This document shows, piece after piece, positions 1 through 64,000 of a stretch of 64,000 nt of DNA. The translations under genes and the position numbers were made by a program. This DNA comes from Bacteroidota bacterium (lineage in GTDB: Bacteria; Bacteroidota; Bacteroidia; Flavobacteriales; Weeksellaceae). Under the pieces are notes generated by a model that saw only the letters and a program-made list of their open reading frames with translations, did no database searches and was not told the DNA's origin. How positions within the stretch are numbered: the stretch's first letter is position 1; each line of letters opens with the position of its first letter. Location of the stretch: NCBI GenBank assembly GCA_023457935.1, contig JAEXBA010000019.1, forward strand, positions 2,515 through 66,514. Direction: 5' to 3'.

Positions 1-1
1 G

Positions 2-340
2 CTTGATAAAGTAGCGGAATTCAACCGGAAATATGGCGAAAATACCGCTGAAGTTGAAATAAAAGAGCAGTACCGCAATATGAAACAGCAGTTTGAAGGC
101 AAAATGCACATTATTGATATTGCAGCTCAGGCAATGAAAGATGCCAATGTTGAGCCACAAATCAAAGCAATCCGTGGTGGAACTGACGGCGCACAGCTTT
201 CGTATATGGGGCTTCCTTGTCCGAATATTTTTGCCGGCGGAATGAATTTCCATGGTCCGTACGAGTATGTTGCCCTGGAAACGATGGAAAAAGCCGTGAA
301 AGTGATTGTGAATATTGCAAGAGCGGTTAAAAAAAGATAA
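2..340 (+). CDS. pepT: peptidase T (tripeptide aminopeptidase), C-terminal part; 5' end lies outside the window
   Basis: The frame is open from the window edge. The tail [33 protein letters not shown] is typical of M20B PepT. Confidence 0.8.
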
Positions 341-361
341 TTTTCTTTAAAAACTTCCACT

Positions 362-396
362 AAAAGTTCTCCTTCTCCGGGAGAACTTTTTTATTT
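362..396 (+). terminator. rho-independent terminator after pepT
   Basis: Perfect 11-bp stem AAAAGTTCTCC/GGAGAACTTTT followed by a T run. Confidence 0.75.
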
Positions 397-445
397 AATT
401 CAAATAAATTAATTTTAAATTAAAATTCAGGAAATACTAACGTCT

Positions 446-453
446 TAATTTTG
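446..453 (+). promoter_or_regulatory. Bacteroidetes-type -7 box (TAnnTTTG) for the LpxH-like gene
   Basis: TAATTTTG, 12 nt before the ATG at 466. Confidence 0.5.
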
Positions 454-465
454 AAAAAACTCAAA

Positions 466-1314
466 ATGCCGAACAAACGCGACGTTGAAATTGTCATCCT
501 TTCGGATATTCATCTGGCAACATACGGCTGTCACGCAACCGAACTGGTCGCTTATCTGAAAAGCATCAATCCAAAATTATTAATTCTTAACGGTGATATT
601 ATCGACGGCTGGGCATTTTCCAAAAAGTATTTTCCCACCTCGCACATGGCAGTTTTAAGTGAGTTTTTTAAAATGATGAAGAATGATACGCAAATCATCT
701 ACATCACGGGAAATCATGACGAATTTCTCAGAAAATACTCCGATTTACAAATGGGAAACCTTTTTCTTACCGATAAATATCTTCTTGAAATTGACGGTAA
801 GAAACACTGGATTTTCCACGGTGACATCTTTGATCATACCACAAAAGGCGGCGCAAAAATCATTGCAAAAATTGGCGGCATTGGTTACGACTGGCTGATT
901 TTGGTGAACCGCGCGATTAACTGGTTTCTTGGCCTGTTCGGAAAACCGAAGGTTTCACTATCCAAAAAAATTAAAAATTCGGTGAAAAAAGCTGTTGCCT
1001 TTATTGCGGATTTTGAACAGAAAGCCATTGAACTGGCGATCGACAATCATTATGATTACGTGATTTGCGGCCATATTCACATGCCTTCAGACCGTATTGC
1101 CACAAACGAACACGGTTCTGTGCGTTACCTGAATTCCGGTGACTGGATTGAAAATCTTTCCTGGCTGGAATACAACAACAGTGAATGGAAACTGAATTTC
1201 TTTGATTCTAAAAATTTCCAGAAACCGGAAATTGAGCCGAACGACATTTCCGTAAATATGGAAGATTTTATTCATCCGGCTGCTTTTGCCAGCTTTGTTG
1301 GCGGAAAAGTCTAA
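466..1314 (+). CDS. UDP-2,3-diacylglucosamine diphosphatase-like metallophosphoesterase (LpxH family)
   Basis: Calcineurin-like motifs DIHL, GDIIDGW, GNHD and GHIH are present. The ATG at 466 lies 12 nt after a TAATTTTG box, and that box overlaps the TTG at 451 used by the ORF track. Confidence 0.7.
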   Translation: MPNKRDVEIVILSDIHLATYGCHATELVAYLKSINPKLLILNGDIIDGWAFSKKYFPTSHMAVLSEFFKMMKNDTQIIYITGNHDEFLRKYSDLQMGNLFLTDKYLLEIDGKKHWIFHGDIFDHTTKGGAKIIAKIGGIGYDWLILVNRAINWFLGLFGKPKVSLSKKIKNSVKKAVAFIADFEQKAIELAIDNHYDYVICGHIHMPSDRIATNEHGSVRYLNSGDWIENLSWLEYNNSEWKLNFFDSKNFQKPEIEPNDISVNMEDFIHPAAFASFVGGKV

Positions 1315-1315
1315 G

Positions 1316-2359
1316 TTAAAAATGAACCCAACCCTGAGCTGTAATTTCGGAAAGTTCGTTACTGCCGCGTAAAACCATATAATTTCCCTGCTCCAGATCT
1401 ACCGCATGACCGATTACTGTAAAATCCGGATGGTTTCTTATTTTCTCGAAATCATCAGGTGAAATGGTAAACAGAAGTTCATAATCCTCACCACCGGAAA
1501 GTGCTGCCATTGCAGGATTCAGGTTAAATTCATCCGCAGTGGAAATGGTCAGCGAGTCCATCGGGATTTTTTCTTCGTACAGGCGGAATCCAACCTTACT
1601 CTGATCAGAAAGATGCAGGATTTCTGAAGCCAAACCGTCTGAAATATCCATCATCGAGGTTGGTAAAACATCAAGTTCTTCGAAGATTTTCTTCACATCG
1701 GTTCTTGCTTCCGGTTTCAGCTGTCTTTCAAGAATATAATCGTAACCTTCCATTTCGGGCTGCATATTCGGATTGGCAAGAAAAACAGCATGTTCTCTTT
1801 CCAGAATCTGCAAACCCATATAGGCCGCACCCAAATCTCCGGTAACTACTAAAAGATCATTCGGTTTTGCGCCGCTTCTTTTCACAATATTCGCGGAATC
1901 TTCCAGTCCGATTGCGGTAATACTCATCACAAGTCCGGCATTGGAACTTGTGGTATCGCCACCAATGAGATCAACACCATATCTCTCACATGCCAGTGCA
2001 ATTCCTGCATATATTTCATCCAGTGCTTCCACCGGAAAACGGTTTGAAACTGCAAGAGAAACCAAAATCTGTGTCGGCGCTGCATTCATGGCTGCAATAT
2101 CACTCAAATTAACAACAACCGCCTTATAGCCCAAATGCTTCAAAGGAACATAGCCCAGGTTAAAATGAACACCTTCAGCCAAAACATCGGTTGTAACGAC
2201 TACTTTTTTCCCATCAGGATTGATTACTGCAGCGTCATCTCCAACTGAAATTTCACTAGATGGGTTTTTTAAACTAAATTTTTCGGTAAGATGTTTAATC
2301 AGTCCAAATTCTCCAAGCTGTGAAATGGGTGTAAGATTAAGGTTTTTATCTTCTAACAT
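1316..2359 (-). CDS. thiL: thiamine-monophosphate kinase
   Basis: AIR-synthase-like fold signature: EFGLIKHL, GDDAAV, GGDT. The length of 347 aa fits. Confidence 0.8.
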   Translation of the reverse strand: MLEDKNLNLTPISQLGEFGLIKHLTEKFSLKNPSSEISVGDDAAVINPDGKKVVVTTDVLAEGVHFNLGYVPLKHLGYKAVVVNLSDIAAMNAAPTQILVSLAVSNRFPVEALDEIYAGIALACERYGVDLIGGDTTSSNAGLVMSITAIGLEDSANIVKRSGAKPNDLLVVTGDLGAAYMGLQILEREHAVFLANPNMQPEMEGYDYILERQLKPEARTDVKKIFEELDVLPTSMMDISDGLASEILHLSDQSKVGFRLYEEKIPMDSLTISTADEFNLNPAMAALSGGEDYELLFTISPDDFEKIRNHPDFTVIGHAVDLEQGNYMVLRGSNELSEITAQGWVHF

Positions 2360-2378
2360 GTTGGGGAGTTAATGTTTT

Positions 2379-2879
2379 CTATTTTACTTCAAATACTGAC
2401 GGATCCAGATTTTCAGGGCGAAAAGGCAGTTTTTTGATATCTTCTTTTGTGAAGACGGTATGATTCGGTGATTTAAACTGAGTAAGAACTTCCAGAATAT
2501 CATCAGGTGGATTTGTTGATTTTCTCAGCATCATATCAATCCAGACACCGAAAGCTTCAGAAGTGGCAAGGTGTGTTCCGTCCGGAAGGTAGAATTTATG
2601 AAGAAACTGGTAGATGGATCCGTCTTCAGAAAAACCGTCTATTTCCAGACTTACATATACTTCCTGATCCATATACACTTCCTTGAAGAACGAGAACCTT
2701 TCATGCAGAATTACAGGGCCGATTCCCCAGCGGTTCAGCTCGCGCAGACCCATTTTGTTTTTCGACATAAAAGCCATTCTGGTTTGTGCGCAGTATTCCA
2801 CGTAAGCCGAATTGGCAAGATGGCGGTTGGCATCAATATCGCTCCAGCGGACTTCAAATTTATGGTAGTAAACAGACAT
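2379..2879 (-). CDS. acyl-CoA thioesterase (4HBT/hotdog family)
   Basis: The N-terminus HKFEVRWSDIDANRHLANSAY is hotdog-thioesterase-like. I moved the start to the ATG at 2879 because a TACCTTTG -7 box (2894-2901) sits inside the longer TTG-started ORF. Confidence 0.65.
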   Translation of the reverse strand: MSVYYHKFEVRWSDIDANRHLANSAYVEYCAQTRMAFMSKNKMGLRELNRWGIGPVILHERFSFFKEVYMDQEVYVSLEIDGFSEDGSIYQFLHKFYLPDGTHLATSEAFGVWIDMMLRKSTNPPDDILEVLTQFKSPNHTVFTKEDIKKLPFRPENLDPSVFEVK

Positions 2880-2893
2880 TTTTTTAATTTGTG

Positions 2894-2901
2894 CAAAGGT
2901 A
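2894..2901 (-). promoter_or_regulatory. -7 box for the thioesterase gene
   Basis: TACCTTTG on the minus strand, 14 nt before the ATG at 2879. Confidence 0.45.
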
Positions 2902-2964
2902 CTCAAACGATTTCTACTGCAAAACTTTGTATGGGAAAGAAAATGTGTACAGAACGGCTACATC

Positions 2965-5619
2965 TTAGTCGTTCTCCTTATCTTTTTTTCTGAAGACTCT
3001 TTTCAGAAAGCCTTCTTTCTTTTCCGGTTCCGCTGTGTTTGCCGGTGTCTGTATTTTTTCCTTTACTTCTTTGGCCGTCTTCGAAACACCTTTTCCAACG
3101 GCCTTAGCATCTGTAACTGTTGTTTTTACGGTTTGCTCCGTATTTTCAATGTTCTTGCCGATAAGTGTTTTCTTCAGACCTTCCTGAATTCCCTGCCAGA
3201 ATAAGTTAAAGAAAGATTTCGTTGGATCGCGTTTTACATTGTCCACCGTTACGGTTTCAGGATAGTCTTTCGAATTGGTTCGTACCACCATATTTACGAT
3301 CGCAGAAAGTACTTTATTCTTTTCTTTTGAATCTTTTTTCAGAACCGAAACCTTCAGGTCTTTGTGTTTCATATTCACCACGCCGTTAAGGCCGGTTTTT
3401 GTGCCGTTGAAATTGAAAATAAGATTCTCGATGGCTCCTGTTGCACGTACTTTAAGATAGGGTTCTATAAACGGATTGATTCTGGAAGCCGGCAGATCGG
3501 AAATGTTTCCCGAAATCGAAAACGCATCATTCTGTTTTGCCGTATCCAGATTCCACTTCACATTCATCGGCGAAGCGTTCATAAAGGAAGTTTTTATCGT
3601 AATCGGAATGGCTGTCGGTTTTCCCGGTGATTTCCCGGAATTAAGGTTTTTCACATTCATACTGAAATTACCGAAAACTAGTTTTCCGGGCCCTTCACTC
3701 TGTTTGGTATCTTCCTCATATTCCAGAACGGAGTTTTTGATGTCAAGATTCCCTACAGTCAGCGGAAATTTGATGCTTCGTAACAGTTCACTGTACATTG
3801 GCTTGATGCTCGGATCATCTTTCGGAATCTTACTTCTGAAAATATTCGCCTTTACACCGTTCAGCAGAACCTGAGAAACATTCATGAATTTTTTGTCTGA
3901 AACGAGATCCCAGTTTCCGTTTCCGGTAATCTGGTTCACAGCAATATCGTACAGATCTTTTTCCACAGGAATCATTCGGATAAACTGCGCGCGCGAAACA
4001 GTTGGTTTCATGGCAAAATTGTTCACGAGAAAATTTCCTTTCTGAAACTTGATCAAACCTGCACTCATATTGTAAAATTCTGTGCGGTAACTGAAGTTTT
4101 TCGTAGTGAAATTATAGGTTCCCAGCTTAAAAGGAATTCCCTTTTTCACGGTTTCGGAATTCATTTCAAGATTCTGAACATTTGCATACAGATTGTTGAA
4201 TACCAAAGGGCGGTTCGGCCGGTCAACAGTAAGGTTGGAATTCTTCACTGTAATATTCCGAACCTTTAACGGCAGCTGAATTCCGCGCATTGAAAACTTC
4301 TTTCTTTCCTCGCTTTCGGGCGCAGTAAATTTGCCGTTCAGTGCATCCAGAACCAGATTCTGAACATCAACCGACAGACGGTTCTTTTCAAACTTCCAGC
4401 TGTTGATATCGGCGAAAATATGATTCAACGAAAAATCCAGAAGCGGCTTCGAAGAATACTTCACTTTAGGTTTTACCATAATACCGCGCGATTCCACACT
4501 TTTTGGATTCGCAGAAAGTGAGTTTACTGTAATTTCCTGATCGGGCGTAATGTAATTGAGACCGTTTCCGCCAATAAGAAACTTTTCATAGGAAAACGGA
4601 ATGTTTCCTTTTGCCGTTTCCCTGTCCATTCTCATATTGGAGACGTTAAGATTCAGGGTTTCTGCAGCAAAAAGCCGTGTTTTATCCGGATTCAGAATCT
4701 CTACTTTTGCTTTGTTCATCTGTACATCCTGAAGATTCACATCATAAGTAAAATCCTTTTCTGTTTTGCTTTTCGGAGCCGATGTTGTAAACATTTTTAT
4801 TTCAGGATTCTGAAACGTAACATTGGACAGGGCAATTTTGTTGTTCTTCATCACAATGTCCTTGAAAGTCATCTGATCTGCATTAAAATCAAAAAGGTTA
4901 CGCTTCTTCGGATAGTAACGGATGAACTGATCGTACGTGAGCAAAGGAACGAGTCTGAATTTCTGAATGTCCATAAGACCGTTCTTTGTGGTGATGACGT
5001 TAGCCGTTAAAGCGTATACGTTATCCGGCCGGAAATAAAAATTTCTTCCGTTAATGTCATACTTATCGAAAACCACAGGAAGTTTCTGCTCTACAGATTT
5101 TTCGGTGAGCTGAAGATTGGTAACATCCAGCATAAGATCGTTTACAGAAAGAAACTTCTGCTTTGTGTGGCGGTACATGCTGATATCGCCGTCTTTAATT
5201 TTTAAATTCTTAAAAAGCAGTGGATTTCGCTCTTTCCCTGTGCGGTTGTCAACAGGTTTTGCCAAGGTTACTTTCAGCCGTGGCTTTACCAGCAAAAGGT
5301 CGGAAGTATTGATTTTCTTGTTGAATACTGCATCATAAATTCCCAACCGGCTGATTTTTAAAGAATCAACAGTTCCGTCAACACCGATTACATTCCGGTT
5401 TTCAGGATTTTTACTTTTCACTGCAATTTTGGTTGCCAAGATATTGCCCGTTCCCAAATCCACATCCAGCGTGGAATATTTAATCTCATAATCAGAGTTT
5501 TTTCTGATATAATCAGGAAGATTTTCCTTAAGCCACCAGTTTACCCCAATATTTCCAAGGAGAAAAAGAATGGCCAGAACAGCCAGTGAAATAAGCGATA
5601 TTTTAAGCCACTTTTGCAT
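2965..5619 (-). CDS. large membrane-anchored AsmA/DUF748-like envelope protein
   Basis: 884 aa with a single N-terminal TM helix (ISLISLAVLAILFLLGNIGV), a long beta-rich body and a K/E-rich tail. The family assignment is by resemblance only. Confidence 0.5.
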   Translation of the reverse strand: MQKWLKISLISLAVLAILFLLGNIGVNWWLKENLPDYIRKNSDYEIKYSTLDVDLGTGNILATKIAVKSKNPENRNVIGVDGTVDSLKISRLGIYDAVFNKKINTSDLLLVKPRLKVTLAKPVDNRTGKERNPLLFKNLKIKDGDISMYRHTKQKFLSVNDLMLDVTNLQLTEKSVEQKLPVVFDKYDINGRNFYFRPDNVYALTANVITTKNGLMDIQKFRLVPLLTYDQFIRYYPKKRNLFDFNADQMTFKDIVMKNNKIALSNVTFQNPEIKMFTTSAPKSKTEKDFTYDVNLQDVQMNKAKVEILNPDKTRLFAAETLNLNVSNMRMDRETAKGNIPFSYEKFLIGGNGLNYITPDQEITVNSLSANPKSVESRGIMVKPKVKYSSKPLLDFSLNHIFADINSWKFEKNRLSVDVQNLVLDALNGKFTAPESEERKKFSMRGIQLPLKVRNITVKNSNLTVDRPNRPLVFNNLYANVQNLEMNSETVKKGIPFKLGTYNFTTKNFSYRTEFYNMSAGLIKFQKGNFLVNNFAMKPTVSRAQFIRMIPVEKDLYDIAVNQITGNGNWDLVSDKKFMNVSQVLLNGVKANIFRSKIPKDDPSIKPMYSELLRSIKFPLTVGNLDIKNSVLEYEEDTKQSEGPGKLVFGNFSMNVKNLNSGKSPGKPTAIPITIKTSFMNASPMNVKWNLDTAKQNDAFSISGNISDLPASRINPFIEPYLKVRATGAIENLIFNFNGTKTGLNGVVNMKHKDLKVSVLKKDSKEKNKVLSAIVNMVVRTNSKDYPETVTVDNVKRDPTKSFFNLFWQGIQEGLKKTLIGKNIENTEQTVKTTVTDAKAVGKGVSKTAKEVKEKIQTPANTAEPEKKEGFLKRVFRKKDKEND

Positions 5620-5764
5620 TCTGCAAAAATAAAATTGTGACTGTTTTGCGCGTTATAAGATTTTAGGGATTGCTTACAGCTTGGTGTCCGAATGGTTTAT
5701 CCGCTGACTCAGGACGAATTTATCTGTATTTTTTTTCTGAACAGTTCTGAAATAATGTGAACGC

Positions 5765-6559
5765 TTATTTTACTTCCAGTTCAACTACAAAGCCTTCGTG
5801 GCTCCGGACGTTCATCACTTTGCCGTCTTCAAAACTCAGATACTGCCCTTTTATTCCCGTCAGAACACCTTCAAACTCAGGATTTTTATCCAAAGTGAAA
5901 GCGGTTATTTTCCCGTTGTTTTCATAGGGATAGTCTAAACGGACCATTTCACCGGTTTCATTGTAAAAATTTTCAAAATTTTCAGGGAAATACTGCTGAA
6001 TTCGGTTTCGGAAATCCGCTAGGTCCAGATCATCTTCAAAATCGTCTTCCAGCATTTTTTTGTAATTCGTTTTGTCCGGAAGATGTTCTTTTAGGGCAAC
6101 TTCAATCATTCCGGCTTCATACCGGTTGTCGGTTTTGGCAATCGGGAGTGCAAATGTAGCGCCCTGATCAATCCATCTCGTCGGAATCTGGTTGAACCGC
6201 GTAACGCCAACTTTTACATCACCGGTGTAAGCCAGGTACACAATATGCGGCTGCAGCTGGATCTGCTTTTCCACTTCGAGATCGCGTTCTGCCTCGCCAA
6301 GATGGGCACGGGAAAGTTCCGGACGGATGATCGTATCGCTTGCATAAGGACTTTCGAAAAAACATTTCTTGCAGAAACCCATTCTGAAGATTTTTTCTTC
6401 GCTGCCGCAGTTTACGCATTCATAACCGATATGTTTCAGTCTGATTTTCCTGCCGATAAGCTGATTAATATTGATCAGATCATCAGAAAGCGATAAATAA
6501 TACTGAATCGGTTTCCCGTTTTCGGTTCTCATTTTCAGAACCTGTCCTTTGAATAGCAT
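5765..6559 (-). CDS. DUF2797-like protein with a CxxC...CxxC zinc-ribbon
   Basis: Contains CVNCG...CKKCF motifs. The ATG at 6559 lies 27 nt downstream of a TAGTTTTG box (6587-6594). Confidence 0.6.
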   Translation of the reverse strand: MLFKGQVLKMRTENGKPIQYYLSLSDDLININQLIGRKIRLKHIGYECVNCGSEEKIFRMGFCKKCFFESPYASDTIIRPELSRAHLGEAERDLEVEKQIQLQPHIVYLAYTGDVKVGVTRFNQIPTRWIDQGATFALPIAKTDNRYEAGMIEVALKEHLPDKTNYKKMLEDDFEDDLDLADFRNRIQQYFPENFENFYNETGEMVRLDYPYENNGKITAFTLDKNPEFEGVLTGIKGQYLSFEDGKVMNVRSHEGFVVELEVK

Positions 6560-6586
6560 TGCGGTTGAAATTTCAGTAAAAATAAG

Positions 6587-6594
6587 CAAAACTA
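6587..6594 (-). promoter_or_regulatory. -7 box for the DUF2797 gene
   Basis: TAGTTTTG on the minus strand, 27 nt before the ATG at 6559. Confidence 0.45.
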
Positions 6595-6684
6595 TCTGCG
6601 CAGAGGAAAAAATTCCCTGGGAAATAGCGGACAAAGATTGACAATCATACTAAAATCAGTTCGTTACCCTTCAACTTAATTGAG

Positions 6685-6692
6685 TAAATTTG
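6685..6692 (+). promoter_or_regulatory. -7 box for the epimerase gene
   Basis: TAAATTTG, 18 nt before the ATG at 6711. Confidence 0.5.
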
Positions 6693-6710
6693 CTGCACAA
6701 AAAAATTGCG

Positions 6711-7733
6711 ATGACCTATCTTGTTACCGGCGGAAGCGGATTTATCGGATCTCATTTGGTGGAGGCACTTCTGAAAAACGGACATTCTGTCATAAACATT
6801 GACAACTTCGATGATTTTTATGATTACAAAATAAAAATCCGCAATACTTTAGAATCTGCCGGAAAAGATACCGAATTCAGTTTCAGCTCTAAAGAAATTG
6901 ATATTCAGAAAGTTATTATTGAAACTACTTCTGATCACTATCAGCTATTTTATCAGGATATCCGCGATCTGGAAGGTCTCAGAAAAGTTTTTGAAAATCA
7001 TAGCATTGATATGGTGATTCATCTCGCGGCGCTTGCAGGCGTGAGACCTTCCATTGAACGGCCTTTGGAATATGAAGAAGTGAACATCAAAGGAACGATG
7101 AATCTGTGGGAACTCTGTAAGGAATTCAACATCAAAAAATTTGTAAACGCTTCATCTTCCAGTGTTTACGGAAACAATGAGAAAATTCCTTTTTCTGAAA
7201 CAGATAATGTAGACAAGCCAATTTCGCCTTATGCCGCGACAAAAAAATGCACGGAAATTCTTGGGCATGTTTACCATCATCTTTATGGGATTGACATGGT
7301 TCACCTGCGTTTCTTCACCGTTTATGGCCCAAGACAGAGGCCGGATCTTGCGATTCATAAATTCACCAAAATCATTGCTGAACAAGGACAGATTCCGTTT
7401 TATGGCGACGGCTCCACTTCCCGAGATTATACTTTTATTGATGATATTATCGACGGCATTCTGAAATCAGTGAAAATTCTGGAAGAAAAAAATGCAGTTT
7501 ATGAGATCCTGAATCTCGGCGAAAATGAAGTCATTAACCTTCAGGAAATGGTATCTGCACTGGAAAACGAAATGAAGACCGAAGCCCAAAAAAACACTTT
7601 GTCAATGCAGCCCGGAGACGTCCTGAAAACCAATGCTGATATTACCAAAGCAAGAACATTAATCGGTTACCGGCCCTCGACAAACTTCCAAAATGGCATA
7701 AAAAAATTTGTGGAATGGTTTTTGAGAAATTGA
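6711..7733 (+). CDS. NAD-dependent sugar-nucleotide epimerase/dehydratase (SDR family)
   Basis: Has the TGGSGFIGSH Rossmann motif and a YAATK catalytic motif. The ATG at 6711 follows a TAAATTTG box at 6685-6692. Confidence 0.8.
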   Translation: MTYLVTGGSGFIGSHLVEALLKNGHSVINIDNFDDFYDYKIKIRNTLESAGKDTEFSFSSKEIDIQKVIIETTSDHYQLFYQDIRDLEGLRKVFENHSIDMVIHLAALAGVRPSIERPLEYEEVNIKGTMNLWELCKEFNIKKFVNASSSSVYGNNEKIPFSETDNVDKPISPYAATKKCTEILGHVYHHLYGIDMVHLRFFTVYGPRQRPDLAIHKFTKIIAEQGQIPFYGDGSTSRDYTFIDDIIDGILKSVKILEEKNAVYEILNLGENEVINLQEMVSALENEMKTEAQKNTLSMQPGDVLKTNADITKARTLIGYRPSTNFQNGIKKFVEWFLRN

Positions 7734-7871
7734 GCCGAAAGTAAGACTTCAGTTCTTCTGAAAATCCAGTGGCCACAACCCTGAAATGCCGTTTCCAGAA
7801 AGCCCTCTGTAAAAAGCAGCAAAAGAATTGAAAATCAGGGAGAAAAAGCTTTGTTTTCCCACCTATTTTTT

Positions 7872-7879
7872 TACTTTTG
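7872..7879 (+). promoter_or_regulatory. -7 box for the DUF2795 gene
   Basis: TACTTTTG, 29 nt before the ATG at 7909. Confidence 0.45.
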
Positions 7880-7908
7880 CAAAAAATTTAGAAAACACAC
7901 ATTATTAT

Positions 7909-8130
7909 ATGTACTGGACACTAGAATTAGCTTCTTATTTAAGCGATGCCCCTTGGCCAATGACCAAGGCAGAATTAATTGACTACGCCATCAGAACCGG
8001 CGCACCAATGGAAGTGGTAGAAAACCTTCAGGCTATTGAAGACGAAGGGGAAATCTACGAATCTATCGAAGAAGTCTGGAGCGATTATCCAACGGATGAA
8101 GACTTCCTTTGGAACGAAGACGAATACTAA
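7909..8130 (+). CDS. DUF2795-like small protein
   Basis: MYWTLELASYLSDAPWPMTKAELIDYAIRTGAPMEVVENLQ resembles DUF2795. A TACTTTTG box lies 30 nt upstream. Confidence 0.6.
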   Translation: MYWTLELASYLSDAPWPMTKAELIDYAIRTGAPMEVVENLQAIEDEGEIYESIEEVWSDYPTDEDFLWNEDEY

Positions 8131-8245
8131 AAAAACAAGTAGGCTTCAGGCAAATTGCTTCAAGCCTATTTTCATTGTATCACTGCACCAATTGTGCTAA
8201 TTATTAACGCTTACTGCATCCCGCGTAAGCTTAGAGCAAAAAAAT

Positions 8246-11320
<3,075 letters not shown>

Positions 11321-11344
11321 TTTTAAAAATAAGCAAATTCATAG

Positions 11345-11375
11345 CCCGTTTGAGTTAATTTTCAAGCGGGTTTTT
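11345..11375 (+). terminator. rho-independent terminator after secA
   Basis: CCCGTTTGA/TCAAGCGGG stem with one G-U pair, followed by TTTTT. Confidence 0.7.
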
Positions 11376-11554
11376 AATTTTTTATCTACATAAATTCTGA
11401 AGTTTTGCTATTAAATATTGTTGAATTTTTTCAAGAATTAAAATAAATTCTGTTAATTTTTTTTTCTTAAAAATCCATTTTGGTTAATCTTTGTTAAATG
11501 CTATTATCACTGCCTTTACAGCAATTACATTTACGCAGTTAATCAAAAATTGAT

Positions 11555-12076
11555 ATGAAGAAAACAATTACAGTAGGTATGCTTGCTTTTGCCAGCATGG
11601 GTTTCTCGCAGGAAGTTTCAACCGAGAACTACAGAATCCCAAGAAATGAACTTAAATTGAATCTCGTCTATGCTTTTTGGGGTGTCGGCGAAGTGAGTTA
11701 TGAAAGGCATCTTAATGAAAATTTATCTGCCGGAATTTCTGCAGCTGCCGGATTTGGAAAACTTGATGTTAGTTATGGCTTCACACCGTATGTTCGCTAC
11801 TACTTTGGAAAGAACCCTAATTCCGGTTTTTTTGTTGAAGGAAACGGCATGTTGGTCTGGTCTAAAGACCACGTGGTACTCAATGAATCTTTCCAAAATT
11901 CCGGCGAAAGAAAAAAATCGTTCGGCATTGGAATGGGTGCAGCAGTAGGTTACAAATACGTGACCCAAAAAAATATTGTTTTTGAAGCTTATGGCGGTGT
12001 CGGAAAATTTTTCAATAATGAACTTTCTGATGGAGTGTATCCCCGTTTTGGAATCGGAATTGGAAAAAAGTTCTAA
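11555..12076 (+). CDS. small outer-membrane beta-barrel protein
   Basis: Signal peptide MKKTITVGMLAFASMGFSQ, alternating beta pattern and a C-terminal Phe (GKKF). Confidence 0.55.
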   Translation: MKKTITVGMLAFASMGFSQEVSTENYRIPRNELKLNLVYAFWGVGEVSYERHLNENLSAGISAAAGFGKLDVSYGFTPYVRYYFGKNPNSGFFVEGNGMLVWSKDHVVLNESFQNSGERKKSFGIGMGAAVGYKYVTQKNIVFEAYGGVGKFFNNELSDGVYPRFGIGIGKKF

Positions 12077-12089
12077 CATCCAGTAAAAT

Positions 12090-12116
12090 ATCCGTCAAAA
12101 CTGGCGGATTTTTTTG
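12090..12116 (+). terminator. rho-independent terminator after the small OMP gene
   Basis: 8-bp stem ATCCGTCA/TGGCGGAT, a tetraloop and then T7. Confidence 0.7.
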
Positions 12117-12210
12117 TTGATGATTTCGATTATTTTTTATAAAACTTTTATAAGAACCTCATCAAATATTAATTTTTCATTAAATTTATTGATTCAAAAA
12201 AATAAATCAG

Positions 12211-13182
12211 ATGGCTCTAATAGATTTGTCCAGACAGGTGGCTTTGGGTATTGATATCGGCGGTACCAATACGAAATTCGGTTTGGTAAACCACCGCGGT
12301 GAAATTCTTGATAAAGGCACATTAAAAACGGATCAGCACGAAAAAATCGAAGATTTCATCACTGAACTGTACGAAAACCTTAAACCACTTGTAGGCAAAC
12401 ACTGTTCTGATAAAAGTTTTGAAGGTATCGGCGTAGGCGCTCCCAATGCGAACTATTATAAAGGTACAATTGAACAGGCGCCAAACCTTCGGTGGAAAGG
12501 CGTGATTCCGTTTGCCGATATGATGGCTGAAAAATTCGGAAAACCCTGCACTATTACCAACGACGCAAATGCTGCGGCTTTGGGTGAAATGATGTACGGC
12601 GCTGCCCGCGGAATGAAAGATTTCATCATGATAACACTGGGAACCGGTGTCGGAAGCGGCATTGTATGCGGCGGAAACCTGGTTTACGGACACGACGGAT
12701 TTGCCGGTGAATTGGGACACACCATTGTAAAGCCAAATGGAAGAAAACACTGGTCTACAGGATCCGAAGGAAGTTTGGAAGCATATGCTTCCGCAACCGG
12801 AATTGCCATTACGGCAAAAAAATTCCGTGCAGAATTTCCCGAATCCATGCTGAACAGTTATCCTGAAGAAGAAATCAATTCCAAAACCGTGCACGAATGC
12901 GCGCTGAAAGGCGATTCCACAGCAATAGAAGTTTTCCGTTATACAGGCCAGAAACTGGGTGAAGCGCTTGCCAATTTTGTGATGTTCTCTTCACCGGAAG
13001 CCATTCTGCTGTTCGGCGGCGTTATAAAAGCCGGCGATTTTATTCTGAAACCTACAAGACTTCACATGGAGCATAACCTGTTGCCTATTTTCCGTGGAAA
13101 AGTAAAACTTGTTTTCAGTGAACTGGATGAAGCTGATGCCGCCATTCTCGGCGCCAGCGCACTGGTTTGGGAAAAGAAATAA
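12211..13182 (+). CDS. ROK-family glucokinase
   Basis: LGIDIGGTNTKFG ATPase motif and GELGH, as in ROK sugar kinases. Confidence 0.8.
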   Translation: MALIDLSRQVALGIDIGGTNTKFGLVNHRGEILDKGTLKTDQHEKIEDFITELYENLKPLVGKHCSDKSFEGIGVGAPNANYYKGTIEQAPNLRWKGVIPFADMMAEKFGKPCTITNDANAAALGEMMYGAARGMKDFIMITLGTGVGSGIVCGGNLVYGHDGFAGELGHTIVKPNGRKHWSTGSEGSLEAYASATGIAITAKKFRAEFPESMLNSYPEEEINSKTVHECALKGDSTAIEVFRYTGQKLGEALANFVMFSSPEAILLFGGVIKAGDFILKPTRLHMEHNLLPIFRGKVKLVFSELDEADAAILGASALVWEKK

Positions 13183-13194
13183 CAAACATGAAAA

Positions 13195-13216
13195 GAACGC
13201 GCCTGAAGGCGCGTTC
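13195..13216. terminator. GC-rich hairpin between the glucokinase gene and msrA
   Basis: Perfect 9-bp stem GAACGCGCC/GGCGCGTTC with loop TGAA. The T run is only on the minus-strand side, so its function on the plus strand is uncertain. Confidence 0.45.
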
Positions 13217-13247
13217 AATATTTAACGGAGAAATACGTTGTTAAGCA

Positions 13248-13898
13248 ATGAGAAACTTTTTCCTATTTTTGATTTCCTTTTTTCTGATTTCCTGTAACGG
13301 TCAGGACAGGAAACAGGTCGCAAATAACCCAACCAAACAAAAAATGGATTTAAATAATTTACAGAAAGTAACTTTCGGTGGCGGATGTTTCTGGTGCGTG
13401 GAAAGCTGCTTCAATATGCTGAACGGTGTTGAAAGTGCAATATCCGGATATTCCGGCGGACACACCCAAAACCCCACTTACGAAGAAGTCTGTTCGGGTG
13501 AAACCGGCCACGCAGAAGTGGTTCAGATTTCCTACGATCCGAAAATCATCTCTTATGAACAGCTTTTGGATGTATTCTTCTTTCTGCATGATCCAACGCA
13601 GCTTAACCGTCAGGGAAATGATATCGGAACCCAATACCGATCCGTTATTTACTACAGCAACGAAGCCGAAAAACTAAAAGCCGAAGAAGCGATTGCAAAA
13701 ATTGATGCTTCAGGAAAATATTCAGGAAAAGTGGTGACAGAACTTACGGCATTCCAAAAATTCTGGCCTGCGGAACAGTATCATCAGGGATACTACGAAG
13801 CCAATCCTAATCAGCCTTACTGTTCAGCAGTTGTTGGACCGAAAATCGCCAAATTCAAAAAACATTTCGGAGCAATGGGAATGGTGGAATCCGAATGA
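13248..13898 (+). CDS. msrA: peptide-methionine (S)-S-oxide reductase, probably a lipoprotein
   Basis: GGGCFWCVE catalytic motif. N-terminal lipobox FLISC. Confidence 0.9.
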   Translation: MRNFFLFLISFFLISCNGQDRKQVANNPTKQKMDLNNLQKVTFGGGCFWCVESCFNMLNGVESAISGYSGGHTQNPTYEEVCSGETGHAEVVQISYDPKIISYEQLLDVFFFLHDPTQLNRQGNDIGTQYRSVIYYSNEAEKLKAEEAIAKIDASGKYSGKVVTELTAFQKFWPAEQYHQGYYEANPNQPYCSAVVGPKIAKFKKHFGAMGMVESE

Positions 13899-13935
13899 TA
13901 AATTTCTCTCTGAGTGAGCCGAATAAAACAGAAAT

Positions 13936-14517
13936 TTAATCTGCGAGAGAATCTGATTTTTCTCTAAAAATAAAGTATCCCGCTTCACTCGGATGATCCT
14001 GAACATAGTCTTCAGGATTTTCTTTTTTAATCAGATCGTAAATCATCAGATCGCCTGCCGCACCGCCGCTCATTGCAATACCTAAAATAAGTAGCTCAGA
14101 GCTTCCGGTAATGATTCCGATAATCGCCGGCAGAATTCCAACTAAAATAAGCGGAGCCACCAATGCAACTTTATATTCTTTGATTTTAAGTGGTTCTTTA
14201 CAGTGAGCATAAGGAGCCAACGCTTTCCACATCACTCCAAATTTGACAGATCTGACACCCTTTTGTGCGTATTTTGCAAAGAAAATCCCGTGGATCAGTT
14301 CATGAAGGACCACTCCAAGAATCAGCATGACCGGTAAAGAGAGATACTTCAGAAAAATGTTATCAGATTTCAATAAAGGATTGGAATTGAAACCCCAAAC
14401 AAATAAATATGGCAAACCGAAAACCACTGCAAAAAAGGCAAAATATTTTATAGCCACCAAATTGGCTTTCATCAAATCGATGATCTTTTCCTCCTTCGTA
14501 TAGTTATCAAAATTCAT
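13936..14517 (-). CDS. DUF3267-like membrane protein (putative zincin, HExxH)
   Basis: Several TM segments and an HELIHG motif. Confidence 0.55.
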   Translation of the reverse strand: MNFDNYTKEEKIIDLMKANLVAIKYFAFFAVVFGLPYLFVWGFNSNPLLKSDNIFLKYLSLPVMLILGVVLHELIHGIFFAKYAQKGVRSVKFGVMWKALAPYAHCKEPLKIKEYKVALVAPLILVGILPAIIGIITGSSELLILGIAMSGGAAGDLMIYDLIKKENPEDYVQDHPSEAGYFIFREKSDSLAD

Positions 14518-14521
14518 ACTT

Positions 14522-14971
14522 TTATTTCCTGATCATTTCCGTGTGCGGAATATCATCTTCCAAATACTTTATTCCGGTATCTTCAAATCCAAATTCGCTA
14601 TAAAATTTCAGCAGATAATCCTGTGCAGAAATCCTAATTTCAGAAGTTCTGAATCTGTTCTCAACCGTTTCAACCGCATATTTCATCAACTGTCTTCCCA
14701 AATTTTTGCCGCGGCTGTTTTCGGTGGTCAGAACTCTACCGATTGAGCACACTTCGTACTTAATTCCTTTGTTGAAAATTCTGCAGTAAGCCAGAGCCTC
14801 ACCGTTTTCTTCCGCCCAAAGATGAATGGCTTCTTTATCGTAACCATCCAGATCAGGATACGGACAGTTCTGCTCTACCACGAAAACATCAATTCTTGCT
14901 TTCAGAATGCTGTACAGTTCAGTAGCTATAAGTTCGTTAAAGCTCTTGATTTTCCAGACAGGTTTATTCAT
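14522..14971 (-). CDS. GNAT-family N-acetyltransferase (ElaA-like)
   Basis: 149 aa with an [10 protein letters not shown] acetyl-CoA loop. Confidence 0.7.
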
Positions 14972-15587
14972 CGAACTTTACATGGTTTTTCTCAAGGAAG
15001 TCGTTGGTTTTCTCAATAAAATTCAAAATTTCTTCTGTGCCTTCTTTCTTTTCAGCAGACGTTACATAGATTTCCGGCAGATCTTCCCACGTTTTCAGTA
15101 ATTCATTACGGTAATCTTCAACATTTTTTAGCGCTGCATTGGGTTTGAGTTTGTCCGCCTTGGTAAATACAATCGAAAAAGGCACTCCGCTTTCGCCGCA
15201 CCATTCAATAAACTCAAGGTCAATTTTCTGAGGCGTGTGGCGGGCATCAATCAGTACAAAAAGGTTCACCAGATTCCGGCGGTTCAGGATATAGTTGGTA
15301 ATCAGTTTTTCAAAGTCTTTGCGCTGAACTTTCGAAACTTTAGCATAACCGTAACCCGGTAAATCCGTCAGATACCAGTTTTCATTCACCAAAAAATTAT
15401 TGATAAGCTGTGTTTTTCCAGGCGTCTGAGAGGTTTTCGCAAGATCCTTCCGGTTCATCATCGCATTAATCAGTGAAGATTTTCCAACGTTTGAACGTCC
15501 GATGAACGCGTATTCCGGCATTGTGGGCTCTGGGCATTCCTGCCATTTCCCTGAACTTTTTACAAATTCTGCAGTTTTAATCACCAT
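14964..15587 (-). CDS. yihA: ribosome-biogenesis GTPase YihA/EngB
   Basis: [12 protein letters not shown] (G1), DLPGYG (G3) and TKADK (G4). It overlaps the downstream GNAT gene by 8 nt. Confidence 0.9.
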
Positions 15588-15644
15588 ATAGATAGAATTT
15601 GGAACCTTGACGGCGGTTAGGTTATGAAGTTAATTATTATTTAT

Positions 15645-15676
15645 GAAAAAGCATTTCATTGATTAAACGAAATGCT
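15645..15676 (-). terminator. rho-independent terminator after the alpha/beta hydrolase gene
   Basis: AGCATTTC/GAAATGCT stem followed by TTTTT on the minus strand. Confidence 0.6.
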
Positions 15677-15713
15677 CTTTTATTATTTGTGAAACCCTTT
15701 AAAGGGCGGTATT

Positions 15714-16475
15714 TTACTTTCTGCTTTGAAGCCAGTTGTAGAGAATCTGGTTAAATTCGTCCGGTTTCTCCATCATCGCGGCGTGTCCGCACTTGTCGAT
15801 CCAGAACAGTTGTGAATCCGGAATCAGCTTATCCATTGCTTCAGCCACATCAGGCGGTGTAACATTATCCTGTTTTCCCCAGATGATGCAGGTTGGCGTC
15901 TTAATCTTGTGAAGTTCAGGCTCCATATTGTGTTTGATGGCGCTCCGCGCAAGCATTACCGTTTTGATGCCTTTTCCGCGGTCGTTCACTACAGAAAAAA
16001 CTTCATCTACCAGTTCTTCAGTGGCTACTGCAGGATCATAAAAAACTTCCTCTGCTTTCTTACGGATATAATCGCGGTCGTTTTTACGCGGAAAACTGTC
16101 TCCGAAACTTCTTTCGTACAGTCCCGAACTTCCCGTAAGAACAAGATGCTTCACCAAATCCGGTCTTGAAAGCGTCAGAATAAGTCCTACGTGGCCACCC
16201 ATTGAATTTCCGACAACCGTTGCGGGCTCCTTCACTACTTCTTCAATAAATTTTGCCACAAACTTGGCAAGCGAGGTAAGATTGGTATTGAGAACCGAAA
16301 GATCGTAAATCGGCAGATTGGGAAAATATACTTTATACCCTTTTGACGAAAAAAAATCAATCAGCGTCGTAAAATTGCTCAGCCCGCCCATAAGGCCCTG
16401 CAGCAGGACGATTGGTTGACCTTCGCCTTCCTCAATATAATTGAATTTCGTCTCTTTTTTCGTCTTAAATAACAT
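15714..16475 (-). CDS. alpha/beta hydrolase
   Basis: GNSMGG nucleophile elbow and a C-terminal CGH motif. The ATG at 16475 lies 20 nt downstream of a TACTTTTG box (16496-16503). Confidence 0.7.
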   Translation of the reverse strand: MLFKTKKETKFNYIEEGEGQPIVLLQGLMGGLSNFTTLIDFFSSKGYKVYFPNLPIYDLSVLNTNLTSLAKFVAKFIEEVVKEPATVVGNSMGGHVGLILTLSRPDLVKHLVLTGSSGLYERSFGDSFPRKNDRDYIRKKAEEVFYDPAVATEELVDEVFSVVNDRGKGIKTVMLARSAIKHNMEPELHKIKTPTCIIWGKQDNVTPPDVAEAMDKLIPDSQLFWIDKCGHAAMMEKPDEFNQILYNWLQSRK

Positions 16476-16495
16476 ATAGTGTAATGTCGTACAGG

Positions 16496-16503
16496 CAAAA
16501 GTA
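16496..16503 (-). promoter_or_regulatory. -7 box for the alpha/beta hydrolase gene
   Basis: TACTTTTG on the minus strand, 20 nt before the ATG at 16475. Confidence 0.45.
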
Positions 16504-16672
16504 CGAATAAAGAACAATAGTTTTTTATTTCATCAAAATTATTGAACGAAATTTTACAATTATGTAAACATTTAACAGCATTTAACAAGCTGTGACCTGC
16601 ATAATATTCTGTTTTGCATAACTCTTTTTTAATCAGTGGATTACCATTAATAATCAAAACTTATTAACATTA

Positions 16673-16700
16673 AGTCAAAAAGTGGGAAAAAGTGGGAAAT
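16673..16700 (+). promoter_or_regulatory. putative MraZ operator: tandem 10-nt AGTGGGAAAA / AGTGGGAAAT repeats
   Basis: Two adjacent GTGGG-containing decamers at 16681-16700, with a degenerate AGTCAAAA copy just upstream. They sit 17 nt upstream of the mraZ -7 box. Confidence 0.6.
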
Positions 16701-16716
16701 TTTAGAAATAAATATA

Positions 16717-16724
16717 TAAATTTG
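16717..16724 (+). promoter_or_regulatory. -7 box of the dcw (mraZ) promoter
   Basis: TAAATTTG, only 6 nt before the mraZ ATG at 16731. Confidence 0.5.
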
Positions 16725-16730
16725 TCCCAA

Positions 16731-17195
16731 ATGATTAATTTCTACGAGACATACGAGTGCAAAATTGATGACAAAGGGCGGCTGAAGCTTCCTTCGTCAT
16801 TGGTAAAGCTGCTTGAAGCCACAGAGAATAAAAACTTTGTGGTAAAGCGCTCTGTTGCACGCAAATGCCTAGAAATTTATCCAATGTCGCCATGGGAAAA
16901 AATCATGGCAAAAATAAACAAGCTGAACCGTTTCGTAACAGAAAATGCAGATTTTATCCGTGTTTTTACGGCTGGAGTAAAAAATATTGAACTTGATGCT
17001 TCGGAGCGAGTTCTTATTCCAAAAGATCTTAAAGCATTTGCGGAACTTTCCAAAGATGTAGTAATCGCCGGTGCCGGTGAAATTTTTGAAGTTTGGGACA
17101 AAGCAGCTTATGAAGCAATTATCTCTATCAGTCAGGAAGATTTTGCCAAACTATCCGAACGGGTAATGGGCAACATCAGTTTTGATGAAGAGTAA
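16731..17195 (+). CDS. mraZ: division/cell wall cluster transcriptional regulator MraZ
   Basis: MINFYETYECKIDDKGRLKLP and a second SpoVT/AbrB-like half (LDASERVLIP). It is the first gene of the dcw cluster. Confidence 0.9.
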   Translation: MINFYETYECKIDDKGRLKLPSSLVKLLEATENKNFVVKRSVARKCLEIYPMSPWEKIMAKINKLNRFVTENADFIRVFTAGVKNIELDASERVLIPKDLKAFAELSKDVVIAGAGEIFEVWDKAAYEAIISISQEDFAKLSERVMGNISFDEE

Positions 17196-17216
17196 CCTGA
17201 AACACAAATAAAAATC

Positions 17217-18119
17217 TTGGAACAAGCCTATCACGTGCCGGTTTTGCTGACGAAAAGTGTAGACGATCTGGTGACAGATCCGGACGGCATTTATGTGGAC
17301 TGCACTTTTGGAGGCGGCGGACATTCCCGTGAGATTCTGAAAAGACTCTCCGACAAAGGCAAGCTGTACGCATTTGACCAAGATCTTGATGCACTGGAAA
17401 ATAAAATTGATGATCCTAGATTCACACTGATTAACCAGAATTTCAGGTTTCTTGAGAATTCGCTGCTGATGTATGGAATTACACAGGTAGACGGAGTTCT
17501 TGCAGATCTGGGCGTTTCTTCCCATCAGTTTGATGAAGCAGAACGCGGATTTTCTACCAGAAGCGATGCACCGCTGGATATGAGAATGAATGTTAAGCAG
17601 CATCTGGACGCCAAAAAGGTGGTGAACGATTATGAAGAAGAACACCTTGCAGACATCTTTTATCATTACGGTGAGCTGCGCGAAGCACGGAAACTGGCAA
17701 GAGAAATTGTTCATCACCGGAAAACAAAGAAAATTGCAACAACGGAAGACCTTAAGAAACTCTTCAGTTACATTCCGCCGCACAAGCAGAATAAATTTTT
17801 TGCGCAGGTTTTCCAGGCCATCAGAATTGAGGTGAATCAGGAACTTGAAGTGCTGAAAGACATGCTTCTTCAGGCATACAAAATCCTGAAACCGGGCGGC
17901 AGACTGGTGGTTATTTCCTACCACTCACTGGAAGACCGTTTGGCAAAGCGTTTCCTGAAAAACGGAATGTTTGAAGGTGAACCGGAAAGAGACATCTACG
18001 GAAACTATGCAAAAGCTTTTGAACTCCTGCAGAGCAAAGCTACCGTTCCGGACAATGATGAAATTGAAGAAAACTCGCGCGCAAGAAGTGCGAAACTCAG
18101 AACAGGAATCAAATTGTAA
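17217..18119 (+). CDS. rsmH: 16S rRNA (cytosine1402-N4)-methyltransferase
   Basis: YHVPVLL, DCTFGGGGHS, DLGVSSHQ and SYHSLEDR motifs. The apparent start codon is TTG. Confidence 0.93.
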   Translation: MEQAYHVPVLLTKSVDDLVTDPDGIYVDCTFGGGGHSREILKRLSDKGKLYAFDQDLDALENKIDDPRFTLINQNFRFLENSLLMYGITQVDGVLADLGVSSHQFDEAERGFSTRSDAPLDMRMNVKQHLDAKKVVNDYEEEHLADIFYHYGELREARKLAREIVHHRKTKKIATTEDLKKLFSYIPPHKQNKFFAQVFQAIRIEVNQELEVLKDMLLQAYKILKPGGRLVVISYHSLEDRLAKRFLKNGMFEGEPERDIYGNYAKAFELLQSKATVPDNDEIEENSRARSAKLRTGIKL

Positions 18120-18155
18120 GACATGAGATTTCAGACACAGGACAACAAACAAAAA

Positions 18156-18180
18156 ATCTGAAATCTGAAATCTGAAATCT
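18156..18180 (+). repeat. tandem heptanucleotide repeat (TCTGAAA)x3.5 in the rsmH-ftsL spacer
   Basis: ATCTGAAATCTGAAATCTGAAATCT read directly. The inverted copy AGATTTCAGA lies at 18126-18135. Confidence 0.9.
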
Positions 18181-18184
18181 ATAG

Positions 18185-18553
18185 ATGGCAAAAAGAACAA
18201 CAAAAAGGCCTCAGAAAAAACTCACTTTCATCGATCTGCTGAAGGGTAATTTTCTGAACCGCGACGAGCTGAAAGTGCATTACAAGTATTTTCTGCTCCT
18301 GTTTGTTCTGATGATGATTATGATTTACAGCAACCATTTGGTTAACCAAAAAATAGAAATAGTAAATGATTTGAAAGAGCAGACGGAAGAATACAAATCC
18401 CGCAATGCCTTTGCCCAAAGCCGACTGATTAAAGTAAGAATGGAATCGGAACTGGGAAAGGAAATGGTTCAGGATTCTCTTTTGCCGCTGGAAAATCATC
18501 CACATAAATTACTGATAAAACTGGACAGCACTGATGCCAACAAAACAGAATGA
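18185..18553 (+). CDS. ftsL: FtsL-like cell division protein
   Basis: 122 aa, a single TM helix (YFLLLFVLMMIMIY) followed by a coiled-coil region. Position between rsmH and ftsI supports the call. Confidence 0.65.
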   Translation: MAKRTTKRPQKKLTFIDLLKGNFLNRDELKVHYKYFLLLFVLMMIMIYSNHLVNQKIEIVNDLKEQTEEYKSRNAFAQSRLIKVRMESELGKEMVQDSLLPLENHPHKLLIKLDSTDANKTE

Positions 18554-20525
18554 ATACGAAACTAAGCGCTCAAAAACGCTGAAGTGGGGCTACCTTTTCG
18601 CAGGGGTGGCCATCGTTGTTTTTCTGATGTTTCTGATCAGGATTGTTCAGATTCAGAACACCAATGTAGCCGAAATAAAAGCTGATTATATCAACAGCAA
18701 CTACCGTGAAGCAACTTTAAAAGCTGCACGCGGAAACCTTTACGCTTCCGACGGGTCCATTCTTGCCACCACCGTGATGCGTTACGACATTTACATTGAC
18801 TTCAAAACTATCAGAGATACCGTTTACAGCAATAATATTGGCCCACTTACAGATTCTCTGAGCAGAATGTTCGATAAGCCTAGAAGCTATTTCAGACAGC
18901 GTCTGGACGATCAGAAAGCCAAGAAAAATCAGTATTATTCATTAGTTCGCGGGCTGGACTTTGATGAGTACGACCGTATCCGGCAGTTTCCGATTTTCAA
19001 AAAGGGAAAACACCGGGGCGGATTTATCGTAGACCGGAATTACAAGCGTGAACTCGCTACGACAGAAATCGGCGTCGGAACAATCGGAATGGATGACCAC
19101 CGCGGAAAAGCCGGTTTGGAAGCGGCTTTCTCAAAATACCTCAGCGGAACCGACGGGAAGCGACTGGAGCAAAGAATCAACTCCAGCCAGTGGAAACCGA
19201 TTGATTACTGGAAAGTTCAGGATCCGGTGGACGGACAGGATGTTTACACCACTCTCGACCTCAGAATACAGGATATTGCCACTTCCGCACTTGAAAAACA
19301 GCTGATTAACTTCGATGCTGAACACGGCTGCGTTGTGGTGATGGAAACCGAAACCGGAAAAGTGAAAGCCATGGTGAATCTTCGCAGAACTGAACCGGGA
19401 ATCTATGTGGATGCTTACAATTACATTCTTAAAGACGGAATTGAGCCGGGTTCTACTTTCAAAACGGTATCTCTGCTGGCCGCAATGGACGACGGTTTTA
19501 TTAATGAAAACACAACAGTAAACGTTGGTGGCGGCGTATGGAATTATGCCGGACAGCGTATTTCCGACGGTCATGGTGGCGGAACTTATGAAATCAGCGA
19601 TGTTTTGGCGAAGTCGAGCAATGTAGGAACCGCAAAGCTGATTACCCAATATTACGCTGAAAAACCTCAGGTATTCCTCGACCATCTCAAGAGATGGAAA
19701 ATGTTCGAAAAAATGGATATTGAACTGCCGGGAATAACCAAACCGTTTGTTTACACTCCTGAACACAAGCGCTGGAACGCCGCAACACTGGCCTCAATAT
19801 CATACGGTTATTCAACAAATTTCAATCTTCTGCAGCTGACGACATTCTATAACGGAATTGCAAACGGCGGACAGATGCTAAAACCGCTCTTCATCGACAA
19901 AATTATGAAAGACGGACAGGTAATGTATGAAGCAAAACCGCAGGTTCTGGTCAACAAAATGGCTTCAAAGGAAGCAATCACGATGATGACCCACGCTTTA
20001 ACAAAAGCGGTTGAAAAAGGAACTGCGAAAAGTATCTTCACGCCGAACCTTAAAATGGCTGGAAAAACGGGTACCGCAAGATTCGAATACTGGCTTCCGG
20101 GAAAAATGAAATACCGCTCATCGTTTGCAGGATTTTATCCGGCTGACAGTCCCAAATATACCTGCTATGTTATGGTAAGCGAACCCGATGTTTCAAAAGG
20201 GTTTTACGGATCTACAGTGGCAGCGCCGGTTTTTAAGGAAATCGCCGGTAAAACATTCCTGAAAACACCACAGAATATCGAACAGAACCTTCTTGTCAAC
20301 AAAAAAGTTGATATGAGTAAACTGGTTGAACCCAACAGGAAAATTGCGTTCAACGGAACAATGCCAAATGTAACCGGTTTAATCGGAAAAAATATAATTC
20401 CTCAGCTTGAAAACCAAGGTTACCGCGTTGATTATAAAGGTGTTGGAAGGATAAAGGAGCAGTTTCCTTCAGAAGGAACCGTCATCAGCAAAAACCAAAA
20501 AATATATCTTAAACTTCAGTATTAA
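18534..20525 (+). CDS. ftsI: penicillin-binding protein (FtsI/PBP3-type transpeptidase)
   Basis: N-terminal TM helix, STFK active-site motif (GSTFKTV), KTGT motif and a C-terminal PASTA-like region. Confidence 0.9.
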   Translation: MPTKQNEYETKRSKTLKWGYLFAGVAIVVFLMFLIRIVQIQNTNVAEIKADYINSNYREATLKAARGNLYASDGSILATTVMRYDIYIDFKTIRDTVYSNNIGPLTDSLSRMFDKPRSYFRQRLDDQKAKKNQYYSLVRGLDFDEYDRIRQFPIFKKGKHRGGFIVDRNYKRELATTEIGVGTIGMDDHRGKAGLEAAFSKYLSGTDGKRLEQRINSSQWKPIDYWKVQDPVDGQDVYTTLDLRIQDIATSALEKQLINFDAEHGCVVVMETETGKVKAMVNLRRTEPGIYVDAYNYILKDGIEPGSTFKTVSLLAAMDDGFINENTTVNVGGGVWNYAGQRISDGHGGGTYEISDVLAKSSNVGTAKLITQYYAEKPQVFLDHLKRWKMFEKMDIELPGITKPFVYTPEHKRWNAATLASISYGYSTNFNLLQLTTFYNGIANGGQMLKPLFIDKIMKDGQVMYEAKPQVLVNKMASKEAITMMTHALTKAVEKGTAKSIFTPNLKMAGKTGTARFEYWLPGKMKYRSSFAGFYPADSPKYTCYVMVSEPDVSKGFYGSTVAAPVFKEIAGKTFLKTPQNIEQNLLVNKKVDMSKLVEPNRKIAFNGTMPNVTGLIGKNIIPQLENQGYRVDYKGVGRIKEQFPSEGTVISKNQKIYLKLQY

Positions 20526-20527
20526 AT

Positions 20528-21988
20528 ATGAATCTTACAGCATTATTAAACAGAATCCCTGTTTTGGAAACCATCGGTGAAGTGAACCGCGAAGTTTCTG
20601 AAATTATTTTCGACAGCAGAAAAGTTGTTGAAGGGTCGCTGTATGCTGCTTTAAGAGGAACGGTTTCAGACGGTCACAGCTATATTGATGCAGCCATAGA
20701 AAAAGGCGCAGAAGTTATTATCTGCGAAGAAATTCCATCAGAAAGAAAAGAAAATATCACTTACATCAAAGTGAAAGATTCTTCCAAAACGCTCGGGCAG
20801 ATTGCCAGTAATTTTTATGGAAATCCTTCTGAAAAACTTGATCTGATCGGAATTACCGGAACTAACGGAAAAACTTCAACAACTACTCTGCTTTTTGATA
20901 TCTTCAGGAATTTAGGTTTTAAATCTGCCTTGATTTCAACTGTTGAATACAGAATTGCAGATGAAGTAATTCCGTCAACACACACCACTCCGGATGTCAT
21001 CAGACTGAACCAAATGCTTGCAAAAGCAGTAGAGGCCGGTTGCGAATACGCGTTCATGGAAGTATCGTCGCACGGAATCCATCAGAACAGAACCGAAGGT
21101 CTACAGTTTAAAGTGGCCGGTTTTACCAATATTACGCATGATCATCTTGATTATCACAAGACTTTTGACGAATATCTGAAAACGAAGAAAAGGTTTTTTG
21201 ATGAACTGAACGAAGATGCTGTCGCAATTAGCAATGCCGATGACAAAAATGGCAGTGTAATGCTTCAGAACACTTCTGCAACGAAGAAATCCTATGCTCT
21301 GAAAACAATGGCTGATTATCACGGTCGCCTTCTGGAAGCAGATTTCAACGGAATGCTGCTGAATTTCAACGGTAAGGAATTCTGGACAACACTGACCGGA
21401 AAATTCAACGTTTATAATCTTTTGCTGGCTTATGCAGTTGCAGTTGAACTGGGTTTTCATGAAGAAGATGTTCTGCAGGCAATTTCAAAGTTATCCCGTG
21501 TAAAAGGAAGATTCGAAACGATAAAATCGCCGTCAGGAATTTTCTTCGTGGTGGATTATGCTCATACTCCGGACGCTTTGGAAAACATTCTGGACAGCAT
21601 CAACGAAATCCGCACAAAAAATGAACGGCTGATCATTGTTTTTGGTTGTGGCGGCGACCGCGATCATGCAAAAAGACCGGAAATGGCAAAAATTGCGACA
21701 AGGAAATCAACGCTGGCAATCATCACGTCAGACAATCCGCGAACAGAAGATCCGAACGCAATTATCAAGGAAATTGAAACCGGTGTTGAACCGCAGTATT
21801 TCAGCAAATACACTTCAATTCCCGACAGAAAAGAAGCCATAAAGATGGCAATAAAATTTGCCGAACCTAAAGATATCATCCTGGTGGCAGGAAAAGGACA
21901 CGAAAATTATCAGGAAATCAACGGAATAAAGCATCATTTCGATGATAAGGAAGTGATTGATGATTTATTGAAACTAATGGGAAAATAA
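20528..21988 (+). CDS. murE: UDP-N-acetylmuramoyl-L-alanyl-D-glutamate--2,6-diaminopimelate ligase
   Basis: GITGTNGKTS P-loop and a DNPR motif (TSDNPRTEDP). Confidence 0.93.
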   Translation: MNLTALLNRIPVLETIGEVNREVSEIIFDSRKVVEGSLYAALRGTVSDGHSYIDAAIEKGAEVIICEEIPSERKENITYIKVKDSSKTLGQIASNFYGNPSEKLDLIGITGTNGKTSTTTLLFDIFRNLGFKSALISTVEYRIADEVIPSTHTTPDVIRLNQMLAKAVEAGCEYAFMEVSSHGIHQNRTEGLQFKVAGFTNITHDHLDYHKTFDEYLKTKKRFFDELNEDAVAISNADDKNGSVMLQNTSATKKSYALKTMADYHGRLLEADFNGMLLNFNGKEFWTTLTGKFNVYNLLLAYAVAVELGFHEEDVLQAISKLSRVKGRFETIKSPSGIFFVVDYAHTPDALENILDSINEIRTKNERLIIVFGCGGDRDHAKRPEMAKIATRKSTLAIITSDNPRTEDPNAIIKEIETGVEPQYFSKYTSIPDRKEAIKMAIKFAEPKDIILVAGKGHENYQEINGIKHHFDDKEVIDDLLKLMGK

Positions 21989-21989
21989 A

Positions 21990-22017
21990 AACCTTGAACC
22001 TTAAACTTTGAACTAAA
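21990..22017 (+). repeat. tandem heptads AACCTTG AACCTTA AACTTTG AACTAAA filling the murE-mraY spacer
   Basis: Read directly. The repeat runs into the mraY ATG. Confidence 0.85.
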
Positions 22018-23258
22018 TGTTATACTACCTCTACGAATACCTTACATCACACGGAATCCACATTCCGGGGATGAACCTTTTCCGTTACATTTCGTTCAGA
22101 GCGGCAATGGCAGTGCTTTTTTCACTGCTTATTGCAATGGTTTACGGAAAAAGAATCATCAACTATCTGCGTAACAAACAGATGGGGGAAATGGTTCGCG
22201 ATCTGGGTCTGGAAGGGCAAAAACAGAAAGAAGGAACACCTACAATGGGCGGCCTGATTATCATTCTGGCTACATTAATTCCCGTTTTGCTTTTTACAAG
22301 ATTTATGAATGTTTACATTCTGCTGCTCATCGTGTCAGTAATATGGATGGGCGGAATTGGATTTCTTGATGATTATCTGAAAAAAATCAAGAAAAACAAG
22401 GATGGCTTAAGTGGTAAATTCAAGGTTATCGGTCAGGTCGGTTTAGGCCTGATCGTCGGGATTACGATGTATTTTCACTCAGATATCACCGTGAAAAGAA
22501 AATATGCCGATGCGTCGATTGTAAACCGCAACAACGTAGAGCAAAACTTTATGCCTACCGAAAAATCAACAGTATCTACGGTTCCGTTTTTCAAAAACAA
22601 TGAGTTCGATTACAGCAAAATCCTTTTTTGGATGGATGAAAAAGAACAGGAAGAAAATGCCTGGATGGTCTTCATTCCTATTGTGATTTTCATTGTAACT
22701 GCCGTATCCAACGGAGCAAACATTACGGACGGAATTGACGGTCTCGCCGCCGGAACCAGCACGATAATACTCCTGACACTTGCGTTTCTGGCGTACGTTT
22801 CCGGAAACATCATCTTTGCGGATTATCTGAATATTATGTTTCTCCCCAACATGGGTGAAGCCACCATTTTCGCCATTGCGATGGTAGGAGCCGTCATCGG
22901 ATTTTTCTGGTACAACACCTATCCTGCGCAGGTGTTTATGGGCGACACAGGAAGTCTGATGCTGGGCGGAGTAATTGCTGTTTTGGCGGTAGTCCTTAGA
23001 AAAGAACTGCTGATTCCGGTGCTTTGCGGAATTTTCCTTGTTGAAAATATTTCTGTGATGCTTCAGGTTGCGGTATTCAAATACAGAAAAAGAAAATACG
23101 GGCTGGAATATGCCCAAAACAACCGGCTTTTCAAGATGTCGCCTCTGCACCATCATTATCAGAAGGAAGGATATCATGAAAGCAAAATCGTAAACAGAAT
23201 GATCATCATCGGCGTTATGCTGGCGATTATCTGTCTGATTACACTGAAGGTTCGATAA
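22017..23258 (+). CDS. mraY: phospho-N-acetylmuramoyl-pentapeptide transferase
   Basis: Polytopic membrane protein with [18 protein letters not shown] and MGDTGSL motifs. Confidence 0.95.
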
Positions 23259-23282
23259 AAATAGAAAGAAAGAGAAGAGTTT

Positions 23283-24611
23283 ATGAAAATTGTTGTTCTT
23301 GGCGGTGGCGAAAGCGGTTTTGGAGCGGCTTATCTGGCAAAAAAGAAAGGGCTTGAAGTGTTTCTTTCGGATAAAGGTCAGATTAAGCCGGAATACAAGG
23401 CTTTGCTGGAAGAAAACGGAATTGAATATGAGGAAGGAAGTCATGATGAAGGAAGAATTCTTTCTGCAGACTGGATTATAAAGTCGCCCGGAATTCCGAA
23501 AAAGGCAGACATTATCTACAAAATCAATCAGAAAGGCATCCGTTTGTCTTCGGAAATTGAATTTGCAGCTGAATTCACCAATGCGAAAATCGTAGCCATA
23601 ACCGGAAGCAACGGCAAGACCACAACCACTTCGCTGATTTACCATATTCTGAAAAATGACGGTTTCAGTGTTGGATTGGGTGGAAATATCGGAAAAAGCT
23701 TTGCAAAACAGGTAGCCGATGAAGCTTTTGAATATTATGTATTGGAAGTAAGCTCGTTTCAGCTTGATGACATTCAGAACTTCAGGCCGTTCATCTCGCT
23801 TCTGCTGAATTTAAGTCAGGATCATCTTGATCAGTACAACTACAATTATGAAGAATATGCTTTGGCAAAATTCAGGATTGCAGAAAACCAGGAAAACGAT
23901 AATTATTTCATCTACAATAAAGACGATGAAATGAGCATGAACCTGCTTGAAAGACTGGAAATCAAAGCCAAAATGCTTCCGTTTTCACTTCAGTCCAAAG
24001 TAAAGGAAGGCGGTTATGCAGATGAAGACAGGATTTTTGTGAAACTTCAGGAAGAGTTCTCAATGAAGATTGAGGAACTTTCTCTGGTGGGAAACCATAA
24101 CGTTGCGAACTCTCTGGCAGCTTCAATTGCCGGTAAGATACTGAAAATCAGTAACGAAAGTATCCGAAATTCGCTGATGACATTTCAGGCTGTGGAACAC
24201 CGGCTTGAACAGGTTGCAGAAATCAGCGGCGTTAAATACATCAACGACAGTAAAGCAACCAACGTGAATGCCGCATATTATGCGCTGGAAAGTATGAAAA
24301 ACCCAACGGTGTGGATTGTTGGCGGCGTGGACAAAGGCAACGATTATACTGAAATTGAAGACCTTGTAAAAAGAAAAGTGAAAGCTATTGTCTGCATGGG
24401 TGTTGATAATCAGAAGATTATAGATTTCTTCAGGGACAAGAAGGATTTCATCTATGATACCTCCAGCATGGAAGAAGCAGTGAAAATCTGCAAATCCGTT
24501 GCGGAAAAAGGCGATACTGTTCTGCTCTCGCCATGTTGTGCGAGTTTCGATTTATTCAAAAATTATGAAGACCGCGGAACTAAATTTAAAGAAGAAGTTC
24601 TGAAAAACTAA
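23283..24611 (+). CDS. murD: UDP-N-acetylmuramoylalanine--D-glutamate ligase
   Basis: ITGSNGKTTT P-loop. Mur ligase architecture and synteny agree. Confidence 0.93.
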   Translation: MKIVVLGGGESGFGAAYLAKKKGLEVFLSDKGQIKPEYKALLEENGIEYEEGSHDEGRILSADWIIKSPGIPKKADIIYKINQKGIRLSSEIEFAAEFTNAKIVAITGSNGKTTTTSLIYHILKNDGFSVGLGGNIGKSFAKQVADEAFEYYVLEVSSFQLDDIQNFRPFISLLLNLSQDHLDQYNYNYEEYALAKFRIAENQENDNYFIYNKDDEMSMNLLERLEIKAKMLPFSLQSKVKEGGYADEDRIFVKLQEEFSMKIEELSLVGNHNVANSLAASIAGKILKISNESIRNSLMTFQAVEHRLEQVAEISGVKYINDSKATNVNAAYYALESMKNPTVWIVGGVDKGNDYTEIEDLVKRKVKAIVCMGVDNQKIIDFFRDKKDFIYDTSSMEEAVKICKSVAEKGDTVLLSPCCASFDLFKNYEDRGTKFKEEVLKN

Positions 24612-24638
24612 CCGTCAGAACCTGAAACAGAAAAAGAA

Positions 24639-25874
24639 ATGAACGAACAGAATACAGAAAACAGATTTGAATTCCTGAAGGGCGATAAAGTCCTTTGGAT
24701 GGTGATTATCGTGATTTCTGTTTTTTCGATTTTCCCGGTGTATTCCGCGAGTTCCAATCTGGAATATATCGTGAACAACGGTACAACTACCGGCCACGTT
24801 CTGAAACACATGTTTTTTGTGGTTTTGGGACTTGGTATCATGCGTTTGGTAGGAACCGTAAAATACGAACATATCGGAAAGCTGAGCAGTATTCTGCTGG
24901 CTCTGATGGCGGCGCTTCTCGTGGTTACAATGTTTACAGGACAAACCATTGACGGCGCTTCGGCTTCACGCTGGCTGAAAATTCCGGGAACTCCGATTTC
25001 ATTTCAGCCGTCATCGTTTGCTTATCTGATGCTGGTGATTTACCTCTGCAGATATCTTACGAAAAGAATTAAAAGAGAGCGTGTTCCGCTGGAAAACATC
25101 ATCTACATTTTCGGACCAATCCTCGTGATTTTCGGACTTGTAGCCAAAGATAACGGCTCCACAGCTTTAATGATTATGCTGGTTTCCATTGCTATCCTGA
25201 TTGTAGGACAGCTCAACTGGAAATACGTGGCTGGTTTTATGGCAACCGCCGCCGTATTCATCAGTCTGTTTTTATTTGTTGCATTAAAGACAGATTTAAT
25301 CAAGAGCAACCGTGTGCATACCTGGATGAGCCGTATTGAAGTTTTCTTCGATTCAAAAAAAGAAAACCAGATTGAAAGCGAGGCTGATAAGGCTAAAAAT
25401 TATCAGGTAATGCAGGCCAGAGCGGCCATTGTACACGGTGGAATTACCGGAATGGGACCGGGAAAATCTGCGTTGAAACAGATGCTTCCACAGTCGGCAT
25501 CCGATTTTATTTTCGCCATAATTGTTGAGGAATACGGCTTTTTTGGAGCCGCCTTTCTCATCATTATGTATTTAATCATGATATTCAGAATTGTGATGAT
25601 CGCCAGTAAAATGCCCGCATTTTTCGGGTCGTTGCTCGTCCTCGCCATCGGTATTATGATTTTCGTGCAGCTCTCGGTAAACATTGCAGTCGCCGTGAAT
25701 CTGATACCTGTTACCGGACAGCCATTACCGCTGATCAGTTACGGTGGAACGTCAATGCTGGTGACGTATATCCAACTTGGACTGGTACTGAACGTAAGTT
25801 CCAGAATTCAGGTGTTTGATGAAGAAGGAATGGGCAAAAAACAGAATATTGAAGAAATAAACGATATCGCATAA
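24639..25874 (+). CDS. ftsW: SEDS-family peptidoglycan glycosyltransferase FtsW
   Basis: About 10 TM segments, a PLPLISYGGTS motif and the expected dcw position. Confidence 0.9.
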   Translation: MNEQNTENRFEFLKGDKVLWMVIIVISVFSIFPVYSASSNLEYIVNNGTTTGHVLKHMFFVVLGLGIMRLVGTVKYEHIGKLSSILLALMAALLVVTMFTGQTIDGASASRWLKIPGTPISFQPSSFAYLMLVIYLCRYLTKRIKRERVPLENIIYIFGPILVIFGLVAKDNGSTALMIMLVSIAILIVGQLNWKYVAGFMATAAVFISLFLFVALKTDLIKSNRVHTWMSRIEVFFDSKKENQIESEADKAKNYQVMQARAAIVHGGITGMGPGKSALKQMLPQSASDFIFAIIVEEYGFFGAAFLIIMYLIMIFRIVMIASKMPAFFGSLLVLAIGIMIFVQLSVNIAVAVNLIPVTGQPLPLISYGGTSMLVTYIQLGLVLNVSSRIQVFDEEGMGKKQNIEEINDIA

Positions 25875-25877
25875 CAA

Positions 25878-26990
25878 ATGAGCAGAAAACTGAAAGTGTT
25901 AATGAGCGGCGGCGGAACAGGAGGACACATCTTCCCGGCGGTTGCGATTGCGCAGGAAATCCAGAAGCGTTTTCCTGATGCTGAGTTTCTGTTCATCGGT
26001 GCAGAAGGCAAAATGGAAATGGAGAAAGTTCCGCAGGCCGGGTTCAGAATTGAAGGTCTGAACATCGCCGGTTTTGACCGTGGAAATCTCCTGGCCAACG
26101 TCGGACTGCCGTTTAAAATTATTTCAAGTCTGCGCAAAGCAAACAGCATCATCAAAAATTTCAAACCGGATATAGCGATTGGAACCGGCGGTTTTGCAAG
26201 CGGTCCTGCACTGTATATCGCTGAAAGACACAATGTTCCGGTTTTTGTTCAGGAACAGAATTCACTGCCTGGAAAAACCAACATGTTTCTGGCCAAAAAA
26301 GCAAAAGCGGTTTTCACAGCGTATCCGAATATGGAAAGTTTCTTTTCGGGAACAAAAACGGTGTTTCTCGGAAACCCAATCCGCCAGAATATTATTACGG
26401 GTCTAACGGATTCAGCAGCAGCAAAGGAAAAATTAGGACTAGACAAAAATAAACTCACCATTCTGTCAGTTGGCGGATCATTGGGTTCCCGCACACTGAA
26501 TAATGGCTGGAAAGAAAACCTTGACAACATTATAGAAAAAGATTACCAGTTGCTTTGGCAAACCGGAAAAACAGATTTCCAGAGCATCCTGAAAGAAACA
26601 GAAACTAAACAGAGCAGAAACCTGCAGATAGTGGAATTCATTAAAAACATGGAGCTCGCCTATTCCGCAGCGGATGTAATTGTTTCCAGAGCCGGTGCCA
26701 TTGCGATTTCCGAACTGGCAGTAGCAAAAAAACCGGTGCTTCTGGTTCCGTTTCCTTTTGCGGCCGAAGATCATCAGACTAAAAATGCAATGACTTTAGT
26801 TGAGAAAAACGCCGCCAGAATGGTGAAGGATACTGAAATGAAAGAAAAGTTCCTTCCGACACTGATGGAGCTTTGCGAGAATGAAAACCTGCGCTCAGAA
26901 ATGAGCAAAAACCTGGAGTTTTTTGCAAAACCGAAAGCAACAGAAGAAATTGTGGATGAAATAATCAAGACGCTGAACATTCAACCTTAA
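25878..26990 (+). CDS. murG: undecaprenyldiphospho-muramoylpentapeptide beta-N-acetylglucosaminyltransferase
   Basis: GGGTGGHIFPA motif and a C-terminal RAGA..ISEL motif. Confidence 0.93.
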   Translation: MSRKLKVLMSGGGTGGHIFPAVAIAQEIQKRFPDAEFLFIGAEGKMEMEKVPQAGFRIEGLNIAGFDRGNLLANVGLPFKIISSLRKANSIIKNFKPDIAIGTGGFASGPALYIAERHNVPVFVQEQNSLPGKTNMFLAKKAKAVFTAYPNMESFFSGTKTVFLGNPIRQNIITGLTDSAAAKEKLGLDKNKLTILSVGGSLGSRTLNNGWKENLDNIIEKDYQLLWQTGKTDFQSILKETETKQSRNLQIVEFIKNMELAYSAADVIVSRAGAIAISELAVAKKPVLLVPFPFAAEDHQTKNAMTLVEKNAARMVKDTEMKEKFLPTLMELCENENLRSEMSKNLEFFAKPKATEEIVDEIIKTLNIQP

Positions 26991-26998
26991 ATATTGAA

Positions 26999-28360
26999 GT
27001 GGTGAAACCTTTAGAAACATATCAAACCTTTTATTTCGTGGGAATCGGCGGAATCGGCATGAGCAATCTTGCCCGTTATTTCCATGCTTCCGGCAAAAAA
27101 GTTCTGGGTTACGACAAAACCCATACAAAACTGACGGATGCCCTTGAATCTGAAGGAATTGATATCATTTTTGAAGATCAGATTGATGAAAGAATCACCG
27201 GTCTGAACAAGGAAACTACACTTGTAATTTACACTCCGGCCATAAAGGTTTTAGGAATTCTGGATTATTTTAATTCAAACGGATTTGAGGTTCTGAAACG
27301 AGCAAAAGTTCTGGGTTTAATTACCGAAAACACCGAATGTATCGCTGTTGCAGGCACTCACGGAAAAACAACAACCTCAACGTTGGTTGCACATTTATGT
27401 AAAGAAGCAGATTTGCCTTTTTCATGCTTTTTGGGTGGAATTTCAGAGAATTTTAAGTCAAATTTCCTGTATAACGGCAATAAATACTCGGTTTTGGAAG
27501 CCGACGAATACGACAGAAGTTTTCTGAATTTATCTCCGGACTGGGCAATTATTACGTCAAACGATGCTGATCATCTCGACATCTACGGTGATGTGGAAAC
27601 CATAGAAAAAGGATTCAATGAGTTCGCCGATTTAGTTCCTGAAAACGACCAGCTTTTCGTGCGTAAAGGCATTGATATCGGAAGACCAAGCAAAACCTAC
27701 GCGGTAAATGAGGAAGCAGATTATTATTCTGACAACCTGCGGATTGTTGACGGATTCATGAAGTTTGATTTTCATAAAGATGATGAAACTGTTGAATTCT
27801 CATGGGAAATTCCGGGAATTCATAATGTAGAAAATGCAACCGCTGCAATCGCTTTACTGAACAGCGTTGGTGTTGATTTTGAAACGTTGAAAAAAGGAAT
27901 TTCCAGTTTTAAAGGAATAAAAAGAAGATATACGAAACATATTTTCGGAAACGGAAAAATTTATGTGGACGATTATGCGCATCACCCAACAGAACTCAAT
28001 GCAGTAATTGGTTCCATCAGGACTTTTTATCCGGGGAAAAAACTTTTGGTTGCTTTCCAGCCGCATCTCTTCAGCAGAACGAGAGATTTTGCCGACGGAT
28101 TTGCCAACAGTCTGGAAAACAGCGACGAACTGATTCTTCTGGATATTTATCCGGCAAGAGAACTTCAGGAAAACTTTGCTGGGATTACGTCGGAATGGCT
28201 TCTGGAAAAAGTAGATCACGATAAAAAAGAAATTTCCTCACTGGATGAAGCATTTAATAAAATAAAAAATAAGGATTTTGACATTTTACTCACGGTTGGA
28301 GCCGGAAATATCGATACGCTTTACGACCCGATTGTAGAATGGCTGAGTAATAAAAAATAG
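26999..28360 (+). CDS. murC: UDP-N-acetylmuramate--L-alanine ligase
   Basis: FVGIGGIGMS and AGTHGKTTT motifs. The apparent start codon is GTG. Confidence 0.92.
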   Translation: MVKPLETYQTFYFVGIGGIGMSNLARYFHASGKKVLGYDKTHTKLTDALESEGIDIIFEDQIDERITGLNKETTLVIYTPAIKVLGILDYFNSNGFEVLKRAKVLGLITENTECIAVAGTHGKTTTSTLVAHLCKEADLPFSCFLGGISENFKSNFLYNGNKYSVLEADEYDRSFLNLSPDWAIITSNDADHLDIYGDVETIEKGFNEFADLVPENDQLFVRKGIDIGRPSKTYAVNEEADYYSDNLRIVDGFMKFDFHKDDETVEFSWEIPGIHNVENATAAIALLNSVGVDFETLKKGISSFKGIKRRYTKHIFGNGKIYVDDYAHHPTELNAVIGSIRTFYPGKKLLVAFQPHLFSRTRDFADGFANSLENSDELILLDIYPARELQENFAGITSEWLLEKVDHDKKEISSLDEAFNKIKNKDFDILLTVGAGNIDTLYDPIVEWLSNKK

Positions 28361-28371
28361 ATAAAAACTTA

Positions 28372-28420
28372 ATCTGATGTCTCGGGTCTGAAATCTCAAA
28401 TCTGACATCTGCCATCTTAA
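28372..28420 (+). repeat. seven degenerate heptads (R-TCT-NNN) in the murC-ftsQ spacer
   Basis: ATCTGAT GTCTCGG GTCTGAA ATCTCAA ATCTGAC ATCTGCC ATCTTAA read directly. Confidence 0.85.
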
Positions 28421-28426
28421 TAAAGT

Positions 28427-29410
28427 ATGAAAAATAAGTGGAGAATATTGAAGATACTCGTAACAGTAATCATTTTTGGATTTCTGTTGAGTTTCTCTTT
28501 GAAGCGTTTCAACAATGCTTCAATGGAAAAAGTATCCATCAATATGGTGTATCCACAGGGAAAGGAAAAGGTTTATTTTATTGATGAAAAAGATGTAAAA
28601 TCATTCATCAACAAATCAAACCCTACAAAAAGAATCGGCGATATCAACATTCCGCATCTGGAGAAAGAAGTAAACCATTTTCCGTCTGTAGACAGTGCAA
28701 ATGTGTACCTGAACCTCAACGGAAACCTGAATGTGGACATTGTGCAGAAAGTTCCGGCCTTCCGCTTGCTGAAGAACGGTCAGGATTTTTATGTGGACAC
28801 CAAGGGCAACGAGTTTCCTGTTTCCAAGAATTATTCGCATCCGTCGATGCTGGTAATGGGCGATGTAAAACGAGGCGAATATCAGAAACTTGCGGAACTC
28901 GTGGAAAAAATCAATAAGGACGATTTCAGCAGAAAATATTTCATCGGAATTTCAAAAGAGAAAGGAAATTACAACCTGCTGACCAGCGACGGAAACTATA
29001 AAGTGGAAATCGGTGATCTGGATGATATTGATTTCAAGGTAAAAGGATTCAAAGCTTTTGCGGAAAAATTCCTGGTGTATCAGGATCCGCAGAAATACAC
29101 AAAGGTTTCGGTGAAATACGACAATCAGATTGTAACGACACTGAATCCAAATTTTGAAGAAAACGACAGTATTCTGTCAGTAGGTCACAAGGAACTGGCA
29201 AAAGCCCCGGAAACAGCCCGGAAAAAAGCAGCGGCCGAAAAGAAAGTGACGCCTTCCCAAACCGAATCCAAACCTAAGGAAAAACCTAAGGTCACGGCAG
29301 CAGCAAAACCGAAAGCTTCGGAAAAGAAAAAAGCCGAGACCAAACCCAAGGAAACGGTGAAAAAAACAACCGCTGCCGCAAAGCCAAAAGCAAAGGTTGA
29401 GATAGAGTAA
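28427..29410 (+). CDS. ftsQ: cell division protein FtsQ with a Lys/Pro/Ala-rich C-terminal tail
   Basis: N-terminal TM helix and POTRA-like region, in the expected dcw position. The last 75 aa or so are a KPKxK low-complexity tail. Confidence 0.8.
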   Translation: MKNKWRILKILVTVIIFGFLLSFSLKRFNNASMEKVSINMVYPQGKEKVYFIDEKDVKSFINKSNPTKRIGDINIPHLEKEVNHFPSVDSANVYLNLNGNLNVDIVQKVPAFRLLKNGQDFYVDTKGNEFPVSKNYSHPSMLVMGDVKRGEYQKLAELVEKINKDDFSRKYFIGISKEKGNYNLLTSDGNYKVEIGDLDDIDFKVKGFKAFAEKFLVYQDPQKYTKVSVKYDNQIVTTLNPNFEENDSILSVGHKELAKAPETARKKAAAEKKVTPSQTESKPKEKPKVTAAAKPKASEKKKAETKPKETVKKTTAAAKPKAKVEIE

Positions 29411-29452
29411 GGGAAACAAAAATTAGAATAAAAAATCAAATCGAGCATACAA

Positions 29453-30817
29453 ATGGAAAATCAAGAGTATTCAGTAGGACTGGACATTGGGACAACCAAG
29501 ATTGTCGCCATTGTCGGCCGGCGCAACGATCACGGTAAAATTGAAGTGATGGGCGTTGGCAAAGCCAAAAGTCTGGGCGTTCACAAGGGTATTGTGAACA
29601 ATATTTCTCAGACCATTACTTCCATCAAAGCAGCAGTGGAAGAAGCACAGAAAAGCGCAGGTGTACCCATCAGAAATGTAACCGTTGGAATTGCAGGCAA
29701 ACACATCCGTTCGCTGCAGCATTCCGATTATATCATGCGCGAAAATCCGGAGGCGTATATCACAGAAGATGATATCGAAAAACTGAAAGACCAGGTAAAA
29801 AAACTGGTAATGCTTCCGGGCGAAGAAATTATTCACGTTCTTCCGCAGGAATACAAAGTGGATTCCGAAGGGGAAATTCACGAACCGATCGGAATGCACG
29901 GAAAACGTCTTGAAGCCAACTTCCACGTAGTAGTCGGTCAGATGGGCAGCATCCGCAACATCGCAAGATGCGTAAAAGAAGCCGGCCTGGAAATGGAAGC
30001 TTTGACGCTTGAACCATTGGCATCTTCAGAAGCGGTGTTAACTAAAGAAGAAAAAGAAGCCGGAGTCGCGATCATTGATATCGGTGGGGGCACAACGGAT
30101 ATCGCAATTTTCAAGGACAATATTATCCGTCACACCTGCGTAATTCCTTACGGTGGCGGCATCATCACTGAAGATATTAAAGAAGGCTGTTCTATTATTG
30201 AAAAACATGCGGAACAGCTGAAAACAAAATTCGGTTCTGCCCTTCCGGAAATGGAAAAGGAAAGTACTTATGTAACGATTCCGGGACTTCACGGGCGTCC
30301 GGACAAAGAAATTTCGCTGAAAACTTTGGCGCAGATCATCAATGCACGCGTTGAGGAAATTCTGGAAATGGTGAATACCGAACTGAAAGCATACGGCGCT
30401 TACGAACAGAAGAAAAAACTGATTGCAGGAATTGTTCTGACCGGCGGTGGATCCAACCTGAAACACATCCGTCAGCTTGCAAATTTCACAACTGGTTTCG
30501 ACAGCCGTCTTGGTTTCGCGAATGAATATGTAGCCAACGACAAAAACCAGTTTCTGAAAGGCCCTGAATTCGCAACCGGAATCGGACTTTTAATGGAAAG
30601 TTTAAAAATCCGCGACAAGAAATCGGCACCGGTTCAGGAGGAAGAGGTAAAAATTGAAAGCGTTAAAACGGAAACTTTACCGGCAGCCGAAAATGAAGAA
30701 CCTGTTTTCCGCGGCGAAGAACCCGCTGCTCCAGTGAAGCAACCGGCAAGAAACAAGCCGACTTTCGGACAGAATTTATTGGAAAAAGTAAAAAAGTTCT
30801 TTGAAGAAGTAGAATAA
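29453..30817 (+). CDS. ftsA: cell division protein FtsA
   Basis: Actin-like ATPase motifs GLDIGTTKIVA and IDIGGGTTDIA. Confidence 0.95.
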   Translation: MENQEYSVGLDIGTTKIVAIVGRRNDHGKIEVMGVGKAKSLGVHKGIVNNISQTITSIKAAVEEAQKSAGVPIRNVTVGIAGKHIRSLQHSDYIMRENPEAYITEDDIEKLKDQVKKLVMLPGEEIIHVLPQEYKVDSEGEIHEPIGMHGKRLEANFHVVVGQMGSIRNIARCVKEAGLEMEALTLEPLASSEAVLTKEEKEAGVAIIDIGGGTTDIAIFKDNIIRHTCVIPYGGGIITEDIKEGCSIIEKHAEQLKTKFGSALPEMEKESTYVTIPGLHGRPDKEISLKTLAQIINARVEEILEMVNTELKAYGAYEQKKKLIAGIVLTGGGSNLKHIRQLANFTTGFDSRLGFANEYVANDKNQFLKGPEFATGIGLLMESLKIRDKKSAPVQEEEVKIESVKTETLPAAENEEPVFRGEEPAAPVKQPARNKPTFGQNLLEKVKKFFEEVE

Positions 30818-30825
30818 AATATCAA

Positions 30826-30896
30826 TGATGAATGATAAGCGGTAAAGAATATCACGTTTATTTTCATCAGCAATCAAATCAAAATATCATTCATCA
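30826..30896 (+). repeat. 11-bp perfect inverted repeat in the ftsA-ftsZ spacer
   Basis: TGATGAATGAT (30826-30836) and ATCATTCATCA (30886-30896). Confidence 0.8.
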
Positions 30897-30923
30897 ACAA
30901 TCATTAGTAAAAACAATACAGAT

Positions 30924-32843
30924 ATGGAAGGTTTTAGCACACAGGGATTTTCGTTTGATCTGCCAAAGGGAAATTCATCAATCATAAAAGTAATCGGTGT
31001 CGGCGGCGGCGGTAACAATGCCCTGAAACACATGTACGAAAAAGGAATTCACGGCGTGGATTTCGTGGTTTGTAATACCGATGCGCAGACTCTGGACAAC
31101 AATCCCGTTGCCAATAAAGTGCAGTTGGGTGTAACCATTACAGAAGGTTTGGGCGCAGGCGCAGATCCTGAAGTTGGCGAAAAAGCAGCAATCGAAAGCA
31201 TCGAAGACATCAAAGCTGCACTTGGACAGAACACAAAAATGGTGTTCATCACCGCAGGAATGGGCGGTGGAACCGGAACCGGAGCTGCACCTGTTATTGC
31301 AAAAGTGGCAAAAGATCAGGGAATTCTTACGGTCGGAATCGTAACTGTTCCGTTCAGTTTTGAAGGAAAAAGACGTCTGGAACAGGCAGATCTTGGTCTT
31401 GAAAAATTAAGAAACAATGTGGATTCACTTATTGTGATCAACAACGATAAACTGAGACAGCAGTTCGGAAATCTAGGTTTCAAACAGGGTTTCTCGAAAG
31501 CAGATGAAGTGTTGACGAATGCTGCCAAAGGAATGGCAGAAGTTATTACGGGATATTTTGATGTAAACATCGACTTCCGTGATGCAAAATCCGTTCTGGC
31601 AAATTCAGGAACGGCATTAATGTCCACAGGAATGGCGTCAGGCGAAAACAAAGCGGAAGAAGCCGTAAGAAAAGCGCTTGATTCCCCGTTGCTGAACGAC
31701 AACAAAATTACCGGTGCGAAAAACGTACTTCTTTTGATCCGTTCCGGAAACGAGGAAGCAACGATGGACGAAATCGGTTTAATCAACGACCATATTCAGA
31801 GAGAAGCAGGAAACACAGCCGACATTATCTTCGGTGTCGGAACTGATGAGGAACTGGGCGATTCCATCAGCGTACTGGTAATTGCAACAGGTTTTGCAAA
31901 AGAAGACCGCAAACATTCAGGACCAACAGAAAAAGTGAAAATCGCTTTGAACGATTATGATACTCCAAGAGAATCTCCGTTCCGTTCAAAAACCGAAAGA
32001 GAAGAGCCAAAAAATGAGGAAGCAGGAACGAAAAACCTGTTTCGGCTCGACGACGAAATAGAGCCTGAAACGCCGCATTTCCAGGTAAGTTCTGCTGAAA
32101 AAAAAATGACGGTTGAGGAAGAACCCCAGTCACACGTAAAAACAGCGCCAAAAGAAGATATCTTTGAAACTCCGGTTCAGAAATTCGAGAAAACTGAAGA
32201 GAAAATTGAAGAAGAACCTCAGGAAATCGATCTGTTCAGTTATGACGATTTTGCCGATGAAGATCTTGAAACTCAGTCTTTTTCATTTGAAACCGAAACT
32301 AAAAAAGAGGAAACTCCGGAACCTTCAGGATTTTCTGAAGAGAAACCGATTGAGTTCAGCTTCTTCGTAAACGAGCCTGCCGAAAATGAAACTGTTTTTG
32401 AAGTTCAGGAACAGAAAACTGAGGAAATTGCTGAACCGGTTCAGAAAACAGAAGAAAAAGCTGCTCCGGCGTTCTTTACGGAAGAACCGGCAAAAAAGGC
32501 AGAAACTGTTGATGTTTCAACAAAAACCGAAACCGCTGTTGAGGAAACCAAAGAAGAGCTGATCAGCAGTACTTTTGGCGGATTTACATTCTTCAACAAA
32601 ACAACGGAAACCAACGAAGCCAAAGTTCAGGAAAGAAGAAACAAACTGAAGGAATTCAACTCCAGATATCATGTTTCCGACGATCTGAATGATTTCGAAA
32701 ACATTCCTTCTTACAAGAGAAAAAATATTCAGATTGAAGGTCAGAACGCTTCAGAACAGCGCATCAATTCCTTCCTTTCTGAAAACGAAAACGGACAGAT
32801 GCAGGTTCGCGAAAACCGTTTTCTGAATAAAGACGTGGATTAA
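30924..32843 (+). CDS. ftsZ: cell division protein FtsZ (long acidic linker)
   Basis: GVGGGGNNA and GGGTGTGAAPVIA tubulin signatures. A linker of about 270 aa rich in Glu precedes the IPSYKRK C-terminal peptide. Confidence 0.96.
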   Translation: MEGFSTQGFSFDLPKGNSSIIKVIGVGGGGNNALKHMYEKGIHGVDFVVCNTDAQTLDNNPVANKVQLGVTITEGLGAGADPEVGEKAAIESIEDIKAALGQNTKMVFITAGMGGGTGTGAAPVIAKVAKDQGILTVGIVTVPFSFEGKRRLEQADLGLEKLRNNVDSLIVINNDKLRQQFGNLGFKQGFSKADEVLTNAAKGMAEVITGYFDVNIDFRDAKSVLANSGTALMSTGMASGENKAEEAVRKALDSPLLNDNKITGAKNVLLLIRSGNEEATMDEIGLINDHIQREAGNTADIIFGVGTDEELGDSISVLVIATGFAKEDRKHSGPTEKVKIALNDYDTPRESPFRSKTEREEPKNEEAGTKNLFRLDDEIEPETPHFQVSSAEKKMTVEEEPQSHVKTAPKEDIFETPVQKFEKTEEKIEEEPQEIDLFSYDDFADEDLETQSFSFETETKKEETPEPSGFSEEKPIEFSFFVNEPAENETVFEVQEQKTEEIAEPVQKTEEKAAPAFFTEEPAKKAETVDVSTKTETAVEETKEELISSTFGGFTFFNKTTETNEAKVQERRNKLKEFNSRYHVSDDLNDFENIPSYKRKNIQIEGQNASEQRINSFLSENENGQMQVRENRFLNKDVD

Positions 32844-32932
32844 TGTAACAATCTAAAAAAGTAGCAGTGTAACAATGCAATTCCAAGAAAATTGGTAAGC
32901 TGTTACATTGATACATTGGTAAATTATTGATA

Positions 32933-33379
32933 ATGAGTTTAGAAAATACCATCAACGAAGCCATTAAAACCGCAATGCGCGAGAAAGACAGAGTGGCTTT
33001 GGATTCTTTAAGAGCGGTAAAAGCACAGATTCTTTTACTAAAAACGGAAGCTAAAGGCGCAGAAGTTTCCCCTGAACAGGAAATCGCTATTCTTCAGCGC
33101 ATGATCAAGCAGCGTAAGGATTCTTACGAACAGTTTGCAGCCCAGGGAAGAACCGATTTGGCCGATGTGGAAGACGCGCAGATGAAAGTGATTGAGAAAT
33201 TTCTTCCGCAGCAGCTTTCTTCTGAAGAACTGGAAGCCGAAATCAGAAAAATCATCGCCGAAACGGGAGCTGAAAGCATGAAAGATCTCGGAAAAGTGAT
33301 GGGAACCGCTTCCAAAACGCTGGCAGGAAAATCCGACGGAAAATCCATTTCCGAAATGGCGAAAAAACTGCTTTCGTAA
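32933..33379 (+). CDS. GatB/YqeY domain protein
   Basis: MSLENTINEAIKTAMREKD...LSEMAKKLL is typical of YqeY-like proteins. Confidence 0.75.
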   Translation: MSLENTINEAIKTAMREKDRVALDSLRAVKAQILLLKTEAKGAEVSPEQEIAILQRMIKQRKDSYEQFAAQGRTDLADVEDAQMKVIEKFLPQQLSSEELEAEIRKIIAETGAESMKDLGKVMGTASKTLAGKSDGKSISEMAKKLLS

Positions 33380-33382
33380 TCT

Positions 33383-33454
33383 GTTCAATGTTTAAAGTTC
33401 AAAATTCTGGGTACCCTAACCTTGAACTTGTTGAACTTTGAACCTTGATCCTAA
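33383..33454 (+). repeat. inverted arrays of AACYTTG-type heptads around a GGGTACCC centre, after the yqeY-like gene
   Basis: Left arm GTTCAAT GTTTAAA GTTCAAA; centre GGGTACCC (33409-33416); right arm AACCTTG AACTTGTTG AACTTTG AACCTTG ATCCTAA. Confidence 0.8.
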
Positions 33455-33493
33455 ACAAGGATATTCAACCTTTGCATATCGATTTGATTGAGG

Positions 33494-33522
33494 ACCCGGA
33501 GTTTTTGCACTTCGGGTTTTTC
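33494..33522 (+). terminator. rho-independent terminator after the yqeY-like gene
   Basis: ACCCGGA/TTCGGGT stem followed by TTTTT. Confidence 0.6.
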
Positions 33523-33586
33523 TTGTCAAATTGTCACGATTGATAAATGGTATAGTTTTGATGGATTCTAAACAGCAGATTATTGC

Positions 33587-33594
33587 TAAATTTG
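33587..33594 (+). promoter_or_regulatory. -7 box for the bacilliredoxin-like gene
   Basis: TAAATTTG downstream of the yqeY terminator, 67 nt before the ATG at 33662. Confidence 0.4.
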
Positions 33595-33661
33595 CACTGC
33601 AGCCATCAATTATATCTGATTGCGCAGATTATTTAATTAAAACAACTAAAAAAGAATTCAT

Positions 33662-34072
33662 ATGTATCCACAGGAACTCGTAATGCCGATGAAGGCAGAG
33701 CTTACCGATAAAGGTTTTGAAGACCTTACAACTCCAGAAGCTGTAAACAGTGCCCTTTCGAAAGAAGGAACTACGCTTCTGATGATCAATTCCGTTTGCG
33801 GATGTGCGGCAGGAGCTGCAAGACCGGGCGTAATTTACTCTTTAACCGGAGAGAAAAAACCGGATCATTTAACAACAGTATTTGCAGGTTTTGATACCGA
33901 CGCTGTTTCAGAAGCAAGAAAACACCTTGCTCCGTTCCCGCCAAGCTCACCTTGTGTAGCGCTTTTCAAGGATGGAGAACTGGTTCATATGCTTGAAAGA
34001 CATCACATCGAAGGAAATCCTGCAGGCGCTATTGCAGCCAACCTACAGGCGGCTTACGAAGAATACTGCTAA
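33662..34072 (+). CDS. bacilliredoxin-like (BrxA/BrxB, DUF1094) thiol oxidoreductase
   Basis: 136 aa with a SVCGCAAG redox motif and an HHIEG motif. Confidence 0.7.
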   Translation: MYPQELVMPMKAELTDKGFEDLTTPEAVNSALSKEGTTLLMINSVCGCAAGAARPGVIYSLTGEKKPDHLTTVFAGFDTDAVSEARKHLAPFPPSSPCVALFKDGELVHMLERHHIEGNPAGAIAANLQAAYEEYC

Positions 34073-34091
34073 AAAAGTCAGAAAAATGATA

Positions 34092-34119
34092 AAAACCACT
34101 GATTCGGCGGTGGTTTTTT
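34092..34119 (+). terminator. rho-independent terminator after the bacilliredoxin-like gene
   Basis: AAAACCAC/GTGGTTTT stem followed by a T run. Confidence 0.65.
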
Positions 34120-34143
34120 GTTTCAGAAAATCTCACGTTTTAT

Positions 34144-34151
34144 TATATTTG
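34144..34151 (+). promoter_or_regulatory. -7 box for the GH3 gene
   Basis: TATATTTG, 5 nt before the ATG at 34157 and just after a terminator. Confidence 0.5.
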
Positions 34152-34156
34152 CCTTC

Positions 34157-35671
34157 ATGGCTACGAAAGCGCTTTTCAATTCGGTGGTAAACTGGTTCAT
34201 CAAACAGAGGATTGACCAGATTCAGAATTTCATGAACCATCCGATCGAAACCCAGAACGGGATTCTTTCTTCCCTGGTTTATCATGGTGAAGACACCGAA
34301 TACGGTAAAATTCACGGCTTCAGCGCTGTTTCCAATTATGAGGATTTCAAACGGAATGTCCCGATTGTTACTTACGAGGATTTTGAACCTTACATTGAAA
34401 AAGCGAGACAGGGACAGAAAGATATCATCTGGCCGGGATTGATCCGCCAGTTTGCCAAATCCTCCGGAACTACCAATGCGAAAAGCAAATTCATTCCAAT
34501 TACAGACGAAAGTCTTGAATACTGCCATTTTAAGGCCGGAAAAGACCTTGTTTCCATTTACGCGAACAATCATCCCGACAACCAGCTTTTTGCTTATAAA
34601 AACCTGCGTTTGGGCGGTTCTGCAGAAATGTATGAGCAGTTTAATACCAAATTCGGCGATCTTTCTGCCATTCTGATCGACAATCTGCCGTTCTGGGTTG
34701 AAATCACCACCATTCCCTCGAAAAAAGTTTCGCTGATGTCGGAATGGGAAAGCAAGCTGAAAGCCATCGTTTCGGAAGTAAAAAACGAGGAAGTCGGCAG
34801 TATCACCGGTGTTCCGAGCTGGATGATGGTTTTGCTTCAGCGTGTTCTGAAAGAAACCGGAGCCGGATCTGTTTCAGAAATCTGGCCGAATCTTGAAGTG
34901 TTTTTTCACGGCGGAATCAGTTTTAAACCTTACCGTGAGCAATACCGCCAGATTATCGGCAAAGACATCAATTATTACGAAATCTATAACGCATCTGAGG
35001 GATTTTTTGCCATTCAGGATCAGAAAGATTCCGATGAAATGCTGCTGATGCTGGATTACGGAATTTTCTATGAATTTATTCCGATGGAAGATTTCGGCAA
35101 GGAAAATCCGCGAGTTGTAGCTTTGGAACATGTTGAAACCGGAAAGAACTATGCAGTCGTCATCACTACCAACGGCGGACTTTGGCGTTATCTTATCGGC
35201 GACACGGTGATTTTTACTTCACTGAATCCTTTCCGAATAAAAATTTCAGGCAGAACCAAGCATTACATCAATGCTTTTGGTGAAGAACTGATGATCGACA
35301 ATGTAGAAAGCGCCCTGGATTTTGCCTGCACAGAAACAGGCGCACTGATTTCCGATTATACAGGCGCACCTATTTTTATGAACGGGAATGGCAGCGGTGC
35401 CCACGAATGGATTTTTGAATTTTCAAAGCAACCGTCTGATATTGAAACCTTTACAGATCTTTTCGACAAATATCTGAAATCGGTTAACTCCGACTATGAA
35501 GCAAAACGCTATCTTGACATGACACTGAAACGTCCGGTGGTAAGAATTGCAAAACCGAATCTTTTTTACAGCTGGATGGAATCCCGCGGGAAACTGGGCG
35601 GACAGAATAAGGTTCCGCGCCTCAGCAACGACCGCGAATACATGGATCCATTGCTGAAAATGAACGACTAA
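34157..35671 (+). CDS. GH3 (auxin-responsive promoter) family acyl-adenylate-forming enzyme
   Basis: SSGTTNAKSKFIP adenylation motif; length about 504 aa. The ATG at 34157 follows both a terminator (34092-34119) and a TATATTTG box. Confidence 0.75.
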   Translation: MATKALFNSVVNWFIKQRIDQIQNFMNHPIETQNGILSSLVYHGEDTEYGKIHGFSAVSNYEDFKRNVPIVTYEDFEPYIEKARQGQKDIIWPGLIRQFAKSSGTTNAKSKFIPITDESLEYCHFKAGKDLVSIYANNHPDNQLFAYKNLRLGGSAEMYEQFNTKFGDLSAILIDNLPFWVEITTIPSKKVSLMSEWESKLKAIVSEVKNEEVGSITGVPSWMMVLLQRVLKETGAGSVSEIWPNLEVFFHGGISFKPYREQYRQIIGKDINYYEIYNASEGFFAIQDQKDSDEMLLMLDYGIFYEFIPMEDFGKENPRVVALEHVETGKNYAVVITTNGGLWRYLIGDTVIFTSLNPFRIKISGRTKHYINAFGEELMIDNVESALDFACTETGALISDYTGAPIFMNGNGSGAHEWIFEFSKQPSDIETFTDLFDKYLKSVNSDYEAKRYLDMTLKRPVVRIAKPNLFYSWMESRGKLGGQNKVPRLSNDREYMDPLLKMND

Positions 35672-36015
35672 TCGGCTTTCTCAGCTTCCTTTTTATCAGA
35701 TTTTGCGGTTTCCTCCCTTTTCTTGTTTTCTTCTTCACGGGATTTGGCCTCTTCTTTCGCTTTGGTTTCGGCTTCCAGTTTTGCGGCAGCGGTCTCCATT
35801 GCAGCTTTTTTAAGAGAATCCTGATAGGCAGCGGAAGATTTTCTAATCTGTTCTGCCACATCTACCGAAATTGCCCCTGTTGAAAATGAATCCACGGCCG
35901 TCGTATCATAAGATGGCTGAACATAGGTCTGCTCGTTTTCGCTGTAATCTTTCTTCTTTGAACATGAAACCGAGAGCAGGGCGATTATCGCGGTAAAAGC
36001 TAAGAAATTCTTCAT
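35668..36015 (-). CDS. small lipoprotein with a Lys/Glu/Ala-rich tail
   Basis: MKNFLAFTAIIALLSVSC lipobox. The ATG sits 1 nt after the stop of the upstream EEP gene. The longer ORF-track version overlaps that gene. Confidence 0.55.
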   Translation of the reverse strand: MKNFLAFTAIIALLSVSCSKKKDYSENEQTYVQPSYDTTAVDSFSTGAISVDVAEQIRKSSAAYQDSLKKAAMETAAAKLEAETKAKEEAKSREEENKKREETAKSDKKEAEKAD

Positions 36016-36016
36016 A

Positions 36017-37006
36017 TTATTCAACAAATTTAAGTTCGGCAACCACCGGAAAATGATCAGAAAAACCAGTGTTCCGGTCAACATGATAAAAAACGGCTTC
36101 AAACTCTTTTGAACTGAAAATATAATCAATCCGAATGGGAAATTTATAATCGTGAAAACTGGTGGAGATACCTTTTCCGGACTGAAGAAAGGCATCATTC
36201 AGCAGATTCCTTATCTGGAAATACTCGTAAGAATTGGGAACAGCATTGAAGTCACCGCCTAAAATCACCGGATAAGGCGATGTTTTAATGAAATCCACCA
36301 CCTTTTTAATCTGATCCTGATGCGTTTTAAAAGTCGGAGCCATCCTTCTCACCAAATCTCTTGCCTTGTCTTCATTAACAGCATAATTCTGTGTTGGTTT
36401 CACCATCGATTTGGAAAGAAAATAAGGTTCCAGATACATGTTCACCAACCGTATTCTTCTGCCATCAATCTCAACATCTGCATATTGCGCTTCTCCCACG
36501 CCCTGTTTTGAAAGCACTGCTCCTTTTTCGATAATTTTATGTCTGCTGTAAATCATGGTTACCGGAAAGCCTTTGGAAATGAATTTCAGCTCTGAATTTT
36601 CTGCCGTTAATCCGCCCGCTTCCTGCGCAAAGATAAAATCGGCATCACTTTTATCAAGAAATTCACGGATATCTTTTTTATTGTCGTTGTAACCGTTCCT
36701 TACATTGAAGGTAACTGTTTTCAGGGTTTTATCTTTTTGCTTTGAAGAGGAATAATTGATCCACGGTTTTAACAGAGGAATCATGAGAAAAGATAAAGCA
36801 ACAAAAAAAAGCGCTCTCTTTTTCAATGAAAAAATCCAGTAAACACAAAGCAAACCATGTACGATTGCCAGGACCGGAAAACTCAGTGACAGAAAGTTGA
36901 AATAAGGAAAGACTTTTGGCGGAACAACACTGTTCAGATAAGTTCCAAAAATCGCCAGCAGAACGGCTAAATGGATGAAAAATAGGATTGTACGCAGAAG
37001 TTTCAT
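36017..37006 (-). CDS. membrane-anchored endonuclease/exonuclease/phosphatase (EEP) family protein
   Basis: About 3 N-terminal TM helices followed by an EEP-like domain (TFNVRN..., GGDFN, SDHFPV). Confidence 0.75.
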   Translation of the reverse strand: MKLLRTILFFIHLAVLLAIFGTYLNSVVPPKVFPYFNFLSLSFPVLAIVHGLLCVYWIFSLKKRALFFVALSFLMIPLLKPWINYSSSKQKDKTLKTVTFNVRNGYNDNKKDIREFLDKSDADFIFAQEAGGLTAENSELKFISKGFPVTMIYSRHKIIEKGAVLSKQGVGEAQYADVEIDGRRIRLVNMYLEPYFLSKSMVKPTQNYAVNEDKARDLVRRMAPTFKTHQDQIKKVVDFIKTSPYPVILGGDFNAVPNSYEYFQIRNLLNDAFLQSGKGISTSFHDYKFPIRIDYIFSSKEFEAVFYHVDRNTGFSDHFPVVAELKFVE

Positions 37007-37756
37007 CTACATAATTCTGAATCGGTTGATGTATTTTCTCCAGTATTTGGCCAGAAGCCAGCCGACAATTGCACCGCCAACGTGGGCAAAATGTGCGATA
37101 CCGGTTCCGTCTCCGGTAATTCCAAGGTACACGGAAACTACAATAACAATTGGCAGTAAAACCTTTGCTTTAATCGGAAAAGGAATGAACAGAAAAATAA
37201 GCTTTGCGTTCGGAAAAAGCGTTGCAAAAGCAGCCACTACACCAAAAATAGCGCCGGAAGCTCCCATCATCTGGCTGTTGAGCATCTGCCCAAGATGAAG
37301 CGCGGATGCATTTCTAAAAATCGACTGATCGCCGGTGTAATCCAGTGCCGCTTTACTGTATATTTCAGCAACGTTAATTCCCTGGCTTTCAATGATTTTC
37401 GTGATCTGCATGATTTCATAGAAATTCCAGACGTTGAACAGCAGAAAAGCACCGATTCCGCTCAGAAAATACAATAGTAAGTACCGTTTTTCACCCAAAG
37501 TTTTTTCAAGAACAGGCCCGAAACTCCACAGCGTCAGCATATTGAAAAGAATATGCATAATACCTATTCCATGCCCGAAAGGCGCATGCATAAACATATG
37601 CGTAATTACCTGCCAGATTCTGAAGTTCGGTGAAAAAGGATAATAGGCAGAAAGAATATTATACAGGAAATTAAACTGCGGAATATTGCTAATTACGTAA
37701 ATAATTGCATTGAGAATGATAATTGTCCGTGTTATCGGCGGGATATTTTTGAACAT
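37007..37756 (-). CDS. rhomboid-family intramembrane serine protease
   Basis: Polytopic protein with GASGAIFG (catalytic Ser) and a HxxxxHxxxN-like HMFMHAPFGHGIGIMHILFN motif plus AHVGG. Confidence 0.85.
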   Translation of the reverse strand: MFKNIPPITRTIIILNAIIYVISNIPQFNFLYNILSAYYPFSPNFRIWQVITHMFMHAPFGHGIGIMHILFNMLTLWSFGPVLEKTLGEKRYLLLYFLSGIGAFLLFNVWNFYEIMQITKIIESQGINVAEIYSKAALDYTGDQSIFRNASALHLGQMLNSQMMGASGAIFGVVAAFATLFPNAKLIFLFIPFPIKAKVLLPIVIVVSVYLGITGDGTGIAHFAHVGGAIVGWLLAKYWRKYINRFRIM

Positions 37757-37760
37757 TTTT

Positions 37761-39524
37761 TTAAAATTTATTTTTTAAGTCTTCCAAAGGAATTTCGAAA
37801 TAACATCTCTTTCCGTTCGGAAGATACTCGGGAAAACCAAGCACCGTGAAATCTCTGATAACATTCTCTGCATCAGCTTTATAAATGAAATCGAACCGGG
37901 ATTTGCTCTGCATCTTGTTCCATTGGTTTTCGTAGTAATTCATAAAATCGTCTTCGGTTCTGTACTCCATGATTTCGAATAGATTTTCTATGAATTTCAT
38001 GACCTGCGTTTCTTTCAGGCCTTCAGGAACCGCATCAATTCTCAGAACGTTTTCGTGTGCAGTTTTAATATCAAAACCAAGCTCAGGAAGGAATTTTTTT
38101 ATGGAACGGAACTTACTCTTTTCAATCTCGTTCATATGATACTCCAGCGAAAAAAGTAATGAATGTGCGGCATTGGAGCGCTTTTTTGTCTTGTTTTTCT
38201 CTGAAACAGTCAGGCGGTGCATTCTTCCCAGATCCAGCATCAGGGTTTTTTCTCCTTTATTGAACAGCCAGTAGCCATTGGGAAGACGCATCAGATCTTC
38301 ATCAAAATCTTCATCTTCAAAAAGATTGATTTTCGACGGTTCAGCAGAAATATTATGGTGATACATTTCCGCAAGATTCTGAATTTCCACCTGTTTTATG
38401 GAAACCTCATCTTTAAACGGATTGTAGTCCCGGTCAACCTTCACTTCCGGCATTTTAAAAGCGGTATTTGCTTTTGACGGCTGAAAAATGGTATCCATCT
38501 GCGGATCACGGTCAAAATCCAGACTTGGCGCAATGTTGTAAATTCCCAGTGCTTTCTTTATGGTGGAGCGGAGCAAAGCGAAAATAAGATGTTCATCTTC
38601 AAACTTTACTTCAGTTTTCTGCGGATGAATATTAACATCAATTTTGTCCGGATCCAGTTCAAGAAACAGAAAAAAAGACGGCAGATAACCCGGCAGAAGC
38701 AATCCTTCAAATGCTTCCTGAACAGCTTTATTCAGGTATGGACTTTTGAAAAACCGGCCGTTTACAAAAAGAAACTGTTCACCGCGAACCTTCTTAGCGC
38801 CTTCAGGTTTTGCAGCAAAACCGTGAAGTTTTACCCAGCCCAGATCTTCCTTTACGGGAATCAGCAGCGGCTGAAGCTTCCGACCGAATATATCGACAAT
38901 ACGCTGCATTTCAGACCCTTTTCGTAATCTGAAAACCGGATCGTCATCATGAAACAGCGAAAACTCCACGTTTTCATGCGCAAGCGCCACCCTTTGAAAT
39001 TCATCAATGATGTGGCGGAATTCTACATTATTATTCTTGAGGAACTTCCGTCTTGCCGGAACATTGTAAAAAAGGTTCTTCACCTGAAAACTGGAACCTT
39101 CTGCAGTCTGAACCGGTTCCTGAAACTGAAGCCCGCCGCCTTCAATATAAATATTGGTTCCGACGGTGTGGTCTTTCTGCTTCGTTTTCAGTTCCACCTG
39201 AGCTACTGCGGCAATGGAAGCCAATGCCTCTCCGCGAAAACCTTTGGTTGAAATCTTAAAAATGTCGTCAGTAGTGCGGATTTTGGATGTTGCGTGTCTT
39301 TCAAAAGCCATTCTGGCATCCGTATCGGACATTCCGCTACCGTTGTCCACCACCTGAATAAGATTTTTGCCTGCATCACGGATAATCAGTTCAATTTTGT
39401 CTGCACCTGCATCAATAGCATTTTCCAGCAGTTCCTTCACAATGGAAGCCGGCCGCTGAACAACTTCTCCGGCGGCAATCTGGTTGGCTACATGATCGGG
39501 CAATAACTGAATGATATCTGACAT
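37761..39524 (-). CDS. mutL: DNA mismatch repair endonuclease MutL
   Basis: MSDIIQLLPDHVANQIAAGEVVQRPASIVKELLENAIDA GHKL ATPase N-terminus. The start is at 39524 or 39530 (MEMSD). The longer ORF-track version runs through three tRNA genes. Confidence 0.93.
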   Translation of the reverse strand: MSDIIQLLPDHVANQIAAGEVVQRPASIVKELLENAIDAGADKIELIIRDAGKNLIQVVDNGSGMSDTDARMAFERHATSKIRTTDDIFKISTKGFRGEALASIAAVAQVELKTKQKDHTVGTNIYIEGGGLQFQEPVQTAEGSSFQVKNLFYNVPARRKFLKNNNVEFRHIIDEFQRVALAHENVEFSLFHDDDPVFRLRKGSEMQRIVDIFGRKLQPLLIPVKEDLGWVKLHGFAAKPEGAKKVRGEQFLFVNGRFFKSPYLNKAVQEAFEGLLLPGYLPSFFLFLELDPDKIDVNIHPQKTEVKFEDEHLIFALLRSTIKKALGIYNIAPSLDFDRDPQMDTIFQPSKANTAFKMPEVKVDRDYNPFKDEVSIKQVEIQNLAEMYHHNISAEPSKINLFEDEDFDEDLMRLPNGYWLFNKGEKTLMLDLGRMHRLTVSEKNKTKKRSNAAHSLLFSLEYHMNEIEKSKFRSIKKFLPELGFDIKTAHENVLRIDAVPEGLKETQVMKFIENLFEIMEYRTEDDFMNYYENQWNKMQSKSRFDFIYKADAENVIRDFTVLGFPEYLPNGKRCYFEIPLEDLKNKF

Positions 39525-39571
39525 TTCCATGAAAATTCCTACAAAAATAAACGAAAAAATCGGAAAACCTG

Positions 39572-39579
39572 CAAATATA
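39572..39579 (-). promoter_or_regulatory. -7 box for mutL
   Basis: TATATTTG on the minus strand, between the tRNA-operon terminator and the mutL start. Confidence 0.5.
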
Positions 39580-39619
39580 TCCGGTTCTAAGTTCATCATC
39601 AACCGCGCAAAGCTCCCAG

Positions 39620-39659
39620 CAACAAAAAACGCTGCCAATCTACAGATTAACAGCGTTTT
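39620..39659 (-). terminator. terminator after the tRNA operon
   Basis: AAAACGCTG/CAGCGTTTT 9-bp stem followed by a T run on the minus strand, directly after tRNA-Leu(TAA). Confidence 0.65.
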
Positions 39660-39662
39660 AAG

Positions 39663-39746
39663 TACCCCAGACGGGACTTGAACCCGTACGTCCTTGCGGA
39701 CACAGGATTTTAAGTCCTGCGTGTCTACCAGTTCCACCACCAGGGC
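39663..39746 (-). tRNA. tRNA-Leu (anticodon TAA)
   Basis: Hand-folded cloverleaf with anticodon loop CTTAAAA, T arm ACGGG/TTCAAGT/CCCGT and a long variable arm. 84 nt, no encoded CCA; the acceptor stem has G-U pairs. Confidence 0.85.
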
Positions 39747-39791
39747 GGGTAAAAAAAATAGAAGCTTCACAAAAAAACTTCTATTTTGTAG

Positions 39792-39864
39792 AGCGAAAAA
39801 CGGGATTCGAACCCGCGACCCCAACCTTGGCAAGGTTGTGCTCTACCAGCTGAGCTATTTTCGC
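39792..39864 (-). tRNA. tRNA-Gly (anticodon GCC)
   Basis: GCGAAAA/TTTTCGC acceptor stem, anticodon stem-loop CAACC-TTGCCAA-GGTTG, TTCGAAT T-loop and U73 discriminator. Confidence 0.9.
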
Positions 39865-39903
39865 AAAAAAAAATTTCTAAACGAATCTAGAAATTTTTCT
39901 GTG

Positions 39904-39985
39904 TGCGGATGAAGGGACTCGAACCCCCACGCCTCACGGCACCAGATCCTAAGTCTGGCGTGGCTACCAATTACACCACATCCGC
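39904..39985 (-). tRNA. tRNA-Leu (anticodon TAG)
   Basis: GCGGATG/CATCCGC acceptor stem, anticodon stem-loop CCAGA-CTTAGGA-TCTGG and a long variable arm; 82 nt. Confidence 0.9.
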
Positions 39986-40009
39986 CTTTTTAAAAGATCT
40001 TCTTCTTTT

Positions 40010-40017
40010 TTTGTGAG
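40010..40017 (-). promoter_or_regulatory. -7 box for the tRNA Leu-Gly-Leu operon
   Basis: TATATTTG on the minus strand, 24 nt upstream of the mature 5' end of tRNA-Leu(TAG). Confidence 0.55.
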
Positions 40018-40147
40018 TGCAAATATAACATAAATTTTTACTTCCAAACAAATTTTTTCTAAAAAAATTATTTATCCACAATCGCATGCAGCTTTTTCAG
40101 ATTTAAAATTCATTTTCATACTTTTACAATCTTAATTATTTAATGAC

Positions 40148-40534
40148 ATGGAATTACAGGGAACAGTAAAAAAAATAACTGATACACAGACGTTTGCCAG
40201 CGGTTTTCAGAAAAGAGAACTGATTCTTCTTACGCAGGAACAGTATCCGCAACCTATCAGTATCGAATTTCTTCAGGATAAAATAAGTTTGCTTGAGAAC
40301 ATCTCTGAAGGTGAAAATGTAAAAATCGGAATCAATATCCGCGGAAGAGAATGGACTTCGCCTCAGGGAGAAGTAAAATATTTCAACTCGATCACCGGAT
40401 GGAGAATAGAAAAAATGGCTGATTTCGGCAACGAACCTACTCAGGCCGCTCCTTCTACACAGGAAAAAGCAACACCGGCTTCTACGAATGAAAATCCTTT
40501 CGCAGAAGACGAGGATGATGATCTTCCGTTTTAA
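40148..40534 (+). CDS. DUF3127-like OB-fold-type protein with an SSB-like acidic C-terminal tip
   Basis: MELQGTVKKITDTQTFASGFQKRELILLT resembles DUF3127. It continues into a disordered P/T/A/Q linker and ends in EDEDDDLPF. Confidence 0.6.
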   Translation: MELQGTVKKITDTQTFASGFQKRELILLTQEQYPQPISIEFLQDKISLLENISEGENVKIGINIRGREWTSPQGEVKYFNSITGWRIEKMADFGNEPTQAAPSTQEKATPASTNENPFAEDEDDDLPF

Positions 40535-40595
40535 ACCCGGTAGATTAATAAGAACCTGAATCCTGCTTATTTTGAAGTGGGATTTCTTTTTACCT

Positions 40596-41234
40596 ATGTT
40601 TCTGCTCGACAAGAATATCATTGCATTTCCTGATCCGGAACTTTATCATCCGGAAGGCGGTCTAATTGCTGTTGGCGGCGATCTCTCTGAAGAAAGAATC
40701 CTTTTGGCTTATCAGTTGGGAATTTTCCCTTGGTTCAATCCGAGTGAAGAAATTCTCTGGTGGTGTCCCGATCCGCGATTTGTGCTGTTTCCGGACAGTC
40801 TGAAAGTATCAAAATCAATGAAAAAAATCCTTCAGAACGAAAATTTTAGTTTTACTGTAAACCAAGCGTTTGAAGAAGTGATTGAAAACTGCGAAAAAAT
40901 GCCGAGAAAAGGTCAGGACGGAACATGGCTTTCCAAAGAACTGCGGGATGTTTTTACCAATCTTCACCATAAAGGAATTGCGAAAAGTGTTGAAGTGTGG
41001 CAGAACGGAAAACTGGTTGGCGGTCTTTACGGCTTACAGTTCGGAAACGTTTTTTGCGGTGAAAGTATGTTTGCCAAGGTGAGCAACGCGTCGAAAGCAG
41101 GTTTTATCCATTTTGTTCAGAACAGTAAGTTTGAATTAATCGACTGCCAGGTTCATACCGCCCATTTGGAATCCTTGGGCGCAACCATGATTCCGAAGCA
41201 AAAGTATCTTGAAATTCTCAGAAAAAATTTATGA
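40596..41234 (+). CDS. aat: leucyl/phenylalanyl-tRNA--protein transferase
   Basis: GGDLS..RILLAYQLGIFPW, WWCPDPR and GESMF motifs. Confidence 0.88.
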   Translation: MFLLDKNIIAFPDPELYHPEGGLIAVGGDLSEERILLAYQLGIFPWFNPSEEILWWCPDPRFVLFPDSLKVSKSMKKILQNENFSFTVNQAFEEVIENCEKMPRKGQDGTWLSKELRDVFTNLHHKGIAKSVEVWQNGKLVGGLYGLQFGNVFCGESMFAKVSNASKAGFIHFVQNSKFELIDCQVHTAHLESLGATMIPKQKYLEILRKNL

Positions 41235-42124
41235 ATCCTGAAAAAGAAAAATGGCTCTTACTCCTTGTCCTGTCGGTAATCTGGGGTTCCTCGTTTATTC
41301 TGATTAAAAAATCGCTTGATCATTTTAATCCGTATCAGGTTGGAGCGCTGCGCGTGTTAATTGCGGGAATTCTGTTGTTACCGGTTGCTATTCCGAATAT
41401 TAAAAGTTTTCCGAAGAAACAGTTGAAATGGCTTCTTATTGCCGGCATTTCGGGAAATTTTATTCCGATGTTTCTTTTTCCTATTGCCGAGACCGAAATC
41501 AGCAGCAGCATTGCAGGAATTATCAACTCAATGATGCCGATATTCGTGATTATCGTCGGTGCTTTACTGTGGAAGTTTTCCACCACAAAAAAACAGATTA
41601 TCGGTGTTATTATAAGCTTTAGCGGCGCGTGTATTCTTGCTCTAAGCGGTCATGAAGGCGGAAACATTAAATTCTTTCCAATATTTCTGCTTCTTATTGC
41701 AACACTTCTGTATGCCGTCAGCACAACAACCGTGAAATCAAAACTCAATAATATTCCTGCCAAAATCCTGTCGTCTTACGTATTTTCTTTTGTTCTGCTG
41801 CTTCCTTCACTGATTGCTTTGGTCCTCAGTGGCTTTTTCAATGATTTTAAAGGGACAGAATCCGATCTGATCGGACTTGGATTTGTTTCTCTGCTTTCAA
41901 TTTTCGGAACCGGACTCGCAATGATGCTGAATTACCGTCTGCTGAATATTTCCACGCCGCTGTTTGCGTCAACGGTAACACTTCTGATGCCTGTTGTTGC
42001 AGTAATTTGGGGCGTTTTAGACGGTGAAAAATTAACATTAACCCAATCTTTCGGAGGACTGATTATTCTTGCCGGACTTTTATTTTTGCGCTCAAAACCC
42101 GCTGCCAAGCATAAAATTTCCTAA
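41231..42124 (+). CDS. EamA/DMT-family transporter
   Basis: 10 TM segments in two EamA-like halves. It overlaps aat by 4 nt. Confidence 0.75.
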   Translation: MNPEKEKWLLLLVLSVIWGSSFILIKKSLDHFNPYQVGALRVLIAGILLLPVAIPNIKSFPKKQLKWLLIAGISGNFIPMFLFPIAETEISSSIAGIINSMMPIFVIIVGALLWKFSTTKKQIIGVIISFSGACILALSGHEGGNIKFFPIFLLLIATLLYAVSTTTVKSKLNNIPAKILSSYVFSFVLLLPSLIALVLSGFFNDFKGTESDLIGLGFVSLLSIFGTGLAMMLNYRLLNISTPLFASTVTLLMPVVAVIWGVLDGEKLTLTQSFGGLIILAGLLFLRSKPAAKHKIS

Positions 42125-42147
42125 CTTAACTCCATTAAAATCAGAAT

Positions 42148-43308
42148 ATGGAAGTATCAATATCGGATCAGTTGGTCTCAATACGCCGTCATCTTCATCA
42201 GATTCCTGAAATCGGGTATCAGGAAACCGAAACGTCAAAATACATCTGCGAACAGCTTGATCTTCTGGAAATTAGCTATCAAAAAGGATTTGCAGGAGGA
42301 ACCGGTGTTTTGGCAGAAATTTCAAAGGGAAAAGGAAAAACAGTTTTACTTCGGGCAGATATCGACGCGCTGCCAATGCAGGAAATTACCGGTCTGGAAT
42401 TCGCTTCCAAAAATCAGGGTGTGATGCATGCCTGTGGACACGACATGCACACGACGATGCTTCTTGGGTCAATAATGAAGTTGAAAGATGCTGACTTTGA
42501 GGGAAAAGTTAAATTTATTTTTCAGCCGTCTGAAGAGGGAACCAACGGAGATAAGGAAAAAAAATCCGGCGGACAGAGGGTTGTAGAGGAAGGCGTTCTG
42601 GACGGTGTTGATTTTGCTTTGGCTTTACATGTAAATCCGCTTGCTCCGGTTGGGATGCTGAACTACACACCGGGAACCGCCCTTGCCTGCGCCGGAAATT
42701 TCACTATTGAAGTTTTCGGAAAATCCAGTCACGCCGGTGCGGCACCTCATCTTGCGATTGATGCGGTTTTGATAGGAACCGCGTTGGTTCAGGCGTTCCA
42801 GAGCATAGTCGCAAGAAATGTAGCCCCGAATGATGAGGGCGTGGTTTCTGTTTCATCTTTTCATGGCGGAACGGCACCAAATGTTATTGCAGATTATGTG
42901 AAAATGACCGGTACACTCCGCGCAATGACCGACGAAAATTTTGAAATGATCTTGGGCAAAATCAAGCAGATAATAGACGGAATTTCAAAAGCTTATGGCG
43001 CGGAAATTAAGTTTACGCTCGACAGCCATTACCTGAGCGTTATCAACGATCCTGCTGTTCATGAAAGACTGGAATCTGTAGGAAATTCAGTTTTTAAAAT
43101 GGGTTTACATCCGATTCCGCCCACCTTGGGCGCCGAGGATTTTGCTTTTTACTCCAGAAAAGTGCCTTCAATGTTTTATTTTATCGGTGCGATGAGCGAG
43201 CAGAAAGGCGAATTTTTCCTTCACCATCCGAAAGTGATTTTCAATGAAGACTGTATGGTTTTGGGAAGCAAATTTTTGGCTAAATCGGCTCTGGAGCTTC
43301 TGAAATAA
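42148..43308 (+). CDS. M20-family amidohydrolase (N-acyl-amino-acid amidohydrolase-like)
   Basis: HQIPEIGYQE, MHACGHDMH and FQPSEEG metal-binding motifs. Confidence 0.8.
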   Translation: MEVSISDQLVSIRRHLHQIPEIGYQETETSKYICEQLDLLEISYQKGFAGGTGVLAEISKGKGKTVLLRADIDALPMQEITGLEFASKNQGVMHACGHDMHTTMLLGSIMKLKDADFEGKVKFIFQPSEEGTNGDKEKKSGGQRVVEEGVLDGVDFALALHVNPLAPVGMLNYTPGTALACAGNFTIEVFGKSSHAGAAPHLAIDAVLIGTALVQAFQSIVARNVAPNDEGVVSVSSFHGGTAPNVIADYVKMTGTLRAMTDENFEMILGKIKQIIDGISKAYGAEIKFTLDSHYLSVINDPAVHERLESVGNSVFKMGLHPIPPTLGAEDFAFYSRKVPSMFYFIGAMSEQKGEFFLHHPKVIFNEDCMVLGSKFLAKSALELLK

Positions 43309-43352
43309 GGAAAATCCAGGTTTCTCTATTCTCTACGGTTCATAAATAAAAA

Positions 43353-43381
43353 CTCCGGCTGCAAGCAAGCTACGGCCGGAG
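43353..43381 (-). terminator. terminator after the 58-aa ORF
   Basis: CTCCGGC/GCCGGAG stem followed by TTTTTATTT on the minus strand. Confidence 0.55.
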
Positions 43382-43402
43382 AAAACTAATTATTGAGAAC
43401 TG

Positions 43403-43579
43403 TTATTTTTGTGTATATATCATAAATGCGAAAAAAGCCAATGTAAGAGATAGTCCGCTATAAATCCATACTTTGGGATTGCTTGGAGAAAAACTGGTTA
43501 TCATCAGCATATAAACCACAAGCAGGGAAGACAGTGCGAAAAAAGCAGCGGTTATTTTTTTTAAGTTCTTGGTTTTCAT
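43403..43579 (-). CDS. 58-aa two-TM hairpin membrane protein (below the ORF-track cutoff)
   Basis: Hand translation: MKTKNLKKITAAFFALSSLLVVYMLMITSFSPSNPKVWIYSGLSLTLAFFAFMIYTQK. It is bracketed by two hairpin terminators. Confidence 0.45.
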   Translation of the reverse strand: MKTKNLKKITAAFFALSSLLVVYMLMITSFSPSNPKVWIYSGLSLTLAFFAFMIYTQK

Positions 43580-43595
43580 AATATTGTTTTTTTAT

Positions 43596-43625
43596 GAAAA
43601 GTTCCGCCGCTTTTCACGGCGGAAC
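43596..43625 (-). terminator. rho-independent terminator after the orphan secreted-protein gene
   Basis: Perfect 9-bp GC-rich stem GTTCCGCCG/CGGCGGAAC with a 7-nt loop, followed by TTTT on the minus strand. It starts 2 nt after the stop codon. Confidence 0.75.
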
Positions 43626-43627
43626 AT

Positions 43628-44071
43628 TTAGTCATGGTTAATTGTCATCAGAGTATCCCCTGCAACGTTATATTCTCCTTTTTTATAGATATCCTTGCTG
43701 GAAAGGAGAATCTCGTACGTGTAAATTCCTTTGGGTAAATCAAAGGTACATTCCTTTGTATCTTTCTGGATCACAAGCTCCTTTTTGATCTCTTCATCCT
43801 CAACTTTTCCGTTCAAGCGGACGGTAATTTTTTCGTCCATCTTATTCTTAAAGCAGAAGCTGTCGACTGATTTGGAATTGGAATTGGATTTGTCTCCAGG
43901 TCCTTTTAGGGCTTGATAACCCTGTATTAATAGGTTTCCGATTAAAATTCCACGGTCAAGATCCGATATTTGGTTAACCTGCGCTTTGCTAAATGTTACT
44001 GCTGTACATGCAACAAAAAAGAGCGACACTTGACACGCCGAGAAGCGCAAGTCCACCAATTGTGTTGTCAT
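43628..44071 (-). CDS. orphan secreted protein or lipoprotein with a small beta-rich C-terminal domain; start uncertain, possibly the 3' part of a frameshifted gene
   Basis: From M19 of the 165-aa ORF: MTTQLVDLRFSACQVSLFFVAC... is signal or lipobox-like. The C-terminal part has two Cys and a PKGIYTYEI beta motif. A strong terminator follows the stop. Confidence 0.45.
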   Translation of the reverse strand: MTTQLVDLRFSACQVSLFFVACTAVTFSKAQVNQISDLDRGILIGNLLIQGYQALKGPGDKSNSNSKSVDSFCFKNKMDEKITVRLNGKVEDEEIKKELVIQKDTKECTFDLPKGIYTYEILLSSKDIYKKGEYNVAGDTLMTINHD

Positions 44072-44168
44072 TCCAAGTCCCGTTAAAATTTTCTGTGAGA
44101 AACCAGGCAGAAGCCCATACTGCAAATAGCAGTGGTATTACTCCGAAAATGTTTAGGATTGCTTTCAT
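43989..44168 (-). CDS. 59-aa two-TM protein (below the ORF-track cutoff), overlapping the next ORF by 83 nt
   Basis: Hand translation: MKAILNIFGVIPLLFAVWASAWFLTENFNGTWNDNTIGGLALLGVSSVALFCCMYSSNI. It may be the 5' part of one gene split at the A6/T6 tract at 44015-44020. Confidence 0.4.
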   Translation of the reverse strand: MKAILNIFGVIPLLFAVWASAWFLTENFNGTWNDNTIGGLALLGVSSVALFCCMYSSNI

Positions 44169-44247
44169 GATTTTTGGTTTTAAGAGTTAGTATTTAATGA
44201 AAAAATTCTGTGGTGTAGAGTGTCGTGATTAAAGCTTTGTTCATAAT

Positions 44248-44517
44248 TTAAATTTTATTCTGATTTTGCGCAATTTTTTTGAAGTAGAAGAAGAATAATA
44301 ATGTTATTATCACGAAAAAAGGCATCCCTTGAAACGATAGTATCGTACTTACTTTATGATCATTTATTAAAAAAATAAAATCTTTATACTCTATCGAAAA
44401 AGACTTACTCTTATCCATTTCTAAAAAAGCGCTATAGAACTGTAACAATGCAAGGAATAAGAACAGTAATAGTGAACATATTACTGATTTTACAATGAAA
44501 ATAATATTACTATTCAT
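44248..44517 (-). CDS. 89-aa two-TM membrane protein, orphan
   Basis: Hydrophobic helices at about residues 5-30 and 63-79. The start is 3 nt after the upstream stop; the gene is very AT-rich. Confidence 0.5.
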   Translation of the reverse strand: MNSNIIFIVKSVICSLLLFLFLALLQFYSAFLEMDKSKSFSIEYKDFIFLINDHKVSTILSFQGMPFFVIITLLFFFYFKKIAQNQNKI

Positions 44518-44520
44518 AAT

Positions 44521-45177
44521 TTATTTACTTACAATTAAACCAATGCCATTGGATCTAACTTCGTTTACTGTCGTAATTGTCATATAATCAACATAGATTT
44601 CTTTGCCGTCAACAATAATTGGCACACCACTCGACATCTTGCTATTAAGACAAGTACAATTAAATTCCACTGTGGTCGTATGCTTAGGTGGGTTTCCAGA
44701 AGTGTAGGTATATTTCACTTTAACGCAGCATAAACCAACAGCAACTAAAACAGGCCAAATTTTCTTTTTATTGGAGAGAGTCTTGCTATAAATTAGCTGT
44801 GGTTTTGAGTAAAAAAACTCGATACCTAAGTCAATTATATTAGGACCGCGACTATTAATTTTAGAACTTTTTATTACTTTGCCATCTTTATAAAATTGGA
44901 AAATCATTTCCCCTGAGTTTGATTCTATTGGTTCGATTATTAAACCATTATCGGTTTTTTCAAACTTAACGACTTTATCATTATTATTTTCTGCAAAAAA
45001 ATTAAAATAATAAGGAACATTTTTCTCTGCAGATTCCAAATTCCACTCGTTTTCAAGATGTTCCTTACCAAAAATTTTTGTGGGTTGTTCATCTTTAGGA
45101 AAATCTAGAGTTTGCCCAAAAGCAAAGCTTCCGATCAGTACCATTAATACACTAAATAGTTTTAATAAATTTTTCAT
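44521..45177 (-). CDS. orphan secreted protein with a Cys-containing C-terminal region
   Basis: Signal peptide MKNLLKLFSVLMVLIGSFAFGQ, an internal hydrophobic segment IWPVLVAVGLCCV and a CC...CTC cysteine cluster. I recognise no family. Confidence 0.5.
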   Translation of the reverse strand: MKNLLKLFSVLMVLIGSFAFGQTLDFPKDEQPTKIFGKEHLENEWNLESAEKNVPYYFNFFAENNNDKVVKFEKTDNGLIIEPIESNSGEMIFQFYKDGKVIKSSKINSRGPNIIDLGIEFFYSKPQLIYSKTLSNKKKIWPVLVAVGLCCVKVKYTYTSGNPPKHTTTVEFNCTCLNSKMSSGVPIIVDGKEIYVDYMTITTVNEVRSNGIGLIVSK

Positions 45178-45370
45178 GGTTATTTTTTGTCTTCTCAAAA
45201 ATTAATTTTTTGTTTGTTAATGAGCATCCGGGCGAGAGAAGCACTTGTTTTTTTAACCCGTTGGCTTTTTTGGTTTTTGTTTTTTTGCTGTTTTACAGAT
45301 TTTAGCCGCTGTTACCGCTATCAGGAATAAGGACAATCGCCTGATTGCTCTAGCCTATCAATCGAGCGGT

Positions 45371-46891
45371 GTGGTATTAGTGGAAACGTACGATTATTCA
45401 AAAGCGCTTGAGCACCTACTGTTATCCTTAGAGTATTTTGAGAAGAACGAAAGCAAAGAATGGGTTAATGTATCAAACAACTATATTGGGATCATAAAAA
45501 TGTCATCAGGAGATTATATCGGAGCACAAAGAATTTTTGATGAGACCTATAAATATTACAAGTGGAAGATTGAAACGAAAAATACCATATCGAACAACAA
45601 CCGACTGCTTAGTTCTACTGTTCTGTTAGCGCAAGCAGAAGCGTACCTTCAGAAATTTGATGAAAGCTCCAAGCTGTTAACACAGGCACAATTGTTAATT
45701 GATAAAAACCCGAACCTAAACAGGGGAAAAGACAAATATTACACTGCATTAGGAATAGTTAATCTTCAACAGCATAAATTTTCTCAAGCAATCCAAAGTT
45801 TTAAAAACTCGCTCAGAGAGTCTGCTGATCCAAAAGACAACATTAAAACAAATTTTTATCTAGCTGTCTCATACTGGAAAAACAATCAGCATGAAAATGC
45901 ATTTTCCTACTTTAAAACTGTTGAGAATAAGTTTACCGAAACTTCCAATATGCCTGTAGAGTTTCGTTCAATGTTTGAGTTTTTCATAGAATATTATAAA
46001 AATAAGGGTGATCGGGAAAAACAACTGGAATATGTAGATAAACTTCTTAATTATGACAAGTCATATAATGTAGAGCAGAAAAATATTGATTCCAGAATAC
46101 AGACAGATTACGATGAAAAAAAACTGCTCCAGGAAAAAGAAAAGATTGAAAATAAGAGAATCAAAGAAAGGTGGGCTTTTTCTGCAGCAGTTATTCTATT
46201 GATAATAGGAATTGTTTTCTATTCTATTTATCGCCGCAGAAAAATGCGCGAACAAAGAAGTGAAAATATATCACAGAACCCGAACAGTAGTTCACTTTTA
46301 CAAGATAGTACGCAAAATGAAACTGCAGAAAAACATAAAGTTCCAGAAAACGATAACAATTTTACTGAATCAGACCTTATCAACACAGTGAAAATCATTG
46401 ATAATGAGGCAGAGAACAGCAATTTGGAAAATCCGAAATCAAATGATGATATTGCTAATGTTCCGCTGCCACAAAATACAGTTTTGAAAGAAATAGATTA
46501 TGAAGCCTATCTGCCAATCAATAAGCCAACAGTAAAGCATATTCTTAAAAACTTGGAAAGCTTTGAAAAAAACAAAAAATTTCTTAGAAAGAATATCCGG
46601 CTGGTTGATATCGCAAGCGAATTCAGCACCAACGAAAAATATCTAGCACGAGCTATCAAAGTAAAAACGGGAAAAATATTCAACCATTATATCAATGACC
46701 TTAGGCTGGCACACTTAAAAGACCTCATCAATGAAGACCCTTCCACAACACAAAAAAAAGTGAAGGACATCTCCAATTATTTAGGCTACTCTTCACCGGA
46801 AGCTTTTACTGCGATTTTCCGCGAAAGATTTGGAGTTCCGCCATCGGTCTATTTTAAAGAGGAAACAAATCAAAATGATGATTCCCAGTAG
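45371..46891 (+). CDS. TPR-repeat / transmembrane / AraC-type HTH one-component regulator (5' end apparently disrupted)
   Basis: TPR-like repeats, TM helix WAFSAAVILLIIGIVFYSIY and a C-terminal AraC HTH (DISNYLGYSSPEAFTAIFRERFGVPPSVY). There is only a GTG start, and the frame stays open upstream to 45257. Confidence 0.65.
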   Translation: MVLVETYDYSKALEHLLLSLEYFEKNESKEWVNVSNNYIGIIKMSSGDYIGAQRIFDETYKYYKWKIETKNTISNNNRLLSSTVLLAQAEAYLQKFDESSKLLTQAQLLIDKNPNLNRGKDKYYTALGIVNLQQHKFSQAIQSFKNSLRESADPKDNIKTNFYLAVSYWKNNQHENAFSYFKTVENKFTETSNMPVEFRSMFEFFIEYYKNKGDREKQLEYVDKLLNYDKSYNVEQKNIDSRIQTDYDEKKLLQEKEKIENKRIKERWAFSAAVILLIIGIVFYSIYRRRKMREQRSENISQNPNSSSLLQDSTQNETAEKHKVPENDNNFTESDLINTVKIIDNEAENSNLENPKSNDDIANVPLPQNTVLKEIDYEAYLPINKPTVKHILKNLESFEKNKKFLRKNIRLVDIASEFSTNEKYLARAIKVKTGKIFNHYINDLRLAHLKDLINEDPSTTQKKVKDISNYLGYSSPEAFTAIFRERFGVPPSVYFKEETNQNDDSQ

Positions 46892-46911
46892 TTTATAATG
46901 AATTAAACAAA

Positions 46912-46936
46912 AAATCCCGAAACAGTTTCGGGATTT
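46912..46936. terminator. bidirectional terminator between the AraC-type regulator and the TPR gene
   Basis: AAATCCCGAAAC/GTTTCGGGATTT near-perfect palindrome flanked by an A run on one side and a T run on the other. Confidence 0.7.
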
Positions 46937-46939
46937 ATC

Positions 46940-48310
46940 TTATTTTTTCTTTGCTTTTACATTTTTCGCTTTATCCTTTATAAAAGGGTATTTCTGCTGC
47001 ATATCTTCAAGCATTTCGGGATTAAGCTCCATTGCTTTCTGAAGGTTCTCTAAGCTTTCATTTTCCATCTTTAAATGATGGTAGCTGTTGCTGAGCTGAA
47101 AATAAAGTTCGGCGCGTGGATGCACTTTCAACGCTTCATTCAGAATGGTGATGGCATCTTCATATTCGCCAATCAGCATCATCACTTCTGTGTATGCATA
47201 CCAGTTGTAAAAACGGTTTGGCTCTGCTTTCACGAGTTTTTTCAGACAGGCAAGACTTTCTTCATATTTTCCCGAAGAAATGTACAGAAACGCCAGCCGC
47301 TTCTGATAATCCAGATTGTTGTCGTTAAGCAGTGTGGCTTCTTTGGCAAAATGAAGGGCTTCCTTCATGCCGCCCATTTCTTCATAAATAAAGCTCTGCT
47401 CCATCATCGACATATAGAACTGCGGATCCTCAATCAGAGATTTCTGAAAAGAATTCAGTGCCGGAATCAGCTGATTGAGTTCACGATAACACAACCCGAT
47501 TTTATAAAACGTGAAGCTTTTGGTATATTCCAGCGCAAGCATTTCTTCGTAAACCTCAATTGCTTTTTCCCACTGTTTCTGTGCTTCTAAACACGCTCCT
47601 TTATTGGCATAAACGCCAACGGAATTGGAGTTGATAGCCAAAAGATAATCAAAACCTCTTATCGCTTCTTCGTAATTTTTACGGTTGAAGTAAAACTGGC
47701 CGTACTCGTACCAAGCCGTTTCTGAAAACGGAAACTCGTCGAGATACTGATTCAGAAACTCAATGGCTTCTTCCGGTTTGTTCAGGTCGTTAAAACACAG
47801 CATACTGTTTTCCAGTGCGTATTCGTCCTGTGGGTCTGCTTTCAGGGCAAGTTTGTAGTGTTTCAGTGCGTCAAAAGGATCGCCAAGATTCACCAGTTCA
47901 TCCGCAATGAAATTATGGAGAAAATTCTCCTCTTCTTCCATTTTGAGTGCTTTTTCACAAAAATCAATCGCTCTTCTCGGGTTTCCGAGGTTTGAATAGT
48001 ATTTTGCGCAGCACACCAGAAAATCAAGGTTTTCCTGCGAGGATTCCTTCAGCTCGTCAATAAGGTTTTTGGCCTGACTGTAATCTTCAAGTTCAAGCAA
48101 AACCTCCAGTTTTTTAACTTTTATTTCCTGGGAATTAGGGTGCAGTTTCAGTCCGAAACTTACGGCCTGTTCTGCGTAGGAAATGTCACCAAGTTCAAGA
48201 TAGTAAATAATGATGTCTTCCAGTTCTTCGGTATCGAAGTAGTATTCCTCATTATTCTCAATCATCTGCTCGAATTTTGCAGCGAGCTCATTTTCAAAAA
48301 ATTCTTCCAA
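46940..48310 (-). CDS. tetratricopeptide-repeat protein
   Basis: 456 aa of repeated 34-residue A..Y/W...G...A patterns. The apparent start codon is TTG. Confidence 0.75.
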   Translation of the reverse strand: MEEFFENELAAKFEQMIENNEEYYFDTEELEDIIIYYLELGDISYAEQAVSFGLKLHPNSQEIKVKKLEVLLELEDYSQAKNLIDELKESSQENLDFLVCCAKYYSNLGNPRRAIDFCEKALKMEEEENFLHNFIADELVNLGDPFDALKHYKLALKADPQDEYALENSMLCFNDLNKPEEAIEFLNQYLDEFPFSETAWYEYGQFYFNRKNYEEAIRGFDYLLAINSNSVGVYANKGACLEAQKQWEKAIEVYEEMLALEYTKSFTFYKIGLCYRELNQLIPALNSFQKSLIEDPQFYMSMMEQSFIYEEMGGMKEALHFAKEATLLNDNNLDYQKRLAFLYISSGKYEESLACLKKLVKAEPNRFYNWYAYTEVMMLIGEYEDAITILNEALKVHPRAELYFQLSNSYHHLKMENESLENLQKAMELNPEMLEDMQQKYPFIKDKAKNVKAKKK

Positions 48311-48439
48311 TCGTTATCTCTCCGTCTTTTCAAAATCTGAAATTAGCTTGCAGGCTTTGAAAAACTTCATATTTATTATTAAGTATTCCTAAATTAAGAA
48401 TTCTGATGTAATTAAATCAATTTTTGTGCAAAACTTTTT

Positions 48440-49822
48440 TCAGATCAGACTTCTGATTTTAGCAATAATACTGTCACCAAGTGTATCCGCTTCCTCCTGA
48501 GATTTCGCTTCTGTATAAATCCTGATGATCGGTTCTGTATTTGATTTTCTGAGATGAACCCAGTTTTCGGCAAAGTCAATTTTTACACCGTCAACAGTAG
48601 AAACCTCTTCATTTTGATATTCATTCTGCATTTTGGTTAAAAGGGCGTCAACGTCTATTTCCGGTGTAAGTTCAATTTTCTTTTTGCCCATGAAATAAGC
48701 AGGATAACCGGCACGAAGTTCGGAAACCGTCTTGTTTTCTTTCGCTAAATGCGTCAGAAACAGAGCGATTCCAACCAATGAATCTCTTCCGTAATGAAGG
48801 TCAGGGTAAATGATTCCGCCGTTTCCTTCACCACCGATAACTGCATTTTTCTCTTTCATTAAATTCACCACATTCACCTCTCCTACAGCACTTGCGAAAT
48901 ATTCTGAATTGTGGTTTTTAGCAACATCTCTCAAAGCACGGCTTGAAGAAAGGTTTGAAATGGCTACTCCGTTTTTATGTTTCAAAAGATAATCTGCAAC
49001 GGCAACCAAAGTGTATTCTTCGCCAAACATTTCACCTTTTTCATCGATTAAAGCCAGTCTGTCCACATCAGGATCTACAACGATTCCCAAGTCTGCATTC
49101 TCTTTCTTAACGAGTTCGCAGATGTCGGTTAAATGTTCTTTCAAAGGCTCAGGATTGTGCGGAAACTGTCCGTTTGGTTCGCAGTAAAGCTTTACAACTT
49201 CGCAGCCCAGTTTTTCCAAAAGCGGTGGTAAAGAAATTCCGCCTGTTGAGTTTACAGCATCCAAAACCACTTTGAATTTTTTCTCCTTAATTGCTTCTGC
49301 ATCTACCATTGGTAAATCCAGAATTTTTTGAATATGAATGTCAAACGCATCATCACGGGTTTCGTATTTACCCAAATTGTCCACCTCAGCGTAATTGAAA
49401 TCTTCACTTTCTGCCAATGCCAACACATCAGCACCGTTTTCAGCATTGATGAATTCTCCTTTTTCGTTCAGAAGTTTCAGAGCATTCCACTGTTTTGGAT
49501 TGTGGGAAGCGGTTAAGATAATGCCTCCGTCAGCATTGAGTTCCGGAACCATTACCTCAACGGTTGGTGTTGTAGAAAGTCCTAAATCCACCACATTTAT
49601 TCCTAATCCCTGCAAAGTAGCAGTAACTAGTGAGGAAACCATCTGTCCGGAAATTCTCGCATCGCGGCCGATAACAAGAGTGAGATCTTTTTTACTTTTA
49701 TTGTTCTGCAGCCAGGTTCCGAAAGCGGATGCGAATTTTACCACATCAAGCGGCGTTAAGTTATCGTCTACTTTTCCGCCTATTGTTCCGCGTATTCCGG
49801 ATATACTTTTGATTAATGACAT
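48440..49822 (-). CDS. glmM: phosphoglucosamine mutase
   Basis: SGIRGT, the TASHNP phosphoserine loop, DPDVDR and GGEGNGG motifs. Confidence 0.9.
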   Translation of the reverse strand: MSLIKSISGIRGTIGGKVDDNLTPLDVVKFASAFGTWLQNNKSKKDLTLVIGRDARISGQMVSSLVTATLQGLGINVVDLGLSTTPTVEVMVPELNADGGIILTASHNPKQWNALKLLNEKGEFINAENGADVLALAESEDFNYAEVDNLGKYETRDDAFDIHIQKILDLPMVDAEAIKEKKFKVVLDAVNSTGGISLPPLLEKLGCEVVKLYCEPNGQFPHNPEPLKEHLTDICELVKKENADLGIVVDPDVDRLALIDEKGEMFGEEYTLVAVADYLLKHKNGVAISNLSSSRALRDVAKNHNSEYFASAVGEVNVVNLMKEKNAVIGGEGNGGIIYPDLHYGRDSLVGIALFLTHLAKENKTVSELRAGYPAYFMGKKKIELTPEIDVDALLTKMQNEYQNEEVSTVDGVKIDFAENWVHLRKSNTEPIIRIYTEAKSQEEADTLGDSIIAKIRSLI

Positions 49823-49853
49823 AGTCTTAAGCTTATTTAAAAATAAATTTCTG

Positions 49854-49861
49854 CAAATTTA
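49854..49861 (-). promoter_or_regulatory. -7 box for glmM
   Basis: TAAATTTG on the minus strand, 31 nt before the ATG at 49822. Confidence 0.5.
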
Positions 49862-49948
49862 CGAAAAATGAAACCGGGCGAAAATTAAAATCGATTAACA
49901 AAAAAAACCCGGCATAAAACCGGGTTGATTATTTAGATTTTGAAATTC

Positions 49949-50797
49949 TTAGAAAGAATATTTGAAACCTACGTTAAGGCCAAAATTAGAGAACGGAAGG
50001 GATTCCTTAGTTAATTTGGTCGCAGAGCTGTTTCCTGAGTTGTCTCCCGGATTTACCTGATCAACGTACTCATAATGAATGTCATCATATTGCCAGCCAT
50101 AATCTTCATTAAGCTCATTTGTTCCATTGTAATTTGCTTCAGTATAAGTTCCTTTCTTAGGGGAATATGCAAGCGCCATGGATCTAAGTTCAGTATAAAT
50201 TGACATATTCTGATTAAGAGCATAATCAATACCTAACGCTCCGGTCACACCTATAGCTGTTCCACCTTCCATCTCGTATACCTCCTTATACGTATTGTTG
50301 CTCCAGGTGTCTGTATAATCCTGATTTACTTTTGGCATTGCTCCAATTACAGCTCCAAATTTAGCGTAAGGAGTAACAGTCGCTGGATTTGCTTTTACAA
50401 CAATTTTTGGCTGAATCAACAGCATTCTTCCCGAAAGTTCATACTTCTCTAATTCTCCGTCATTCCATTTTTCAGTCACTTCAGTTTTGCTGCCTTTCAG
50501 ATAATCCAATCCTAGTTCCGCACCAAGATTTTTGCTGAACATATAGCCCAGATCCAAGCCAAAATTTGCTCCTTTACCGTATGAAACACCAACAGCTTCT
50601 TGCGACCAACCGGAAGTTTGCTGTGTTCTGTTGACCCAGCGACCGTAATCTTTTGCGATGCCGAAGTTGTATCCACCGTGAACGCCAATGTACAATCCGG
50701 TGTTTCCTTCTTGGATAGGGTTAACTTTAGTTTGCGCATTTACCTGAGTAGAAAATGCCAGCGCCATAACAGCTACTGCTAAAAAACTTTTTTTCAT
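49949..50797 (-). CDS. outer-membrane beta-barrel (porin-family) protein
   Basis: Signal peptide MKKSFLAVAVMALAFSTQVNAQ, alternating beta strands and a terminal FKYSF. Confidence 0.65.
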   Translation of the reverse strand: MKKSFLAVAVMALAFSTQVNAQTKVNPIQEGNTGLYIGVHGGYNFGIAKDYGRWVNRTQQTSGWSQEAVGVSYGKGANFGLDLGYMFSKNLGAELGLDYLKGSKTEVTEKWNDGELEKYELSGRMLLIQPKIVVKANPATVTPYAKFGAVIGAMPKVNQDYTDTWSNNTYKEVYEMEGGTAIGVTGALGIDYALNQNMSIYTELRSMALAYSPKKGTYTEANYNGTNELNEDYGWQYDDIHYEYVDQVNPGDNSGNSSATKLTKESLPFSNFGLNVGFKYSF

Positions 50798-50876
50798 AAT
50801 TCAATTTTTATTTTATTGTGCTGCGAATATAAAAAAATATTTACTAACGCTTTTGTTTTCTAGAATAATTTTTCTC

Positions 50877-51023
50877 TTAACAGCCGCAGTCTTTATCGCA
50901 GCCGGATTTGTTGTCCTTAAACTTTCCCGGAGTAAAATTTTTACGTATAAGTCTGAAAATATACCAGCATGCAAAAAGAAAAAGCAGCGCGAGAATGATA
51001 TACTGTATGGTAAGAGAATCCAT
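50877..51023 (-). CDS. FeoB-associated Cys-rich small membrane protein (48 aa, below the ORF-track cutoff)
   Basis: Hand translation: MDSLTIQYIILALLFLFACWYIFRLIRKNFTPGKFKDNKSGCDKDCGC. It has one TM helix and a CxxxCxC tail, and starts 8 nt after the feoB stop. Confidence 0.65.
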   Translation of the reverse strand: MDSLTIQYIILALLFLFACWYIFRLIRKNFTPGKFKDNKSGCDKDCGC

Positions 51024-51030
51024 CACTAAT

Positions 51031-53067
51031 TTATTTTAAAAGCTGATATACAAGCATGGATGCAAAGTAAGCCAGACCCGACATACCTATGATCTGTAAG
51101 ACCGTCCATTTCCAGGATTTTGTTTCACGGTAAACCACAGCAATGGTAGCAATACACTGCATGGCAAATGCATAAAACATCAGGATTGAAATTCCGGTCG
51201 CAAAGCTGAACACTTTTTCACCGTTGGGTTTTACATCGCTGCGCATTTTCTCAATCACTTTTCCTTCAGGTGCATCATCGTCCAGACTGTACAGTGTAGA
51301 CATTGTACCGACAAATACTTCTCTGGCGGCAAAACTGGTCAGAATTCCCACGCCCATCTTCCAGTCGTAACCCAGCGGCTCAATAGCCGGCTCCATACTC
51401 TTACCTATTTTGGCAAGATAGGAATCGTCCAAATGAACATCTGTGGAAACCATCTGATCTTTTTGTGTTCCCGGCCCAAAATAACTCAGAACCCAGATGA
51501 TGATACTTACTACGAAGATGATTTTTCCGGCGCCGGTAATAAACTCCCATACTTTCTGAAGAACCAGTTTAAGATCATAACCGAACAGCGGCTTTTTATA
51601 TGTCGGCAAGTCCATCACAAGAAATGAGGTTCCTTTGTTACTGATAAATTTTTTCAGAACAAAAGAAGCGGAAATTGCCATCAGAAACCCAAGCAGATAC
51701 ATCGCCATGAGCGCCAGTGCCTTATACGAAATTCCACCGAAATACCTGTCCGGAATTACCAATCCAATTATAATACTGTAAACCGGAAGTCTGGCAGAAC
51801 ACGTCATAAAAGGCGTCACCAAAATGGTAATCAAGCGTTCCTTTACATTTTCAATATTTCTGGTCGACATAATTGCCGGTATGGCGCAGGCGGTTCCGGA
51901 AACCAAAGGCACAATACTTTTACCGTTCAGGCCGAACGGACGTAAAAACCTGTCCATCAGGAAGATTACACGGGCCATATAGCCCGAATCCTCGAGCAGA
52001 TAAAGGAAATACAGCAGTATACCGATTTGCGGTGCGAAGATCACAATACCGCCCAATCCGGGAATAATTCCGTTAGCGATGAGAGAATTAAGCGGACCTT
52101 CAGGCAGATGAGTTTTTGCAAAATTGGAAAAACTGAGGAAGAGCGAATCAATCCAGTCCATTGGGTACGCGGCAAGAAAAAACACCATCTGGAAAATCAG
52201 AAGCAGTATGCCCAGGAAAATGATATAACCCCAAAACTTATGAACAAGAACTTTATCCAGCTTTTCGGTAAGCAGTTCTTTAAACTGAGGTGTTCTGGAA
52301 ATCACCTTTGAAATAATACGGTCTATATTCTGATAACGTCTGATGGTTTCCTGAGTCTGCAGTCTTTTTGGTATCAGACACTTAACTTCATTTTCATTAA
52401 GCTGATCCTGTACCGATTCCAGTTTTCCAAGATATGTATCTGATGACAGAAGTGTCCAAACTTTATACTGGTTTTCTTCTTTAGTATTCTCCAGAATTCT
52501 GAAAACCATGCCTTTCTGTTCCACAGGAATCTCAAAAGTGGGCTGGGCTGAAGAAGTGAAATTATTACTGAAAATGTTTTCGCGAAGTTCATCAATTCCC
52601 TGATGTTCTTTGGCGTTGGTAGAAATCACCTTTACACCTACTTCTCTTTCAAGCGCATCCAAATTGATGTGAATTCCTCTTCGTTCTGCCTGATCAATCT
52701 GGTTCACCACCAAAAGCATCGGAATTCTCAAATCCTGTATCTGCTGAAAAAGCAGAAGCCCTCTTTTGATGCTGAGCGCCTCGAGAATATATACTACGCC
52801 GGAATAGGTCTGAACCTCATCAACCAGATATTTGGCAAAAATAGCTTCGTCTTCGGAACTTGGGTAAATGCTGTAAGAGCCGGGAAGATCAATCACCTCC
52901 ACTTCCTCATCACGGTAAATGTAGTTTCCGGAATGGCTTGCTACCGTTACGCCGGCATAATTCCCCGTTTTCTGTTTTCTGTTGCAGAGAACATTGAATA
53001 CTGTTGATTTTCCTACGTTCGGATTTCCAACGAGAAGGATTTTCTTATGTTGAAGATCTTTGTGCAT
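51031..53067 (-). CDS. feoB: ferrous iron transporter FeoB
   Basis: N-terminal G domain (GNPNVGKST, DLPG, NQID) followed by a polytopic permease. Confidence 0.95.
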   Translation of the reverse strand: MHKDLQHKKILLVGNPNVGKSTVFNVLCNRKQKTGNYAGVTVASHSGNYIYRDEEVEVIDLPGSYSIYPSSEDEAIFAKYLVDEVQTYSGVVYILEALSIKRGLLLFQQIQDLRIPMLLVVNQIDQAERRGIHINLDALEREVGVKVISTNAKEHQGIDELRENIFSNNFTSSAQPTFEIPVEQKGMVFRILENTKEENQYKVWTLLSSDTYLGKLESVQDQLNENEVKCLIPKRLQTQETIRRYQNIDRIISKVISRTPQFKELLTEKLDKVLVHKFWGYIIFLGILLLIFQMVFFLAAYPMDWIDSLFLSFSNFAKTHLPEGPLNSLIANGIIPGLGGIVIFAPQIGILLYFLYLLEDSGYMARVIFLMDRFLRPFGLNGKSIVPLVSGTACAIPAIMSTRNIENVKERLITILVTPFMTCSARLPVYSIIIGLVIPDRYFGGISYKALALMAMYLLGFLMAISASFVLKKFISNKGTSFLVMDLPTYKKPLFGYDLKLVLQKVWEFITGAGKIIFVVSIIIWVLSYFGPGTQKDQMVSTDVHLDDSYLAKIGKSMEPAIEPLGYDWKMGVGILTSFAAREVFVGTMSTLYSLDDDAPEGKVIEKMRSDVKPNGEKVFSFATGISILMFYAFAMQCIATIAVVYRETKSWKWTVLQIIGMSGLAYFASMLVYQLLK

Positions 53068-53342
53068 TAATCTAAACGTTCTACAATAATAAACCGTGCT
53101 TCTTCTTCGCGAAGTGCAATGCGGCTTTTTTCCTCGCCAAATTCAATATAAAGAGGCCCTTTGAAAGGCGCCTGATAGAGTACTTTAAAGCCGGTTTCGG
53201 GCAGAAGGCCCATTTCAATTATTTTTCCTGGCATCTGCAAGTCATCATTTTCATAGCCAACAATTTTCCCGGCTTTTCTTAGCGGAAAACAGCAGAGTCT
53301 GTTGGAAAAATCGTTCTTCAAATCAGTAGGTTTACACTGCAA
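53067..53342 (-). CDS. feoA: ferrous iron transport protein FeoA
   Basis: SH3-like FeoA domain (AGKIVGYE...MGLLPETGFKVLYQAPFKGPLYIEF). Its stop overlaps the feoB ATG (TAATG). The start is TTG at 53342 or TTG at 53321. Confidence 0.8.
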   Translation of the reverse strand: MQCKPTDLKNDFSNRLCCFPLRKAGKIVGYENDDLQMPGKIIEMGLLPETGFKVLYQAPFKGPLYIEFGEEKSRIALREEEARFIIVERLD

Positions 53343-53347
53343 ATATA
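53340..53347 (-). promoter_or_regulatory. -7 box candidate for feoAB
   Basis: TATATTTG on the minus strand. Its last three bases are the TTG that the ORF track uses as the feoA start. Confidence 0.35.
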
Positions 53348-53391
53348 CGTTATTTAAATTAAATCTAAATAAGGGTGATTAATGTCATAAC

Positions 53392-53418
53392 AAAACCCGG
53401 AAACACAATGTTTCCGGG
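53392..53418 (-). terminator. terminator after GLPGLI paralog 1
   Basis: CCCGGAAAC/GTTTCCGGG 9-bp stem followed by TTTTGTT on the minus strand. Confidence 0.7.
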
Positions 53419-53449
53419 CTTCTACAATATAATTTAGCTGATATGAATG

Positions 53450-54331
53450 TTACTTTTTCTCGGGCTTGATTTCAATGGGATTATTATTGCTTGTAAAGAA
53501 ATCCTTGGCCATTTTTTCCTGATCTTTAATGTACTCTCCAACGGTTTTATCGGAGCCGGGCATTTTACGTCCCATCAGTTCCGGTGTCATGTACGGGCGC
53601 ATTTCTGCAAGAGGATCAGCTTTGAAGTTGTCATAGGATTTCTCAAACTTCTCTCTGGTAATAATTACCGGAACCTGCGACATCCCGTATTTCTGATTGA
53701 TTTTTTCTGCATAGGACATTTCTTCCCAGTTTTCAACCGTTTTATTGCCTTTCAGTTCCCAGGAATAGTTTTTTCCTTCGTCCTCCAGTTTTACAATAAG
53801 TCCCGGCAAACCGTAGAATTTGTACGGACCGTCCGGAAACGGAATATCCTGTGAAAACCATGCAGTCCATGTTCTGCCAGCGAATTCAGCTGTGGCTTTC
53901 TGGGTTTTATATTCTCCGATTGTGGCTTTTTCCGGCGATATTTTCCAGTCGAATTTCACAGCATCATCATAGCCGAACGTTTTCATACTGATCTGATCGG
54001 TATACTGAACGTTCATGTCCGGATAGGTCTTCTTTACTTTATGCGTGAACTTCGGCATTTTGATGCTCTTCATCATGTCGGACCAAACTCCGCTTTTCTC
54101 CATCGCCGAAACTTTTTCTTTTATGATAGAATCCTGCGCGGGAACCGTAAAATCCTGATAACGCGACATTTCTGTAGTGATGTCCAAAATCGTCATCACT
54201 TTTTCGGTACGTGCAGAATCTTTCTTAGGCTTAAAAGTAAGCTCATAAAAAAATCTGTTGGCAGTTTGCTGCGCGTTCAGGGCAACAAAAACAATAAGGG
54301 CCAACACCGAGAGCTGTTTTCTCATTTTCAA
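53450..54331 (-). CDS. GLPGLI-family protein (paralog 1)
   Basis: Signal peptide plus the family signature YKFYGLPGLIVKLED. Confidence 0.8.
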   Translation of the reverse strand: MKMRKQLSVLALIVFVALNAQQTANRFFYELTFKPKKDSARTEKVMTILDITTEMSRYQDFTVPAQDSIIKEKVSAMEKSGVWSDMMKSIKMPKFTHKVKKTYPDMNVQYTDQISMKTFGYDDAVKFDWKISPEKATIGEYKTQKATAEFAGRTWTAWFSQDIPFPDGPYKFYGLPGLIVKLEDEGKNYSWELKGNKTVENWEEMSYAEKINQKYGMSQVPVIITREKFEKSYDNFKADPLAEMRPYMTPELMGRKMPGSDKTVGEYIKDQEKMAKDFFTSNNNPIEIKPEKK

Positions 54332-54450
54332 TTTTAATAATTAGTATCTGTATTTAGGTTTTTGTTACAGAATGTTTGGAAAAACTTAACGCTTAAATTT
54401 CTCTCCATATTTTAAAAAGCATTAATTTTAAGCAACTTAACAAAACAGAT

Positions 54451-54948
54451 ATGGAAACATTACCCAACATTAAAGCTGAACTGAAACAGGAATACGAAAC
54501 CACAAAAAAGTTTTTTGAAAATTTTCCTGAAGACAAAAACGATTACGCGCCGCATGAAAAAAGTATGAAAATGATGCCTTTGGCTACGCATATTGCTGAA
54601 ATTTTCGGATGGCCGGCTTTTATGATGAACACAGAAAAGCTGGATTTCAGTGCCGGTGATTACAAGCCAACGGTACTGAATACAAAAGCAGAACTTCTCC
54701 AAAAACTTGATGATGATTATGAAGACAGTGTTAAAACCCTCGCCGCAATTTCCGAAGATGATCTTAACGGCCGCTGGAAAATGACAATGGGCGAACATGT
54801 GATTGCGGATTACAGCAAATATGAAGCAATGCGCCACGCGCTTAACCAGGCCACACATCACCGTGCCCAGCTCGGAATTTATTACCGCCTGAACGATATT
54901 CCTTTACCGGGAAGTTACGGCCCTTCTGCAGATGACGAAAATTTTTAA
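54451..54948 (+). CDS. DinB-family (four-helix bundle) protein
   Basis: 165 aa with His residues spaced as in DinB/YfiT-like proteins (HIAEI..., HHRAQL). Confidence 0.65.
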   Translation: METLPNIKAELKQEYETTKKFFENFPEDKNDYAPHEKSMKMMPLATHIAEIFGWPAFMMNTEKLDFSAGDYKPTVLNTKAELLQKLDDDYEDSVKTLAAISEDDLNGRWKMTMGEHVIADYSKYEAMRHALNQATHHRAQLGIYYRLNDIPLPGSYGPSADDENF

Positions 54949-54964
54949 TGATCTCTTTTAAAAT

Positions 54965-54995
54965 AAAATTCCCGGTTGTCACCGGGAATTTTTTA
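54965..54995. terminator. bidirectional terminator between the DinB gene and GLPGLI paralog 2
   Basis: AAAATTCCCGG/CCGGGAATTTT stem with A and T runs on either side. Confidence 0.7.
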
Positions 54996-55898
54996 CTGTC
55001 TGGAGTATAAAGACGGTTCTATTTTGTTATTGTTCTTGCTTTCGTAATCCTGCACCCGTTTTTCTATGGTGCGGTATATTTCGTTGATGTCTGTTATTTC
55101 CTTGCCATCCTGCGTCATTACTTTAATCATCACTTTCTGATTGGGGCCTGAATTTTTCATCATCATTTCTCTTGTTCCTTTAGCCGGATCATTCAGATAA
55201 TCATTCCACAGTTTCCTGAATTTTTTCTCGTCCACATTAATCTGTTTGCTGTCGAAAATACTTCCCATTCCGGGTGCCACCAATTCGGTACTTTGTGCTT
55301 CGGCGGCAACTTTTCTGTTTGCCACCAGTGTCATCACATGCGATCCTGTGCTGTCCTCTGCCTTAACAATCAGCCCGGGCAGGCCATGAAACTTATACGG
55401 CCCGTCCTGAAACGGAATATCCTTCGAAAACCAGGCGGTCCATTCTCTTCCGCCAAAAGATGCTGTGGCTTTCTGAGCGTTGTATTCCCCTATTTTTTGC
55501 GTTTCAGCGTGAATTTTCCAGTGCAGCTTCTCGTCTTCAAGAATTTTATAGCGGTCTTCACCAATCTGGTCAATCAGGAACACCTCAAAATCAGGATAGC
55601 TTTTGGTTACTTTATAACGGACAGAAACCAGTCGCCCGCTACGGTTTATATTGACGTTGTTAGTACCTGTGGAAATCTGCCTGTCAAAGTCTGCTTTTAT
55701 TAGGGAATCCTGCACAAATTTGGCGTGACTGTAGTACAAAGATCCTTTCTCATTAATATCCAGCAGCATCATTTCTTTCCGCACCGTATCTTTTTCGTTA
55801 ATATCCGGAACGAACTTATATGCGTATATAAAGCGATTGGTCTGCGCCAGACAAAACGAACCCACAAGCAGCAGAAACAGAATATACTTTTTCATCAT
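54993..55898 (-). CDS. GLPGLI-family protein (paralog 2)
   Basis: Signal peptide plus YKFHGLPGLIVKAED. It shares the block QKATA.F.GR.WTAWFS.DIPF.DGPYKF with paralog 1. Confidence 0.8.
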   Translation of the reverse strand: MMKKYILFLLLVGSFCLAQTNRFIYAYKFVPDINEKDTVRKEMMLLDINEKGSLYYSHAKFVQDSLIKADFDRQISTGTNNVNINRSGRLVSVRYKVTKSYPDFEVFLIDQIGEDRYKILEDEKLHWKIHAETQKIGEYNAQKATASFGGREWTAWFSKDIPFQDGPYKFHGLPGLIVKAEDSTGSHVMTLVANRKVAAEAQSTELVAPGMGSIFDSKQINVDEKKFRKLWNDYLNDPAKGTREMMMKNSGPNQKVMIKVMTQDGKEITDINEIYRTIEKRVQDYESKNNNKIEPSLYSRQ

Positions 55899-55917
55899 CA
55901 GGTTTTTAGCAGGTGTT

Positions 55918-58614
55918 TTATTTAAAATTAAATTTCACCGTAAACATTACCTGGCTTGGGCGGATGTTTATTCTGCTGAGTCTTGTATACAGCGCACCAT
56001 CAGAAATGGTTTCAAACACTTTCTTATTTGCGATATTAAGCCATTTCAGTTCAAAATCCACTTTCTTTTCTGTCCAAGCAAACTGATACGTCAAATCGTA
56101 AAATCCGTTACGGTAATTGCGTCCCATCTGCGATGAATTGATCTGATCCCAGTTAAATGCAACAGAATGCCCTTCCACAGGGAAAAAAGTGGCGCCAAGA
56201 TTATGATTGTAGCTCCGGTTGCTGGACGCTGCCCATCGGCCGGTGTTCTTGCCCCAACCCATTGTGAAATTATAATCCAGCGTCATCCAGTCGAAATAGG
56301 CATTGTTGAACTTAAAACCTAAGCTTTGCGTGGAATTCCGGTTGGTATAAGGAGTTCCTTCATATGAAAGATCAGATTCTGAGACAGAGTTTCTGAATGA
56401 TGCAGACACATTTGACTTGAATTTCGGAAAATACTTGCCGATTTCCGCACTCTGTGAATTGGAAAGTGTAGAATTGTCCTGAACGATGTATCTAACCAAT
56501 CCGAAACCCTGCGTAACGTCATTCTGATCTGCGATAAGGTTACTGTTCGACTTGGAAATGGAATAGTTTACATTGAAGAAAAGATTGTTCAGCGGATTGC
56601 GGTATTCCACACGGGTTCCTGCACGTCTTGATGAACTCTCCAGCAGAGGATTGCCGGCTTCCATTGCACGGAACATATTCGGGTTCCTCATCATAAAACC
56701 TGAGTAAATATCATCGATTCCCGCAAAACCGTAGTTCATGTTACCGGTAAGCATTGCCTTCCAGAACGAAGCAAAGCTGTACTGGACAAAACCGGACGGT
56801 TCAAAAGTTGTTTTCGTAAAATCCTTATGCAGATTCCGTGCAGGATCTTCTGCTTTTATTATGTTGAAATTCACCGGCATCTGAATTCCCAAAGTCCAGG
56901 CTTCAGATTTATAGTTTACACCAAGTCCAGCATACGGAACGGTTTCTGTGAATTTCAGGTCGTTGATAAACATGTCTCCAAATGCTTCTGCCGTGTTTCC
57001 GGTATAGCCAAAGAGCTGCGAATTCAGTTTGCTGGTATTGTAATTCAGACCGATTTCCGGCGTGAAAGTCCAGCCTTTTGTCGTGAAGCCCATTGTTGCT
57101 GAATGGTTGGCTTCGAATGTTTTGATACCGAAATCCTGAAATGCGCGGTCTTTTCCGTCAAAAAGGTTTCCCAAAACGGGCCCGCCGGTCTGCACCGGAA
57201 AAACAACATAATCTCCCGGCGTCACCCAAAGATCCTGGTTGTCGTTCTGATAATTAATGTACGACATGACATTCAGCATCTTCGATTTAAGCGGAATAAT
57301 CGTGCTGAGTGAATTCTGGAAGGAAGTCGTCGGCGATTCCAGTGCCTGCGCCGAATTTTTATCTATAAACGGCGGATTTCTGAAGAGCGTAGTGGCGCGG
57401 TCCGCATTCCAGAACTGGTTGAAGGTTGTTGTATTTTTAAAAAAGCCCTGTTTCGCATTTTTCGTGAAGATAAGCTCTCCTTTTGCCTTGTTGGTATACA
57501 GGTTGTTGGTTTGTCTTCCTATTGAAGTATTGCCGTTCTCCTTGTTGAAGGTTTCTTCGTAACTTTCGCGTTCCACTGCGTTATTGGTATAACTTCCGCT
57601 GGCTTTGAGTTCCCATTCCTTGTTTTCGAAAGGTGTTGTAAGTATGTTCGCCGTAAGAAAATGTACATTGTTCATCAGATAGCGCTTCTCCGGCAGTGAT
57701 GGAATATCTGCCCTTTCAACACTCAGCCAGCTGCTTTGCGAAATACTTCTGCGCATTCCTTCCCAGCGGTTACCCATTGCAAACATACCGCCTTCATTTT
57801 CCACCGTTTCTCCTACATTATTGGTCTTATAGTTAACAACCCACTGGTTTTTCTGTCCGAAAAACATCGGCGTAAGTTTCACGTTCCAAAGCCAGGGATC
57901 TGCAAAGCCGGAACCTACTTCACCACGGCCTGTCATCGTTACTTTGTTCTTGAGCTTAATATTGATCGCTGCCTGATCAGACGGAACTTTATCCTGAAGA
58001 ATCTTCACCGGCTGGTGATTTTCGAGAACTTCAACTTTCTGAACCGCATCTTTCGGCAGTGAATTGTTGATGACTCCGTATCCGCCTTCCATCAAATCTT
58101 TTCCATTGACGTAGAATTTTGCTAGCGGCTGTCCCTGATACAGTATTGAACCGTCCGTATTTACTTCAATTCCCGGCATTTTGCTCAGAACATCGGCCAA
58201 AGTACGGTCGTTTTTCGTTTCAAAAGCTTTAAGATCATAAGTTATCGTATCGCCTTTCTTTGTGATAATTTTGGTTTTCAGCTTTACTTCCTGAATTTCT
58301 GTTGCTTCGGTCTGAAGCGTGAAATTCAGTTTATGATTGTCATTCGTCACCTGTTTTGTCTGCGGCTTGTGGTTAAAAGCCTTGATCTTGAGGTCGACAT
58401 TGGCTTCCGAAGACGAAAAAGAAACTTTGTATTCCCCTTTCGAGTTTGAAATACCGTATGCTATAATGGCATCTTTACCAGGTTCCTCAACGGTAACGCT
58501 CGCACTCGGAACGTTCTCTCCATCGGAGTTTTTCACCACTCCGGAAATTGTTTTCTGAGCGTACATAAATACTGAACCCAGCATTAGAAGTAATAATGTA
58601 ACGGCGTATTTCAT
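55918..58614 (-). CDS. outer-membrane barrel protein with an N-terminal carboxypeptidase-regulatory-like domain (TonB-dependent-receptor-like)
   Basis: Signal peptide, then ISGVVKNSDGENVPSASVTV (CarboxypepD_reg-like), a plug-like region and a long beta-barrel ending in VKFNFK. Confidence 0.7.
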   Translation of the reverse strand: MKYAVTLLLLMLGSVFMYAQKTISGVVKNSDGENVPSASVTVEEPGKDAIIAYGISNSKGEYKVSFSSSEANVDLKIKAFNHKPQTKQVTNDNHKLNFTLQTEATEIQEVKLKTKIITKKGDTITYDLKAFETKNDRTLADVLSKMPGIEVNTDGSILYQGQPLAKFYVNGKDLMEGGYGVINNSLPKDAVQKVEVLENHQPVKILQDKVPSDQAAINIKLKNKVTMTGRGEVGSGFADPWLWNVKLTPMFFGQKNQWVVNYKTNNVGETVENEGGMFAMGNRWEGMRRSISQSSWLSVERADIPSLPEKRYLMNNVHFLTANILTTPFENKEWELKASGSYTNNAVERESYEETFNKENGNTSIGRQTNNLYTNKAKGELIFTKNAKQGFFKNTTTFNQFWNADRATTLFRNPPFIDKNSAQALESPTTSFQNSLSTIIPLKSKMLNVMSYINYQNDNQDLWVTPGDYVVFPVQTGGPVLGNLFDGKDRAFQDFGIKTFEANHSATMGFTTKGWTFTPEIGLNYNTSKLNSQLFGYTGNTAEAFGDMFINDLKFTETVPYAGLGVNYKSEAWTLGIQMPVNFNIIKAEDPARNLHKDFTKTTFEPSGFVQYSFASFWKAMLTGNMNYGFAGIDDIYSGFMMRNPNMFRAMEAGNPLLESSSRRAGTRVEYRNPLNNLFFNVNYSISKSNSNLIADQNDVTQGFGLVRYIVQDNSTLSNSQSAEIGKYFPKFKSNVSASFRNSVSESDLSYEGTPYTNRNSTQSLGFKFNNAYFDWMTLDYNFTMGWGKNTGRWAASSNRSYNHNLGATFFPVEGHSVAFNWDQINSSQMGRNYRNGFYDLTYQFAWTEKKVDFELKWLNIANKKVFETISDGALYTRLSRINIRPSQVMFTVKFNFK

Positions 58615-58722
58615 TTTCTGTTTTAGTAATTAGTGTTATAGGCAGGCATTTTTGTTACATACAGTATAGGTTTCTGCATAATATCATGACCGCTGATGGT
58701 GCAGTTATTAATTTTTTTTAGA

Positions 58723-58730
58723 TAGTTTTG
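58723..58730 (+). promoter_or_regulatory. -7 box for the cupin-like gene
   Basis: TAGTTTTG, 20 nt before the ATG at 58751. Confidence 0.45.
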
Positions 58731-58750
58731 CATATTAATTCAATCATTAA

Positions 58751-59635
58751 ATGGGAATAATCCTGAAGCCGATAGACGTCGTGGAAGACATCTCGCGCGA
58801 AGATTTCTACAGCAAATACCTGCGGCCAAGAAAGCCTGTAGTTATAAAAAATATGGCCAGAACATGGCCTGCTTACCGTAAATGGACTCTTGATTACATG
58901 AAAGAAACGGTAGGCGATGTCGAAGTTCCCCTTTATGATTCTTCAAAAGCCGATCCGGCGGCGCCAATCAATGCATCAGCTGCAAAAATGAAGTTCGGTG
59001 ATTATATTGACCTTATCAGAAAAGAACCTACCGATCTCCGTATTTTTCTGTTTGATCCTATTAAGCAGGCGCCAAAACTTCTCGAAGACTATGTTTTTCC
59101 GAAAGATCTGATGGGCGGATTTCTGGACAAATATCCAAGTATGTTTTTCGGCGGCAAGGGCTCTGTTACATTCTTACATTATGATATCGATCTGGCGCAT
59201 ATTTTCCATACGCATTTCAACGGAAGAAAGCATATTCTTCTGTTTGATTATAAGTGGAAAGACCGTCTGTACCGGTTGCCTTTCGCAACGTATGCCCTGG
59301 AAGATTACAATATTGAACAGCCTGACTTCGAAAACTTTCCTGCGCTGGACGGCGTTGAAGGAATTGAATGCTATCTTGAACACGGCGATACGCTGTTTAT
59401 GCCGACCGGCTGGTGGCACTGGATGAAATATCTTGACGGAAGTTTTTCAATTTCCCTGCGGGCCTGGGACAAAAGCTGGAAAAAAAAGGCACATTCACTC
59501 TGGAATCTTACCGTTCATCGGAATTTTGATAACTTTATGAAAGCAAGGTTCAAAAAGAAATATATGGACTGGAAAGAGAAGAAAGCCATTGAAAGGGCGA
59601 ACTACGCATTACGAAGAGGACTTCCTAAAAAATAA
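58751..59635 (+). CDS. cupin-like (JmjC-type) domain protein
   Basis: VTFLHYD...H...GDTLFMPTGWWH pattern of JmjC/cupin-8 proteins. Confidence 0.7.
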   Translation: MGIILKPIDVVEDISREDFYSKYLRPRKPVVIKNMARTWPAYRKWTLDYMKETVGDVEVPLYDSSKADPAAPINASAAKMKFGDYIDLIRKEPTDLRIFLFDPIKQAPKLLEDYVFPKDLMGGFLDKYPSMFFGGKGSVTFLHYDIDLAHIFHTHFNGRKHILLFDYKWKDRLYRLPFATYALEDYNIEQPDFENFPALDGVEGIECYLEHGDTLFMPTGWWHWMKYLDGSFSISLRAWDKSWKKKAHSLWNLTVHRNFDNFMKARFKKKYMDWKEKKAIERANYALRRGLPKK

Positions 59636-59661
59636 AAAATCCACCGTTCCGGTGGATTTTT
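59635..59661. terminator. bidirectional terminator between the cupin gene and lepA
   Basis: AAAAATCCACCG/CGGTGGATTTTT stem. Confidence 0.7.
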
Positions 59662-59678
59662 CTGTTTAAACTAAAATT

Positions 59679-61475
59679 TTAGTCGTTGAGTTTCAGAACG
59701 GCCATAAATGCGCTTTGCGGGACTTCAACACGGCCAATTTGCTTCATTTTTTTCTTACCTTCCTTCTGTTTTTCAAGAAGTTTACGCTTTCTGGAAATAT
59801 CACCTCCGTAACATTTCGCAGTAACGTCTTTTCTTAGAGCTTTTACATTCTCACGGGCAATTACCTTTGCTCCGAGCGCTGCCTGAATTGCAATATCAAA
59901 CTGCTGTCTCGGAATAAGTTCACGCAATTTCTCACACATTTTCTTCCCGATATAATAAGCATTGCTTTCGTGAATAAGTGAGGAAAGTGCATCCACCATA
60001 TCGCCGTTGATCAGAATATCCATCTTCACCAGTTTTGATGCGCGGAATCCAATCGGATGATAGTCAAACGATGCATATCCTTTCGAAATGGATTTCAGAC
60101 GGTCATAAAAATCAAAAACAACTTCGGAAAGAGGCATATTGAAAACAAGTTCAACACGGTCTGCCGTTAGATAACTCTGGTTCACTATTTCACCACGTTT
60201 TTCAATACAAAGCGTCATCACCGAACCTACAAACTCCGATTTTGTAATGATGGTTGCCTTGATGTACGGTTCCTCAACGCGGTCCAGACCGGCTGGATCA
60301 AGCATATCTGAAGGATTGTTAATCAGAATCATGTTGTCTGGCTCTTTCTTGGAATACCCGTGATAGGAAACGTTGGGCACTGTTGTGATGACATTCATAT
60401 TGAACTCACGGTCCAGCCTTTCCTGAACAATTTCCATGTGAAGCATTCCGAGGAATCCGCAACGGAAACCGAAACCAAGCGCGGCCGAGCTTTCAGCTTC
60501 GAAAACCAATGATGCGTCATTCAGTCTGAGTTTTTCCAGAGAGGTTCTCAGTTCTTCAAAATCCTCGGATTCAATAGGGTAAATTCCTGCAAAAACCATT
60601 GGCTTAACTTCCTCAAAACCTTCAATAGCCGCAGAGGCAGGATTTTCAACAGAAGTTATCGTATCGCCCACTTTTACATCGCGGGCGTCTTTGATTCCGG
60701 AGATAATATAACCAACATCTCCGCATTTTATTTCGTTCTTGGCCACCTGTTTCAGCTTCAGAGTTCCTACTTCATCAGCGTCGTAGGTTTTTTCTGTAGC
60801 CATGAATTTTACTTTCTGTCCTTTTCTGATGGTTCCGTTTACTACTTTAAAGTACGCTTCGATACCGCGGAAAGGGTTGAAAACAGAGTCAAAAATAAGT
60901 GCCTGCAGCGGTGCATCCGGATCTCCTTTCGGTGCCGGAATTCTTTCCACAATCTGTTCAAGCAGATGATGAACGCCCTCGCCTGTTTTACCGGAAACTC
61001 TCAAAACGTCTTCAGGAGCACAGCCCAGAAGATTCACAATTTCATCGGTTACCTCTTCCGGATTTGCTGACGGCAGATCAATTTTATTAAGGATAGGGAT
61101 GATTTCCAGATCATTTTCAAGTGCGAGGTAAAGATTGCTTATCGTCTGTGCCTGAATACTTTGCGCAGCATCAACAATAAGAAGCGCACCTTCGCACGCA
61201 GCGATTGATCTTGACACTTCATAGGAAAAGTCAACGTGTCCGGGTGTATCGATAAGGTTAAGGACATATTTTTCGCCGTTGAGCTCATAATCCATCTGAA
61301 TTGCGTGCGACTTGATGGTGATCCCGCGTTCTTTTTCAAGATCCATATCATCCAGCGTCTGCGCCTGCAACTCTCTCTGTGTCACGGTGTTGGTATATTC
61401 CAAAAGGCGGTCGGCCAGGGTGGATTTACCGTGATCGATATGAGCAATGATGCAAAAATTTCTGATATTCTTCAT
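59679..61475 (-). CDS. lepA: translation elongation factor 4 (LepA)
   Basis: [28 protein letters not shown] and NKIDL motifs. The ATG at 61475 lies 18 nt downstream of a TATCTTTG box, so the longer ORF is rejected. Confidence 0.96.
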
Positions 61476-61493
61476 TAGAATTTTTATAGTTTG

Positions 61494-61501
61494 CAAAGAT
61501 A
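61494..61501 (-). promoter_or_regulatory. -7 box for lepA
   Basis: TATCTTTG on the minus strand, 18 nt before the ATG at 61475. Confidence 0.5.
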
Positions 61502-61620
61502 GCAAAAACGGGGAAAAAATATCACCATGTTTCAGCAGATGGATTCAATTGATTTTCATTGGGTTCAACAGCTTATCCGAAGCGGTTTTACGGTTTTCTC
61601 TCCGTTGAAAACACGTTCTT

Positions 61621-61659
61621 AAAATCAAACGAGCCTTACAAATGAATTGCAAGACTCGT
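61621..61659 (-). terminator. terminator after the ECF three-gene module
   Basis: ACGAGTCTT/AAGGCTCGT stem with one G-U pair, followed by a T-rich tract on the minus strand. Confidence 0.5.
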
Positions 61660-61681
61660 CCAACATTAAAAAAATAAACTA

Positions 61682-62236
61682 TTATGGTTGTCTTCGCGAA
61701 CTGCCTTTGCGGCTTTCGCTGTTGTTTCTGTACGGTGAACTGCCGGAATTTTCTCTTAATTCCCGTTTTCTGTCCATCACTTTGGTTCTCAGCATTCCTT
61801 CATTCTGAAACATTTCCAGTACCTGCTGCGGCTTCATCACTTTCTGGAACCTTTCAGAATATTTCCTTCTGTTATCCAGCAGCTGTTCTCCTACTGCAAA
61901 GCTTTTCTCCAACTCCATTTTGGCTTCCTCATCACTCATCGTGTCGTAATTTTCTTTTGGTGTGAAGCGGCTTTTGATCGCTTTCTGGCTGTCCTGATAT
62001 TCATTGTAAAGCGATCTGAAATCATCCTTTCTGTCTTCGGTAATCTTCAGTTCGTCTACGAGCATGTTTTCCCGGAACTTCTTCAGAAGATCAACTCTTT
62101 CTTCAGGAGACATTTTATTGATGAGCGCTTTGCGCTGCTCCGGGCTGATCTTCTTCCAGTCCTTAATATCCTGGGAATGAGCCGTGCCCGAAACCAGAAT
62201 GGCAAAAAACGCAATTAGCAAAGTTAATTTCTTCAT
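61682..62236 (-). CDS. periplasmic helical K/E-rich protein (Spy/CpxP-like), third gene of the ECF module
   Basis: Signal peptide MKKLTLLIAFFAILVSGTAHSQ followed by a charged, apparently all-helical sequence. Confidence 0.5.
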   Translation of the reverse strand: MKKLTLLIAFFAILVSGTAHSQDIKDWKKISPEQRKALINKMSPEERVDLLKKFRENMLVDELKITEDRKDDFRSLYNEYQDSQKAIKSRFTPKENYDTMSDEEAKMELEKSFAVGEQLLDNRRKYSERFQKVMKPQQVLEMFQNEGMLRTKVMDRKRELRENSGSSPYRNNSESRKGSSRRQP

Positions 62237-62256
62237 TTTAATAAATTGATTCAAAC

Positions 62257-62817
62257 CTAATAATAAAGGTCAAGATAAATATCCTGTTCTGTGTTCTGTG
62301 CCAGCATTTCCAAATCCTCTTCCGAAAAATTCTCTAAAATCTGTTCCACCGGAACCGCGGTAACCGTTGGTTTTGCTGTTTTTGCCGGCGCAGCTTTGGT
62401 TTTGTTAGCGGCAAGAACTTCTTCTGTCTTGGTCACCGTTTGATTTTCTTTCTCTACAGAGGTTAAATCCGATACAAAAGTATGATAATTCTGGGCAGAT
62501 TCTGTAGGTTCTTCAATACTGTTAACAGTTGAAGCCGGTGCAGACAGGACAGCGGACTTGCCTTTTGTTTGTGTATTATCTGCCATGGCTGTTTCCGTAT
62601 TCCCGCGGTTCAGGAAAAATGTAGTTCCTAAAAGCAATGCAACCGCCGCAGCTGCAGCGTACCACCAGTTTTTCCTGCCTTCCGCTTCCGGAATGCTGTA
62701 AACCGGTGTGCTTTCTACCGTTGCCTTCAGAACATTTTCCTGCATTTTAGCAAAAAAATCGTCGGGAACTTCATAGATGTTTTTTCGTTCGAGATTTTCT
62801 ATATCAAAATTTTTCAT
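62257..62817 (-). CDS. putative single-pass anti-sigma factor
   Basis: A cytoplasmic N-terminus of about 50 aa, TM helix WWYAAAAAVALLLGTTFFL and a position directly downstream of the ECF sigma gene. Confidence 0.55.
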   Translation of the reverse strand: MKNFDIENLERKNIYEVPDDFFAKMQENVLKATVESTPVYSIPEAEGRKNWWYAAAAAVALLLGTTFFLNRGNTETAMADNTQTKGKSAVLSAPASTVNSIEEPTESAQNYHTFVSDLTSVEKENQTVTKTEEVLAANKTKAAPAKTAKPTVTAVPVEQILENFSEEDLEMLAQNTEQDIYLDLYY

Positions 62818-62856
62818 TGTAAATCTGATATCTTTTAGTTTTTTGAGAAACAGTGT

Positions 62857-63408
62857 CTATTTCTCGTAGTTTTCCTTAATATAATCTTCTATTTTCTGTT
62901 TTGCGTAATGATAATTGGTTTTCAGAGTTCCAACCGACATATCCACAATCTTCGAAATTTCTTCATAAGGCAAATCGTCGTAATACCTCATGGTAAAAAC
63001 CAACTTCTGTTTTTCCGGCAGCGTTTGGATGGCCTGCTGGAGAAGGAGCTGTATTTCGTCACCTTCGGCGCCGCCGCTGTCTGCAACCAGATTCACCAAG
63101 TGGCTTTCCGCGTCATCATCACTTTTCATCATTCTTTTCATCTTATTCAGCTGTTGCAGCGCCTCGTTTGTTGCGATTCTGTAAAGCCAGGTGTACAACT
63201 GACTGTCCTGCTTGAACTGATGAAAATTCTGATAAGCCTTAATAAACGTTTCCTGCAGTACATCCTGCGCATTGTCGTGATCCACAATCAATCGCCTGAT
63301 GTGCCAGTATAACCGGCTTTGGTAAGTATCCATCAGAAGGCGAAGCCCTTTGTCCTGGCTTCGAGTATCCTGCATTAGAGCAATAATTTCCGCTTCTTTA
63401 ACCTTCAT
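62857..63408 (-). CDS. ECF-type RNA polymerase sigma-70 factor
   Basis: Region 2 (DVLQETFIKAY..., YTWLYRIATNEAL) and a region 4 HTH (YEEISKIVDMSVGTLKTNYHYAKQK). Confidence 0.88.
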   Translation of the reverse strand: MKVKEAEIIALMQDTRSQDKGLRLLMDTYQSRLYWHIRRLIVDHDNAQDVLQETFIKAYQNFHQFKQDSQLYTWLYRIATNEALQQLNKMKRMMKSDDDAESHLVNLVADSGGAEGDEIQLLLQQAIQTLPEKQKLVFTMRYYDDLPYEEISKIVDMSVGTLKTNYHYAKQKIEDYIKENYEK

Positions 63409-63679
63409 TGGATGCTTCGTTGGTTTGATTTCTATTTTGAGCTAAAGTTAAAATTTAATTTAAGAATCTTCAAAAACTATTTTCACCGGAAGATTTTTTA
63501 TTCGGTTTAACTTTGCATTAATGCATTGCAAAAAGTGTGAAAAACTTTGTAATTTTAATTCTGAACTGATTTTTCATCAATTTTTTTTCACTGAACTAAA
63601 ATAATGATTGTGGTTCGCATTATTTTAAAATAGATGTGTTTCTTGCTTAATCAATCCAAACCGGCTTAGAAAATAAAAC

Positions 63680-63687
63680 TAAATTTG
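63680..63687 (+). promoter_or_regulatory. -7 box for the DUF2520-like gene
   Basis: TAAATTTG, 4 nt before the ATG at 63692. Confidence 0.45.
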
Positions 63688-63691
63688 CAGA

Positions 63692-64000
63692 ATGAAAATC
63701 ATCATCATCGGCTCCGGCAACGTGGCGTACCATCTTGCAAAAGCGTTTCAGAACGCCGGAATTTCGGTTGCACAGATTTTCGGAAGGAACGGAAATGATC
63801 TTCAGAAGATATCGGAAGAGCTCAACATACCGTATTCGACTGATAATCTGGATGTTGCTGATTTATATTTAATTGCAGTCAACGACAACGCTATTGCTGA
63901 AGTTTCATCCAAAATCACCGCCCAAAACTGTATTGTGGCGCATACTTCGGGTTCTGTTTCACGTGACACATTGAACGGAACTTTCCGCAAATCAGTATTT
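63692..64000 (+). CDS. Rossmann-fold DUF2520-like protein, 5' part (continues past the window end)
   Basis: MKIIIIGSGNVAYHLAKAF dinucleotide-binding motif. The frame is open to the window end and is absent from the ORF track. Confidence 0.6.
   Translation, partial: MKIIIIGSGNVAYHLAKAFQNAGISVAQIFGRNGNDLQKISEELNIPYSTDNLDVADLYLIAVNDNAIAEVSSKITAQNCIVAHTSGSVSRDTLNGTFRKSVF

Follow-up and report, generated by a model that had tools for sequence, protein, structure and literature searches.

What is the AT-rich DNA that separates an M20 gene from the conserved TPR and glmM genes of a Weeksellaceae bacterium, and what might the small genes that it carries do? We analysed this islet within a 64,000-nucleotide stretch of DNA (the window), in which an earlier note had picked out a regulator gene that diverges from minus-strand genes for secreted and tiny membrane proteins (Table 1).

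Table 1. Features of the islet and its borders
Feature	Position	Strand	Description
Inserted AT-rich islet	43309..46904	.	3596 bp; between M20 stop codon and terminator of TPR gene; delimited relative to closest relative (L001)
s58	43403-43579	-	58-aa predicted two-TM protein; own unit past the operon terminator
Intrinsic-terminator-like hairpin	43601..43625	-	Ends p218-p147 operon; 10-bp stem, 7 GC pairs, then T run
p147	43628-44071	-	Predicted secreted helix + 7-strand beta-sandwich; conserved last gene of module
s59	43989-44168	-	Two-TM, FLTENF motif; s62/s51 family member, C-terminus changed by deletion
Deletion junction	44016..44019	.	363 bp relative to sister strain L091 (bases 2760-3122 there); blastn vs L091, L091 ORFs
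s89	44248-44517	-	Two-TM partner of p218; conserved inter-helix loop motif S-x-x-Y-x-N-F-x-F-x-I-N
p218	44521-45177	-	Sec signal peptide MKNLLKLFSVLMVLIGSFAFGQ, CC...CTC cluster; variable "cassette" protein
p218 upstream region	45178..45315	-	Presumed promoter; common to L091 up to breakpoint 45315 (blastn)
TPR-TM-AraC regulator, 5'-truncated	45316..46891	+	In-frame homology begins at breakpoint; ORF 45371-46891; TPR_12, HTH_18
Bidirectional terminator hairpin	46912..46936	.	Common to regulator remnant and TPR gene; 11-bp stem on both strands

An inserted AT-rich islet

The drop in composition that had been noticed between the M20 and TPR genes is borne out by two tests, both of which make the islet an outlier of the window. 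Specifically, its GC content is 0.340 relative to 0.415±0.010 in 267 other segments of the same length (their minimum is 0.391), and the L1 distance between its tetranucleotide profile and that of the remaining window is 0.343 relative to 0.150±0.016, a value that is reached by 0 of 134 segments. The earlier figure of roughly 30% GC for 44.2-46.9 kb holds over 44201-45315 (0.30) and is slightly low over 45316-46904 (0.346). GC is 0.38 at 43.3-44.2 kb, and the p147 and s59 genes have a near-host value of 0.40-0.42; the p218-s89 cassette, which is AT-rich, and the s59-p147 tail, with GC near that of the host, make the islet a mosaic.

The islet is also absent from relatives. Homology to the closest of these (L001) ends at 43308 and starts again at 46905, and the M20-TPR interval of L001, whose TPR protein is 85% identical, contains a bidirectional terminator only. 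In a comparison of the site across Weeksellaceae, of the kind that the earlier note had proposed for the M20-to-glmM interval, the islet is missing from all 80 related loci (L001 and 79 others), with none of its genes present at the same site or in the 10-kb flanks. Deviant composition and absence from close relatives, by which genomic islands are recognised, are both observed; an integrase or transposase, a tRNA target and flanking direct repeats, which also serve for this, are not. Specifically, the ORFs listed for 41000-50000 include no integrase or transposase, the eight proteins scanned (islet proteins, regulator, M20 and TPR) contain no Pfam domain of either kind, the nearest tRNAs are located at 39662-39985, and repeats at the islet borders are at chance level only, none of them convincing. 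This agrees with the earlier description of the borders. Overall the islet is supported as an acquired insertion.

A rare protein and its two-TM partner

The p218 protein is very rare, forming only two clusters among 5.8 billion proteins and having 16 representatives among 1.84 billion in an exhaustive HMMER search. Its mature part is 196 aa, and the family alignment contains invariant GP, CC and CxC motifs and four invariant cysteines; the AF2 model is unusable (pLDDT 33). Neither p218 nor p147 matches the T9SS C-terminal sorting domain (TIGR04183 / PF18962) in Pfam and NCBIfam at E ≤ 0.1. As p218 has a Sec signal only, with no T9SS domain, no lipobox and no ABC/C39 exporter nearby, nothing here accounts for how it would cross the outer membrane.

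The ATG of s89 lies 3 nt past the p218 stop, just as the earlier note had it, and hydropathy predicts two TM segments for each of s58, s59 and s89. This 3-nt spacing indicates that p218 and s89 are probably translationally coupled. An s89-family gene is directly downstream of the p218-family gene in 6 of 6 contexts at 26-67% identity, of which BLASTP with the window s89 reaches only L081 and L129, the other four resting on the aligned loop motif. The pair has the layout of a toxin and its immunity protein, in which a small gene is immediately 3' of the toxin gene and co-inherited with it. Both genes are under purifying selection, with dN/dS values relative to the L081 copy of 0.195 for p218 and 0.233 for s89, computed across about 30% DNA divergence.

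A deletion at the end of the operon

The minus-strand genes had been grouped into one main operon, followed by a terminator and a 58-aa two-TM protein. The p218, s89, s59 and p147 genes do follow each other in this order, and the hairpin and s58 are located as described; the operon is not whole, since s59 and p147 are damaged by a 363-bp deletion. Lost relative to the sister strain are the 3' end of s62, a 39-aa gene and the 5' end of p138, by which s59 became fused to p147. The s59 protein is 93% identical to L091 s62 over 55 aa and divergent beyond, its gene overlaps p147 by ~80 nt in a different frame, and no gene call in the public collection has its exact sequence. The native start and first ~9 codons of p147 are gone; the intact 138-aa form, with the start MKIEFIATVF, is found in L091.

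The beta-rich protein p147 had been taken for an orphan, yet it has >200 homologues across Chryseobacterium, Epilithonimonas and Bergeyella, and in L081, L095 and L096 a homologue of s59 immediately precedes the p147-family gene. AF2 models residues 68-147 of p147 at pLDDT 85-91. The s58 protein is identical in the sister-strain contigs L090 and L091, forms a singleton cluster and has no tblastn match in any other locus outside the species. Only two of the small proteins, rather than three, are under 60 aa (58 and 59 aa). As had been anticipated, none of the five matches a characterised family in Pfam, NCBIfam, PADLOC or PHROGs; in addition, PADLOC-DB models give 0 families for all six proteins, and the module proteins have no match in the PDB.

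One could argue that the small ORFs arose by chance in junk DNA of high AT content, given that s58 and s59 are short, that s59 is uncalled and that s58 lacks relatives outside the species. However, the low dN/dS values of p218 and s89, the retention of the s89 family with p218 in six contexts, the recurrence of the s59/s51 family directly upstream of p147 and the many p147 homologues largely refute this for p218, s89, s59 and p147, and we regard it as hardly credible.

A truncated regulator

The divergent gene had been described as coding for a membrane-spanning TPR-AraC regulator. Its TPR_12 domain, TM helix (residues 270-286) and C-terminal HTH_18 domain are present, the last of these (PF12833, residues 414-496) matching at E 3.4e-15 and 56.5 bits relative to a cutoff of 33.6, as is characteristic of AraC/XylS regulators. 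What the description missed is a lost 5' end, as judged from longer homologues. All four of the close homologues of at least 600 aa (601-652 aa; P0124, P0125, P0127 and AraC611 of L089) have ~125 extra N-terminal residues that include a signal peptide, and the full-length architecture of signal peptide, TPR domain, TM helix and HTH is not that of the window regulator. The first position at which the window regulator is homologous to them coincides exactly with the rearrangement breakpoint, 45316. Its frame extends back to 45257 without a stop and has no start codon before 45371, the first possible starts being GTG at 45371 and ATG at 45500. By these sequence comparisons the window regulator is a 5'-truncated remnant that lacks ~125 codons, among them those for the signal peptide, as well as a start codon. 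The 100% identical sequence is carried by three independent assemblies. On the other side of the breakpoint, about 45 nt 5' of the p218 ATG also align to L081. In the sister strain L091 the ≤1.5 kb upstream of p218 contain REP-like repeats and a lipoprotein gene and no regulator, so the order of events is inferred.

It is also conceivable that the module is intact, with the regulator made from one of the internal starts, sensing an envelope signal and driving a live toxin/immunity or signalling operon. A long open frame of 506 aa includes whole TPR, TM and HTH_18 parts, gene callers annotate a 463-aa product, and p218, s89 and s58 are undamaged. However, we consider this unlikely in light of the N-terminal residues present in all four long homologues, the start of homology at the breakpoint with no start codon there, and the lost native start of p147. 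Moreover, a ~270-aa TPR domain lacking a signal peptide would have to cross the membrane as an N-tail against the positive-inside charges past the TM helix.

Recurrence of the module and a cassette slot

In independent genomes the p218/s89/p147 trio recurs next to a sensor, either a TPR-TM-AraC protein or a TPR-kinase. For example, in L136 an intact TPR-TM-AraC gene (AraC579) is divergent from p201 - s95 - p172, and in L134/L135 genes for a TPR-kinase and a response regulator have p221 - s95 - p162 downstream. L081 has the order p219 - s86 - ... - s51 - p136, and the p218-family contexts L128 and L129 show no p147 gene within the available sequence. The association of a sensor-regulator with secreted and tiny membrane proteins, which the earlier note had stressed, holds at the family level (L136, L134), the window regulator itself being a remnant. 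In L089 and L136, GG-leader-like peptide genes adjoin the regulator orthologues, a point of likeness to TPR peptide sensors of the RRNPP type.

Homology between L136 and L089 covers the regulator with its promoter (69.6% over 2289 bp) and, separately, the p147 gene (77.9% over 389 bp). In the intervening 1.1-1.3 kb the two loci are unrelated, coding for p201 and s95 in L136 and for p222 and a thioredoxin-like protein in L089. These alignments show p218 and s89 as one of several non-homologous cassettes that fill a slot with a conserved regulator on one side and a conserved p147 gene on the other. The leader KLFSVLMV(L/M)IGSFAFGQ precedes mature proteins that are unrelated to one another, both in the window and in L131, and the leader regions of p218 and L081 p163 share 83% DNA identity. 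L131, whose regulator is among the closest full-length homologues (41%), contains a p147-family gene and also two proteins that bear the leader and have a glycine-rich C-terminus; a small TM gene comes after the gene of each. Glycine-zipper paralogous cassettes are counted here within locus architecture.

The module might instead be a non-antagonistic accessory system of the envelope or periplasm, in which, for example, a disulfide-bonded protein located in the periplasm or at the surface has a membrane chaperone and a beta-sandwich protein as partners, with induction by TPR sensors in response to envelope or environmental cues. This would fit with Sec signals and no outer-membrane export device, with thioredoxin/TlpA-like genes in sibling cassettes (L089, L092, L095, L097 and L128; none in the window copy), with the many p147-family loci that stand among housekeeping genes, and with a p147 fold that structure comparison identifies as a generic beta-sandwich. 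Against it, replacement of non-homologous cassettes between conserved flanks is unusual for housekeeping envelope systems, as are a leader common to unrelated proteins and glycine-rich C-termini followed by tiny TM genes; linkage to mobilisation genes and extreme rarity and patchiness also speak against it, and we rate it as possible though doubtful.

The linkage to mobilisation genes is seen in L081, where the 67%-identical copy adjoins a PF03432 relaxase gene and a NikA-like gene, with ~1 kb from the copy to these and a gene for a 207-aa coiled-coil/TM protein. This might mean that p218-s89 is cargo serving the mobilisable element itself, for example in surface or entry exclusion or another conjugation-related envelope function. 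However, mobilisation genes are absent from the five remaining p218-family contexts and 0 of 72,556 plasmid records match, making such a role very improbable.

A candidate effector/immunity locus

The reading that we prefer, and to which we give about even credence, is that horizontal transfer brought in a copy of a conserved Flavobacteriia locus type with a bacteriocin-like effector/immunity mechanism, and that this copy has since decayed in part. This locus type was previously undescribed. In intact copies a membrane sensor-regulator, consisting of a signal peptide, a presumably extracytoplasmic TPR domain, a TM helix and an AraC HTH, or in some genomes a TPR histidine kinase with a response regulator in its place, is divergent from or upstream of an operon that it would turn on, with the variable cassette first and the conserved, putatively secreted beta-sandwich (p147 family) last. 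p218 would be exported and disulfide-bonded and may be a bacteriocin-like effector that targets the cell envelope. In the inner membrane of the producer, s89 (and s59-type proteins) may handle p218 or protect it, and p147 may be an accessory common to all cassette types. The window copy is crippled, its regulator having lost the 5' end and its operon the 39-aa gene, with s59 and p147 fused. The effector/immunity function is our best guess from locus architecture only, and is strengthened by the cassette slot, the common leader, the glycine-zipper paralogous cassettes and the linkage to a mobilisable element.

Comparison with known systems

Neither in sequence nor in structure does any module protein resemble a known toxin, a known immunity protein or a known component of a secretion system, and the resemblance to bacteriocin/immunity loci is one of layout only. 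BcpT/BcpI, carried on the mobilisable plasmid pBCPT of Phocaeicola, consists of a 499-aa, proteolytically activated toxin unlike known toxins and a very small downstream gene that gives immunity and codes for a small lipoprotein (PMC9308784). Similarly, a small gene is immediately 3' of p218 and the L081 pair is carried with mobilisation genes; in contrast, s89 is a two-TM protein, the two pairs have no homology, and p218 would be a putative toxin. The bacteroidetocins (class IIf bacteriocins) of Bacteroidales are ~42-aa peptides with a GG leader, a C39-peptidase ABC exporter and an adjacent five-TM protein, and their loci code for a thiol oxidoreductase thought to form the toxin's disulfides (PMC6671954). 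Shared features are a four-cysteine, putatively secreted product with an adjacent membrane protein, restriction to Bacteroidota, and a thiol oxidoreductase encoded in sibling cassettes (L089, L092 and L128). However, p218 has a much longer mature part with a Sec signal and no sequence similarity, and the islet has only small TM proteins, with no ABC/C39 gene, thioredoxin-like gene or GG-leader peptide.

As in polymorphic toxin and bacteriocin loci, non-homologous cassettes have a conserved regulator/promoter at one end and a conserved terminal gene at the other, a conserved N-terminal leader is found on unrelated mature domains, and a tiny TM gene follows each cassette protein. Unlike in polymorphic toxin loci, the conserved part is a Sec signal peptide rather than a delivery domain and no toxin domain is recognisable. 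Finally, regulators of the ToxR/CadC type are membrane-bound one-component regulators and those of the RRNPP type are cytoplasmic TPR peptide sensors. The regulator family differs from both in its C-terminal AraC-type HTH_18, and in the window copy by its truncation; its full-length members are like both types in their predicted layout, with a TPR domain outside the cytoplasm, a DNA-binding domain inside it and a single TM helix between them.

Composition and insertion of the islet

The islet, an AT-rich insert between the M20 and TPR genes at 43309-46904, is real and was acquired. The earlier note's placement of the genes is borne out by the ORF listing (see the table, where the small proteins are named by their length in amino acids), and hydropathy supports two TM segments apiece in s58, s59 and s89. 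However, two of the five small proteins are shorter than 60 aa and not three as had been stated.

Features of the islet in window coordinates
Feature	Position	Strand	Basis
p218	44521-45177	-	ORF
s89	44248-44517	-	ORF; ATG 3 nt past p218 stop
s59	43989-44168	-	ORF
p147	43628-44071	-	ORF
Strong hairpin terminator	43625-43601	-	hairpin scan
s58	43403-43579	-	ORF
TPR/TM/HTH_18 regulator ORF	45371-46891	+	domain matches

The low GC that was first noticed from the sequence holds up, as both composition measures make the insert an outlier. Its GC content is 0.340, against 0.415±0.010 with a minimum of 0.391 in 267 other windows of equal length, and its tetranucleotide distance is 0.343, against 0.150±0.016, a value reached by 0 of 134 windows. 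The GC dip is uneven, with 0.31 in p218, 0.25 in s89 and 0.34 in the regulator; p147 and s59 have 0.40 and 0.42, respectively.

The comparison of this interval across relatives that the earlier note proposed covered 80 Weeksellaceae loci surrounding the TPR gene, and islet genes are missing within 10 kb of the site in all 80. The closest locus, L001, has a TPR protein and a GlmM that are 85% and 95% identical to those of the window, and its gene order is glmM-TPR-M20-EamA-Aat; nothing but a bidirectional terminator separates TPR from M20. Homology between the window and L001 ends at 43308 and starts again at 46905. No mobility gene was seen close to the islet borders in the ORF listing or the domain scan, in agreement with the initial reading that no integrase, transposase or tRNA borders the islet. 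The only tRNAs are three minus strand genes (Leu-TAA, Gly-GCC, Leu-TAG) at 39662-39985, which are 3.3 kb off with conserved genes between. The repeats found at the borders, among them an 18-nt pair (83%) at 43299 and 45321, appear to be chance similarities in AT-rich sequence. Rfam gave only sub-threshold noise, and a sigma-70 promoter scan, using a model unsuited to Bacteroidota, gave chance level.

The M20 amidohydrolase gene (42148-43308) is itself variable, as L001 alone among the 80 loci has it. EamA lies 0.1-1 kb beyond TPR, with no M20 between, in the ~30 loci where EamA was found. The TPR-EamA interval is therefore a recurrent site of gene gain.

Conserved protein families of the islet

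Among 5.8 billion clustered proteins p218 matches only itself and one 67% relative; an exhaustive HMMER search of 1.84 billion representatives gave a family of 16 proteins at E <= 1e-3, most of ~190-230 aa, whose full-length members have Bacteroidota-style signal peptides. Residues G111-P112, C150-C151 and C174/C176 are near-invariant, and the family motif is ...WPxxVxxxxCCV(K/E)V...(F/W)(D/N)CxCLS. A two-TM protein of the s89 family, with the conserved loop motif S-x-x-Y-x-N-F-x-F-x-I-N, directly follows p218-family genes in every readable context (the window, L081, L128, L129, L134 and L136); BLASTP with the window s89 reaches only L081 and L129, and the other three members were assigned by the loop motif in the alignment. 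Comparison of the window with L081 gives dN/dS values of 0.195 (p218) and 0.233 (s89), so both genes are real and under constraint. An AF2 model of p218 from a two-sequence alignment is unusable (pLDDT 33). A profile match of p218 to LolA among PDB sequences at E 0.2 was taken as noise, and the internal hydrophobic stretch IWPVLVAVGLCCV falls below the 17-residue hydropathy threshold and was not called a TM helix; some family members have longer hydrophobic stretches.

A family of secreted proteins of ~150 aa with an invariant G...DC.....C motif is encoded at L128:1431-1862, L129:7203-7655, L081:1472-1963 and L104:430-888 and 1770-2234. Its gene comes after the p218-s89 pair in three contexts, and the window is without such a third gene.

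The p147 protein is not the orphan it was taken for, having >200 homologues of ~135 aa in Chryseobacterium, Epilithonimonas, Bergeyella and metagenomes, with two cysteines invariant in the family. AF2 with 121 sequences predicts a helix at residues 37-55 followed by a seven-strand beta-sandwich (pLDDT 85-91 for residues 68-147). In fold searches of PDB and BFVD the sole matches were generic beta-sandwiches of the Ig-like or carboxypeptidase-regulatory-like type (TM <= 0.44), a profile search of PDB sequences returned nothing, and hhalign of the p147 and p150 families aligns the signal peptides and nothing else. Across 28 loci p147 is the terminal gene of a same-strand string, the upstream part of which varies among shared-leader secreted proteins, tiny TM proteins and, in some loci, thioredoxin-like proteins. 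A regulator or sensor usually lies close by: XRE in 7 loci, a TPR-kinase with a response regulator in 5 loci and, in further ones, TPR-TM-AraC.

A recurrent module with an exchangeable cassette

The islet genes belong to a recurrent, previously undescribed module. The very arrangement seen in the window recurs, intact, in L136, where AraC579, which has a signal peptide, is divergent from p201-s95-p172, members of the p218, s89 and p147 families, respectively. In L134 a TPR-HisKA_3 kinase and a response regulator are followed by p221-s95-p162. When L136 is compared with the C. shandongense locus L089, the regulator and promoter are 69.6% identical over 2289 bp and the p147 gene 77.9% identical, whereas the 1.1-1.3 kb between these flanks is unrelated, coding for p201 and s95 in one and for p222 and a thioredoxin-like protein in the other. 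The p218 and p222 families share only a signal peptide in hhalign. In L131, whose regulator ranks among the nearest full-length relatives of the one in the window (41%), the operon contains two proteins with the p218 leader KLFSVLMV(L/M)IGSFAFGQ and glycine-rich C-termini, each with a small TM gene next, and a p147-family gene. None of these proteins has a match in Pfam or NCBIfam.

The contig L081 carries the 67% p218 relative together with s86, p163, a lipoprotein, s51 and p136, and has relaxase (PF03432) and NikA-like genes ~1 kb beyond the cassette genes. A terminal overlap that would make this contig circular was not found, and the plasmid collection has no match to p218 or p147.

The DNA coding for the p218 signal peptide (45117-45188) is 83% identical to that of the unrelated p163 in L081 (1497-1568), and the same leader is on two other unrelated L131 proteins. 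This likeness across unrelated proteins suggests recombination inside the leader. In three unrelated locus copies (L091:400-1480, L081:1-80 and L131:5700-6400), the first cassette gene is preceded by REP-like arrays of short hairpins with a CCCGTAAG core (e.g. GATCCCGTAAGATTAGC).

Decay of the window copy

The window copy is decaying, and its function is one that we still infer. Regulator homologues that are 601-652 aa long extend ~125 residues further at the N-terminus, a stretch that includes a signal peptide; in the window, in-frame homology (AIRNKDNRLIALAYQSSG...) starts at 45316 and the first start codon is a GTG at 45371. Homology to the sister-strain contig L091, which matches the window at 99.4% identity in its flanks, ends exactly at 45315. 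Beyond this breakpoint L091 has REP-like CCCGTAAG repeats and then a small lipoprotein gene, in the same order as L131. The simplest reading of this alignment would be a single deletion that starts within the regulator and stops 138 bp short of p218, and the window's REP-like array was apparently deleted along with the regulator 5' end.

At the other end of the operon, L091 holds s62, a 39-aa gene and p138, the latter with a normal signal peptide (MKIEFIATVFVACTAVTFSKAQ), and 363 bp of this region (L091 2760-3122) is missing from the window. Because of this loss, the end of s59 is read in a foreign frame, and p147 is without a start and now overlaps s59. We also considered s59 and p147 as a single gene split by a frameshift at a T6 run, which was rejected given that the L091 and L081 homologues show two genes and a 363-bp deletion. 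The sequence is identical in three independent assemblies, so the truncation and the deletion are not artefacts of the window. Taken as a whole, this anatomical and evolutionary account is very probably correct. Even with no known function, the locus is a clean example in which a cassette was exchanged and then decayed, and two datable deletions distinguish strains of 99.4% identity.

Possible function in antagonism

Searches of Pfam, NCBIfam, PADLOC, PHROGs and PDB sequences revealed no homology to characterised families. Several features give the module a likeness to bacteriocin or polymorphic toxin/immunity loci. The cassette varies between flanks that are conserved, unrelated proteins have a common leader, and the genes for cysteine- or glycine-rich secreted proteins each precede one for a tiny TM protein. 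In addition, sibling cassettes include a thioredoxin-like gene, control is probably by a sensor, and one copy is on a mobilisable element. The nearest published parallels are the bacteroidetocin loci, which have a four-Cys toxin, a TM protein and a thiol oxidoreductase (PMC6671954), and BcpT/BcpI, which is carried by a mobilisable plasmid (PMC9308784). An effector/immunity function is the leading reading, though we give it a fairly low probability. The main objection is that an outer-membrane route is missing, as there is no T9SS C-terminal domain, lipobox or ABC exporter, and the chief rival is that these proteins have an envelope-accessory role instead.

In its broadest and quite tentative form, the effector/immunity reading would make p218-s89-p147 and the sibling cassettes a hitherto undescribed system of antagonism with a wide distribution in Flavobacteriia. 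The operon would be turned on by a TPR membrane sensor, possibly in answer to a neighbouring GG-leader peptide. Interchangeable Sec-exported effectors with one common leader, either cysteine-rich and disulfide-bonded or glycine-zipper-ended, would each have a tiny immunity protein in the membrane as partner, and all would need the conserved p147 beta-sandwich accessory. The decaying window copy may be kept for its immunity gene.

If the module has an effector/immunity function, it would bring a new family, sequence-unrelated to known ones, to the antibacterial proteins and immunity factors of Flavobacteriia, which include fish, poultry and opportunistic human pathogens, and the cassette slot between the sensor gene and the p147 gene would provide a genetic handle. 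Were antagonism shown, the module class would be of greater interest than the window copy. The many TPR-TM-AraC and TPR-kinase sensors of Bacteroidota are not known to have an assigned signal, and the module is a concrete test case for them.

Neighboring genes at sibling loci

ORFs of 53-64 aa adjoin orthologous TPR-TM-AraC regulators at L089:2401-2595, L136:2622-2807 and L088:2437-2598, the last a C. shandongense-like contig. The two that were read, in L089 and L136, have the Bacteroidota GG-type leader KKLSLKK(L/M)Q..K; the window has no counterpart. Neighbors of these ORFs include lanthipeptide dehydratase genes in L089 and two Peptidase_S15 genes in both L088 and L136, and the ORFs could be signal peptides or RiPP precursors. 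Finally, rve-integrase and AAA_22 genes coding for Tn7/Mu-like transposition proteins, which L089 is without though otherwise 86% identical to L088, are located at L088:8255-11166, ~2 kb downstream of p136.
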